The notes under the pieces are model-generated. The model ran no database searches. It was not told where the DNA came from and saw only the letters and a program-made list of their open reading frames with translations. From NCBI RefSeq assembly GCF_009914755.1, contig NC_060936.1: a DNA stretch of 64,000 nt; one strand, given 5' to 3'. Below, one piece after another: positions 1-64,000 of the stretch. How positions within the stretch are numbered: position 1 is the first letter of the stretch; every line of letters starts with the position of its first letter. The DNA is from the human T2T-CHM13v2.0 reference genome, Homo sapiens. A program made the position numbers and the translations under genes.

Positions 1-443
1 TGGAGCACCCAAATACATAAAGCAAATATTATTGGAGCTACAGAGAGAGACAGACTTCAATACAGTAATAGCTGGAGACTTCAACACCCCATTTTCAGCA
101 TTGGACAGATCATCTGGACAGAAAATCAACAAAGAAACATTGGACTTAATCTGTACTACAGAACAATTGGACCTAATACATATTTACAGAGCATTTCATC
201 CAATAGCTGCAGAATACACATTCTTCTCCTGAGAACATGGATCATTCTTAAGGATAAACCATATGTTAGGTCACAATACAGTTCTTACTACATTGAAAAA
301 AGTTGGATAATATCAAGTATCTTCTCTGACCACAGTGGAATAAAACTCGAAATTAATAAGAAGAGAAATTTTGGAACCTATACAAATACATGGAAATTAA
401 TCAGTATGCACCTGAATTGACCAGTGGATCAATGAAGTAATTA

Positions 444-589
<146 letters not shown>

Positions 590-599
<10 letters not shown>

Positions 600-696
600 G
601 AAAGAAAGGAGAAAGAAAGAGAGAAAGAGAGAAAGAAAGAAAGGAAAGGAAGGAAGGAAGGAAAGGAAGGAAGGAAGAAAGGAAGGAAGGAAGGAA
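590..696 (+). repeat. (GAAA)n/(GGAA)n purine microsatellite derived from the Alu tail
   Basis: Directly visible. Confidence 0.95.
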
Positions 697-2350
697 ATTG
701 AAAAATTCTTGAAACCAATGATAATGGAAACAAAACATACCAAAACCTATGGGATACAGCAAAAGCTGCACTAAGAGGTAAGTTTATACCTATAAGTGCC
801 TACATCAAAAAAGAATAAAAAGCTTAAATAAATAACATAATGACACATCTGAAAGAGCTAGAAAAGCAGGAACAAACCAAACCTAAAATTAATAGGAGAA
901 AAGAAATAAAGATCAGAACAGAAGTAAAAAACCGAAATGAAGAAAACAATACAAAAAAATCAACAAAGTTAAAAGTTGGCTTTCCAAAATAATAAATAAA
1001 ATTGTCTAACCTTTAGCCAGACTATGAAAAAAAGAGAAAAACCCAAATAAATAAAATCAGAGATGAAAAAGTAAACATTACCACTGATATTGCAGAAATT
1101 CAGAGGATCAATATTGGCTACTATGAGCAACTGTATGCCAAAAAAAAGAGGAAAATGCAGAGGAAATGTGCAAATTCCTAGACACAAACAACTTACCAAG
1201 ATTGAACCATGAAGAAGTCCAAAACCTCAACAGACCAATAACATGTAATGAGTTTGAAGTCGTAATAAAAAGTCTCCCAGCAAAGTAAAGCCAGAGAACC
1301 AATGGCTTACTGCTGTATTCTACCAAATATTTAAAGAAGAACTAATAGGAATCCTATCCAAACTATTCCAAGAAGAAGAGGAGGAGGGAATACTTCCAAA
1401 CTCATCTTACAAGGCCAGTGTTACCCTGATACCAAAACCAGACAAAGACACATGAAAAAAAAAGAAAGAAAGAAAACTATAGGCCAATATTTCTGATGAA
1501 CATTGATTAAAAAATCCTCAACAAAATACTAGCAAATTGAATTCAACAACACCTTAAAAAGATCATTCAACATGACCAAGTGGGATTTATCCCAGGGAAG
1601 CAAGGATGGTTCAATATATGCAAATCAATCAATGTGGGGATGGTTAATGAATATAAAAAAATAGCAAGAAAGAATGAATAAGACCTAGTATTTGATAGCA
1701 CAAAAAGGTGGCTACAGTAAATAATAATTTGATCATACATTTTAAAATAACTTAAAGAGTATAGTTAAATTGTTTGTAACACAAAGGTTAAATTCTTGAA
1801 GGGATGGATATCCCATTTACCATGATGTAATTACTATGCATTGCATGCCTGTATCAAAGTATCTCATGTACCTCATAAGTATATACACCTGCTACGTACC
1901 CAGAAATATATAAAAAAGGCAATGCTTGGGCTAATTTTCTGCCAGCTAGCAGGTGGTTCCTCAGAACAAATATTATCTAGAAGATTAATATTAGTATTAC
2001 TTTATTTGCATTTCAAGCTGGTGAGCCCTGTATATATAGGAACTACATATTATTAATCCCTATGAAAGGTGAGGAGTATATATCTCAAATGATAGTAATT
2101 TCAAAATAGGAGACTATTAAATGTAGTGGCATTGTAGTAAATTCTTCCCGCTTTTTATTGTAGCTTTTAATTCTGTTACAGCAAATATAATACATTTTTT
2201 ATTTTCAGATGATGATGTTGCTACTTTTGCTTTCTATTGAGAGCCTTGATTGCACTTAGGAGCAAATAAAAGGGTTATGATAAAGGTGTAACTGAGAGCC
2301 GGCAGATAATGGAACTCAATTCCAATATTATATACTCTCTCTAAATAAGG

Positions 2351-3534
2351 TACAGGAAAGAAGGGAAAGCCCTTTTTTTAAATTTTTTTATTTTTTTAAA
2401 TTTTATTATTATTATACTTTAAGTTTTAGGGTACATGTGCACAATGTGCAGGTTAGTTACATATGTATACATGTGCCATGCTGGTGTGCTGCACCCATTA
2501 ACTCGTCATTTAGCATTAGGTATATCTCCTAAAGCTATCCATCCCCCCTCCCCCCACCCCACAACAGTCCCCAGAGTGTGATGTTCCCCTTCCTGTGTCC
2601 ATGTGTTCTCATTGTTCAATTCCCACCTATGAGTGAGAATATGCGGTGTTTGGTTTTTTGTTCTTGTGATAGTTTACTGAGAATGATGATTTCCAATTTC
2701 ATCCATGTCCCTACAAAGGACATGAACTCATCATTTTTTATGGCTGCATAGTATTCCATGGTGTATATGTGCCACATTTTCTTAATCCAGTCTATCATTG
2801 TTGGACATTTGGATTGGTTCCAAGTCTTTGCTATTGTGAATAGTGCTGCAATAAACATACATGTGCATGTGTCTTTATAGCAGCATGATTTATAGTCCTT
2901 TGGGTATATACCCAGTAGGGAAAGCCCTTTTGCCCTCTGAAAGTTAACTGAAATGAACCGATAATAGGCAGATTAACAGGAGAAAAGGTGTACAAATTAA
3001 TTAAGGTGCACAGGTGGAAAATCACAGGAGAATGATTACCCAACCACTCAATGAGTTTTAGAATCTTATATACTCTTCTCCTTCATAGGGGAGATGTGGA
3101 GAATGTAGGTAATTTTAGGGGGTGGAAAATGATTTTTAAGAAAGTGGAATGGGCCAGACAATAGTTTGTAAATGATTCTTTTTGTAAACTGATGGGGATG
3201 GGGGAACAGAAAATAGTTTGGAACAAAGTTCTTCTGGGCTCTAGATCTAGCGTTTAATTTTCAGTTTCTTCCGCTGTGATCTGACTTTAAGTTTTCTTTG
3301 TTTAGTAAAATTTTAGAGGGTGGATCAAAGGCAGTTGTGTTCCTCTTTGGCAGGTTAGATGATTTCTAGGCAAATAAAGAAACTTCAGAGAAGAGCCTTA
3401 TCCTGTGCTTTCGTGGAGAGACAGAGGAATGAGAGGCAGGAAGGGTTGGAAGGTCAGAGAAATCTTAAGCCTGCTTCTTTAGTTCCTCATGTCAAGGCAC
3501 GATGTTTTGGGATGTTGTTTTCTGAGCCCCAACA
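2351..3534 (-). mobile_element. ERV1 MER4-group solo LTR (MER39/MER49/LTR29-like), split by a young L1 fragment
   Basis: Reverse strand begins tgttggggctcagaaaac.. and has the typical MER4-group end (tttctcctgttaatctgcct..cagagggcaaaaggg). Confidence 0.7.
2377..2916 (-). mobile_element. 5'-truncated L1PA3-like 3' end (about 540 bp) with 15-bp TSD
   Basis: ORF2 C-terminus ([21 protein letters not shown]) plus 3' UTR; TSD AGGGAAAGCCCTTTT at 2362-2376 and 2917-2931; diagnostic 'gctaaatgacgagttaatggg'. Confidence 0.95.
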
Positions 3535-4242
3535 TAGGCATAAAATGTGATTGTACAGAAGACTTAATAACTAATCTCATACATGACAAGTTTCTTGCAT
3601 TCCTAACATACATATTTTTACAGACACAGAGAACAGGTTTTGTAAAACACATGCAGGTATTCTCATACAAATGTGTAAAATTAATTTGGTTACTCATTTG
3701 TTGCACTTGTTGAATATAAAATGAAAAGATATGCATAATGGTATCTGATATGAAATTACAAGGCCTACTGAGAGGCAGTAGAGCTTTGTGATTAAGCATA
3801 TGATGTCTAGAGTTGGGCTTTCAATGGTGGAATTATGATTCCACTGCTTATAAAATGTGGGACTGTGAACAAGTTACTTAATGTTATCTTTGCCTCAATT
3901 GCATTGTCTGAGAAAATGAATATATTTTTTCTTTTAAAAATATGTACTTAGGTTGCTATGAGGATACAACCAGCAGGACTATGTTAGGCAATCTTTTCAG
4001 TACTAGGCTTATATATTTGCACAGACTATTTCTATATGTTCACACAAGACATTTGGTAATAATTGTTGACTCTGGGACATGGGAATGAGATGGATGTCTG
4101 TGCTGGGAGAAAGACTTGGTTTGTCCTTATACTGTTTACATTTCCTACCAAATTAAATGATCTAATTAATCTGAAAGGATTCAAAATAAATAAGAGTACA
4201 ACAGTTTGGATTTTCACAGCCATATTGTTTTACTAGTTGTGG

Positions 4243-5040
4243 TGTTATGATATATATTTTCATCCGTGGTTCCTGGCTCATAATTCCCGTAGCCCTTGTT
4301 AACAGTCTTCTGTTATAAGGTTGGAGGTGTTAGGTCTCAGGGGCAGGCTTCTGACCTTCTGCCCTCCTTTCACCTGCCTCAATGCAGGACTCCAAAGCTC
4401 CCCTCCTTTCTGGTTGTGGGTCTTAAGTCCCTCTCATGAAAGAGTCCCGCCCTATACCCTTGGGGAAGGAATGCTGACATCATGAAGCTTCCATAGACCC
4501 CAAGACGGCAGCGTTCAGTGAGCTTCCAGATAGGTGCATACGCGGAGGTTCCTGGAGGGTGGTGCACCTAGGGAGGGCATAGAAGCTCCATGCCCCTTCC
4601 CCCAAATCTCACCCTACACATCTCTTCATTTGTATCCTTTGTGATATCCTTTATAATAAACTGGTAAACATAAGTAAGTGTTTCCCTGAGCTCTGTGAGC
4701 CACTCCAGCAAACTAATCAAACCCAAAGAGGGGGTCATGGGAACCCCAACTTGAAGCTAGTCCATTGGAAGTTCTGACGGCCTGGACTTGCAACTGGTGT
4801 GTTGGGGGCAGAGAGGGGGCCAGTCATGGGGACTGAGCCTTCAACCTGTGGCATCTGACACTATCTCCGGGTAGTAGTGTCAGAACTGAATTAGAGGGCA
4901 TGCAGCTGGTGTCTGCTGCTTGGTGTGTGGGGAAAATAAAGCCACACATTTGGTCACAAAAGCCTTCTTCTGTGTTGATGACTCTTGTGGTGTGAGAGTA
5001 GAAGAAAAACATGGTTTGAGAAGAGTTTTTTCCTGTACAC
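4243..5040 (+). mobile_element. MER21B-like solo LTR
   Basis: Starts tgttatgatatat..catccgtggttcctggctcataa, ends gagtttttcctgtacac; internal AATAAA near 4654. Confidence 0.8.
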
Positions 5041-7160
5041 TAGTACAATCACAGAAAAGTAGATTGCAGGTTTTTATAATGTTGTTTTGGACATTTGATC
5101 ATATGATTTCATAATACTAAAATTTGAGAAAATTGTTCTTAGGACTTTTCTATTCTTTGGTATCCTATAAGATTTTCATAAGACTTTCTTTTTTTAATAG
5201 TTTAAATATTTTTTTGGCAATGCATATTTAATATTTTTCCCATATCTAGTTATATATTCAATTATCAACTTGATCTGTTTTGGAGATTCTCATATTTTGG
5301 ACAATAGAAATTCATTGATCACAGTACCTCTGCAACCTAAATACTAAAGATGAGCTCATAAAAAAGACAAGATAGTATCAGGCAGCTCTGTCTATGACAT
5401 TATGAGAATGTTTCAGAGGGGCTCTCATCTGTTCAGATGTAGCATTCTTTTGTCCACGAGAGAATGGAAGGTCAGGTTTGAATACAGGTTTATGGTACCT
5501 TTGAGTAGGAAAGAAAATGGAGTAGATCCAGTTCCCATGATTGGCATTATCCACACACAATGAGTCAGCAGAAAGCTGACTTTGAGAAGAGATTCGGCTA
5601 TTGTATTTCTAAATTTTGAAAGGTAGGGGAAGTTGAGTGAGAAGTGTGGAAGAACACTGCAAGCTGGAGAGGCACCACACTGTGGACTTTGACTCAAGAC
5701 AGCTGTCAGTCACAGGGGAGAGAGTGAAACAGAATTGGTATAGTGGAAAGCTGAAAGCAAGAACATTTTCAATTTTGTCTAGAGGTTTATTATCTTGCCA
5801 CCTTGTGATTTAAGTCATTCATTTAATTACTACTGTCTCTTTTTTCTGGTCATACAAAAGCTTGAGAACAGATTGTCCTTACCTAATGCATATATTTTCC
5901 AGACTTCTTTATTGCCATGTTGGCACTAAGCATAAAATATTCCTTGATGGGACTTTGTCTTCCAAATATTTCAATGCTTTTTCTTCATTCTCTGGCACCT
6001 GACATTTTATTAAATAATGTAGAGAAAATGTCTTTTCTTGTCACTATAGTAAGCCAGGTGTCAAACGTTTATATTTCTTTCAGGTAACTATACCCAAGAG
6101 AACAATACACTTGGCATTTGGGCAGTAGGGGCTGTAGGGTCTGTTCTGATTTGCAATAAGCACTGGGAGCATTATCCTGGTGGAGACACACTTGCTTCTG
6201 CTTCCCACCCTCATCCCCAAGGCAACAGTCAGTAGGAACACAGTGGCATTTGCTTCTTAGGGAAGATGTGCTTCTTGCCTTATCCATTTGATTAACTGCT
6301 AAAAAATAGGGGTCCACAGTAACAACATATGCAGTACTTTGTGGTGTGAAAGAAGTGTCTCAGTTACCCTCCAAGGGACAGCTAAGAATCAGTCGTATTT
6401 TTATAAATAGCACATGTGAGTTACAGAGTTAATTTTTCATTTAATCTATAACCTAAAAATTGGTTGGTGCCTTATAGGCTCCTGACCTTTCTTACTTTAT
6501 CCCTATCTGAGGCTTTATTCTCTGAAGCGTTGTCCATGTTTCAGCAGTCATTGCATAGCAAAGGATGCATGTTGCTGTCTGGAGTACTTCCATGATGACA
6601 GCAGGTGATGAATGCCTTTTCTATAGGGATGACTAATATGGCTTTAGTTGGGGACCCTTGGTTATGAGGGGCAATAATGTAAAACATTCTAAGACACCTG
6701 ATAACCTGAACTCCCATGTAACTGAAATGGCAAAATTGGCCCTATGATCTGGGAATTTGTCCAAGATTTAAAAAATGTATCAGAGAAATGGACTTTCTAA
6801 TTCATCTTTTTTTAGGTGCCTGTCTAGAGTCACATTATATGAGAGCTTAGCATATGCAGATTTTATGCCTCAACTTACCTTATTATTATAAAAACAAGAC
6901 TTCTACTTGCTACAGAGACTTTCTCAACTTCTAATGAAAATAAGGGAAGAGAGAATAGAAGGATGGTGTAGGCCCCACATAAATAGAAGTAACATGGAAA
7001 ACGCATCATTGGGAACTGCTGAGGTACTCTAGATACAGTGAGCCCAGAATTCTTTCTCTATAGGCAACTACTTCTCTCACTTTCCCCCAAAACTGAAGAA
7101 TAATATGGATTATGGATTCCATAACACTGTTAAATACATATCTCAGAATTTTTCTTTTCT

Positions 7161-7200
7161 ATGTATGTATGTATGTATGTATGTATGTATGTATGTATGT
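7161..7200 (+). repeat. (ATGT)10 tetranucleotide microsatellite in an Alu tail
   Basis: Perfect repeat visible. Confidence 0.97.
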
Positions 7201-7486
<286 letters not shown>

Positions 7487-8338
7487 ATAATCTGAAGAAT
7501 TTTTCTTTTAAATCATTTCTAATCTATTAGCATTTAGATAATCAAATATCTTACTAAGTTCTGTTATATTTTTGCTTTAGTAACAAAGAAGGAAGGCTGC
7601 CCAGATATGCAATAGATGTGGCTCCATTATTTATCTAGTGAAATGTTCAGTTAGACATTTTGGATATATAAAGAAACAACAGAGTTTTCTGTGTAAAAGA
7701 GTTTCTGTGATAAATAAGGATAGAGTTTATCATAAGAGACAGCTGCATCGGTTTCTGTTTCAAGGTCATTCAAAGAAGGGAAAAAGAAAAAAAAGGAGTT
7801 GGTAATCTCTACCTAAATATGTGGCTGAAATTCTTGTCTAATTGTCAGAGAAAGGCAAGGCTTTAAAAAAAGACTGATGAGAGCAGAAGCATTCTGCCTC
7901 CTTTGTGGTTTGCTCTTTCTTCATGGCAAGGATGGGCTCCACATCTCCATTGTGGCCAGGGGCTTCTTACTGGTCTTTAGCTAGAGAGCACTGATGTGAT
8001 CTAACATCTATGAGGTGTTTTAAACAGTGGCTAACACTCTATTATGCTCAGCACACAATACAGGGCTTGAAAAATCAGTGATAATTGGTACATATTTGTT
8101 AAATTAATGCTTCAAAAATGCTGGGTTTGTGGAACACAGATATTCAAAATATCTGAGTCCTGGGTTGCAGATGTATAATCACGGAAATGAGCTCAGGAAT
8201 GGAATGGGTCAGATTTGTAACTGTTCACATATTGAACTTGTAAAGAGAAAGGGAAAGGGGTAAATTCAGAGTTTAGAGTCTTTCTGGGTTGGGAATTTTA
8301 GCTGTATCTTGGAATAAGATAACAGAGATGCACATAAC

Positions 8339-8982
8339 TGTGAAAGGAAAATAAATCTTACGACCCCAAAATCACTAAGCCAAAGGGAAAAGTCAAACTG
8401 GGAACTGTGGCAGGCAAACTTGCCTCCCATTTCATTCCTAAATAAGATAGCTACAAAACAAACAAACAATAAACAAACAAAGCTACCTACCTCCTTCACC
8501 ATTTGCCCACAAGGAAATTCCTTGTGGACAAAGGACAGACAGAACTCAAAAGTCACAGACAGAACTCAAAGTCATCCCTCTGCTTATGTGAGACAAATGC
8601 ATATCTGACTATTTCCTTTGCCTTATTGTTTCACTAAGCCAGACCAAGGCATAAGTGACTATTTCTGTAAACCGTGTATTCAGCGAAAGGCTAATCAGAA
8701 ACTCAAAAGAATGCAACTGTTTGTCTCTTATCTGCCTATGACCTGGAAGCCTTCTCCCTGCTTCAAGTTGTCCTGTCTTTCTGGATCAAACCAATGTAGA
8801 TTTTACCGATATTGATTGATGTCTCATGTCTCCCTACAATGTATAAAACCAAGCTGTGCCCTGATCACCTTGGGTACATGTCCTCAGGACCTCCTGAGGC
8901 TGTGTAACAGGAGTGTTTTTAACCTTGGCAAAATAAACTTTCTAAATTGCCTGAGACCTGTCTCAGATATTTTGGGTTCACA
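8339..8982 (+). mobile_element. MER4A-like solo LTR (ERV1)
   Basis: tgtgaaaggaaaataaatctt...cagatattttgggttcaca; TATAAAA near 8843, AATAAA near 8932. Confidence 0.88.
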
Positions 8983-9118
8983 TCGGTAAGAAAATCTCTG
9001 AAACATAGTAGTTACAATATGCTGTAAAGAATAGAACACTAAGTATGTTTGACTAGACTGGTTAATAGTCTAGTTGAGAGATATAAAAAGGAAGTAAACA
9101 GTAGCATCAAAATACGTA

Positions 9119-10383
9119 CTGGGGCTCATAAAGTGATACTCTAGAGACTGGTGCGTTAACATACTAAGAGGTCTTAGAAGCTGCTTCAGGATCAAGGTAC
9201 CTTTAACCTTGTCTTGTTAGCCTACTTCCCCCAAACTCTTGAAGTGCAAGGAGGGACACTCTCTGTAATTCCCTTATCTGACCAAGAGAGTCTTTCCAAA
9301 AGAAATGCAAGTAGAGGTTGGGAGTCATCACTACACCCAGATAGATTTTTTATTTATTTTTCTGAGGGCAGCTACAAGAGATTATTTGGAAGACTTTATC
9401 TGCATAATAAGACAACTTTTGATCCTGTGCAGATGAACCCCTCACCATCCCATTGATACAAGAGCTAGAAAGAAATTATTTAGGCAGACAGTGATGGTAA
9501 AGGAGTTCTCGGCAAGGCTTTTCTTTCTTTTTTTTTTTTCAGAAAGCAGCCCCAAAATCATTTATTTTCTAATGAAGAGCAGCCTGAAAAATTGAGCTTC
9601 AGACATAGATAAGCAAACTGGAAGCCTGCATGGGCAAATGTCAGCAGCTGTGCAAATAGAAGAGGGCTACCTGAGAGCCAGGCATTTTCAACATGGAGGC
9701 TCCATCTTCCCTTTTCTTTGTCATCGTGTGTATGTTAAAGGAACAGGCAACATGGCATTGACCAGGTAGAGAACCTATCTGCATAATAAAAGATTAGGAT
9801 GGGGCGGCCAGCTTCTTTGTGTGCTATACAAATGGCACGCCTGGTCCGACCAATCTTTCATGGCCTATGTAAATCAGACACTGCCTCCTAAAGCTCATCT
9901 ATAAAACCTTCTGGATTTCACTGCAGAAGTGGCAACCCATTTTCTCTGGGACCCCTCTCTGTGCAGAGAGCTGTTTTCTTTCTTTCACCTATTAAACTTC
10001 TGCTCTTAAACTCACTGTGGTGTATCCATGTCCTATTTTTCCGTGGCTGTGACACAACAAATCTCAGATATTTACCCCAGACAACAACGCCGCTTCACCA
10101 TAATATCTGCTTCCTGCATCCTGAGTCCATTTATTCTGCCTAATGATTTACTGCCCCTCATATAATTGTCTACATTCCCCATATCCCTGTTTCCCTTTTA
10201 AAAAGGGCATATAAGCTTCTGTACCTCACTGGGTTATTGAATCATCATTTTTCTGAAACTTGCCTGTGTTACGCATGTTAAAATAAAATGTGTATGCCTT
10301 TTCTCCTATTTATCTGCCTTTTGTCAGTTGATTTTCAGTGAACCTTCAGGGGCAAAAGAGGACATTTTCCTTTGGTCCTTACA
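9119..10383 (+). mobile_element. Older MER34/MER39-like LTR hosting a MER50 insertion
   Basis: 5' ggggctcataaagtgatac; 3' ttttctcctatttatctgccttttgtcagttgattttcagtgaaccttcag..ccttaca. Confidence 0.7.
9454..10097 (+). mobile_element. MER50-family solo LTR
   Basis: tgatacaagagctagaaagaaattatttaggcag...gccgcttca; 4-bp TSD CCAT (9450-9453 and 10098-10101). Confidence 0.88.
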
Positions 10384-10976
10384 TATGCACATATTTATAT
10401 ATATTTACATATAGTAATGTATACTGTGATATGCTCTGTATTTTTAAATGTTCTGGAAATGGTAACATTTATTAATTATGCAGAGTTTATGAAAGATTAG
10501 CAAATTCTCGTGGAAAGAGGAAAAAATGAAACATAGGTCAATATAATTAAAAGAAGGAAGTCCGATTTCTTTTGAAGAGGTCAGAAAGTGATGAGACTTT
10601 AAAAATACCAAATGAAGAGATTTCTTAAGGAAAAGGGTAAAATAAGGTTTAAAGAGCAAAAATTGATATTCTTCACTATAATCTCAATTAAGTTATAGAC
10701 AGAAAAACTACAGGCAAAGAGATTGAGATAAAAATAGCAAAAGCAAAGAACAAAAGAGTAATTTTATAAATTGGTTTAAGGTTATGAAAATAACACACCA
10801 AGAAAAGCTCAGAATTCTTTTCACATAGACACAATGTTTGATAATTGCCTAGGAAAATTTTGGAAGGAATTAAAATGTGGTAAAAACATTGATATGTATA
10901 AATAAAAATTAAACAAGAAAAATTAAAAATTAATGATGATATCTTTAAAAGGGGAAGGGAAGTATAGAGAAGGAAG

Positions 10977-12059
10977 TGATGGCAGTAGGAGGTAGATAAA
11001 CCCTAGGCAGACAGGGCCAGGTCCCTGGTGAAACCCGACCTTGAAGCCAAAAACAGTTTAAAGTCTAGCTACAAGTCACAGGTAAATCCAGACTGGACTG
11101 AGAGCCTGTCTTCCCATTTGGCATGCTTTCTTCTGATTGATTCTCCACCTTTCACCTATTTTACATATACCTACACTTTCCTAATTGGTTTTTTATTCTG
11201 TCATGCCCACCTTTCAGTGGTGCCTTTGTTTTAGCCTTTCCTGCATACTCACAAACCAATCAGCATGCACTCCCCATTCTGAGCCCATAAAAACCCTGGA
11301 CCCAGCCACATTGAGAGAGAGACCACCCAACTTTGGGTGGGGCACCACCCTCATGTCCCGTCTCCACTGAGAGTTGTTTTATCACTCATAAAATTCTCTT
11401 CCACGCTCCTCACCCTTTCACTGTCAGTGTAACCTCATTTTTCTTAGAATGGGTACAAAGAATGGGTACCGAACATGGGTACAAAGAAGGCTCTAACACT
11501 ATGGTTCTCTGTCTTCTACAGGCAGAGGGCAGCCATCCCACATGATGAGAAACAGTAGTGGGGCTGAGCCAGTCTCAGAGCTACAGGCTGGAGTGGGGCA
11601 ACAGGGCTGACAGAGCTAATAACGCATCACTGTCTGTTGGGCTGTGGATGGTGGGACTAAAAGACTAATTAGCATGCTGTAATATCCTCACTGGGGTTTC
11701 AGGGTTACAGGCACCCTTGCTTGGGCACCACTGTGTTCACCTCATATGGACACCAGAGTCCACTGTGGGAGTTGCTTGTGACATGCCTGGTCCAGCCGCA
11801 AGCCCTGCATGGAGACCACCCCTGTGCTGGCACTTGGACCCCACACTCGCTTGCTCACACACCCCCCACCCACCAGGGGCTGAGTGCACAGTCGTGATGG
11901 CTATGGGATTTGCACCAAGGTGCAAGCCAGGTGCAGCCTGTTGGGCCAAATACATGGAGCATCTCCTGTGGTAAACTTGGGCCCGAGCAAGGCCTGGGCA
12001 GGGGCATTACTGGCTGGAGGTCTCTGGCTGGCAAAGTGACAGAGAAAAATCCTATGTCA
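10977..12059 (+). mobile_element. LTR28/LTR27-like ERV1 solo LTR (about 1.08 kb)
   Basis: TG...CA termini; TSD GAAG (10973-10976 and 12060-12063); CCAAT and ATAAAA promoter motifs near 11257-11292. Confidence 0.8.
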
Positions 12060-12063
12060 GAAG

Positions 12064-12567
12064 GAAAAACGATTTTCCCTCTCTTCATAGTTGTTATTTG
12101 GGGCAACACCTGCAAAAAACAAAGATTAATAAGAAAAAAAAAAGTTTAATAACATGTATACCTCATGTACACATGTAGCTACCCAGAGAAATGAGTAAAT
12201 CTCAAAGATTTGAATTCAGACTTAAATATCATTCCATTAATAAAAGGGTGTGTGGAAGCCCAGTAATGAGGAGGTCACTGGAAAAAGCATAGTAAACAAG
12301 GTAAGGTTTGTTATGCAGATTTAAGTTGATACGTTCTTCATTGTTAAGAGTCTATAGTGATTTAGAGTCATCTTTTATTTGTGGTACAGAGAGAGACACT
12401 CACAAATGGAGACTTCCTCTATAGATGTAAATTTTCTTTACAAAAGGGTAACTCCTACTCTGTTTTCAGAACATCTCCTATGTCTCCAGTTTCTCAAAAT
12501 AATCAGCTCAAAATAATCCTTATGGCAAAGAAGCATATTTTGGGATGGATTATTCTGGCCCCCTTTA
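12064..12567 (-). mobile_element. MER34-like LTR (host of the LTR28-like insertion)
   Basis: aatcagctcaaaataatccttatggcaaagaagcatattttgggatggattattctgg is the reverse of a MER34-type 5' end. Confidence 0.7.
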
Positions 12568-12767
12568 AGAGAATATTGAAAAATTCATATGATTACAAAA
12601 TTTTATTAAAAAATGCTTTTATAGAGGTAAGAAAAACTAGCCCAAATATGAATAACTAATAGACTAAATGGATTATTTCCATGGGAACTTAAGGAAGATG
12701 GTTAAAAAATGTGGGGTCAGACGGTGAAGGAAATATGTATGTTGAGATCACTGAAATGCTTCTGCTT

Positions 12768-13646
12768 TGAGAAATGCAAATCAAAACTGTAATGAGATAT
12801 TATCTCACCCTAGTTACATTGACTTTTATAAAAGCAGAGGCAATAACAAATGCTGAGGAGGATGTGGAGAAAGGGGAACACCCATACACTGTTGGTGAGA
12901 ATATAAACTGGTATAGCTATTATGGAAAACAGTATGGTGGTTTCTCAAAAAAACTAAAAGTGAAACTACCATATAATCTAGGAATCACATTACTGGGTAT
13001 ATGTTCAAAAGAAAGGAGATCAATATATCAAAGAAATATCTGCACTTCCATGTTTATTGCAGCACTATTCACCATGCCAATAGCCAAGATATGGCATCAG
13101 CCTAAGTGTCCATCCATGAAGGAATGGATACAGAAAATGTGGTTCATATACCCAATGGAATATTATTCAGCTATAAAAAGGAATGAAATCCTGTCATTTG
13201 CAACAACATTGATGGAACTGGAGAACATTATGTTAAGTAAAATAAGCCAGGCACAGAAAGACAAATACTTCATGTTCTCACTAATATGTGGGAGCTAAAA
13301 ATATTTATGTCATGGAGATAGAATGACAGTTGCCAGAAGTTGGGAAGAGTATTAGGGAGAGAGGGGGATAAAGATGGATTGATTAATGGGTATAATAATA
13401 CAGTTAGATAGAAAGATTAATATGTAATCTTTGGTAGTAGAATAGGGTGACTACAGTTAACAATGGTATGTTTTATATTTCAAAAGAACTAGAAGAGCAG
13501 AATTGGAATGTATCTAACACAAAGAAATGGTAAGTGCTTGATGAGATGGATATACCTTGATTTGATCATCTTATATTTTATAATTGTATCAAAATTTCAC
13601 ATGTACCTTATACATATGTATAATTATTACACAACCATAAAATATA
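12768..13646 (+). mobile_element. 5'-truncated L1MA 3' end with 14-bp TSD
   Basis: ORF 12774-13298 is the L1 ORF2 C-terminal domain; TSD AAATGCTTCTGCTT at 12754-12767 and 13647-13660. Confidence 0.92.
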
Positions 13647-14561
13647 AAATGCTTCTGCTTCAATGTTTTGATTTTCTTTTTAAGATTATAGTAAGCCAGT
13701 TGTTTTAACAGAACATGGGAAGATTTTTATTTAATAAATTAATCAGCATATACATAATGGCACTTGTTATGTTCATAGGCAAGGTAACATAATGGAATAA
13801 GCAAAGTTTTTCTTTTGACACACCTGTGTTCAACTCCTCCTTCTGCCATTTTTTAGGGTATGTGAGTGAGTGACTATGTAACTTTGGGATACATTTTTTA
13901 AAGCTTATACTTTTTTAACTGGACAAAGAGAAAAATAAAAATAATTTTTAAGATAATGAGAAACAGATTAAAAATGTAAAATAAGTAGCACAGGATCTGT
14001 GCAAAGCATCAAATAATTTGTTATTCTTTCTTCCCTTCCAAACTGCACCCTTTTTTCCTACCTATTTTCTGAAATTGGGTTATATCTTACAAATGTCAAA
14101 AAAAGCTTTCTGGTCCCCATGGCAAAGAGTTGTATTTTTATTGTCTTTGCTTGTGAAAGCTCAGTTTTTTACAGAGATTCTTGTTTTTAATTGTCACCTC
14201 AATAGAGATACCTACAGCGATAACTTCACAGGCAATAGAATTTTAAATTAATTCTGTATTCTTATTTTTTGCTTAAAATGTCTTTGAAAAGATTGCATTG
14301 TGATGCAGAGTTTAAATGTGAAGTTACATTGTGTCTAGAAGACTGTTTGTCACAAGTCAAGTAATTTAAACATGGAAGAAATGGCCAAATCTCTCAGAAT
14401 AGAACATAGAACTTTTCAAAAGCTAGGAGAGGTTGGAGTGACTGATTAGTATGTTATAAAGAACTGTATCACTCAGATGCCCATCAGTGATCTGTCAAAG
14501 ACTTCCAGGTGACTAACAAGTAAAGTGTTTAACTTCCATTAATACATACTTCAATTGAAGA

Positions 14562-15205
14562 TGTAGAGGTGGAAAGGTGTAATACCTTTCCTCACCCATC
14601 ATAAGGGTCAGGGCTGACATTCCTATAGCAAAAAATAGGTTAACAAGAGGAAAGTATAACAAATTTATTTAATCAAAGTTGTACATAAGGGAGTCTGCAG
14701 AAATAATGACCCAAAGCCCAGGGAAAACTATTCATTTTTGTGCTTAAATTTGATGAGGAATGGAGAGCTGTGTAGAAATGTAACTGGACAAAAAGAGTGC
14801 AATCTAATGGTAATAGACTGAGTGGGGGTGGGGAGGGAGCCCAGCCTTGCCTGTCTGTTCAGATTCTTCTTGGCTTCTCTGTGTAGCATTCCTTCCTCTG
14901 GGCATAGAGCAGGACTCCTTCTGGAATGAAGGTCTAATGGTCTACAATCTGTCAAGGTAGGTCAGAGATTTCTTTATGGCCAGCTTCTACATAGAAAGGT
15001 GGGGGGAGGTTAGAATAACATTTTTAGATTTTATGACCCACCTTGGGGGAGGGGAATTCTGGTTTCTATGACTCTCTTTGGGGGTAAAAGAGGAGTGGGA
15101 AACATGAAGGAATGAGAAGATCAGAGACTTTGTTTTTGAAGCAGCTTCTGAGTCCTCCAATCTCATTTAGTTTAAAGTACTCAGCATGCCAAAGCACCAT
15201 ACTTT
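14562..15205 (-). mobile_element. MER39-like LTR lacking its first ~25 bp
   Basis: Reverse strand: aaagtatggtgctttggcatgctgagtactttaaact...gacccttatgatgggtgaggaaagg..ctctaca. Confidence 0.8.
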
Positions 15206-15872
15206 TGTCATAACCCAATGGGTTCTTCTTGCCCATTGCCCAGAAAAGCCAATGTACTGAGAACAGCAGGTATTGCAGCAAACAAAAAGTTTAATGATCA
15301 CAAGACCAGCCAAGCAGATGGATGGGAGGTATTTCTCAAATCTGCTTTCCCAAGAATTTGGAGGCTAGGGTGTTTAAGGGTACTTTGGTGGGCAAGTGGC
15401 TGGGGAACAGAAAAAACTGATTGGCTGTGGATGAAATGACAGGGGTGTTCAAACTGTCTTCAAGCAGCTGAGTCACTTCCAGGGAGGGGGGTCTCAGGAT
15501 GAGGTGTTGTCCCTTGGTCTACCAAAATGCTAAATCTGAAAAATACCTCAAAGACCAGCTCTTTAGATTTCACAATAGTGATGTTATCTACAGGAATAGT
15601 TGGGGAAGTTATAAATCTTGTGACCTCCAGTTACATGACTGAGACAGATAAGCAACTTATAGAAAAGAAAGCTAAACAATGGCAGGTTATTGTTTAACTA
15701 TGCTTATTCTTTAGCAAAGGTCGAGCTCCTACCATGATTCTAAACTTGAATGCAGCTTCAATCTCCAAACAAGGAAGCAAGCCAGTTTTCCTTGCCTCAA
15801 AGTGTATAGTTTATAAACTAAATTTAACTTATAAACTAAATTCATCTTATAGTTATCTTGGCCTCCACACTA
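15206..15872 (-). mobile_element. LOR1/LTR26-like ERV1 LTR, truncated
   Basis: LTR 3' terminus on the reverse strand (gggcaagaagaacccattgggttatgaca); stops abruptly at about 15872. Confidence 0.65.
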
Positions 15873-17043
15873 GCCATGGCTAGAGCTGGAGCAGCTGGGA
15901 ACACAGGGTGCTATGTCCCAAGGATGCACAGAGCAGCAGGGCCCTGGCCCTGGCCCATGAAATCATTTTTCCCTCCTAGGCCTCAGGGCCTGTGGTGACA
16001 GGGGCTACTGTAAAGGTCTCTGAAATGCCCTGGGGGCATTTTCCCTATTGTCTTGGCTATTAATATTTGGTTCTTCTATACTTATGCAGATTTCTGCCGT
16101 CTTGAATTCCTTTCCAGAAAATGGGTTTTTCTTTTCTACTCCATGATCAGACTGCAAATTTTCCAATCTTTTATGCTCTGTTTCCCTTTAAAATATAAGT
16201 TCTAGGTTCAGGTCTTTTTTTGTTTACACAAATGAGCATCAGCTTTTAGAAGCAGACAGGCCAAATCTTGAACACTTTGATGCTTAGAAATTTCTCTTCC
16301 TGATACCCTAAATCATCTCTCTCAAGTTCAAAGTTCCACAGGTCTCTAGAGAAGGGGCACAGTGCTGCCAGTCTCTTTGCTAAAACATAGCAAGAGTGAC
16401 CTTTATTGCAGTTCCCCAAAAGTTCCTCATCTCCATCTGAGACCACCTCAGCCTGGACCTCACTGTCCGTATCACTATTAGCATTTTGGTCAGAACTATT
16501 CAACAAGTCTCTAGGAAGTTCCAAACTTTCTCCATCTTCTTGTCTTCTTCTGATCCCTCCAAACTGCTCTAACCTCTGCCCATTACCCAGTTCCAAAGTA
16601 GCTTCCACATTTTCGGGTATCTTTATAGTAACGCCTAACTTGTTTGATATCAATTTTCTGTATTAGTTCGTTCTCACACTGCTATAAAGAACTACCTGGT
16701 ACTGGGTAATTTATAGAGAAAAGAGGTTTAATTGACTCAGAGTTCTGCAGGCTATACAGGAGGCATGGCTGGGGAGGCCTTAGGAAACTTACCATCATGG
16801 TGAAATGGCAAAGAGGAAGCAAACACATCTTCACATGGTGGCAGAAGAGACAGTGAGTGAAGGGGGAAGTGCTACACCCTTTTAAAAAACCAGATCTTGT
16901 GAGAATTCACTTATTATCATGAGAACAGAAAGGGGGAAATCCACCCCCATGATCCAATCATCTGCCACCAGGTCCCTCCCCCAACATTGGGAATTACAAT
17001 TTGACATGAGATTTGGATGGGTACACAGAGCCAAACCATATCA
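15872..17043 (-). mobile_element. MaLR MSTA-like element: 5' LTR (16659-17043) plus 5' internal region; rest missing
   Basis: ORF 16246-16653 (KIPENVEATLELGNG..DLWNFELERDDLGY) is typical MaLR internal gag-like sequence; LTR tgtattagtt...aaaccatatca. Confidence 0.9.
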
Positions 17044-17239
17044 ACCACCCATATAAAAAAGATATTCTTCAAAGGTGGGGGTGGGGAAGAGAAGTGGATA
17101 TGAGAATTTGGGCAAAGTTCCTGAAGGTAACTCTGACACACTGCTTTTTGGAGAACCTCAGATATAATCTGTTCCTTCTTCATCTGCTTTGCTGGTTTTG
17201 CTCATTATTCGGTCAGAATATACTAGACTATTTTTCAAT

Positions 17240-17608
17240 AACAAATGCTCCTCAACTTATGATGGGGTTACATCCCTAAAAACCCATTGTAGGTTGAAAA
17301 TATCATACATTGAAAATGCATTTAATATATCTAACCTAACAGACATCATAGCTTAGCCTAGCCTACCTTTAATGTGCTCAGAATACATATGGTAGCCTAT
17401 AATTGGGCAAAATCATCTAACACAAAGCCTAATTTATAATAAAGTATTAAATATCTCATATAAATTATTGACTACTGTACTGAAAGTGAAAAACAGAATG
17501 GTTGTATGGGTACTTGAAGTATGATTTCCACTGAAAGTATATTGCTTTCACTCCATCATAACATTGAAAACAGGTAAGTTGAACCATTGTTAAATTGGGG
17601 TCAGTCTG
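17240..17608 (+). mobile_element. MER47A-like (Tigger5 group) non-autonomous DNA transposon
   Basis: caaatgctcctcaacttatgatggggttacatcc... with a matching terminal inverted repeat at ..aaattggggtcagtctg. Confidence 0.8.
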
Positions 17609-17699
17609 CAAAATGGAAACCTCCACATTTTAGAGGCTCAATACAACAAAGCCTTATTTCTTATTTATATCACAATTCAATGAAGGCTAGGCTTTACCA

Positions 17700-19042
<1,343 letters not shown>

Positions 19043-19065
19043 GAAGATAAACACAATAATAAATA

Positions 19066-19658
19066 GGTAAAAATTAAGTGACTCCAAATCTAAGCTTTTG
19101 GAACTTTAAGATATTTTAAGCCTAAGGGAATGTGATTATGAGACCCGAGTCACATGATAGGCTGCTGTAACCTAGGCAGCTGCAATCTTTGTTTCTCTCA
19201 TTATAGATTAGCCTTCTTCCTTACCTATATTGTGTAGTAAAATGTTGCAAGTGACTAAAGGGCACCACTCTTCCCTCTTCACTGTTGATCTTTATTATAG
19301 ATGAACCTCCCTCTCACCTTTCTCAAACAAAGACTTCATGGCTATCACATTTTTAAAGACGGAATGTTAAATAACACTCTTTAAAATTGGAAAGAATCAA
19401 AACAAGCGATAAAGAAAAATAAACACAATGAGAAAGAAAATCTGTAAATAGTTGTAACTTAAAAATAGCCTTGTATAGAACATATTGCAATTCTGTCAAG
19501 TTGCTTTGTTTTCTTCCTACATAAGCAAAACCTTAACTTTCAACTTTAGAGTGCTGATACCATTTCTCTGTCTCTCCTGGATGGCTATTATCAGCTTTGG
19601 GTTTGAATAAACTCTACACTTAATCATATTTTATGAATCTCATTACTTAAAGTTGACA
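19066..19658 (+). mobile_element. LTR24-like ERV1 solo LTR
   Basis: Ends ..cattacttaaagttgaca; AATAAA near 19606; TSD AATA. Confidence 0.65.
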
Positions 19659-19841
19659 AATAGCTATAATTTATAAAGGCTACAAAAGTGATTTGTTTGA
19701 AGAGCTGCAATACTACGGAAGATGCAGTATGCAATTGCTGTGATGTAGCTACAGGGTCAGAAAATCCTTTTCAGAGAAGGTAACATTTGAGATGAGTCTT
19801 TGTGAATAAGTGGAAATTCATCACTCAAAAGGAGAGAGAAA

Positions 19842-20192
<351 letters not shown>

Positions 20193-20721
20193 TTAAAATA
20201 TATGAGGGAAAGACACTGGGGAAAAGAATAGATGATAAAAATAATAACTTATCTATAAAGTTCTGCATATTTTACAAAAAATCAGTCTTAAAAATTAATA
20301 TTTTTATGTATAGCAAAAATTCTGAACCATTTTTATGTTTTAAGAAGTTGTAAGAAGAACTGCCTAGAGGGACTAAACAGAGTATATAAAGTATGTAAAA
20401 AGTCAGTAAAATTAGTTATTTATTATAAAAATACATAAATATTGTGATGGCTTAGATAATGTAGGGAACAAATCTCATCTATTATTCAAAGAACCATTGT
20501 TATTTCTGCCCAGATTTTTAAAATTTTGATCTCAAAACTTTGAAGATTTGATTTTATACTTTATTTTACATTTTTACATAAGAATGCACCAATGGGAGGG
20601 GTATATTTAATAAACTGTGTTATTAAAACTCTTTGTGAGGAAAATAACATTCAACCAAGCTTGTTATGTAGATGTACTAACATCGATTTAAATATAAATT
20701 GATATCCCAGTTTATACATAC

Positions 20722-21046
20722 GCAATCATGTGCTGTGTAATGATGTTTTGTTAATGATGGACTGTACATATGATGGTGGTCCTATAAGATTATGATGGAG
20801 CTGAAAAATTCCTGTCTCCTAGTGAAGTAGTAGCCATTATAACATTGTTGCACAATGCATTACTCACCTGTTTGTGGTAATGATGGTGTAAACAAACCTA
20901 CTGTGCTGCCAGTCATATAAAAGTATAGCACGTACAATTGCATATAGTATATAATAATAATAACTGTTACTAGTTTATGTATTTACTATATTATACTTTT
21001 ATTATTTTAGAGTGTACATGTTTTACTTGTTGAAAAGTTAACTATA
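20722..21046 (+). mobile_element. Tigger3/MER7-like DNA transposon, left part only
   Basis: caatcatgtgctgtgtaatgatgtt..ggtggtcctataagattat..aacaaacctactgtgctgccagtc. Confidence 0.8.
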
Positions 21047-21090
21047 GGCTGGGCGCGGTGGCTCACGCCTGTAATCCCAGCACTTTGGGA
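21047..21090 (+). mobile_element. Alu 5' stub (44 nt)
   Basis: ggctgggcgcggtggctcacgcctgtaatcccagcactttggga followed by unrelated sequence. Confidence 0.9.
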
Positions 21091-21429
21091 ATCCCTAGAA
21101 ACAGCCCCTGTGACAGTAAAGATTGTGTGGTTGTTGAGAGAGTGCTTTTAGGAGAAAGAGGTGCTGGCTGTGACTAGAGAAACAGAGCTAATCAAGGGAT
21201 TAGCTCAGCTGGAGCCTAACTTCAGCATGCATCAGTGGTGAGCTCTGGAGGACAGTTCACCATGGTGTGGTTCCTGCACTGAAGCAAGGGGGCCAGATTT
21301 CTGTACTCAGGTGCACTTAGGGTGAGATGAGATCTAACCTACAGGGCAAGGGGGGTTTTCTTTCATTTGATATTTCTGCAGGAGTAGGTGGCTGATCATG
21401 TGTGATGCTGCAAACGTATATTCTTAAAG

Positions 21430-22100
21430 GTTCTGTGTGCTGGTTACTATAAACTTATTAGTCTGTGTTACTAAAATTGACCACTTATAGTTAAAACTGT
21501 AACATAGGAATATAAGAGATAACCAAGTGGAACACTTGAGGGCTAAGTAGATTTCTACCAATGCCCATATGTAGTAGCACCCTGTGATCATGATGATCAG
21601 GATCAATTATTCCTGCCACTGCCTGCTGGTGAATTAGAGACCAGGTGGCTCAAATTGACGCAGACTCCTGGGAAACAAAGTGCCATCAAGCCCCTCTATT
21701 AGAATGCGGGCCTATGGAGTTCAGATTATAAATGAGATCATCCATCTCACAGTGGGTTTAAGGAGTCTACAGATATATTTAGTGATTTCATAATTCCCAA
21801 GCTTACAATTGGAATGGACATACTTAGAAGTTGGCAGAACTCTCAAATTGGTTTCTTAACCTGTAGAGTAAGAGCTAGTATAATAGCAAAGGCCAAGTGA
21901 AAGCTTTTGAAATCCAGCCCACTTCCCCAGGTCAACCTAAATGAAAAACATCTGCAGAGAGTTTTAAGCGATGTCCCCAAAAACTCTAAGGATAAGGAGT
22001 ATGGTCTCCATCACCGGTCTGCACCCTCCAAAAACCATATGGATCATAACATATGACAATGGACTTCTGTATACTTGGTCACATAGTAGCACCAAGTGCT
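21430..22100 (+). mobile_element. ERVL-like internal remnant (protease to RT region)
   Basis: About 21808-21900 translates to IGMDILRSWQNSQIGFLTCRVRASIIAKAK*, resembling the ERVL pro/pol motif IGIDILSSWQNPHIGSLT..GKAKW. Confidence 0.7.
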
Positions 22101-23329
22101 AAATTGACATAATATGCTCATATCTGTATTGACTTAGTTATAAACTCTAGACAATCTCTAACTCCCTGTTATGAAGAGGAGAATTTATTTCACCTACATG
22201 ATCTGCCTTTTCCTCACTCAAATGTTTGTTATGTAATTATCTGGGTTCTTCTTTGACCACTATAATTTTAAATAATAAATGTACCCCTATTTTGTGTTCA
22301 AATAACATTCTCCAGTATCTTGCTTCAAGTCTATAAAATAAAAATTATTATCAAACCTGTGATTTGACACCCTCCTTCTTTGCTTTTATGTTTTCTTTCT
22401 GTTATAACTTCACTTTTATATTACAAAAGCTTCCAATATTTGTATTTTGTTTCGCAACCCAAAGTAAGGCTTCAGTGCATTGTCCATGGGTTGAGTTCAG
22501 AAGTTGAAAACTCAAAAATAGAATTTGCTTTATTTATATGGTTTGCTGCCAGACCAAGAAGTATACAGTGATGACTCAATATTATTAAGAGCCTATGATG
22601 TGGCAGGGACTATTCTAGGCACTGGAGATATAGGAGTAAACAGAAGAAACAAAAATCCATTCCCTTAGAATGCTTGTATTTTATACTCTATGGAGCCAAT
22701 ATCACTGCCACCTGCATACTTGAAGGAGAGTGTTTCTAACATGAAGGTGTAAGAAATTTATTTTAGTTATAGGCCAATTGCTTAAAATCATACCACATTT
22801 TATTTGTTTACTATTTATTACAGAAACGGGGGTAACTCTAATTTGACAATAATGTGCCAAATGTTTTGCTAAATATTTCATGTATATTATTTCATTTTTT
22901 CTAACAATATTCCTATGAGATGGCATTGGTACTATCATTACTCTGTAGGTAAGGAAAAGTAAGTAAGAAAGGTTAAATGGTCCAGAAGGAACTATGAAGA
23001 GTCACTAAATATTCACAGTGAAATATATGAAAAAACTATACAGATATAGGGAAATATTTTCAGAAATGCAATTATATGGAATACTTTTTCAGACTTTAAA
23101 AATAAATGTCAAAAATAATTATAGAAAATAGAGGAGCTAAATAATAAGACATTTGAAATATGTAAAGGAACTTTTATAATGCATATATAGAGACAATATG
23201 AAATTTTCCAAGTAGCAATGGAATAACTACACATATTTTATATAGTTTAAATAATAATTTAAAATTGTATACCACTACAATTTTATACATAAAAATGTAC
23301 AAATTCCAAAAATTCAGAAGTTACTGAGA

Positions 23330-23608
23330 CCATATTTTTTCTCTTCTTGTCTTCTTTCCCGCCTAGAATATTTAAGTGATGACCAGTGCTCCAATAACCA
23401 TGTTGGAATATGAAGCAACCTTGAAGATGAAAGCTATGCACTTAGAATGAGGAGTAGAAACTTAAACACTAAGGACCAAGAAACAGCAACACTAATCCTG
23501 AACTCTATTTCAGGACTTCTTTTAAATGAAAAAAAAAAAAAATAATAATCTTCCATACATTTAGCCAGTATTATTTCGGATTCTATTATTTTTGTTACAC
23601 ATAGCTAT
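23330..23608 (+). mobile_element. MLT1J-like LTR 3' portion (host of the second MER50)
   Basis: Degenerate MLT1 3' motifs (..gttacacatagct|..cattgata). Confidence 0.5.
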
Positions 23609-24279
23609 TGATATGGGAGTTAAGAAGAAATTATTTAGGCAGATAGTGAGGGTAAGGCAGTCCTCAGTAAGGATTTCCTTTTAATGAAAAGCAGTCTCAA
23701 ACCATCTTTCTTTTCTAACAAAGAGCAGTCTGTAAAATCAAGCTGCAGACACAGGCAAGCAAGCTGGGAGCTTGCATGAGTGAATGCCAGGCAGCTGTGC
23801 CAATAGGAAAAGGCTACCTGGGACTACCCATGTTCAAAATGGCGGCTCCATGTTCCCTTCTCTTGGTCAGCCACGTGTACAGTAAGAAGTAGACAGCATA
23901 ACGCTGGCCAAGTGGAAAGCCCATTTGCATAGTGGGGTGGCCAGCCTTCCCCACGGGCTATGTAAATGTCACACCTAGCTGAACCAATCTGTGGGCTGTA
24001 TGTAAATCGGACACAGGCTCCTCAAGCCTGCCTATAAAATCTGGTGCACTCCACTGTGGGCCAGAATTCCCATTTGGGTGCCCCTCTCTCATAAGAAAGA
24101 GAGAGCTGTTCTCCTTTATCTTTCTTTTTCCTATTAAGCCTCTGCTTTTAACTCCTTTCTCTTTCTTTTGCCTATTAAACCCCGGCTCCTAAACTAACTC
24201 CTTGTGTGTGTCTGGGTCCTTAATTTTTTTGGCATGAGACGAACCTCGGGTATTTACCCCAGACAACGAAGCCGCTTCA
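23609..24279 (+). mobile_element. MER50 solo LTR
   Basis: tgatatgggagttaagaagaaattatttaggcag...gccgcttca; TSD CTAT. Confidence 0.9.
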
Positions 24280-24576
24280 CTATCATTCTCATTGATAGAT
24301 AGTATTGGTGCCACTTTAACCCTATTTCAAAGCTCACTAAAACGGTCTGAGGTGACATGTTCTATCAATGATATTGTCTGCCAAATAATATCTCCAGATA
24401 GGAAATGAAAGACTATTGCATATCTTTAACCACTCACTGCTTTGGGTAGATTTAGGGGCTACACCACCTAAATCTTAGATATATAATCCTTCATGTTTGC
24501 TATTATACTCTTTCCATAGATGCGAATACTGTTCAACTTGACTTGGGCATTGTCACTTCTTTCTGGTGACCTGAAA

Positions 24577-24675
24577 TGCAGAGACAATACTTATTGAAGT
24601 GCAGAGACAATAAAAGACAATAAAAGGACAATAAAAGACAAAGACAATATTTACTGAAGTGCAGAGACAATAAAA
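24577..24675 (+). repeat. Compound micro-duplication of (tgcag)agacaata units
   Basis: tgcagagacaata three times, plus several aaagacaa(ta) units. Confidence 0.85.
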
Positions 24676-25668
24676 TAATTATAAGTGAAGAGAAGTCTAA
24701 GGAATCTCTGTGTGACAGGAAGTTATCTGATGTTTAATGTGTTTTATAACTACAGAATACAAAATATAACTACAATTTAAATAAGCTGTTTAGATTTCTG
24801 TCAGAAGTTACATTTAATAGAAAATATTTTTAAGAGGTAAATGAAAAAGAAATATATATGCTTATTCAGAACCCATGGGAGAGGGCGTACATTACCATTG
24901 AGTAACAATGGGTATTTTGTTAATCATTAAATTCGTCTCAGTATTTATGAGAATTTAAATGCTTTAACTCTATCCACAAGTGCTCTTGTTTTTCACTTTA
25001 ATAAAAACAAATGTTATACAGATTATTTATACTATAAAAATATACATTTTACAGAATCTTCTATTTAACAAATTTAAACACACTACTGTGAGACAGATTT
25101 GAATGAGAATGATGAGAAATGAATAGATTTTTTGCTGTGATCTTTTTGACAGTGTTGCAATTAAGCTGCCAAAAGCAAAGAGAGAGAGAACACATGCACA
25201 TGCTGTATTTGACTAAAAAATGGTTGACTAAAAAGAGCACATTTTGTACGAGAAACTCAAGGAAGCAATTAGCATATCTGACATATAATAGTTAGGTGAT
25301 CAGCCATAAGCTATTATTCACTGGCAATAGCTGCACTAGAGCTTACTCACTTTGCATAGTTTGAAGTCTTAGCCCTTTGTGTCTGAAATGAATAAAAATA
25401 TAAACACATCTCAATAAATTAATGATGTAATGAACGCTGCTTTAGAGAGAGTGAAGATTTGCATGTTTGTGTAACCTCCCTCTTAATTCTCATGCACCTC
25501 AATGGTGCATGGATAGGAACCTGAAGACTAAATTTCATTTGACAGCTTTGGGTTCTCAAAGCCGCCACCTTTACTGGCAGGTTAACTTATTCTCTTACTT
25601 TCATATTAGTATCTTTGTGGACTCAGAGCTCAACGAATGTTGTAAAAAAGAAAATTTCAATATAGATG

Positions 25669-26077
25669 TGTCTCAGTCCATTTTCTGTTGCTTATGAAAG
25701 AATACTTGAAACTGGGTAATTTATAAACAAAAGGAATTTATTTCTTACAGTTATGGAAGCTGAGAAGTTCAAGGTCGAGGGGCCACATCTGGAGAGAGTC
25801 TTCTTGCTGGTGGGGACTCTGCAGAGTCTGGAGGCGGAGCAGGGCATCATACAGTGAGAGGACTGAGTGTTCTAACTCAGCTTTCTCTTTCTCTTCTTAT
25901 AAAGCCACCAGTCCCACTCTCCTGATAACCTATAAACCCAATAACCCATTAATCTATTAATCCATGAATCCGTGAAGAGCCCTCATGACCCAATCCCCTC
26001 TTAAAGGCTCATCTCTCAATAAGAGGGTTTAAGTTTCAACTTGAGTTTTGAAGGGAACAGATATTCAAGCCATAGCA
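25669..26077 (-). mobile_element. MST-family MaLR solo LTR
   Basis: tgtctcagtccattt...aagccatagca; 5-bp TSD AGATG. Confidence 0.85.
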
Positions 26078-26149
26078 AGATGTTAGTAGCTTTTGTTATC
26101 TGAAAAGGATGCTTGGTTTATATAGCTCATCTCCTGCAAATGTCCTTTA

Positions 26150-26865
26150 CTATAAACTATTTATATTTAATATATACATATTATATATAATATTTAAATA
26201 TGTATCTATTAAATATGTATATTTAATATATAAAATATGTATATTAAATATGTACATATTAAATATTATATACAATATGTACATATTTAATATATACATA
26301 TTATATATATTTAAATATGCACATATTGTATATATTTCCTTTACTATAAGCTATTTACATTTAATATATACATATTACATATAATTAATATGTATATATT
26401 AAATACACATATTAAATAAGTATATTAAATATGCATATTAAACACGTATATTTAATGTATATTAAATACATATATTAATATGTATATTAAATATATGTAT
26501 ATTAAATATGTGTATATTAATATGTATATTAAATATGTGTATATTAAATATTTATAATATGTACATAGTTAATATATACATATTATATATAATATTTAAA
26601 TATGTACATATAATACATATTTAAATATGTATATTTAATATATAAAATATATGTATATAATAAAATATATAATATAGATATTTAAATATATTTAAATATT
26701 ATGTATGATATTTACATATATTTTATATAAAATAAATATATATTTAATATATAAATGAATAATATAAAGAATATAAATATAATAAATAATATAAATTATA
26801 TAAAATATAAATATATACTTAAATATCTTAAATAATATAGATATTTAAATATAAATATTAAATTT
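26150..26865. repeat. AT-rich degenerate (TA)-type minisatellite, about 700 bp
   Basis: Almost only A/T, with recurring atatgtatattaa and ttaatatatacatat units. Confidence 0.95.
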
Positions 26866-27371
26866 TATGGCCACTTGTATCTGTTTTCTAATGTTAGTGG
26901 GAGAACTAAAATCCTAAAGGAAAATTCGATGATCTAAGGAATGACAGTTAATATAGACAAAAGTATTTATTTTCATATGTTTCTACCTTTTTAGAAAAGA
27001 GATGGAAAATCTCAAGAAGTTATAGCATCAAGAAATTCTTATCTTGAAGAGGCAGAAGAGTTGCAGGGGCTTCAATTACCTTAATTTGACCCATTCAGCT
27101 CAGTTTAACTGAGGTAGATATATTACCATGTACTCAGGAATAAATCCTATAGTCTCTCCCCTGAAGGAGGTTTGAATAGACTCTATCAATTAAGATTCAT
27201 GCCAGTGTCTTTCCGAACATAGCAGAATGCTTTAGCCTGGTTTTATCTTTCTTATCACTCATGTCTTAGCTCTATCACAACTCTATTGATATAAAAATGT
27301 TATCTATACATTTGAAGGTAACTATCTTTAGCTCTCTTTACAGATTTAAATTTTTGAGTAGGTAATAAGTA

Positions 27372-27820
27372 AGAACATGAAAAGATGTTGAATATTATCA
27401 GTAATCAGAGAAATGCAAATTAAGACCACAATGAGCTGCCACTGCACTCCTACCAAAATGGCTAAAGATAAAAAAATAATAAACCTGAAAATAGCGAGCA
27501 CTTTCTTGTATTACTGGTGAAAATGAAAAAAGGTACAGCCAATTTAAAAACCAGTTTGGTGACTTCTTATTAAAAACATTTACTTCTCTTATAGCTTCGC
27601 AATCCCACTCCTAGGTATTTATTGGTTCCCCTGAAATAAAACCTTATATTCATGCAAAAACCTGTATGTGAGAATTTATGTCAACACTATTCATAATTGT
27701 CAAAAACTAGAAACAAAATGTCCTTCAAGTGGTGAATGATTAAAAACTGTGGTAGATTCATACAATAACATACTCTTCAGCAATAAAAAGGAATGTACCA
27801 CTGATACACACAACATGGAG
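27372..27820 (+). mobile_element. Ancient L1M ORF2-end/3' fragment
   Basis: agagaaatgcaaattaagaccacaatgag...caatcccactcctaggtattta. Confidence 0.75.
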
Positions 27821-27831
27821 ATTTTGTTGGA

Positions 27832-27832
27832 A

Positions 27833-27865
<33 letters not shown>
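27832..27865 (+). repeat. (GA)n microsatellite
   Basis: Directly visible. Confidence 0.95.
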
Positions 27866-28274
27866 TCTTGTAACTAGGACCTAAGCTATAAGTACACTGA
27901 GATATTTACAAATAATGTCAAAATAGGGCTATAGAAATTTTATTTGCACATGGAACCTAGGGCATTGGTAATGTAAGAGATGTGACTAAAGCAGAACCTA
28001 CAAATAGGAGTCAAGACATCAATTGAATTATTTATAAGTCAGAGTTAATGAGAAAAATAGCCTCACAAGACATCAGAGAAAAAGCAATCATAGGTCTTCA
28101 TGAACTCCTGTGAAATGTATCATCCCTTGAACTAGCAGGGTAGAATTTGGGGTTGAAATTTCCCTTTTTTTTTTTTTTTTCGGCAAGAGCTAAGTCATGG
28201 AAAGCTATTTATTTCTTTGTCACTTGTTTGTTTGTTTATTCACTTGCTCATTGATTTATTCGCTCACACATTTA

Positions 28275-28721
<447 letters not shown>

Positions 28722-29473
28722 GAATAATTATTACAATAGAATTATAAATATGTCTTTGGCCTTTCCAGTTGCCAAAGCAAAAAATAAAAACAAAAACAGA
28801 GCAGAGTTAGTTATATGATTTGCATTGTCTGTGCAAAAGGAAAATACTAGTATTTCAGGAGAAGCAAAATGTTTTCTTGCCTTAAGAAATGAAAGTGAAC
28901 TCTTTTCGGGAATGTTCACTTCAGAGACACACTTAAGGACAACTCAAAAGTAAACAGAATTGTCTGTTCGGCACAGCAAGCTCTAAAACCATCCCTCAAC
29001 TCGAGCTAAGGATGTAAAAACAATGCATAAGGATGAGAAAGGAAATCTGTGGGTGACCAAGAATATCTGTGGGTTTCAGGTCACAGTTTTCTGATATTCT
29101 AGGTGTATCAGTTAAGAAACGTGTAAATCATTAGAAACCAGGTCAATATAGAGTGACCAATTAAAAAATATGTAACAAACTAAGTAGAAAATTCATTATG
29201 AAGATGCTGGACTTTACCGTATTTCCTTGACAAGCCAGGCATTTTTAATATTCTGAGCCTTGATGCATACTATTTCATTTGTCTGGAAAGATCCAACTTT
29301 CCCAATTAACTTATCAAACTCTCAGTTGTCCTGTTGTAAAGCATGGTGGTTTAGAGTGCTAAATTTCCAAACAAATAAACCTTGTTGGAGTTCTGGCCCT
29401 GTAACTTACTAGCTTGTGATCTCATGTGAGTAATTTCCCTATGCTTCTGTCTTCTTATCTGACAAGTGAGCCT

Positions 29474-29952
29474 TGTGATGGTTAATTGTATGTGTCAACC
29501 TGATTGGGCCATGGTGCCCAAATATCTGTCTAAACATTCTTTTGGTTGTTTTTGATTGAGATGCACATTTACGTCAGTGGACTTGGAGTAGAGATTGCCC
29601 TATAACATGAGTGGGCCTCATCCAATCACTTGAAGTCCTGAATAGAACAAAGAGTGACCTCCCCTGAGCAAGAGGGAATTCTGCAGCAGACTACCTTTGG
29701 ACTGGAATTGCAGCATTGGCCCTCCCAGGGTCTCCGGTCTGCCAGCCCACCCAGTAGATTTTGACCTTGCCAACCTCTATTATTGCATAAGTCAGTTTTG
29801 AAAAATAAATATCTGTCCATGTATAGACTTATCTATGGGACACCTTATCTGTGTGGACACCTTATCTTGGCATTCTATGGGAATATGTTTTCATATATAT
29901 ATATTTTTAACATCTATTGGTTCTATTTCTCTGGAGAACTCTGACCAATACA
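29474..29952 (+). mobile_element. MLT2 (ERVL) solo LTR, inserted in a MIR-like element
   Basis: tgtgatggttaattgtatgtgtcaac...ctctggagaactctgaccaataca. Confidence 0.88.
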
Positions 29953-32227
29953 GGTATACTAATAGCACCTTCCACAATGTCCCAAGAAGTACTTTACCTA
30001 GTGCTTGGCCTACAGTAAGGCTCACATTGTTCTCTCCTTTGTCCAGCCTTAGGATTGATTAATTTTCTTGAAAGTCAGGTTTTGTCCATGGAGAAATGAT
30101 TTCTAGATTTCTAAATTTCCTTAAACCTTGTTTGCATGTCAAAGCAAATTTAGAGATCTGGAAACAGATTTTTTTTTTTTTAAGTAAAATGACCGTATAA
30201 TTTAGCATCTGAACTGGGACAATTTTGAGAGCAAAATGGCACACTAAGTGTAATCTGTACCAGATTAAACAAGGAATTATAGTGAATTAGATATATTGTA
30301 AGAAGAATTCTTGTCAAACATTGCAGAAATTGTAAAGTCAGATTGATCCAACCCAGTGAAATGTATGAAGAAAAGGAAGAGGCAGAAATCAGAGAGATGT
30401 TGGACTCCAGTGTCCTCCCCAACCCTCACACACTAGTGGCTCTTCCCCTTCCACCCAATACACACACTTGGTGGATTTTTGTGGAATGGTGCTATACAAA
30501 CATCCACATGAATTTGAAGAGACTCAATATATTTGATGCTAGTAGCTTTCTTACTGATTCAGAATCTGGAAAGGTAATAGGCTTCTAAGAAAATCCTTGC
30601 ATTAGGCTTTGTGTCATTTCCATCATTGGTGATTAGAGGTGGCTGGGTAAAGATGTCACAACACTGGTGCTTGCAGGTGACTAGGAAGAAGGGTCCACAA
30701 GTTCCTTCAGGCTCTGATCTGTGGCCAGTGAAGTGCCAAGATCAATGTACCCAGGGGGAATTAGGGTTGGGAAAAAACCCAGCATGGTATACAGGAACTT
30801 CCTGATTAGAAATACAGGGCCAGGGCCACCGACTTTAGTGTCAGGCACATGGAAATTCTCTGAAAGCCTGGATGAGCAGTTCCATGGCAGTAGACATCAG
30901 TCATGGACCAAACCTATCCCAGAACCTGGAAAATACCAGAGAGAAGGCATTTCTCCAACATCCCTTCTTCCATCACCAACAGATTTCTTAAGCTCTTACA
31001 TGCATCCAGATGCCATTTTGGGGATCAGGAGAAGAAGGAAAAAGTCTGAAAACTAGCATTTACCCAAATGAGATTGAGTTCCCTATAAAACTTTTAAAAC
31101 TGAATCTCTACACACTATTACCTTCCACTTTCCCACTTGCCTTTCAAAGGGTTAGCGCTCGTGAGAAAGATAAAATCAGTTATGGAAAGTAAAATGAAAA
31201 AAAAGATAATTCTTCTCACACAGATCTGGGTAACAATACATTTGCGAGTGTGCAACATGAGTAACACCAGCTATAGGCAAGCTGCTTTGACTCTCCAAAC
31301 CTTAGTTTTTCTTCTAAAAAAAATCTGGGGTCACATTACGTAAATTAAGATTTTTTCAAAAAATAAATGCCATAATTTTTCTTGGGACATTGCACAGTTT
31401 CTAAAATCAACTTAGAAGTCAAAGATTCTTACCTTGTTTTTTTCATATGATAAAAGGGGAGCACAGAGAGATACATACCCTCACTGACATTGAAACATAA
31501 AACACCTTCATTTACTCAGTTATTTATCAACTATTAATTAAGCAGCACCTAGCTGCCAGATCCTGTCCTAGTGGAAAGGGATGTAACAGTATACAAAACA
31601 AAAAAACAAATAAATGCATATTAAAAAAAGCACAGGAAGAGAATAAAGCAAGGAAGAGGAAAGTAAATTGATGGTGACCATCGTGTGTGTGTGCATGAAT
31701 AACTGTGTACAGATGTGTGCCTGTATGCACATGAGTGCAAGAGAATGTGTAAATACTGAAATGGTAATATTCAAACTATTTATTAATGAAAACAGCACAG
31801 ATGGTGAATAATCAGAATGAATACCTGACCTGTAAGAAGAGGCTCCAAACGAGAGGCTACATTTGTCTCTGATAGCAGCAGAGATGTGGTGGGTGTGAGA
31901 TAATTCACGTAAGAAACAAGATGATCTAAAAAGAGTCTGAAAGGGAAATCATATGACCTTCCTCATTGGAAGAAGTATATGAAATATTTAGGTTAGTGCC
32001 ACATTTTAAACAGCCTCTTACCTTTGATAAAAAGGCATAAAGAGCTTTGGATTTGTTTTAAAATCAAAAGGTTAATTTTTAAGTGATATTTTCACATTGA
32101 GGTTCATGGTGTCTGTGACTCAAAATGTCATTTTACACTAGCATGAAACTAACTCAGATTTTTAACTACATTAAAAAAAATGCATCTTGTTTTCTCCAGC
32201 CCTGCAAGCATTTTTCTCGAAGACTGT

Positions 32228-32610
32228 GTGTGGTAGGGACAATGCTATGTGTTTACCAAATTCCATTTCACTTTCCTCCTTCTGGGCACATGGGAGTTTT
32301 CCAAGTTCCCTCGCAGTTACATTATGGCCATGTGACTGTGTCCTGGCCACTTGCCAAGGTAAATCACACCTAGGCCTGTCCCTTAAAAACAACTCATGCA
32401 ACAATTCTTCTCCTCTCTCTTCTTCTGAGGTGGGGAGTTTGGAAACCATGTGTTACCAAGGTAGCTATGAGATGAAGGAGGGGTGCCCAATTTGCACTGG
32501 ACTTGATGTGAGCAAGAAATAAATCCTTACTGGATTAAACTACTAAAATTTCAGATTTCTTGTATTTTTCTTTTTAACAAAGATAGGCTAGCATATCATG
32601 ACTAATTCGA
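32228..32610 (+). mobile_element. MLT1I/J-like MaLR LTR
   Basis: tgtggtagggacaatgc..tggccatgtgactg..gagcaagaaataaatcc..gactaat. Confidence 0.65.
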
Positions 32611-33170
32611 CTTTCAACAAACATTGCATGCTAAATCTGTATAGAAGTCTATACAAAAAGGATGTATTAAGAATTTAAAATTTTTTGTGTAAATGCATTT
32701 CACAACGTAAGTCAATATTTTCTATAGTACTCTTATGTCATCCCAAAATTTGATATTTTGTCAGATAAATGTTAATGAATTAATGCCAGGAAGAACACAA
32801 ATTGTTTTTGAAACACCAAAATGCAGATTGGAGAAGTTTAAATATATTTAAGAACATTGAATAAGGCAACATTAGCTGTGATTATATTTAATTATATGGT
32901 AACAATTTGGGGTTAACAAATTTGAGAAAATAAATCTTTGGCAGTTGGAGCAGTGTTTTTTTTAAAAAAAATTTAACTAGCAGATGAAAAGAATAATACC
33001 ATTACATTAGATAGATAAACTCAAAGTGCTAATAGACTAAGTAATCTGAGGAATACTTCTAAACCTAATACAACTAAGTTAATGTATCTTCAATAGAAGT
33101 CATGAAAATGGCATTTCCATCTGAGGTACAGGGTTCATCTCACTAGGGAGTGCCAGAGAGTGGGCGCAGA

Positions 33171-33479
33171 TCAGTGGGTGCGTGCACTGAGCGCCAGTCG
33201 AAGCAGGGCGAGGCATTGCCTCACTCGGGAAGCCCAAGGGGTTAGGGAGTTCCCTTTCCTAGTCAAAGAAAGGGGTGACAGACGGCACCTGGAAAATCGA
33301 GTCACTCCCACCCGAAAACTGCGCTTTTCTGACGGGCTTAAAAAAGGGCGCACCAGGAGATTATGTCCTGCACCTGGCTCGGAGGGTCCTAGGCCCACAC
33401 AGTCTAGCTGATTGCTAGCACAGCAGTCTGAGATCAAAATGCAAGGTGGCAGCGAGGCTGGGGGAGGGGCGCCCACCAT
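33171..33479 (-). CDS. L1 antisense ORF0-like reading frame, open for 102 aa
   Basis: MVGAPPPASLPPCILISDCCASNQ.. matches the primate L1 ORF0 N-terminus; expression is not shown. Confidence 0.5.
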   Translation of the reverse strand: MVGAPPPASLPPCILISDCCASNQLDCVGLGPSEPGAGHNLLVRPFLSPSEKRSFRVGVTRFSRCRLSPLSLTRKGNSLTPWASRVRQCLALLRLALSARTH

Positions 33480-33935
33480 TGCCCAGGCTTGCTTAGGTAA
33501 ACAAAGCAGCCAGGAAGCTCGAACTGGGTGGAGCCCACCACAGTTCAAGGATGCCTCCCTGCCTCTATAGGCTCCACCTCTGGGGGCAGGGCACAGACAA
33601 ACAAAAAGACAACAGTAACCTCTGCAGACTTAAATGTCCCTGTCTGACAGCTTTGAAGAGAGTAGTGGTTCTCCCAGCACACAGCTGGAGATCTGAGAAC
33701 GGGCAGACTGCCTCCTCAAGTGGGTCCCTGACCCCTGACCCCCAAGCAGCCTAACTGGGAGGCACCCCCCCAGCAGGGGCAGACTGACACCTCACACGGC
33801 CAGGTACTCCAACAGACCTGCAGCTGAGGGTCCTGTCTGCTAGAAAGAAAACTAACAAACAGAAAGGACATCCACACCAAAAACCCATCTGTACATCACC
33901 ATCATCAAAGACCAAAAGTAGATAAAACCACAAAG

Positions 33936-34952
33936 ATGGGGAAAAAACAGAACAGAAAAACTGGAAGCTCTAAAAAGCAGAGCGCCTCTCCTCCTCCAAA
34001 GGATCGCAGTTCCTCATCAGCAACGGAACAAAGCTGGATGGAGAATGACTTTGACGAGCTGAGAGAAGAAGGCTTCAGACGATCAAATTACTCTGAGCTA
34101 CGGGAGGAAATTCAAACCAAAGGCAAAGAAGTTGAAAACTTTGAAAAAAATTTAGAAGAATGTATAACTAGAATAACCAATACGGAGAAGTGCTTAAAGG
34201 AGCTGATGGAGCTGAAAACCTAGGCTCGAGAACTACGTGAACAATGCAGAAGCCTCAGGAGCCGATGCGATCAACTGGAAGAAAGGGTATCAGTGATGGA
34301 AGATGAAGTGAATGAAATGAAGCAAGAAGGGAAGTTTAGAGAAAAAAGAATAAAAAGAAACGAGCAAAGCCTCCAAGAAATATGGGACTATGTGAAAAGA
34401 CCAAATCTACGTCTGATTGGTGTACCTGAAAGTGATGGGGAGAATGGAACCAAGTTGGAAAACACTCTGCAGGATATTATCCAGGAGAACTTCCCCAATC
34501 TAGCAAAGCAGGCCAACATTCAGACTCAGTAAATACAGAGAACGCCACAAAGATACTCCTTGAGAAGAGCAACTCCAAGACACATAATTGTCAGATTCAC
34601 CAAAGTTGAAATGAAGGAAAAAATGTTAAGGGCAGCCAGAGAGAAAGGACGGGTTACCCACAAAGGGAAGCCCATCAGACTAACAGCGGATCTCTCAGCA
34701 GAAATTCTACAAGCCAGAAGAGAGTGGAGGCCAATATTCAACATTCTTAAAGAAAAGAATTTTCAACCCAGAATTTCAGATCCAGCCAAACTAAGCTTCA
34801 TAAGTAAGGGAGAAATAAAATCCTTTACAGACAAGCAAATGCTGAGAGATTTTGTCACCACCAGGCCTGTCCTAAAAGAGCTCCTGAAGGAAGCGCTAAA
34901 CATGGAAAGGAACAACCGGTACCAGCCGCTGCAAAATCATGCCAAAATGTAA
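33936..34952 (+). pseudogene. L1 ORF1p, disrupted
   Basis: MGKKQNRK...LQNHAKM with in-frame stops at 34221-34223 (TAG) and 34530-34532 (TAA). Confidence 0.96.
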
Positions 34953-35015
34953 AGACCATCGAGACTAGGAAGAAACTGCATCAACTAACGAGCAAAATAA
35001 CCAGCTAACATCAGA

Positions 35016-38835
<3,820 letters not shown>

Positions 38836-39812
38836 ACAATGAGAACACATGGACATAGGAAGGGGAACATCATGCTCTGGGGACTGTTGTGGGGTGGGGG
38901 GAGGGGGGAGGGATAGCATTGGGAGATATACGTAATGCTAGATGATGAGTTAGTGGGTGCAGCACACCAGCATGGCACATGTATACATATGTAACTAACT
39001 TGCACATTGTGCACATGTACCCTAAAACTCAAAGTATAATAATAAATAAATAAATAAATAAGAAGTCATGATAATTAATTGATGACATTTGTAATTTTCT
39101 TCTTTATAGAAATCATCTGCAGAGCTGGTAAACTAAAAAAACAAAAAACAACAACAACAAAAACCCTGAAGTATAAGCAATCAGGCAGCCATTAATTTTA
39201 GTACACAGGTCACTCTGACATTACATGAAAAAAAAGAAGCTACAAATCATCAGGGTACATTTAAAGATCATTGCCATTTTCATAGTCAACTTTAGGTACA
39301 TTTAATATACATTAAGATCCTTGGGTAATTTGCAAGATTGAAAGGACTACAGACCAGTTTTCCTAAAGAAAATTGGATGCTGGCCTGTGAAATTCATACC
39401 TGTCAATTTGTAGGAATTGTACACTACATATGGTGCATGACATCAATTTTCAATGGACCAGATCAACTTTGAGTTGCATCATGATTATGCTATTGCCATT
39501 TACATGCAACCAGCTTTGATTTCCGGCAGCTGTTAGAACAACGTGTACCGTACCATAATTAAGTAAAGATCGCACAATTGTAGGGCCTATTTTTCCACCA
39601 CAGTATCATTTATATTTTTGGAAGTAAAAAAACATTAAAAACTGACACGATTATAGACAAAATATTCAAGGATCAATATAATACATTCAAATTTGAGTAT
39701 CGTATTCTCTTTACCACTAAATTTTGCTGGTGAAACACTAATACTACAACATTATGAGTCAGGAATTTCTAAAATATAGCCCCTTTTGGCTCTTTGTCCT
39801 TCTTATTCTTAG

Positions 39813-40136
<324 letters not shown>

Positions 40137-41249
40137 CTGGTTGTTTTATATTGCCTGAAGAACTAAAGAAAAAACAAGTCTGACCAATTACAGCCAAATG
40201 TTAAGACATTTGCCATGAAACTTCCCTTATGCAAAACAAAACATAAAATCCTTAAATTTTTAGAACTTTGAGATCACTAAATTTTTGCTAGGGTATCCCT
40301 ATCAGTAATCTTTAATGATGTGTCTCATTTTTCCCAGGTTGACAGGTTGAGATAGTCAACACTGTACTTGGTGATGGGCTGTTGCCCACATAACTTGTAC
40401 AATGGTATTATGAAAAAATGCACAGGTGCTGGAGAACAGATGGAGGTCTCTGACAAACCAGCCAGGGGAGCAAAATTATAAGCTCTTGCTTTTGTTCAAT
40501 TTGTACCACTTTCTAGATATCCATCAGAACTTCCTCAAGTTCCTCTCAGAATTAATATCACCTTTCTTTAAATGATCCAATGAATATGCCAGTGTTATGC
40601 ATAGAGATTAGCAAATACTAGACACTTTACAAATGTTTGTATCTGATACAATTGCATTTTGTACACTTTTAATAAGCCTCTTAAGACATTCTGCGTGATG
40701 TTAGCATTGGTGGAAGATTTGTCTCTGCTAGGAAGTTGTCAACTTGTTCAGGGTGGGACTTGATTTTGTTTTCACACAACTCCTCCATTCTACATTATTA
40801 TGTCTCATATTCAGGCTGTCTTGCATGGGCTTATTTATGGCTTTTTCCTCCTCCACTAGACTATGAGTTCCAGGAGGACTAAACTGTGTCATCTTTATTT
40901 TTATGTTCCTCACAGTACCTAACACTGCTTGGTATATAATGAGTCTTTAAAAACTATGTGTTGAATTTGAACGTTATCTCCTCTGGGTAATTTTATTTTC
41001 AAAACATTCACTTTTGAATAGGACTTGTTTTATCGCAGCATTTTATTTTGCAGATTAAGGAAACTGAATTAAACTAGAAGACATGAAAAACTTTAAAGTG
41101 CTGCTTCAAACTTCATTAGAGATTTAACAGGAACAGTACAGTATAGTAGAATACATACTTGTCACTTGATACCTAGTCATTTTCAGATTGTATTTTCTCT
41201 GAGAGGGTCACACACCAACCTCATCAGGCTTTTTTTTTTTAAATCCATA

Positions 41250-41425
41250 TTCATTGTGATAAGAACACGTAACATGAGATCTACCATATTAACACATTTT
41301 AAAACATACAATACATATTGTTAATTATCAGTACAAAGTTAGACAGCAGATTGCTAGAGCTTATTCATCTTGCTTATCTGAAACCTTATGCCTATTGATT
41401 AGTAATTCACCATTTCCTCCTTCCT
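41250..41425 (-). mobile_element. L1MA/MB 3' end fragment
   Basis: aagaacacgtaacatgagatctacc..agagcttattcatcttgc. Confidence 0.7.
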
Positions 41426-42023
41426 TGGGGGCTTTTTAAAAAATGAGATAAAGAAGCCTTAAAGACTATATATATTTAAAAACCACAGATTCTTTATATG
41501 CAAATTTTGGCAGGAACAACTTAAATTTACATACAAGAGAAAAGAACCGCTAGGAAGCTAAGCCAGACATTTCAATCAGTCAGATAACTGAGCTTTTTGA
41601 ATTCTCAAAGAGAACTGTTTATTCATTAATTGGTTGCATATGGCTGATATCTGAGGCAGGAAACTTATCAGGAAAAGGTGATACGAGAGTGCAGGAAGTT
41701 TTAAAAATTACGTGTTTCCTATTCTTTGACCCTCATTCCTAAAAAGTACCAATGTTGAGTTCTAGAAAGATTTAAAAAATTTCCCACTTGTTACATAAAA
41801 TAGGCTCACATGTATAGAGTATGTTTTTTAAGAAATTTGGAACATGTGCTTTCAACAGATTCAGTCTACAGCACTCGATTTCTAGAGTGGCTCAATCAAG
41901 GCTGTCTTAATTTCATTTCAGAATTGAACATTGATTTGTTTGATTATTCTATGAAGACAATAATTTGACATCATTGGGATGATCAAAATTAGCCCTGAAA
42001 GTTGGAAAGTTTGGGACTGAAAC

Positions 42024-42770
42024 TGAAATGGGAGAGTTCCCTGACCCCCCTCGCAGGATGTCAGGTGTGTCTCATCTGTTTGGCTGCTATGTGCTCAAAC
42101 CACTTACAGGAGGAGGAGCACTTAGATGGGCAGTTGCAGGAGCCAGGGCAAGTGATTTTGGGCTCCAGCCCCACAGTAACCTCTAAGGGTGGGTGTTTGT
42201 GACTCTGGAAGCCCCAATATGGTGTCACAGTGCTTTTTTCACTCTGTCTTCTGCAGACAGCTTAGGTGTTAACCAGCTCAGTGCCCTCTTGGTACCTAGG
42301 TCCTTGTCCAGTGTCCAGGAAGAATCAGGTCACACGGACAAATTAAAGGATGATAAATGCAGGGGATTTTATTGCCAGATGGAGGTGACTGTCAGTGGGA
42401 AGGATGGGGAGCTGGAAAGGAGATGGAGTGGAAAAATGATCGTCCCCTGGAGTTCAGCCATCCCACGGCTCATCTCCTCTCTGACCACCCCCAGCCGAAC
42501 TCCTCTTGACATTCAGACACTCCTTCTCCTCTCTCCTTCTGTGCCACACTGCTGTTCTGCTCCTCTGCTCTTCTGCTCGTAGAACCTGGGGTTTGGGGTT
42601 TATATGGGTACAGGATATGGGAGTGTGGTGGGCCAAAAGGCAACATTTGCTTGCGAATACAGGAATGCCTATTCACATTTAGGGGTGTGGGTTTCCAGGT
42701 TTGAGGGTGGGGCCTTTGCTGGGGAACCACCCTCTTCTATCCATTATTTCCCTGTCTCCTGTCTGTATCA
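42024..42770 (-). mobile_element. LTR1-family ERV1 solo LTR
   Basis: Reverse strand tgatacagacaggagacagggaaata...gggaactctcccatttca; TSD AAAC. Confidence 0.85.
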
Positions 42771-42900
42771 AAACCTTGTTGTTCATTGTCTCTGTAATCC
42801 AAAAATCAGCTAGTTTTCCAAAGGTCAGAAAAGGCCCAGCATAGAACATCCTCAGCAATGGATTCATTTAATCTCTTATTGGAGATTTTTGGTGTTTGAA

Positions 42901-43528
42901 TGTAACCAAAATGCAAGTTAGTTTCTCACTGCAAGTAGAGTCCAATTAACAAGACAGAGGTCTTGTGCAAAAAATATGAATTTATTCTGAAGCTAACTTG
43001 GAGGAAGGGGCACAAAGTGTCCTGCCTTTAAATGTGCCACTTCATCTTTGGAGCAGAAAGTGGATATTTTTATAAGGTAAGAGGGGAAATTGAGCCAGGG
43101 CAGGGGACCCCTCTACTAGCTTGGTGCCTTATCTACAGAACAGTTGAGTTGACACCTTCTATGGAAGAAATAATTTGTAAAAGTGGCCAACTCGGCATGC
43201 TTTTGACATGCCCTCCTGGTGCATGAAAGTCCCAAGACAATCCTGGAGAGTGGAAATTTGAAGGCAACCCCCTGGAGGTGAGAGTTCTGTGGTGGGTATG
43301 CTTTGGTCTGCAAAGCAACTGTCAACTCTCAAGGAGAGACCTGTCTTGGAGCAAAGAGTTAGAACTTGCATTGCAGGAAATGTCTGGTAAGGGAGATGAG
43401 AAAGAGTATATTTGCATTTTTAAAGGGCTAAGTAGGAAGTGGGGAACCAGAAAACAAGAAGAGAAGAGAAAGCAAATAATAATAATAATTAAACCACCTA
43501 TTAGAAAAATGAGGGATACTCAGTTACA
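42901..43528 (-). mobile_element. ERV1-class solo LTR (LTR39/LTR62-like; family uncertain)
   Basis: Inverted termini tgtaac...gttaca; TSD TGAA; AATAAA on the minus strand near 42981. Confidence 0.75.
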
Positions 43529-43895
43529 TGAATAGGTTAAAATGTATGCAGTTTTCCCAAGAGCCATGAATAAAATTACAATTAGCAGCCAACAGTTAGC
43601 AGATATCTTCCCTGAAGAATTCATCTAGGGAAAATCTAGTTTTGAGATCCTATGGATATAGACCAACTCTGTCTTTGAAAAGGTACTTCTGTAATATCAA
43701 AGTTAGACCTCATTCTATTCTGCTGGTGGATCTGTCAAACATAATTTCTCATCTAAATTGAGAAACTTGAGAGCGAAGGGTGCCCTGTAAATAGACACAC
43801 AAAAATCACAGTCATATCCCAATGCTGTCTCAAGGCATATATGGCCATCACACCAATAGAAATTCTCATATTATACATGGTTCTATTACCACCTG

Positions 43896-44616
43896 TGTGA
43901 ACCCAAAGTATCTGAGACAGGTGTCCAACAATTTACAAAGTTTATTTTGCCAAGGTTAAGGAGGTGTCTGTGACACAGCCTCAGGAGATTCTGATGACAT
44001 GTGCCCAAGGTGGTCATGGCATAGCTTGGTTTTATACATTGTAGGGAGACAAGAGACATCAATCAATATGTGAAGATGTACTTTGATTTGGTCCAAAAAG
44101 GCAGGACAACTTGAAGCTGGGTTGGAGGGGTTGCTTCCAGGTCATACGTAGATAAGAGACAAAGGTTGTATTCTTTTGGGCTTTGATTAGCCTTTCGCTA
44201 AAGACAAAATTTACATGTGAGAAAGGTGTAGAGTAATAGTCACTTATGTCTTAGTCTGGCTCAGTGAATCTGCATTTTTACATAAACAATAGGGCAGAGG
44301 AAGCAATGATACACATTTGTCTCAGGCGAGCACAGGGATGACTTTGAGTTCTGTCCTTTGTCCCGCACCTGTGAAGATAAGCTAACAATTGACATCACAA
44401 GGGTGAAGTCCAGCAGAACTGTTTTAGGGTAAAGATCTTGAGGCCACAAGGAATTTCCTTGTGGGTTAATTGTGAGGGAGGTATGTAGCTTTTCAAATCT
44501 TTGTACCTATCTTATTTAGAATAAAATGGGAGGCAGGTTTGCCTGATGCAATTCCCAGCTTGACTTTCCCTTTGGCTTAGTGATTTTGGGGCCCTGAGAT
44601 TTATTGTCCTTTCATA
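43896..44616 (-). mobile_element. MER4A-like solo LTR
   Basis: Reverse-complement homologue of 8339-8982; TSD CCTG/CCCG. Confidence 0.9.
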
Positions 44617-44621
44617 CCCGA

Positions 44622-44730
44622 ATCCTTCTTTACTTCTTTTCTCTCTTCCTCCCTGCTTTCTTCTTCTTCTTCCTCTTCCTCCTTCTTCTCTTTTTCCTCT
44701 CTCTATCTCTCTCCTTTTGCTTCTTTCTTG
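44622..44730 (+). repeat. CT-rich low-complexity tract
   Basis: Directly visible. Confidence 0.9.
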
Positions 44731-47343
44731 TCTAGAGTCTAGACTAGATACCATACTGGGAAGTTTTCAAAAAAGAAACTGTCTTTTTTTTTATTTGAAG
44801 AAACAGTAGAATACTGTCTTTTACTTATTCCACATACAACTATGTTATAGGAATAAAGGAAAATATACAATTATTTTAAGTATTTTCCTTCCATTTCCAC
44901 TTCTATTGCATCCCTGAACTCCTTCTCCCTTTTGCTCTGGGTCACAGTCATTTTTTTGTGTCTATAAGACCCTCAATATGCTGGGTATAGCAGAAGAGAG
45001 ACTGCAAGAATCCGAGAGGTTCTGATCATCAACATAAGAAATGGCAAAAAAGGACTTAGAGTAGAGATTGGAAGAGTTTAGTCTGACAGGGGAAAGGGAA
45101 GTAAGAAGAAAGTGAGGAGTTCCATTAAATTTGCAAATAGAAAGGTTTAAGAGATGTGGGTAGTTACTTTTGAAAGTGAAACTTTGAGGGAGTTTGGAAA
45201 GTTTTACTCTCTGACATGCAAATTAATTCTAATACATCTTTAGGTGAACCGCAATAAGTGCCAGCAATATTCTCATTGTTTTATGAAGCTGGGGTTCTAC
45301 ATTTTTTTTGACTGTAAGAAGTAGCACTAGTTTTACTAGATATACCTACTAAGCACATATCAAATAACAGGCACTCAATTTGGAGAAGTAATGTTGAATA
45401 AAGCATATGTAACAGATGATGCTTGTGGAATGAATGAACAATGAATGCATAAATCAGTGATCTTACTTGAAAAGTCAGAAAGTTTTTCTCCTCTGAACAG
45501 TCTGAGGGCAAGTGGCATACCTCAGCCCTTTATCCCTAAATATTGTAATGTGTATTTTTGTCAGAGTAAAAAAATCACAGTTTTAATTACTCTTTTAAAC
45601 AATTTGATGGCTTTCTAGAGCGAATATGGGGAGATTCAGAACTGGGTGGTTGCTATTGTTTTCCTGAGAGTTGTTTATTAATAATGTATTTTCTCATACA
45701 GATATAACCAGAACAATACACTGGGCATATGCCTATGTGCCCCTTCCTTACCTCTCCGGAAATCACAATTTGCAAGAGATCAAGCTCTCACGTTCATCAT
45801 ATTGTTTCAAATGTGCTAGTAGTATGAGCAGACCATGAAAATAGTTCACAAAAATTTTTTCCTCGTGTAACATTAATAATAATAGTGGTTCCCTTCAAAT
45901 CTCAACTCCTTCTAGCAGAAATATGCTCTCATTAAGCTATTCTCCACAAGTTAATTACCTCCTGTATCCAGTTCCTCACAACTGCCACTCACTCCCATTA
46001 GCACCCCCTATTGTGTTCTCATGGGCCTGGGAATTCTCTTCTCTACCCTCTTCCCCTCTCCTATACATGGGTCACTAGGGTATTGCCTGAACATTGTTCT
46101 CCCTACATTTCTCATGTATTAACTTTAGTCACATTTTTGCAGTTTCTATTTTCCTACTTTCCAACATTGTGTTAATTATGCCTTCACTTTCTTTTTTATC
46201 TCAGTTCTGATTTTGACTCTTGTTCATTCTCTTTTATTTTTCCTTGCTTATGCAGTTTTCAAGAAGGGTGTTTAATATTAAATCTCTGAGGACACCAATG
46301 TATTGTTTACTGGCTCTTCTGAGAAGTTTTTCCAAATCTTAGAGGACTCCATTGGTGGTTCAGGAAAACAGGAGGAGGCCTGGAAGGATTGAAGTTTGTG
46401 TGAGCTTCCAAAGGTACCTTACGGGAGAATTTGCGAACTCATTACTGGCAGGTCAAATCTAAGCTGCAAGACTGACATTTCTTCTTTTTTCTTTAAAAAA
46501 AATTGGCCCACACAGTAACTTAAACAATTTTCAATTCGTTTCCAGCATTTAACATAGAGATTTTGGCTTCTCTTTAAAATATGTATCTGTAATCCTGCAG
46601 GGTAGCAATAAGTTGCAGCTGAGAAACTCCCGACCTCTTTAGATGGGGTATATAATTCGGAGTTTGCCACAGTCTCCATCAGACCCATTTAAATCATTTC
46701 TATTCCCTTCCTGACCCCTGTAGTCGTTGAGTTTTTCACATTTGTATTAAAGTCTTAGGAGCAGCCTGTTTCGAGAGGTGGAGAACAGGGCCCTATCAAG
46801 GCGATAATTGCCCTCCAAGGACACAAAGAACCCGGAGTATTTCCACTGCGCTCCTTTGCCTTGTTCCCTACTGTTTGGTGATATTTTGTTGAAAATGACT
46901 GACTGACTGAAATACCAAGAATCATGGTGATACCATAATTTTATAAACCTCTGAAAACTCAGCAGACTTAGTGTGGAATTTGCAATCCTTTCAGCCCTCG
47001 ACATTAAGAGTTGTGAGGGAGGAAGCAGTGCTCTGGCTTAGGCACAGTATTCTCGCATGAGGCCAGGGCCAGACTCAAACACTTGGCTTTACAATCTGGA
47101 TTAAAACTCTTCTTGAACTCTGGTTGCATTTGAGGAATGTCACAACTCCTTGTTAGGTGCCCTCTGCCTCCTCACTTCCCCCATTGTAGCTCCAGGATAA
47201 TCTCATACTCCTCTATCCCGTGCACTTCACTTCACGCAGACCTCCAGGCTGCCTTCAGATTTTCAGCATCTATGTAAAATGCTTGGAAGCAGCCTGTTTG
47301 GGGAGGTGGAGAACAGGGTTATGTCAAGGTAAAATTTATCCTA

Positions 47344-47622
47344 GGCCGGGCGCGGTGGCTCACGCCTGTAATCCCAGCACTTTGGGAGGCCGAGGCGGGC
47401 GGATCACGAGGTCAGGAGATCGAGACCATCCTGGCTAACACGGTGAAACCCCGTCTCTACTAAAAATACAAAAAATTAGCCGGGCGAGGTGGCGGGCGCC
47501 TGTAGTCCCAGCTACTCGGGAGGCTGAGGCAGGAGAATGGCGTGAACCCCAGGGGGCGGAGCCTGCAGTGAGCCGAGATTGCGCCACTGCACTCCAGCCT
47601 GGGCGACAGCGAGACTCCGTCT

Positions 47623-47671
<49 letters not shown>
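47344..47671 (+). mobile_element. Very young AluY (AluYe-type)
   Basis: Nearly all CpGs intact; diagnostics gggcgAggtgg, ggagcCtgcag, gcgacag--cgagac; pure A48 run; TSD AAAATTTATCCTA at 47331-47343 and 47668-47680. Confidence 0.97.
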
Positions 47672-47674
<3 letters not shown>

Positions 47675-47779
47675 ATCCTAAAAGGACATAGACCTCAGAG
47701 CAGGTTCTTCCAGGACATCAGTCTCTTCCCTCCCTCAGATACTGGCATTTGCTGTCTCTGCTTTCATTTTTTAGCTCAT

Positions 47780-48076
47780 CTCTTGAATTGTTCTTCTCAT
47801 CTTTTAGGTCTCAGCTTAAATGTGTGGTCCTCAAAAAGATATGCTCTGCTTATCTTATTCAAAATAGGCCCACTCGTTTACTCTTCATCAAATCACCTTA
47901 TTTTCATCATAGCAGTTATCATGATCTTTTATTATATTCTTTGTTTTTCTTCCTCAGACAGGAATATAAACTGACGACAGAGACCTTGTCTGCCCACTTA
48001 CTCATCTATTTCTACCACCTAAGCAGTGTCTGGCTCATAGCGGTCATTTGACAAAGATAATAGAATAAATAAATGA
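47780..48076 (+). mobile_element. L2 3' end fragment
   Basis: aggtctcagcttaaatgt..cctaagcagtgtctggctcatag..gaataaataaatga. Confidence 0.65.
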
Positions 48077-48080
48077 GGAC

Positions 48081-48380
48081 TGGCTGGGCATGGTGGCTTA
48101 CACCTATAATCCCATCATTTGGGGATGCTAAGATGGAAGTATTGCTTAAGGTCAGGAGTTTGAGACCAGCCTGGGAAACATAGTGAGATGCCGCTCTCTA
48201 CAAAAATAAAATAATTAACTGAGCATGGTGGCATGTGCCTATAGTCCTAGCTACTTGGGAGAAATGCTTGAACCCAGGAGTTTAAGGGTGCAATGAGGTA
48301 TGGTCATGCCACTGCAGTCCAGCCTGGGTGACAGAACAAGACCCTGCCTCTTAACAGCAACAACAACGACGACAACAAAA
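48081..48380 (+). mobile_element. AluJ with (AAC)n-like tail
   Basis: Diverged dimer. Confidence 0.9.
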
Positions 48381-48659
48381 AGTGGACCACACGTTGAATC
48401 CCTTTTGTGCCTTTGATATTTCTGCTTCCAATAATATAGTTTCTAGAGACAAATGATACTATTGGAGTATATTAATTATTTTCACCATACATATAAATTA
48501 AGAGTGCCAAAGCATCAAAGAAGACTATAATTTACTCTAATCAAATACTGATATACTTTTCTTAAAATATGAATCAACAGTGCCATCTATTCCAATTTCT
48601 AGTAACCTTCTCCCTTGAATCCTTTTGGAGGTGTTAATAAGTTTAAAAACAGGAGAGTA

Positions 48660-50883
48660 CACCCCTCATGCTAAAAAAAGACCCAAAAAACTAGGTATTG
48701 ATGGAACATATCTCAAAATAATAAGAGCTATTTATGACAAACCCACAGCAAATATACTGAATGGGCAAAAGCTGGAAGCATTCTCTTTGAAAACTGGCAC
48801 AACACAAGGATGCCCTCTGTCACCACTCCTATTCAACATAGTACTGGAAGTTCTGGCCAGGGCAGTCAGGCAAGAGAAAGAAATAAAGGTTATTCAAATA
48901 GGAAGAGAGGAAGTCAAATTGTCTCTGTTTGCAGATGACATGATTTTATATTTAGAAAACCCCATCATCTCAGCCCAAAATCTCCTTAAGCTGATAAGCA
49001 ACTTCAGCAAAGTCTCAGGATACAAAATCAACCTACAGAAATCACAAGCATTCCTATACATCAATAATAGACAAACAGAGAGCCAAATCATGAGCAAACT
49101 CCCATTCACAATTGCTACAAAGAGAATAAAATACCAAGGAATACAACTTACAAGGGATGTGAAGGACCTCTTCAAGAAGAACTACAAACCACTGCTCAAG
49201 GAAATGAGGGAGGACACAAACAAATGGAAAAACATTCCATGCTCATGGATAGGAAGAAGCAATATTGTGAAAATGGCCATACTGCCCAAAGTAATTTATA
49301 GATTCAATGCCATCCCCATCAAGCTACCATTGACTTTCTTCACAGAATTGGAAAAAAAATACTTTAAATTTCATATGGAACCAAAAGAGAGCCTGTATAG
49401 CCAAGACAATCCTAAGCAAAAAGAACAAAGCTGGAGGCATCACACTACCTGACTTCAAACTATACTACAAGGCTACAGTAACAAAAAAACCGTGGTACTT
49501 GTACTAAAACATCTATATATATATTAATGGAACAGAACAGAGGCCTCAGAAATAACATCACACATCTACAACCACCTGATCTTTAATAAACCTGACAAAA
49601 AACAAGCAATGGGGAAAGGATTTCCTATTTAATAAATGGTGTTGGGAAAAACTGGCTAGCTATATGCAGAAAACTGAAACTGGACCCCTTCCTTACACCT
49701 TAAACAAAAATTAACTCAAGATGGATTAAAGACTCAAACATAAGACCTAAAACCATAAAAACCCTAGAAGAAAACCTAGGCAATATTCAGGACATAGGCA
49801 TGGGCAAAGACTTCATGACTAAAACACCAAAAGCAATGGCAACAAAAGCAAAAATTGACAAATGGGATGTAATTAAACTAAAGAGCTTCTGCACAGCAAA
49901 ACAAACTATCATCAGAGTGAACAGGCAACCTACAAAATGGGAGAAAATTTTTGCAATCTATCCATCTGATAAAGGTCTAATATCTAGAATCTACAAGGAA
50001 TTTAAACAAATTTACAAGAAAAACAAACAACCCCATCAAAAAGTAGGTGAAGGATATGAACAGACACTTCTCAAAAGAAGACATTTATGTGCCCAACAAA
50101 CATATGAACAAAAACTCATCATTACTGGTCATTAGAGAAATGCAAATCAAAACCACAAAGAGATACAATCTCACACCAGTTAGAATGGTGATCATTAAAA
50201 AGTCAGGAAACAACAGATGCTGGAGAGGATGTGGAGAAATAGGAATGCTTTTACACTGTTGGTGGGAGTATAAATTAGTTCAACCATTGTTGAAGACTGT
50301 GGTGATTCCTCAAGGATCTAAAATTAGAAATACCACTTGACCCAGCAATCCCATTACTGGGTATATACCCAAAGGATTATAAATCATTTTACTCTAAAGA
50401 CACATGCACATGTATGTTTAGTTTATTGCAGCACTATTCACAGTAACAAAGACTTGGAACTAATCCAAATGCCCATCAATGTTAGACTGGATAAAGAAAA
50501 TGTGGCACATATACACCATGGGATACTACGCAGCCATAAAAAGAATGAGTTCATGTCGTTTTCAGGGACATGGATGAAGCTGGAAACCATCATTCTCAGC
50601 AAACTAACACAGGAACAGAAAACCAAACACTGCATGTTCTCACTCGTAAGTGGGAGTTGAACAATGAGAATATATAGGGGCACAGAAAGGGGAACATCAC
50701 ACACTGGGACCTGTCAGAGGGTGGGGGCAAGGGGAGGGATAGCATTAGGAGAAATACCTAATGTAGATGATGGGTTGATGGGTGCAGCAAACTACCATGG
50801 CAGATGTACACCCATGTATCAAACCTGAACATTCTGCACATGTATCCTAGAGCTGAAAGTATAATTAAATAAAATAAAAAAAG
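48660..50883 (+). mobile_element. 5'-truncated L1PA7-like element (RT to 3' UTR)
   Basis: ORF2 RT fragments (..LFADDMILY..), 3' UTR and A-rich tail at 50862-50883. Confidence 0.95.
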
Positions 50884-51159
50884 AAAGAAGCTGGCTAAAA
50901 CCCACAGAAACCAAGATGGTGATGAGAGTGACCTTTGGTCGTCCTCACTGCTACAGTCCTACCAATGCCATGACAGTTTACAAATGCCATTGCAATGTCA
51001 GGAAGTTACCCTATATGGTCTAAAAAGGGGAGGCATGAATAATCCACCCCTTGTTAGCATATAATCAAGAAATAACCATAAAAATGGGCAACCAACAGCT
51101 CTGTCTATGGAGTAGCCATTCTTTATTCCTTTACTTTCTTAATAAACTTGGTTTCACTT
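50884..51159 (+). mobile_element. MER41A LTR internal fragment, probably 3'-transduced by the L1
   Basis: aaagaagctggctaaaaccc..caagatgg..aaaaaggggaggcatgaataatcc..AATAAA(51141)cttggtttcactt followed by a tail; no LTR termini. Confidence 0.85.
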
Positions 51160-51163
51160 AAAA

Positions 51164-51206
<43 letters not shown>

Positions 51207-51208
51207 AT
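51160..51208 (+). repeat. (TAAA)n tail-derived microsatellite
   Basis: Directly visible. Confidence 0.95.
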
Positions 51209-51935
51209 ATTGCCATCTTCCAAAGTTTTTATCCCACTGAAAACACTTGAGAAAAAACTGTAAGAGTTTGGGATATTTTCATTTCAAAAATTTATCATTG
51301 GTTTTAAGTTTCTTCAAGGCATGTTTTCCCCTATTGTTTCTGCCTGAATTTGAATATTCCAGAATTCCTTAGAGAATTATATAGTTAGGAAAATCCATCA
51401 GTACTCTAAACTTAAAAACAAAGTTGAAAAAATAATATATGCTGGCCATATATCCATATAAATGTATATATTTCAACTTATCTGTGATTTTTATTTCTTT
51501 GCCTTAATACTAGACATTGGTATAATTAAAAAAACAGGAGAGTAAACTTTTTGGATAAGGTTATGTCAAGGAGATTTAATTTGAAGCATATTTATTTGAG
51601 ACATAAGAGACTGTGTTCATCACATGAACTGTATGATTATGAAATAGGTTTTAATATCAAACAAATTATTTTAATGCAATGTACTCTTTGTGATGATAAT
51701 AGCCTTATTTCCTTGTTGTCATAGGCATTTTTCACTCTATGATTCTCAGTTATTTGTTTATTTAAATAAACTAGCCAATTTGACTTTCAGAGATTGTAGT
51801 GGCTCTTGGAATTTACATCTTTATATTTCTCCAAGCATAAAATCTGAAGTCATTCAATACCTGCTGGAGGTGTAGACATAGTCCAAATTTAAGTATAAAT
51901 CCTAGCATAAGGCAAAAGAAATGTGGGAATCCATG

Positions 51936-52349
51936 TATATTAGGTCATTCTTGCATTGCTATAAAGAAATACCTGAGACTGAGTAATTTTTAAGAAGAGA
52001 TTTAATTGGCTCAAGGTTCTGCAGGCTGTACATGAAGCATAGTGCTGGCATCTGTTTCTGGGGAGGCCTCAGGAAGCTTACAATCATGATGGAAGGTGAA
52101 AGGGGAGCAGGCATCTCACATGGCAGTAGCAGGAGCAAGGGGTGGGGGAGATGCCACACACTTTTAAACAACCAGATCTTCTGTGAACTCAAAGCGACAA
52201 CTCACTCATCACCAATGGGATAGTGACAAGCCATTCATGAGGGATCTGCCCCCATGATTCAAACATCTCCCACTGAGGCACCACCTTTCAATACTGAAGA
52301 CTGCATTTCAACATGAGATTTGGAGAGGACACATATTCAAACCATATCG
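51936..52349 (-). mobile_element. MSTA/MSTB MaLR solo LTR
   Basis: tatattaggtcattcttgcattgctataaagaaatacc...aaaccatatcg; TSD CCATG/TCATG. Confidence 0.88.
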
Positions 52350-54737
52350 TCATGCCAGTTGCATATTCATTCAGTAGGCCCAGAGATTCCCAACCATAGT
52401 GATGAGCTTTGCTGCCCATGAGGCCATAGAGCACATCTGTAGTCAGTCAGGCTCTTACTGGCTGTTAGCCTTTTCTGACCCTCCATTTGTTGCTTTCCCC
52501 ACCATTCTTCTAGATCTTGTCCTTTACTCTTGTTTATACTAATGTACAGCTTATTCTATCCCCCTTTGGACATGCACCATGTATATGAGAAAGATTGGTT
52601 CTAAACACATTGGTCCTTTCATTGTGTTTCCTGTGATTTTAGTCATGGCATCATGCTTTGGATTACTTTTACAAATAAGCCCGTATGAAAAATACAGATA
52701 TCATTGCATTTATATGATTCACTTTGATTTTTGAGTCTCATTTAGAAATAGAGCATTGACATTTTTAGGTGTTCTTATTTTGATGATAGTTCTCTTGGTG
52801 AGTTACTCCATAGTTATCTCACCTCTTATTGAGATATCCTTCTCGTTTCTAATTTTCTTAGGCCCACAGAAATGTCATTAGTATCTTTATTTATACTCAC
52901 AGCATTGTCCAGTACCAGTTCCACAGGGGATCTTATCTAAAATCTAGCCAAACACCAGTGATATCCTATCTCAAACTATCGATTTTCCCTCACTTCATTA
53001 TGATTACCTTTGATTTCCAGTCTTAGCAAATCTCTATTCTCTGTGATAGTGCTGACTACCAAGCTGAGAGGGTTATTTCTGTGATTAAAATTTCATGGTT
53101 TCTTGCATCTGAATTCTTTGCTAGAGAGAACATTGAATATTCTCTGGAGGGAAAAAAAATAGAGCATAACAATTTTTTGTTGCAGAAATTTACCATTACA
53201 AATTCTAGGGAGTGCCCTTTCATTAGTTCTCTCCAGGAGAAATCAAATAATGGTAATAAGCTGCACAGCAAGGTTTTGACAATTTATGTTTATAATAATG
53301 AAATAATACATTTTGCATATACAGAATAATATTTTATCCAGATTTTTATTTCCAGGACCAAATAGAAAATAAAACATTTGAAACAATTAAAACAAGAATA
53401 TTCTATGAAAAATTGAGTCCTACATTGTGCTATTTCTGGTCCCTCTATGGTTTATTGACCCTGCTAATATAATCATGTTTTTTTAGCCTTTAAAAAATAA
53501 GCCATTTTTTGTGCAATTAAGAATTTAGAGGGATATTATAAATTGAACTAATAATCCTCAATTTTCTGATCAAAGCAATAATAATTTCTTATAATCCTAA
53601 TGTGTGGTTAATTCTATGTTATATACTCTAAAGAAATACATGGTCTTTGTTGCTGCAAGTTTCATAACTTTGACAAGAAAGCAAGTAAAAAGAGAAGTCA
53701 TACACACACACACATATATATAAAATAAAGTTCTTATTTTATAGCATAAAAACAGCAAAATTAAAAATATTCTGTATGCTGGAATCCTATAGAGGCATTA
53801 ATGGAGGGGTGTGAGATTTTGATTGGCCTTAGAGTATAGGAGTTAAGTTAATGGGTGGGTGAAGAAGGAAGAGCAGAGGACACAGTAGAGGAGAGGTTAG
53901 TATCCATCAAAAGATATGCCAGCTCCTTTCACCTAGGACTGCAGATCTTTGTCTAACCCTCAAATTTTGTTGGACAAACTCTTTGTGATATGTATAGAGT
54001 TCTCTTGAGCGCTGTAGGGTTTTAAGTTTCTTGTTTTTCTTAGAAATGGATGGGCTTGCTGAGGTGATTTATACCAAGTGAATTAGACCAAGTTCAGTGA
54101 TGTTCAATTTTGCTCCATGTGTGGACACAGCCATAGCTCTGGAAGTTATTTAGATTTTGTGTCAATAATAGGAGGTTAACTGGTAAGGTCACTTTGTGAT
54201 TCAGAATAGACAGACAAAATGTTCTGAACTGGATAATAAAATACAGCTGGACATGTGACCAAGATTGTTCTCGGGTACTGATATCTGAAACATTTTTTGT
54301 AATGTTGGAGAAAAGCAACAACATAATATGGTGAAATATGACACAGATAAGATTTAACATCTGATGTTGCCATTGTCTGCTTGTAGCACACATCTGACTT
54401 CAAGTAGCTGCAAACAAGAGGAGATTTTTGGAATTGAATAGAGATATTACAGATCCAGTGTCTTCTGGGTAGTCAGGAAACCAATATTTTAGGCTCTTGA
54501 ATTTTGCTTTTTTTTTTTAACCAAAATTTCAGGAGCTAAAGACCCTTCCTGGTATTGTAGTGCAGCTAAGAAAGAAAATAAAAAATAGGAAGAGAGAAAG
54601 AGGATAGAGCTAGAGATAGACAGAGATATAAAGACAGAGAGAAACAGGGAGAATAAGACCACAGGAAAGACAGAGACTGGATGATACATATGTATGGGCT
54701 GTCAGCTCCCTTCCTGAACCTAAACCTAATACTCAGT

Positions 54738-55146
54738 TCTATGAACTGAATTGAGTTCCCTCTCCCCTAAATTCATATGTTGAGGCCCTAACCCCCATTG
54801 TGATTATAGTTGGAGATAGGGCCTTTAAGGAGGTAATTGAGGTTAAATGAGGTCTCAAGTTGGAGCACAAATCCATTAGAACTGATGTCCTTTGTCTATA
54901 AGAAGAGGAAGAGACACCAGGAGTCTATTTCTCTGCACAAGCACAGAGGAAAGGCCACGTGAGGACACAGGGAGGAGGCAGCAGTCTGAAAGCCAAGAGG
55001 AAAGGCCCACCCCGAAACCGACCCTGCTGCTACCTTGCTCCTTGGACTTGTAGTCTCTAGAACTGTGAGAAAATAAATGTCTATTGTTTCAGCCATCCAG
55101 TTTGTGGTAAAGTATTTTGTCATGTCAGCCTAACCAGACTGATATA
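54738..55146 (+). mobile_element. MLT1A-like MaLR solo LTR
   Basis: ctatgaactgaatt..aaattcatatgttgaggccctaaccccc..gaactgtgagaaaataaatg..gactgatata. Confidence 0.85.
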
Positions 55147-56329
55147 CTCACTATGCCAGTAAAGGAACAGTGCAACTACCTCATCCTTGAATAGCCAAGC
55201 CATTTTCTCTGCCAAAAGGAGAATGAGGAGTACATCTTGGTTTGTATCTAGGTGAGTTTGAGGGGACATCACACTGGAGTTGGCTCCAACTTTGCTAGCA
55301 TAAAATAAATGTGTTAGATGATCCAGCAGCTCAGGAAGATCGTCAACTGCATCCCCATCTGAAATGAGTTACGGAGACTTTCCTTAACGTTAATTCTATT
55401 ATGTGTCTAATATCAAAGACTGCAAGTCAGTTGGTGGTGGTTGGAATATATCAGTAGAGGTCCAAGCAGCAATACAGGATAGGTAGAAGCATTGCCTGTC
55501 GGGTGATGTGTAACTGTTTAGATTTGGCTGTGATCTAAGGGAAGCCCTCTAATCAGCCTGAAGCTTAACTGCTGGGAATGGGTGATGGGCAGGACGCTTG
55601 GAAGAGTGGGAAGGGCAGACTTCCCCTACTGCCAGGTCCTTGGATAAAATGCTCCATCAGCAGGATCCTTTGCTTTATCATCCCTCATTCCTGACCATAT
55701 GATTTATTTGTGGCCAGCCTTCTAATCCTGCACTCAACTCCCCTACCACCCAGTCTACAGAAACTTGTAGTCTCATAGGAATTGAAGTGCCATGAAGTTC
55801 TTCCTCGATTTGACTATGTCCTCTCCATGCCTCAAAGAGCATAGCTTTTGAAATGAAAAGGCCAAGAAGAAACTCCTGTTTTCCTCTGTTATATTTCTCC
55901 CCTGAGAAAATAATTATGGAAAATCCAGCTGTTTTGACTATGGCAAGCAGAAGAAGAAAGGGATGGAGTTAACTCCAAGGAGGAAGAAAGAAAAAGGGAT
56001 CATATTGGTAAATATCTAAAAATATTATTCTTTCATACTTGTTATGCCACCTGCTATACACATGCATGTAAATTGTTATAAGCTCCACTTTCTTGCTCCT
56101 TAAATAGGAATTTAGAGAACCAGTGTCCAATAGGTGCTACTACAGATATGTCACAGACTTAAACCATGGAGAAAGAAGTAATGTCATTAGATCAGTGGTT
56201 ACATATTTTCAGGTGTTAGAGTCCTGTCTCATTTAATGAGAAAGAATGAGGGATGCTAGATGTTTTGCAATATTTAGGGCAGTCTGCACAAGAAAGAATT
56301 GTTCAGCATCCTGCATGACTTTTGTATCT

Positions 56330-57660
56330 TAATAATTAAAAATTTAAAAAAATTGTTCAAATAGACAAAAATTCTATTTGTGGTATACAGCATAGTGTTC
56401 AGATATATGCACATATTGTGAAATGGCTAAATCAAGCTAATTAACATGCATTATCTCACATACTTATCTTTTTTGTGGTTAGAACACAAAAATGACTCCA
56501 GTAATTTTCAAGTACAAAATATATTGTCATTAACTATAGTCACCGTAATGTACAATAGGTCTCTTGAATTTATTCCTCCCGTTTAAGTGAAAATTTGTGT
56601 CCTTTCACTAACATCTCCACCATTCCCCAAATCCCAGCCTCTGGTACACATCATTCTACTCTCTACTTCTATGAGTTTGGCTATTTTGTATTCCACATAC
56701 AGGTGAGATCATGCGGTCTTTGTCTTTCAGTGCCTGGCTTGTTTCACTCAACATAATGTCCTCTACAGTCATCCATGTTGTCACAAATGACAGGATTTAC
56801 TTTTTTTTTTAAGGCTGGATAGTATTCCATTGTGAATATACGGCATTAAAAAAAATCTGTTTAATCATTGATGGCTACTTCAGTGGTTTCCATGTCTTTG
56901 CTATTGTGAATAATGCTACAATGAACATGGGAGTGCAGATATATCTTCAACATATCAATTCCAATTCTTTCATATATGTATACCAGAAGTGGGATTGCTG
57001 CATCACGTGGTAATTCTATTGTTAGTTTTTTGGGGGAACCTCCATACTGTTTTCCACAATGGTGGCACTAATTTACACTCTCACCGACAGGATACAAGAG
57101 TTGCTTTTTCTCCACATTTTTGTCAAAACTTCTCTTTAGTCTTTTTGATAATAGACGTTCTAACACGTGTTAAGTGATATCTCACTGTGGTTTTAATTTG
57201 CATTTCCCTGATTAGTGATGTTGAACATTTTTTTCATATATCTGTTGTCCATCTGCAAATCTTTTGACAAATGTCTATTTAGGACCTTTGCCCATTTTTA
57301 AATTGGTTTTTTGTTTTCTTGATATTGACTTACTGAATTCCTTATGTATTTTGGATATTAACCCTTTATCAGACGTACTGTTTGCAAATAGTTTCTCTCA
57401 TTCAGTAGCTTGTGTCTTTACTCTGTTGATTATTTCCTTGGCTGCGCAGAAGCTTTTTAGTTTGATGTAATCCAATTTGACTATTTTTGCTTTTGTTGTC
57501 TGTGCTTTTGGGGCCGTATACAAAATTGTTGCCAAGACTAATGTCATAGAGCTTTCCCTCTATCTCTATATTTTCTTCTAGTAGTTTTACAGTTTCAGGT
57601 CTTAAGTCTTTAATTTATTTTGAGTTGACGTTTGTATATGCTGTGAGATAAGGCTCTAAA
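56330..57660 (-). mobile_element. L1MA-type 3' end (about 1.3 kb)
   Basis: Reverse-strand L1 ORF2 end and 3' UTR motifs (gctattgtgaataatgct, cagaagctttttagtttgat). Confidence 0.88.
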
Positions 57661-59029
57661 TTGTCCCAAACTTTGGCTAAGGTATAAATGAGGCAGAGGT
57701 TTCGGGCAGAAGTTCAGTTAAGTAACAAACATCTGGCTGAAGTTTTTTTTGTTGCTACTTCCCTTGAGAAGCTCAGAGCATAGCCTTTGTTTGGTACCCT
57801 CCACACGCAGGTTAGCAGTTATCTAACAGCCTAACTCATATAACTTTTCATATCCAGAGTGAAAAAAATCACATTACGTAAAGTGATTTTGAAGTGTTTA
57901 GTCATTGCTTTCATGATATAGGTACAATTTATGAGAGTATGCACATGATTCATTTAGCCAAAATGGATTGCACAAATTGACTTTTACCAAAAACAACTTA
58001 CAATAAAAGAATTGGTTAATGGAAGACTGTATGATACCTCAGCAGAAGAGTCTCCATTTATGGTGGAGGTACATACCACTTTATCCAAAGTTAAGTGAAA
58101 TCAAGTAGCAGAAAATAAAAATTCATACTTTACACTGGAGAGTTTGTTTTTTAGATCTGCCCACAGGGCACAGGGGTGGTCCTTGGGGATGAAGTGACTC
58201 ATGCTCCCAACCGTAACTAAAAGCTATTAATCTTTCTTCTTTTCCAGAAAACTGTTAACTATTTTAGAGAATTAAAGGACAATTCAACTTGTTGGATAAT
58301 GCAATTTAATACAATAAAAGCTTCCCAGAAGCTTCCCACAGCTGTCACCCCAAGAGATCAAGAAAGCATGCTCCCTGCCATATCGCAAAGAACCAAGCAT
58401 CCTTTCCAGACTTCAGCAGCCCTGGGGAACTGAGAGCCCACCACCCTCCAGAGTCTACTGGGGTAAAAATCTGCTGCTTGGCATTCCTGCTATTCTCAGA
58501 CCTATATTCATCCAACCACTCCCGAGTGTTTCTCATAATGCCCTGGGGCTCCTCTCCACTGATCTGGTTTCTTACTCCTCTTACACTTCCCTAAACCCTT
58601 TCACTGTGCTATTTGGTATTCCTGATCTATGATCAGGAAATTCTTACATAGTCTCAGCTTCTTCCACATATTTGCCTTAACCAGACCTCCTCCTGCAGCA
58701 TTCTCAAGCAGAAGTTGCTCATTTACTCACCTCCAGGCCAGATCATGTGAACCATGCAGGCTATTAATGACTTGACCACTTGTCTCAAATGGTGTTCTCC
58801 CATCTACCTGACATTCTCACTTCCATGGGTGTGTCTTGTACCTTTTCTCATCCCCAACTGTTCCATTTTAAAATCCCCAATGCATTTCATTGAAAGGCCA
58901 TAGCTGTCTATATTTCTTGTTGGCTTAAATAGCCTATTGGGATAATTGTTTTATTTTTATGCTGTAGCTCCTCAGCACCAGTCTTAACTCATGCAGCTTT
59001 CTCATAACTACTTCAGAATTGTACTCTTT

Positions 59030-59900
59030 ATCCACAAAGACCTAATCCCTTCCCTTCTTTCCCCCTTATTCTTAGCAAATGATTTGGACTTTGATATTCA
59101 TCTACTTGACATAGACATTTAGATGTCTCAGTCACTTCAAACACAGTATGTAGAAAAATACCTTTTGAACTCTTCTCCTCCATCAAAAGTGCCCCTCCTA
59201 TCCCTTGAGCCCAGGAGTTCGAGGCTGGCTGCAGTGAGCTATGATCATGCTACTGCCCTCCAGCCAGGGTGACAGAGTGAGACCTTGTCTCTATAAATAG
59301 ATAAATAAATAAATACCCCTCTTTCAGTGTTCTCTGTCTCTCTCTCACTCTTGCACACCTCTGATCTAGTCACTCAAAACTTTAAAACTGTAAACTTGAA
59401 ATGTTCCTGTCTGCAGGCATCTCATTGCCCCTATTGGAAAGGCCATCTTCTTAGTAGTCATATGACTACATGGGCTGGCTCCTACCTATTTCTCTCCAGC
59501 CTCATCTTGTGCTACCTGCTCCTCACTCTGTGCGTGCATCTTTTTATTCCACTCATAGTCACCATCTTTCATTTCTTCTAATGCACTCAGCGTCTTTGCA
59601 CGGGCAGTTTTCTCTGTTTACCACTATACCAGCAACTAGCTTACCCTTTTCATTCTTCCTGGCCCCGCTAAGATACCCTTTCCTCCAATGAAACCTCCAC
59701 TGACCAAGCTCTCTACAAGACTAGGTTAAGTCCTCCTGTAATAGAATATAATAAAAAGTTGCATATCTCGATTAGAATGATTGATTATTACTATTTATTT
59801 CCTACCCTCAAAGTAAGCTTCATAGTACCAGGGTCTGGGACCATTGGATTCACCTATATAGGTTTTCAATAACATCCATGGAAAAAACAAACAGATGACT
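59030..59900 (+). mobile_element. Degenerate L2 fragments with an embedded Alu monomer piece (59204-59315)
   Basis: catctacttgacatagacatttagatgtctc..cttcaaacacagtatgt; ttgagcccaggagttcgaggct..gagaccttgtctct plus tail. Confidence 0.6.
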
Positions 59901-61603
59901 TTGAATCAGTCTGTTCACTGTATTTTACAAAGTGTAAGTGTGATGTCTTTATTGTGACTCACGGTGGTATGGTTTTCTCTCCTCATAGAAGATACAAATA
60001 AACGCAACCTCTCTATCATCTCAATTTAAAGCACTTTGCTCTTGGATCACTATCTCCTATCTTTCCAGCTCACTTCCTCTTTCTCTTCTATTCCAAAACT
60101 TTGTGCCAGTACCCCTGGAGCTGAGCATGACAGGAGAAAAACATAGAACAATACTGACTGTTCCCACTTTAAAGTCATTCCATAAGCCTAAAAAGAGACC
60201 CTTAGTTCTGCCTAGCAGGAGGAGTGCCTTCCCCTTGGATGGTCACCCTCTCATTTTCCTGGAAGATTTTCCTACCCCCTCCTTTCTTATCCTTGGAATC
60301 CTTCCCTTGCGACCTTCCTTCACAACTGGCATTCTTCCTTCTCCACTAAGAACACTGAAGCATGCAGAAAGGGAGAAATTAGCATGGGAAAAGTAACATC
60401 GTGCTTGTGTGGTGTTGGGAATAACAGTAAATAAAGACAGTATAATGATATGAGAAAGGGGACAGAATTTCTGGAGCACTGTCTTTACATGGGTGAGCAT
60501 AAAAGCACAATGTTATTTTTACCATCTTAATTTCTCTTAAAAATCTATAAAATAATATTCCGATACTATTATTTTCCAAAATGTGATTTTTAAAATGCAG
60601 TATGTCATAATTTATTTTGGCAAAGTCATATTGTTGAAAATATATACAGTGTATCTAATAGTATTTGCTATAAATATGTGGGGTTTTCTACTTGTTTATA
60701 TTAACTAATATTTAATCCTATGTTATCTTTTTATACAGTGTACTTTTTTAGTGGTTTCTTGTTGTTTTCCTTCTTTTTGTGTTTTTTTCTTTTTGCTATC
60801 TAGACTACTTTGTTTTTAACCTCTATTAACTTAGTATATTCATTGTTTTCATTGTAGATATATGCTTGTAGGTAAATATAGTGTAACTATTATTTTTTAA
60901 AAATATTAGTGCCAATTAGCCACCCATGTATTATAATAAATTCAACCCCCTTTCTTTTCTTCCATCTCTTCACTCATTTCGTATCTGCTTTTTTGGTGAG
61001 GAAATCTCAAATTTTAGTTCATGTTATCATTTCATACTTTTTATATTATGTTTTCTTTTTCAAGATTTTTCTACTATATTTTGTAGTAAATTAGTATTTA
61101 TTCAAACAATTTCTATTTCAGTAGTTTTATTTCGTAGAGACAGTTTCTTTATATGATGACTTTTCTATTATTAAAATCTTTGTTTTTTTATTCTTTTCTC
61201 ATTTTGTTGAATTACTTCTTCAATTATCTTGCATTTAGCATATGGGTATGCTATACTCTGAACACTTGCACATTTAAAAATATATTTTCTTATTCTTATA
61301 GTTGAATGCAAATTTAGCATTGTGTAGAGTTCTTTTGTTATAACTGTTTTTTACAACACAATAACAACAAAAATAACATTGAAAAATTTCAGAATATATG
61401 ACATTAAATACATTAGAAATTGATGTAATTAAGGACTGATTGCCAATTTCATGATAGAACCGTTACTAATAATTACAATTATATAATTACAATTAAAATG
61501 AAATTATCTAATCACTTACAACAGGCTAAACAAATAGAACACACCTGAAATTAATAGCAGACTATATTTATTCAGGCAACCATGTTTATATTTAAGAAAG
61601 ATA

Positions 61604-61872
61604 GGCCAGATGTGGTGGCTCAGGCCTGTGATCTCTGCATTTTGGGAGGCCAACGCTGGGGGATTGCTTGAGCCCAGGAGTTTGAGGCCAGCCTGGGCAA
61701 TATAGTAGGACCACATCTCTACAGTTTTTTTTTTTTTTTAAATTAGTAAGGCATGATGGCACCTGCCTGAAGTCCCAGCTACTTGTGAGGTTGAGGCAGA
61801 AGTGAGTTGTGACTGTGTCACTGCACTCCAGCCTGAGCAACAGAACAAGACTCTGTCTCAAAAGAAAAAGAG
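61604..61872 (+). mobile_element. AluJ with T-rich central linker and a right-arm deletion
   Basis: ggccagatgtggtggctc...ctctacagT16aaattag...actctgtctcaaaag. Confidence 0.9.
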
Positions 61873-62347
61873 AAAGTATATTTTATTGTGAATACCCTCC
61901 ATAAAAGGAGAATTTTTTCAATGTATGAGTTGATAAGCCGTTCCTACAAAATTGTGCAAATTCAAAATAGGATTATAAGGATTAGAATGCTGTATGACAT
62001 TGGTAATTATATCCTTGTTGGCTTATTTAGTAGTTTCTGATGGAAATATGGATGTACAAATAAATGACAGCTGTCAGTTCAGGTAAGACAGCTGAATATA
62101 AAAATTTATTTAAAAAGAGATTCTTAAATTTTATTGTTTTGAAAAGACAGCTGAAAACAGTATCAATAGTTTCTTAGAATGAGTCTTTAACAAATCAACA
62201 TTCATTTGAAATAAAATCTGTGCTTATATTTAAGGCACTTACATAGGTTTGCATTTTAGTAGGGATGTAGAAAATACATGTTTTGGATTGAACAATGGTG
62301 AGGCTTCGTAAGGAGTAAAATAATTCCAAAATGTTCCAGACTTTACA

Positions 62348-62542
<195 letters not shown>

Positions 62543-63348
62543 CTTTTATATAACACTATGCATCTGAGATATGGCAGGCATTTTGTTTCCCAAAATATTT
62601 GTGAAAAAGGCAAATGTGTACCATGTAGGAAATGACATTGTTTGTTGAAAACTTATATCGAATTGTATATCATTGTATATGGCGGATTACATAAAACAAT
62701 GTTGCAAAAATGAAGCTTGGCTGACTATTGGAATGGTTTGCTGAAATTGGCTTTCAGATTTGAATTTCATGTTTTCCTTGAAACTTCTATATCACACGTG
62801 AAGGGTTTGGAATTTTGCCATAAAAGTTCCAAAGTAAAAGTAATGTCATTCCCTTCTTTCTTTCCAAAAGTAGAAGCATTAAAGGGAAGCAAACACACTT
62901 AGGAGAGTAAGGAGAAGTTTTGCAAAATCAAAAACCAAAACCCAAACAACCCAAAAGGTAAACATAAAATTCTGATATTTCAAAGTTACAAGAATTATAA
63001 ATAACAAAACAAAAATTTTAAAATTAAATATTTTGTGAGACTACTTATAAACAATGTTATGTAAAATAATAACACTCTTCCCAATCTCTACTCCACTGCC
63101 AGTCTTTATGTGTCAGCTTTTGACCAACAATGTTTCTATCACCACTCTTTCTTTCCTTTCCCCGTAGTTTATATCATTATAAAGACTGTAGTGGTAAATG
63201 AAAATGAACCAGGTAAATTTAAAAGGAAATATGAATATGGGGTAGATAGGAACAATCAGGGAATTAACATGGATGCAGTTTGTCTTTATCTTGGGTGAGT
63301 GAGATTTTAGAGATCAATGCCTGTTCATTTTTGCATTTATCATTTTAA

Positions 63349-63668
<320 letters not shown>

Positions 63669-63875
63669 CATTTTTTCTCTTTTTAACAGAATTAATTAAC
63701 TACATTTGATTCACTGATCTAGTTTTGTAAACTGAGATGTGATACATAAAATATAACAAGGTAGATGTTAATTATATTAAAAATGGACCTCAGTTTTATA
63801 GAATTGTGTTCATCATAATGTTTGGTTTGTAGACGAATTATTTTCATTCATTAATGTAAAGAAAGTCCTCTTTTT

Positions 63876-64000
63876 GCTGGGCACGGTGGCTCACGCCCGT
63901 AATCCCAGCACTTTGGGAGGCTGAGGCAGGCGGATCACGAGGTCAGGAGATCGAGACCATCCTGGCTAACACGGTGAAACCCTGTCTCTACTAAAAATAA
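63876..64000 (+). mobile_element. AluY-like left arm, cut by the window end
   Basis: ggatcacgaggtcaggagatcgagaccatcctggctaacacgg. Confidence 0.93.

What the first reader, a model, noticed from the sequence alone, without database searches (positions are those of the whole stretch)
48645..51544. L1PA7-like insertion carrying two stacked 3' transductions inside one TSD
Seen in the sequence: the 15-mer AAAAACAGGAGAGTA lies immediately 5' of the truncated L1 (48645-48659, at a ttt/aaaa endonuclease-type site). It does not recur after the L1 tail (50883) but at 51530-51544. Between them the order is L1 3' UTR, tail 1, a MER41A LTR piece with no LTR ends, tail 2 ((TAAA)n), about 320 bp of apparently non-repetitive DNA (51209-51527), a short A run, then the TSD. 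Established knowledge: L1 read-through of its weak poly(A) signal mobilises flanking DNA (3' transduction). Inference: this records a three-generation pedigree. A grandparent L1 sat inside a MER41A, a parent L1 carrying that piece sat at a second locus, and this copy came from the parent.
Basis: partly seen in the sequence, partly recalled or inferred. Interest (0 to 1): 0.8.

Follow-up and report, generated by a model that had tools for sequence, protein, structure and literature searches.

The report
L1 copy with two stacked transductions
A dead L1 jumping-gene copy, roughly 30 million years old, carries two stretches of hitchhiked DNA that trace its parent to chromosome 2 and its grandparent to the X chromosome; it is a clean example of a known process.

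Summary
The 15-mer is exact at 48645-48659 and 51530-51544. Between the two copies lie a 5'-truncated L1, an A-rich tail, a 276-nt internal piece of an LTR, (AAAT)12, about 320 nt of unmasked DNA and a short A run.

The pedigree reading is supported, because the predicted source loci exist in the same genome:
- **Parent, chr2:209.968-209.976 Mb.** A roughly 6.4-kb L1 carries the same LTR piece. Its own target-site duplication (TSD) lies before "tag 2", and its flank runs on past the chr12 end point.
- **Grandparent, chrX:83.237-83.242 Mb.** An L1 sits inside a complete LTR that runs on past the point where the piece ends.
- **Sibling, chr8:76.196-76.201 Mb.** It has a longer tag 2.
- **Tag-1-only relative, chr15:34.988-34.989 Mb**.

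Both tags end 13-16 nt after an AATAAA; for tag 1 this is the LTR's own signal.

From print, the LTR is MER41A-type. Divergence gives about 25-45 Myr. That fits L1PA7, but the subfamily was not tested.

Limits: no outgroup genomes were available, the clock is imperfect, and the chrX link depends on an inferred 11-nt loss. This is a known kind of event, of modest interest.

The parts
48645..48659 (+). 5' copy of the 15-bp target-site duplication, at a TTT/AAAAA site
   Evidence: Exact repeat of 51530-51544; sequence read.
48660..50865 (+). 5'-truncated L1 body. It holds the C-terminal part of ORF2, from about ORF2p residue 613 to about 1274, plus the 3' UTR. ORF2 is broken: four open pieces of at least 45 codons alternate between two frames, so there are at least 3 frame changes and at least 3 stops (a lower bound, not a full count). 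The 5' UTR, ORF1, the endonuclease domain and the first part of the reverse transcriptase are absent.
   Evidence: each open piece searched on its own; PDB 8uw3_A LINE-1 ORF2p; Pfam RVT_1. Colinear with the chr2, chr8 and chrX L1 copies.
50866..50883 (+). Tail 1: the A-rich tract that followed the grandparent L1 in the genome and was copied as part of the read-through RNA.
   Evidence: Read. The same position is A-rich in the chr2, chr8, chr15 and chrX copies.
50884..51159 (+). Tag 1: an internal piece of a MER41A-type LTR, unit positions about 176-463 of about 553. It lacks both LTR ends, holds the LTR's AATAAA at 51141-51146 and stops 13 nt after it. The chr12 copy has a private 12-nt gap.
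   Evidence: 7 of 7 generic copies span about 553 nt; naming from print.
51160..51200 (+). Remnant of the poly(A) tail of the RNA that made the chr2 parent. With the adjoining TSD it has grown into (AAAT)12 at chr12; chr2 and chr8 have 3-4 units.
   Evidence: TRF, 51161-51209, 12.2 copies; alignments.
51201..51213 (+). Copy of the chr2 parent's 3' target-site duplication (AAATAAATATTGC). This is the first bases of tag 2.
   Evidence: The chr2 5' flank reads AAATAAATACTGC just before the L1 start. The chr2 3' copy reads AAATAAATATTGC after the A run. 12 of 13 positions agree.
51214..51527 (+). Tag 2: flank of the chr2 parent, not masked as repeat. It holds the decayed poly(A) hexamer at 51506-51511 (AATACT here, AATAAA at chr2 and chr8). 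The last templated base lies 16 nt after the hexamer.
51528..51529 (+). Residual poly(A) tail: 2 A, or up to 7 if the leading A's of the TSD are counted.
51530..51544 (+). 3' copy of the 15-bp target-site duplication.

Best explanation
Window 48660-51529 is one L1 retrotransposition insertion. Its RNA was transcribed from a roughly 6.4-kb L1 at chr2:209.968-209.975 Mb. The transcript ran through the L1's own poly(A) signal, through a MER41A-LTR tag that this L1 already carried (including that tag's AATAAA), and about 330 nt into chr2 flank. It was cleaved about 16 nt after a genomic AATAAA.

Target-primed reverse transcription at a TTT/AAAAA site on chr12 copied the RNA from its 3' end and stopped within the reverse-transcriptase part of ORF2. 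This left a promoter-less copy flanked by a 15-bp duplication.

One generation earlier, the chr2 L1 had come from an L1 nested in sense orientation in a MER41A LTR at chrX:83.237-83.242 Mb. That read-through RNA was cleaved at the LTR's own poly(A) site.

- **Shown:** the anatomy, the colinear source loci, the TSDs, and the positions of the signals.
- **Inferred:** the direction and directness of each step, the 11-nt loss in the chr2 lineage, and the dates.
For: **One insertion at chr12.**
- Exact 15-bp TSD at an endonuclease-type site.
- Homology with chr2 stops at the TSD borders, 48662 and 51522. Flanks do not match apart from short repeat hits.

**chr2 is the source of tag 2.**
- Tag 2 has only 3 genomic loci (4 of 4 candidates scored).
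- At chr2 the L1 reaches a 5' terminus (GGATTCCTGGGCAAG...) that other L1 copies also begin with.
- Its TSD, 12 of 13, brackets only the L1 plus tag 1, so tag 2 begins with the 3' TSD copy.
- The chr2 flank continues beyond the chr12 end point. chr8 shares 156-159 further nt of it, and beyond that the flank is unique to chr2 (2 of 2 candidates).

**Ends fall after poly(A) signals.**
- AATAAA is present at chr2 and chr8, 16 nt before the chr12 end.
- ATTAAA at chr2 lies 23 nt before the chr8 end, which is followed by an A-rich tail.

**chrX is the source of tag 1.**
- The LTR 5' part, then an L1 starting at its 5' terminus, then A18, then the LTR 3' part, which runs about 77 nt past the end of the tag to the LTR's terminal ...TGTAACA.
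- TSD AAAACAGGTTGCA, 12 of 13.

**chr15 copy.** A 5'-truncated L1 with tail 1, tag 1, A15 and its own TSD, 12 of 14.

**Tag 1 ends at the LTR's own signal.** It ends 13-17 nt after the LTR's AATAAA in all four copies, whereas two generic LTR copies run on about 90 nt.

**Shared changes.**
- chr12, chr2 and chr8 share 15 substitutions in 1004 columns and 3 gap runs against chrX plus chr15. The next best split has 6.
- They also share the loss of CAGGTTGCAGT.

**The LTR signal was intact when bypassed.** chr12 and chr8 keep AATAAA in the LTR tag while chr2 now reads AATAGA. The parent's change is therefore later than the read-through.
Against: - **No outgroup test.** No outgroup genome was available, so no empty site was seen for any of the five loci.
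- **Not clock-like.** The parent chr2 has more private changes (117) than the offspring chr12 (84) in 2439 columns. It should have no more.
- **No order for the siblings.** The three four-taxon splits are 12, 10 and 9, so the order of chr12 and chr8 is unresolved.
- **No family-wide marker.** No position was found where all five copies share a state absent from the comparison copies: 0 of 266 columns against 8 generic LTR copies, and 0 of 722 against 4 other L1 3' ends. The common origin of tag 1 in the chr2 lineage and in chrX/chr15 therefore rests on the junction position, which differs by 11 nt and needs an inferred deletion.
- **The junction site is reused.** The same A-rich stretch of the LTR took at least three other independent L1 insertions (chr16, chr18, chr6). 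A second source that is lost or was missed is therefore not far-fetched.
- **Weak chr2 TSD.** It is low-complexity and has a mismatch. An exact k-mer search found nothing longer than 9 nt.
- **Cleavage context inferred.** At chr2 the stretch just after the AATAAA is now replaced by a roughly 570-nt insertion, so the cleavage context is inferred from chr8.
- **chr8 is unclear.** No definable TSD (A-rich on both sides), and a rearranged order that simple twin priming does not give.
- **chrX is no longer whole.** The chrX L1 now has one internal gap of about 2.4 kb relative to chr2. That it was whole when active is assumed.
- **Incomplete searches.** Only 40 of 4799 and 40 of 3156 candidates were scored. 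Each missed one known family member: chrX, chr2. Closed regions are not shown.
Confidence: 0.88

Rival explanations
1. The insertion and the parent are the same, but tag 1 of the chr2 lineage does not come from the chrX locus. It would come from a second L1 that entered another MER41A copy 11 nt further on (junction GT/AAAGAAGC) and is now lost, closed or was missed. chrX would then be the source of the chr15 copy only. Alternatively, unseen intermediate generations lie between the loci found.
For: - chr2, chr8 and chr12 begin tag 1 at AAAGAAGC, whereas chrX and chr15 begin 11-13 nt earlier.
- No state is shared by all five copies to the exclusion of generic copies.
- Three other independent L1 junctions lie within about 45 nt of this spot.
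- In the LTR piece, the chr2 and chr8 copies are 0.17-0.19 from chrX and chr15 but 0.10-0.12 from each other and from chr12.
- 32 of 131 pattern matches were not listed, and chr10:28208124 was not examined.
Against: - Pattern searches for such a 5' junction (39 matches) and 3' junction gave only chrX as a locus with LTR on both sides of a long L1.
- chr6:80435119 has the right 5' junction, but its 5' UTR is only 68% identical to chr2 and there is no LTR after its 3' end.
- chr16 and chr18 hold only about 430-nt and under 100-nt L1 ends.
- An 11-nt loss between two A runs is a small step.
- The chr2 and chrX 5' UTRs align at 80% over 556 columns.
Confidence: 0.12
2. DNA-level copying (segmental duplication or gene conversion) moved a 2.9-kb block from chr2 to chr12. 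The 15-mer repeat would be chance or microhomology.
For: The block is colinear with chr2 at 86.8% over 2896 columns.
Against: - The block starts inside L1 ORF2 and ends 16 nt after a poly(A) hexamer, followed by A's.
- It is bounded by an exact 15-bp direct repeat at a TTT/AAAAA site.
- No flank homology with chr2.
- The chr8 copy ends at a different poly(A) signal with an A-rich tail.
Confidence: 0.02
3. Nested independent events at chr12: an L1 landed beside a pre-existing LTR fragment and native unique DNA, and the 15-mer match is a coincidence.
For: None beyond the bare possibility.
Against: - The same L1 end, tail, LTR piece, AAAT run and 'unique' DNA are joined in the same order at chr2 and, for the first 2.65 kb, at chr8.
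- Tag 2 is native to chr2, where it continues.
- An exact 15-mer recurs only at these two places in the 64 kb.
Confidence: 0.01

Closest known systems
L1 3' transduction: read-through of the weak L1 poly(A) signal, with flank carried to the new site. The founding papers (Moran 1999; Goodier 2000; Pickeral 2000) are recalled and were not seen here. General descriptions were seen in the abstract and passages of PMC9311842.
   Same: Non-L1 DNA lies between the L1 3' end and the final A tail, inside one TSD. The tag is native next to a longer L1 elsewhere. The tag ends after a downstream poly(A) signal.
   Different: This example is ancient and fixed (tens of Myr), not polymorphic or somatic. The first tag is cut by the poly(A) signal of a retroviral LTR that the source L1 had entered.
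L1-Ta transduction family with lineage progenitor -> donor -> de novo insertion (PMC6425141; passages seen).
   Same: A three-generation chain is read from stacked tags, each coloured by its source locus. Several offspring come from one source, and each member has its own TSD.
   Different: That family is human-specific and in part still mobile, with 14 members and experimental support. Here there are 5 loci of about 10-13% mutual divergence, all read from one reference genome.
Twin priming (5' inversion) of L1 insertions. The original paper (Ostertag and Kazazian 2001) is recalled and was not seen. A '5'-inverted' class is named in the abstract of PMC2912911 (listing).
   Same: In the chr8 sibling the middle of the copy is inverted. 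It abuts an A run at its outer end and overlaps the direct 3' part by about 12-21 nt.
   Different: One further L1 segment lies in direct orientation between the inverted and the 3' parts. A single twin-priming event does not produce this.
MER41 LTRs: a primate ERV family that entered 45-60 Myr ago, with 7,190 LTRs (passages of PMC6473030 and PMC9963469).
   Same: The piece matches this LTR family over its whole length and lacks the 43 nt that print gives as the MER41B/MER41A difference.
   Different: It is not a retroviral integration at chr12. It is a 276-nt internal fragment brought in by an L1, without LTR ends and without any TSD of its own.

Membership tests
L1 insertion by target-primed reverse transcription | Target-site duplication flanking the whole insert | tested here: met
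   15 of 15 identical at 48645-48659 and 51530-51544.
L1 insertion by target-primed reverse transcription | Endonuclease-type target (TT/AAAA) and a 3' A tail | tested here: met
   GTTT/AAAAAC at the 5' copy. The A run before the 3' copy is only 2-7 A long.
L1 insertion by target-primed reverse transcription | L1 sequence ending at the L1 3' UTR, usually 5'-truncated | tested here: met
   ORF2p residues about 613-1274, RVT_1, colinear with longer L1 copies.
L1 3' transduction | The tag is native DNA directly downstream of a longer L1 at another locus, where it continues beyond the tag | tested here: met
   - Tag 2 at chr2.
- Tag 1 at chrX.
L1 3' transduction | The tag ends shortly after a poly(A) signal present at the source | tested here: met
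   - AATAAA 16 nt before the end of tag 2 (chr2 and chr8 copies).
- The LTR's AATAAA 13 nt before the end of tag 1.
Serial (stacked) transduction | Two tags in the order of acquisition, each with its own source locus, with the inner tag already present at the source of the outer tag | tested here: met
   The chr2 L1 carries tag 1 inside its own TSD, and tag 2 starts with that TSD. The chrX link depends on an inferred 11-nt loss.
Serial (stacked) transduction | Empty target sites in species that predate each step | not testable with these tools
   No primate genome other than T2T-CHM13 could be reached.
L1PA7 subfamily | Diagnostic positions of the 3' UTR and ORF2 against the subfamily reference | not testable with these tools
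   No repeat library or annotated subfamily names were at hand. I made no consensus.
L1PA7 subfamily | Age near that given in print (about 30 Myr; abstract of bioRxiv 10.1101/2021.04.06.438727) | tested here: inconclusive
   Non-CpG K2P between chr12 and chr2 is 0.105. That is about 0.052 per lineage, or about 31 Myr at a recalled rate of 0.17%/Myr, and 24-44 Myr for 0.12-0.22%/Myr. L1PA6 and L1PA8 are not excluded.
MER41A LTR | Full-length similarity to an LTR that print names MER41A | tested here: met
   The 553-nt unit aligns at positions 3-544 (85.7%), and the chr12 piece at 1-276 (83.8%), to the sense LTR about 1.9-2.4 kb upstream of BBS10 (name from PMC6473030 Table 3). Of the other four genes that print lists with MER41A, three gave no match and one gave 57 nt, each in my 10-kb cut.
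MER41A LTR | Lacks the 43 bp that MER41B has (PMC9963469 passage) | tested here: met
   The LTR at CEP290 (MER41B in print) holds exactly 43 extra nt between piece positions 150 and 151, with one TTCNNNGAA-type motif.
MER41A LTR | Retroviral integration at this site (LTR ends TG..CA, own short TSD) | tested here: not met
   The piece covers unit positions about 176-463 of about 553 and has neither LTR end. It arrived inside an L1 RNA.
Segmental duplication | Homology extends into the flanks, with no poly(A) or TSD ends | tested here: not met
   Homology with chr2 stops at 48662 and 51522.

The most novel reading that the evidence does not exclude
This may be a fully preserved three-generation fossil of one L1 master lineage from the early catarrhine period. 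Grandparent, parent and three dead offspring or relatives are all still in the reference genome. The substitutions shared by parent and offspring but not by grandparent (about 7 of about 1000 columns polarised to the chr2 side) would then measure how long a single source locus stayed transcribed and productive, on the order of a few million years. The chain would also show an LTR's poly(A) site being used in one generation and read through in the next. Such direct per-locus residence times are not otherwise available for extinct L1 subfamilies.
Probability: 0.3. Interest if true: 0.45.

Novelty: new member of a known kind. Interest (0 to 1): 0.3.

Why it matters
The mechanism, including serial 3' transduction, is established, so nothing here changes how L1 is understood. 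The value is as a worked example.

- A single 2.9-kb insertion could be resolved into five dated pieces.
- Both source loci are still identifiable after roughly 30 Myr.
- A retroviral LTR fragment at chr12 is shown not to be a retroviral integration but cargo, cut at the LTR's own poly(A) site. This is relevant to anyone counting or dating MER41 copies or scoring them as regulatory elements, because at least four MER41A 'copies' (chr12, chr2, chr8, chr15) are L1-borne duplicates of one LTR.
- The shared and private substitutions give a rough relative timing of the generations.

Tried and rejected
**Other L1-in-LTR loci examined as possible grandparents and rejected**
- chr18:5245031. Only a short L1 3' end, 70-76% identical.
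- chr16:5622887. A roughly 430-nt L1 end with its own 24-nt duplication of the LTR.
- chr6:80435119. The 5' junction would fit AAAGAAGC, but the 5' UTR is 68% identical to chr2 over 325 columns, and the DNA after its A10 tail is not LTR.
- chr12:85412902. A 2-mismatch pattern hit with no LTR-like sequence at the expected distance.
- chr10:28208124. A 2-mismatch hit whose letters look like a shortened junction. Not examined.

**Other steps that led nowhere**
- Exact k-mer search for the chr2 TSD: nothing longer than 9 nt. The TSD was then read by eye with one mismatch.
- chr8 TSD: not definable, because both sides are A-rich.
- The upstream L1 at chr8 is a separate copy: 82-86% identical to the overlapping parts of the tagged copy.
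- Family-wide shared states: none found.
- Naming the LTR through AIM2. Print places a MER41B 220 bp upstream of AIM2 (PMC9963469). Neither the 553-nt unit nor the CEP290 LTR matched anything in chr1:158,190,001-158,270,000. A tandem GAS-like element there is not similar by BLAST. I cannot explain this and did not pursue it.
- Khan et al. 2006 (L1PA ages and rate) is not held. The ages cited are from other papers' passages. The 0.17%/Myr rate is recalled.
- Szak et al. 2003 is not in the searchable library (listing only).
- Whether this particular pedigree is in print: two searches showed nothing. They were not built to find single loci, and supplementary tables, where such loci would be listed, are closed.


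Full report
**Observation.** The 15-mer AAAAACAGGAGAGTA is exact at 48645-48659 and 51530-51544. The only other match in the window, allowing up to two mismatches, is a 2-mismatch site at 20861-20875 on the other strand. The shuffle expectation for up to 2 mismatches is 0.42. The first copy follows GTTT, which makes an L1-endonuclease-type site.
- L1 from 48660
- L1 3' end near 50865
- A-rich tail to 50883
- repeat piece, 50884-51159
- (AAAT)12.2 at 51161-51209
- DNA that RefSeq does not mask, up to 51527
- AA
- the second 15-mer

**The L1.** The open pieces of at least 45 codons on the + strand were searched one by one. All four match human LINE-1 ORF2p. Together they reach from about residue 613 to about 1274 of the 1275-residue protein (PDB 8uw3_A and others). 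The first piece also matches Pfam RVT_1. The pieces alternate between two frames, so ORF2 has at least three frame changes and at least three stops. This is a lower bound; I did not make a full count. The copy lacks the 5' UTR, ORF1, the endonuclease domain and the start of the reverse transcriptase, so it could never have copied itself.

**The parent (chr2).**
- The 'unique' 319 nt (51209-51527) match only two other loci: chr2:209974904-209975211 (88%, query 1-314), and chr8 in three pieces (4 of 4 candidates scored).
- BLAST of window 48000-52500 against 9 kb of chr2 gives one colinear alignment, window 48662-51522, at 86.8% over 2896 columns. It starts and stops at the TSD borders, and nothing matches in the flanks except short repeat hits.
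- At chr2 the L1 runs on a further 4.2 kb or so upstream, to a 5' terminus (GGATTCCTGGGCAAGA...) directly after an A-rich flank. The chr8 upstream L1 and several L1 copies listed begin the same way.
- Just before that terminus chr2 reads AAATAAATACTGC. After the L1, tail 1, the LTR piece and a short A run it reads AAATAAATATTGC. This is a 12-of-13 duplication that encloses the L1 plus tag 1 only.
- Tag 2 therefore begins with the parent's 3' TSD copy, and what follows is ordinary chr2 flank. The (AAAT)12 at chr12 is this A tail plus TSD, expanded from the 3-4 units seen at chr2 and chr8.

**Where tag 2 ends.**
- chr2 and chr8 read AATAAA where chr12 now reads AATACT (51506-51511). The last templated base at chr12 lies 16 nt after the hexamer.
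- At chr2 the sequence just after this point has been replaced by a roughly 570-nt fragment that resembles an L1 5' UTR. chr8 keeps about 36 nt there and then shares a further 156-159 nt with chr2.
- chr8 homology ends 23 nt after an ATTAAA (as read at chr2) and is followed by an A-rich tail. chr2 continues as DNA found nowhere else.
- So two different offspring of the chr2 locus used two successive poly(A) signals in its flank.

**The chr8 sibling.**
- It holds the L1 3' part, tail 1, the LTR piece, the AAAT run and the start of tag 2 as one inverted block (window 48659-51314, 87.4%). It then has a shorter L1 segment in direct orientation, then the rest of tag 2 in direct orientation, overlapping the inverted block by about 12-21 nt.
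- The inverted block abuts the A tail of an unrelated L1 (82-86% identical to the overlapping parts).
- This looks like twin priming with one extra switch. I leave it unexplained, and no TSD can be defined.

**The grandparent (chrX) and the chr15 copy.**
- A search with the L1-end/LTR junction (window 50800-51160) scored 40 of 4799 candidates. 4 of the 40 span the junction (chr12 itself, chr8, chr2, chr15), and 36 begin at query 82-90, meaning they are plain LTR copies.
- chr15:34988346-34989444 is a 5'-truncated L1 (from the equivalent of window 50124) with tail 1, the LTR piece, A15 and a 12-of-14 TSD. It has no tag 2.
- A pattern for 'LTR 5' part then L1 5' terminus' (39 matches, 0 in the reversed control) gave two loci with LTR sequence up to the L1 start: chr6:80435119 and chrX:83241713.
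- At chrX, on the minus strand, the order is: LTR 5' part; an L1 beginning at its 5' terminus (80% to the chr2 5' UTR, 86.4% over 3826 columns of the body, one internal gap of about 2.4 kb); A18; then the LTR 3' part. That 3' part runs about 77 nt past the point where the tag ends and reaches the LTR terminus. AAAACAGGTTGCA is duplicated at the two junctions, 12 of 13.
chrX and chr15 keep CAGGTTGCAGT, which chr2, chr8 and chr12 all lack.

**The LTR piece: real, of what family, how old.**
- **Real.** It belongs to an interspersed unit of about 553 nt. 7 of 7 generic copies align to one another from positions 320-328 to 845-878 of locus L013. The piece covers unit positions about 176-463, so it has neither LTR end.
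- **Where it ends.** It stops 13 nt after the unit's AATAAA, while two generic copies run on about 90 nt. It is therefore cut at the LTR's own poly(A) site.
- **Family, named from print.**
  - PMC6473030 (passages and Table 3) lists sense-oriented MER41 LTRs within 2 kb upstream of nine genes. I cut 10 kb around the annotated 5' end of each.
  - The unit matched in 6 of 9 cuts: end to end at BBS10 (print: MER41A; positions 3-544, 85.7%), long partial matches at CEP290 and GCSH (print: MER41B, and MER41B/E), and 57-72 nt at DDHD2, AP1S1 and GAMT. There was no match at SLC25A37, DEAF1 or CDH15.
  - The CEP290 LTR has exactly 43 extra nt between piece positions 150 and 151, with one TTCNNNGAA-type motif. 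PMC9963469 (passage) gives a 43-bp deletion holding the STAT1 site as the difference between MER41A and MER41B.
  - The piece is therefore MER41A-type.
- **Age of the family.** The same passages date the family's entry to 45-60 Myr ago and call it gammaretrovirus-derived. No inner genes were needed or touched.
- **Unexplained miss.** The AIM2 region gave no match.
- **Status at chr12.** The piece is not an integration. It is cargo.

**Dating.**
- Substitution-only distances among the five copies over shared columns are 0.099-0.135. For chr12 against chr2, non-CpG K2P is 0.105 over 2556 sites. Half of that is 0.052. At a recalled 0.17%/Myr this gives about 31 Myr, and 24-44 Myr for 0.12-0.22%/Myr.
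- Ages in print: L1PA5 20.4 Myr (PMC5237266 passages); L1PA7 about 30 Myr (abstract of bioRxiv 10.1101/2021.04.06.438727); L1PA8 about 40 Ma and L1PA4 about 18 Ma (PMC3525338 legend passage).
- The age fits 'L1PA7-like', but subfamily membership itself was not tested.
- The MER41 entry date is an upper bound for the whole chain.

**Relationships from sequence.**
- In 1004 columns shared by all five copies, the split {chr12, chr2, chr8} against {chrX, chr15} has 15 sites and 3 shared gap runs. The next best split has 6.
- Within the LTR piece, 9 such sites were polarised with 8 generic copies: 5 derived on the chr2 side, 3 on the chrX/chr15 side, 1 tied. In the L1 end, 5 sites were polarised with 4 other L1 ends: 2, 2 and 1 in the same order.
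- Changes thus accumulated at chr2 before it gave rise to chr12 and chr8, and at chrX before chr15 was made.

**Results that do not help my reading.**
- The three four-taxon splits are 12, 10 and 9, which resolves nothing.
- Private changes are chr12 84, chr8 106, chr2 117 and chrX 121 of 2439 columns. The parent exceeds its offspring.
- No column has a state shared by all five copies and absent from the comparison copies (0 of 266; 0 of 722).
- The tie between the chr2 lineage and chrX is therefore the junction alone, with an 11-nt difference. The same stretch of the LTR has taken at least three other L1 insertions (chr16, chr18, chr6).
- I put the chrX step at about 0.75-0.8, and the chr2 step and the single-insertion reading at about 0.9 or more.

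**Comparison with what is known.**
- This works as, and is, an L1 3' transduction repeated in two successive generations. All features testable here were met (see Membership tests). The empty-site test was not possible.
- Population-scale maps of transductions also exist (PMC9311842).
- This one differs only in age and fixation, and in the first tag being cut by an LTR's own poly(A) signal. It is a new member of a known kind.

**Not done.**
- Outgroup orthologues and repeat-library naming.
- chr10:28208124 and the 32 unlisted matches.
- A full count of ORF2 breaks.
- Any look at the coding state of the chr2 or chrX L1 copies. This was not needed for the question.
- Supplementary tables of the transduction papers, which might list these loci, are closed.

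Noticed in passing
L006 6213-6786 (chr2:209975212-209975785): A roughly 570-nt fragment resembling an L1 5' UTR, with no L1 body or 3' end, sits in the parent's flank just after the AATAAA that the chr12 copy used. It replaces about 36 nt that the chr8 copy still holds. The insertion came with a small deletion and is later than both offspring.
   Followed up: partly
L007 5606 to L008 2850 (chr8:76195605-76200850): The chr8 sibling has its middle part inverted and moved in front of a direct L1 segment. It abuts the A tail of an unrelated L1. This looks like twin priming with an extra switch. No TSD is definable.
   Followed up: partly
MER41A unit positions about 150-200; loci chrX:83241713, chr16:5622887, chr18:5245031, chr6:80435119: Four independent L1 junctions fall within about 45 nt of one another in the A-rich stretch (…GATAAAACAGG…GTAAAGAAGC…) of different copies of this LTR. 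This may be a preferred L1 endonuclease target.
   Followed up: partly
window 33621-39054: A long L1 (at least 5.3 kb, reaching into the 5' UTR) aligns to the chr2 parent at 84.6%. It is not part of the tagged family.
   Followed up: no
L049 about 4330-4400 (chr1:158214330-158214400, AIM2 gene region): A tandem pair of GAS-like motifs lies in an element that BLAST does not link to the MER41 units used here. No copy of those units was found in 80 kb around AIM2, although print places a MER41B 220 bp upstream of the gene.
   Followed up: partly
chr10:28208124-28208194: A pattern hit whose letters look like an L1 end, a long A-rich tail and a shortened start of the LTR tag. It may be a further family member.
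   Followed up: no
window 51098-51100 region versus chr2, chr8, chr15, chrX: The chr12 LTR piece has a private 12-nt gap that the other four copies and one of the two generic copies do not have.
   Followed up: yes
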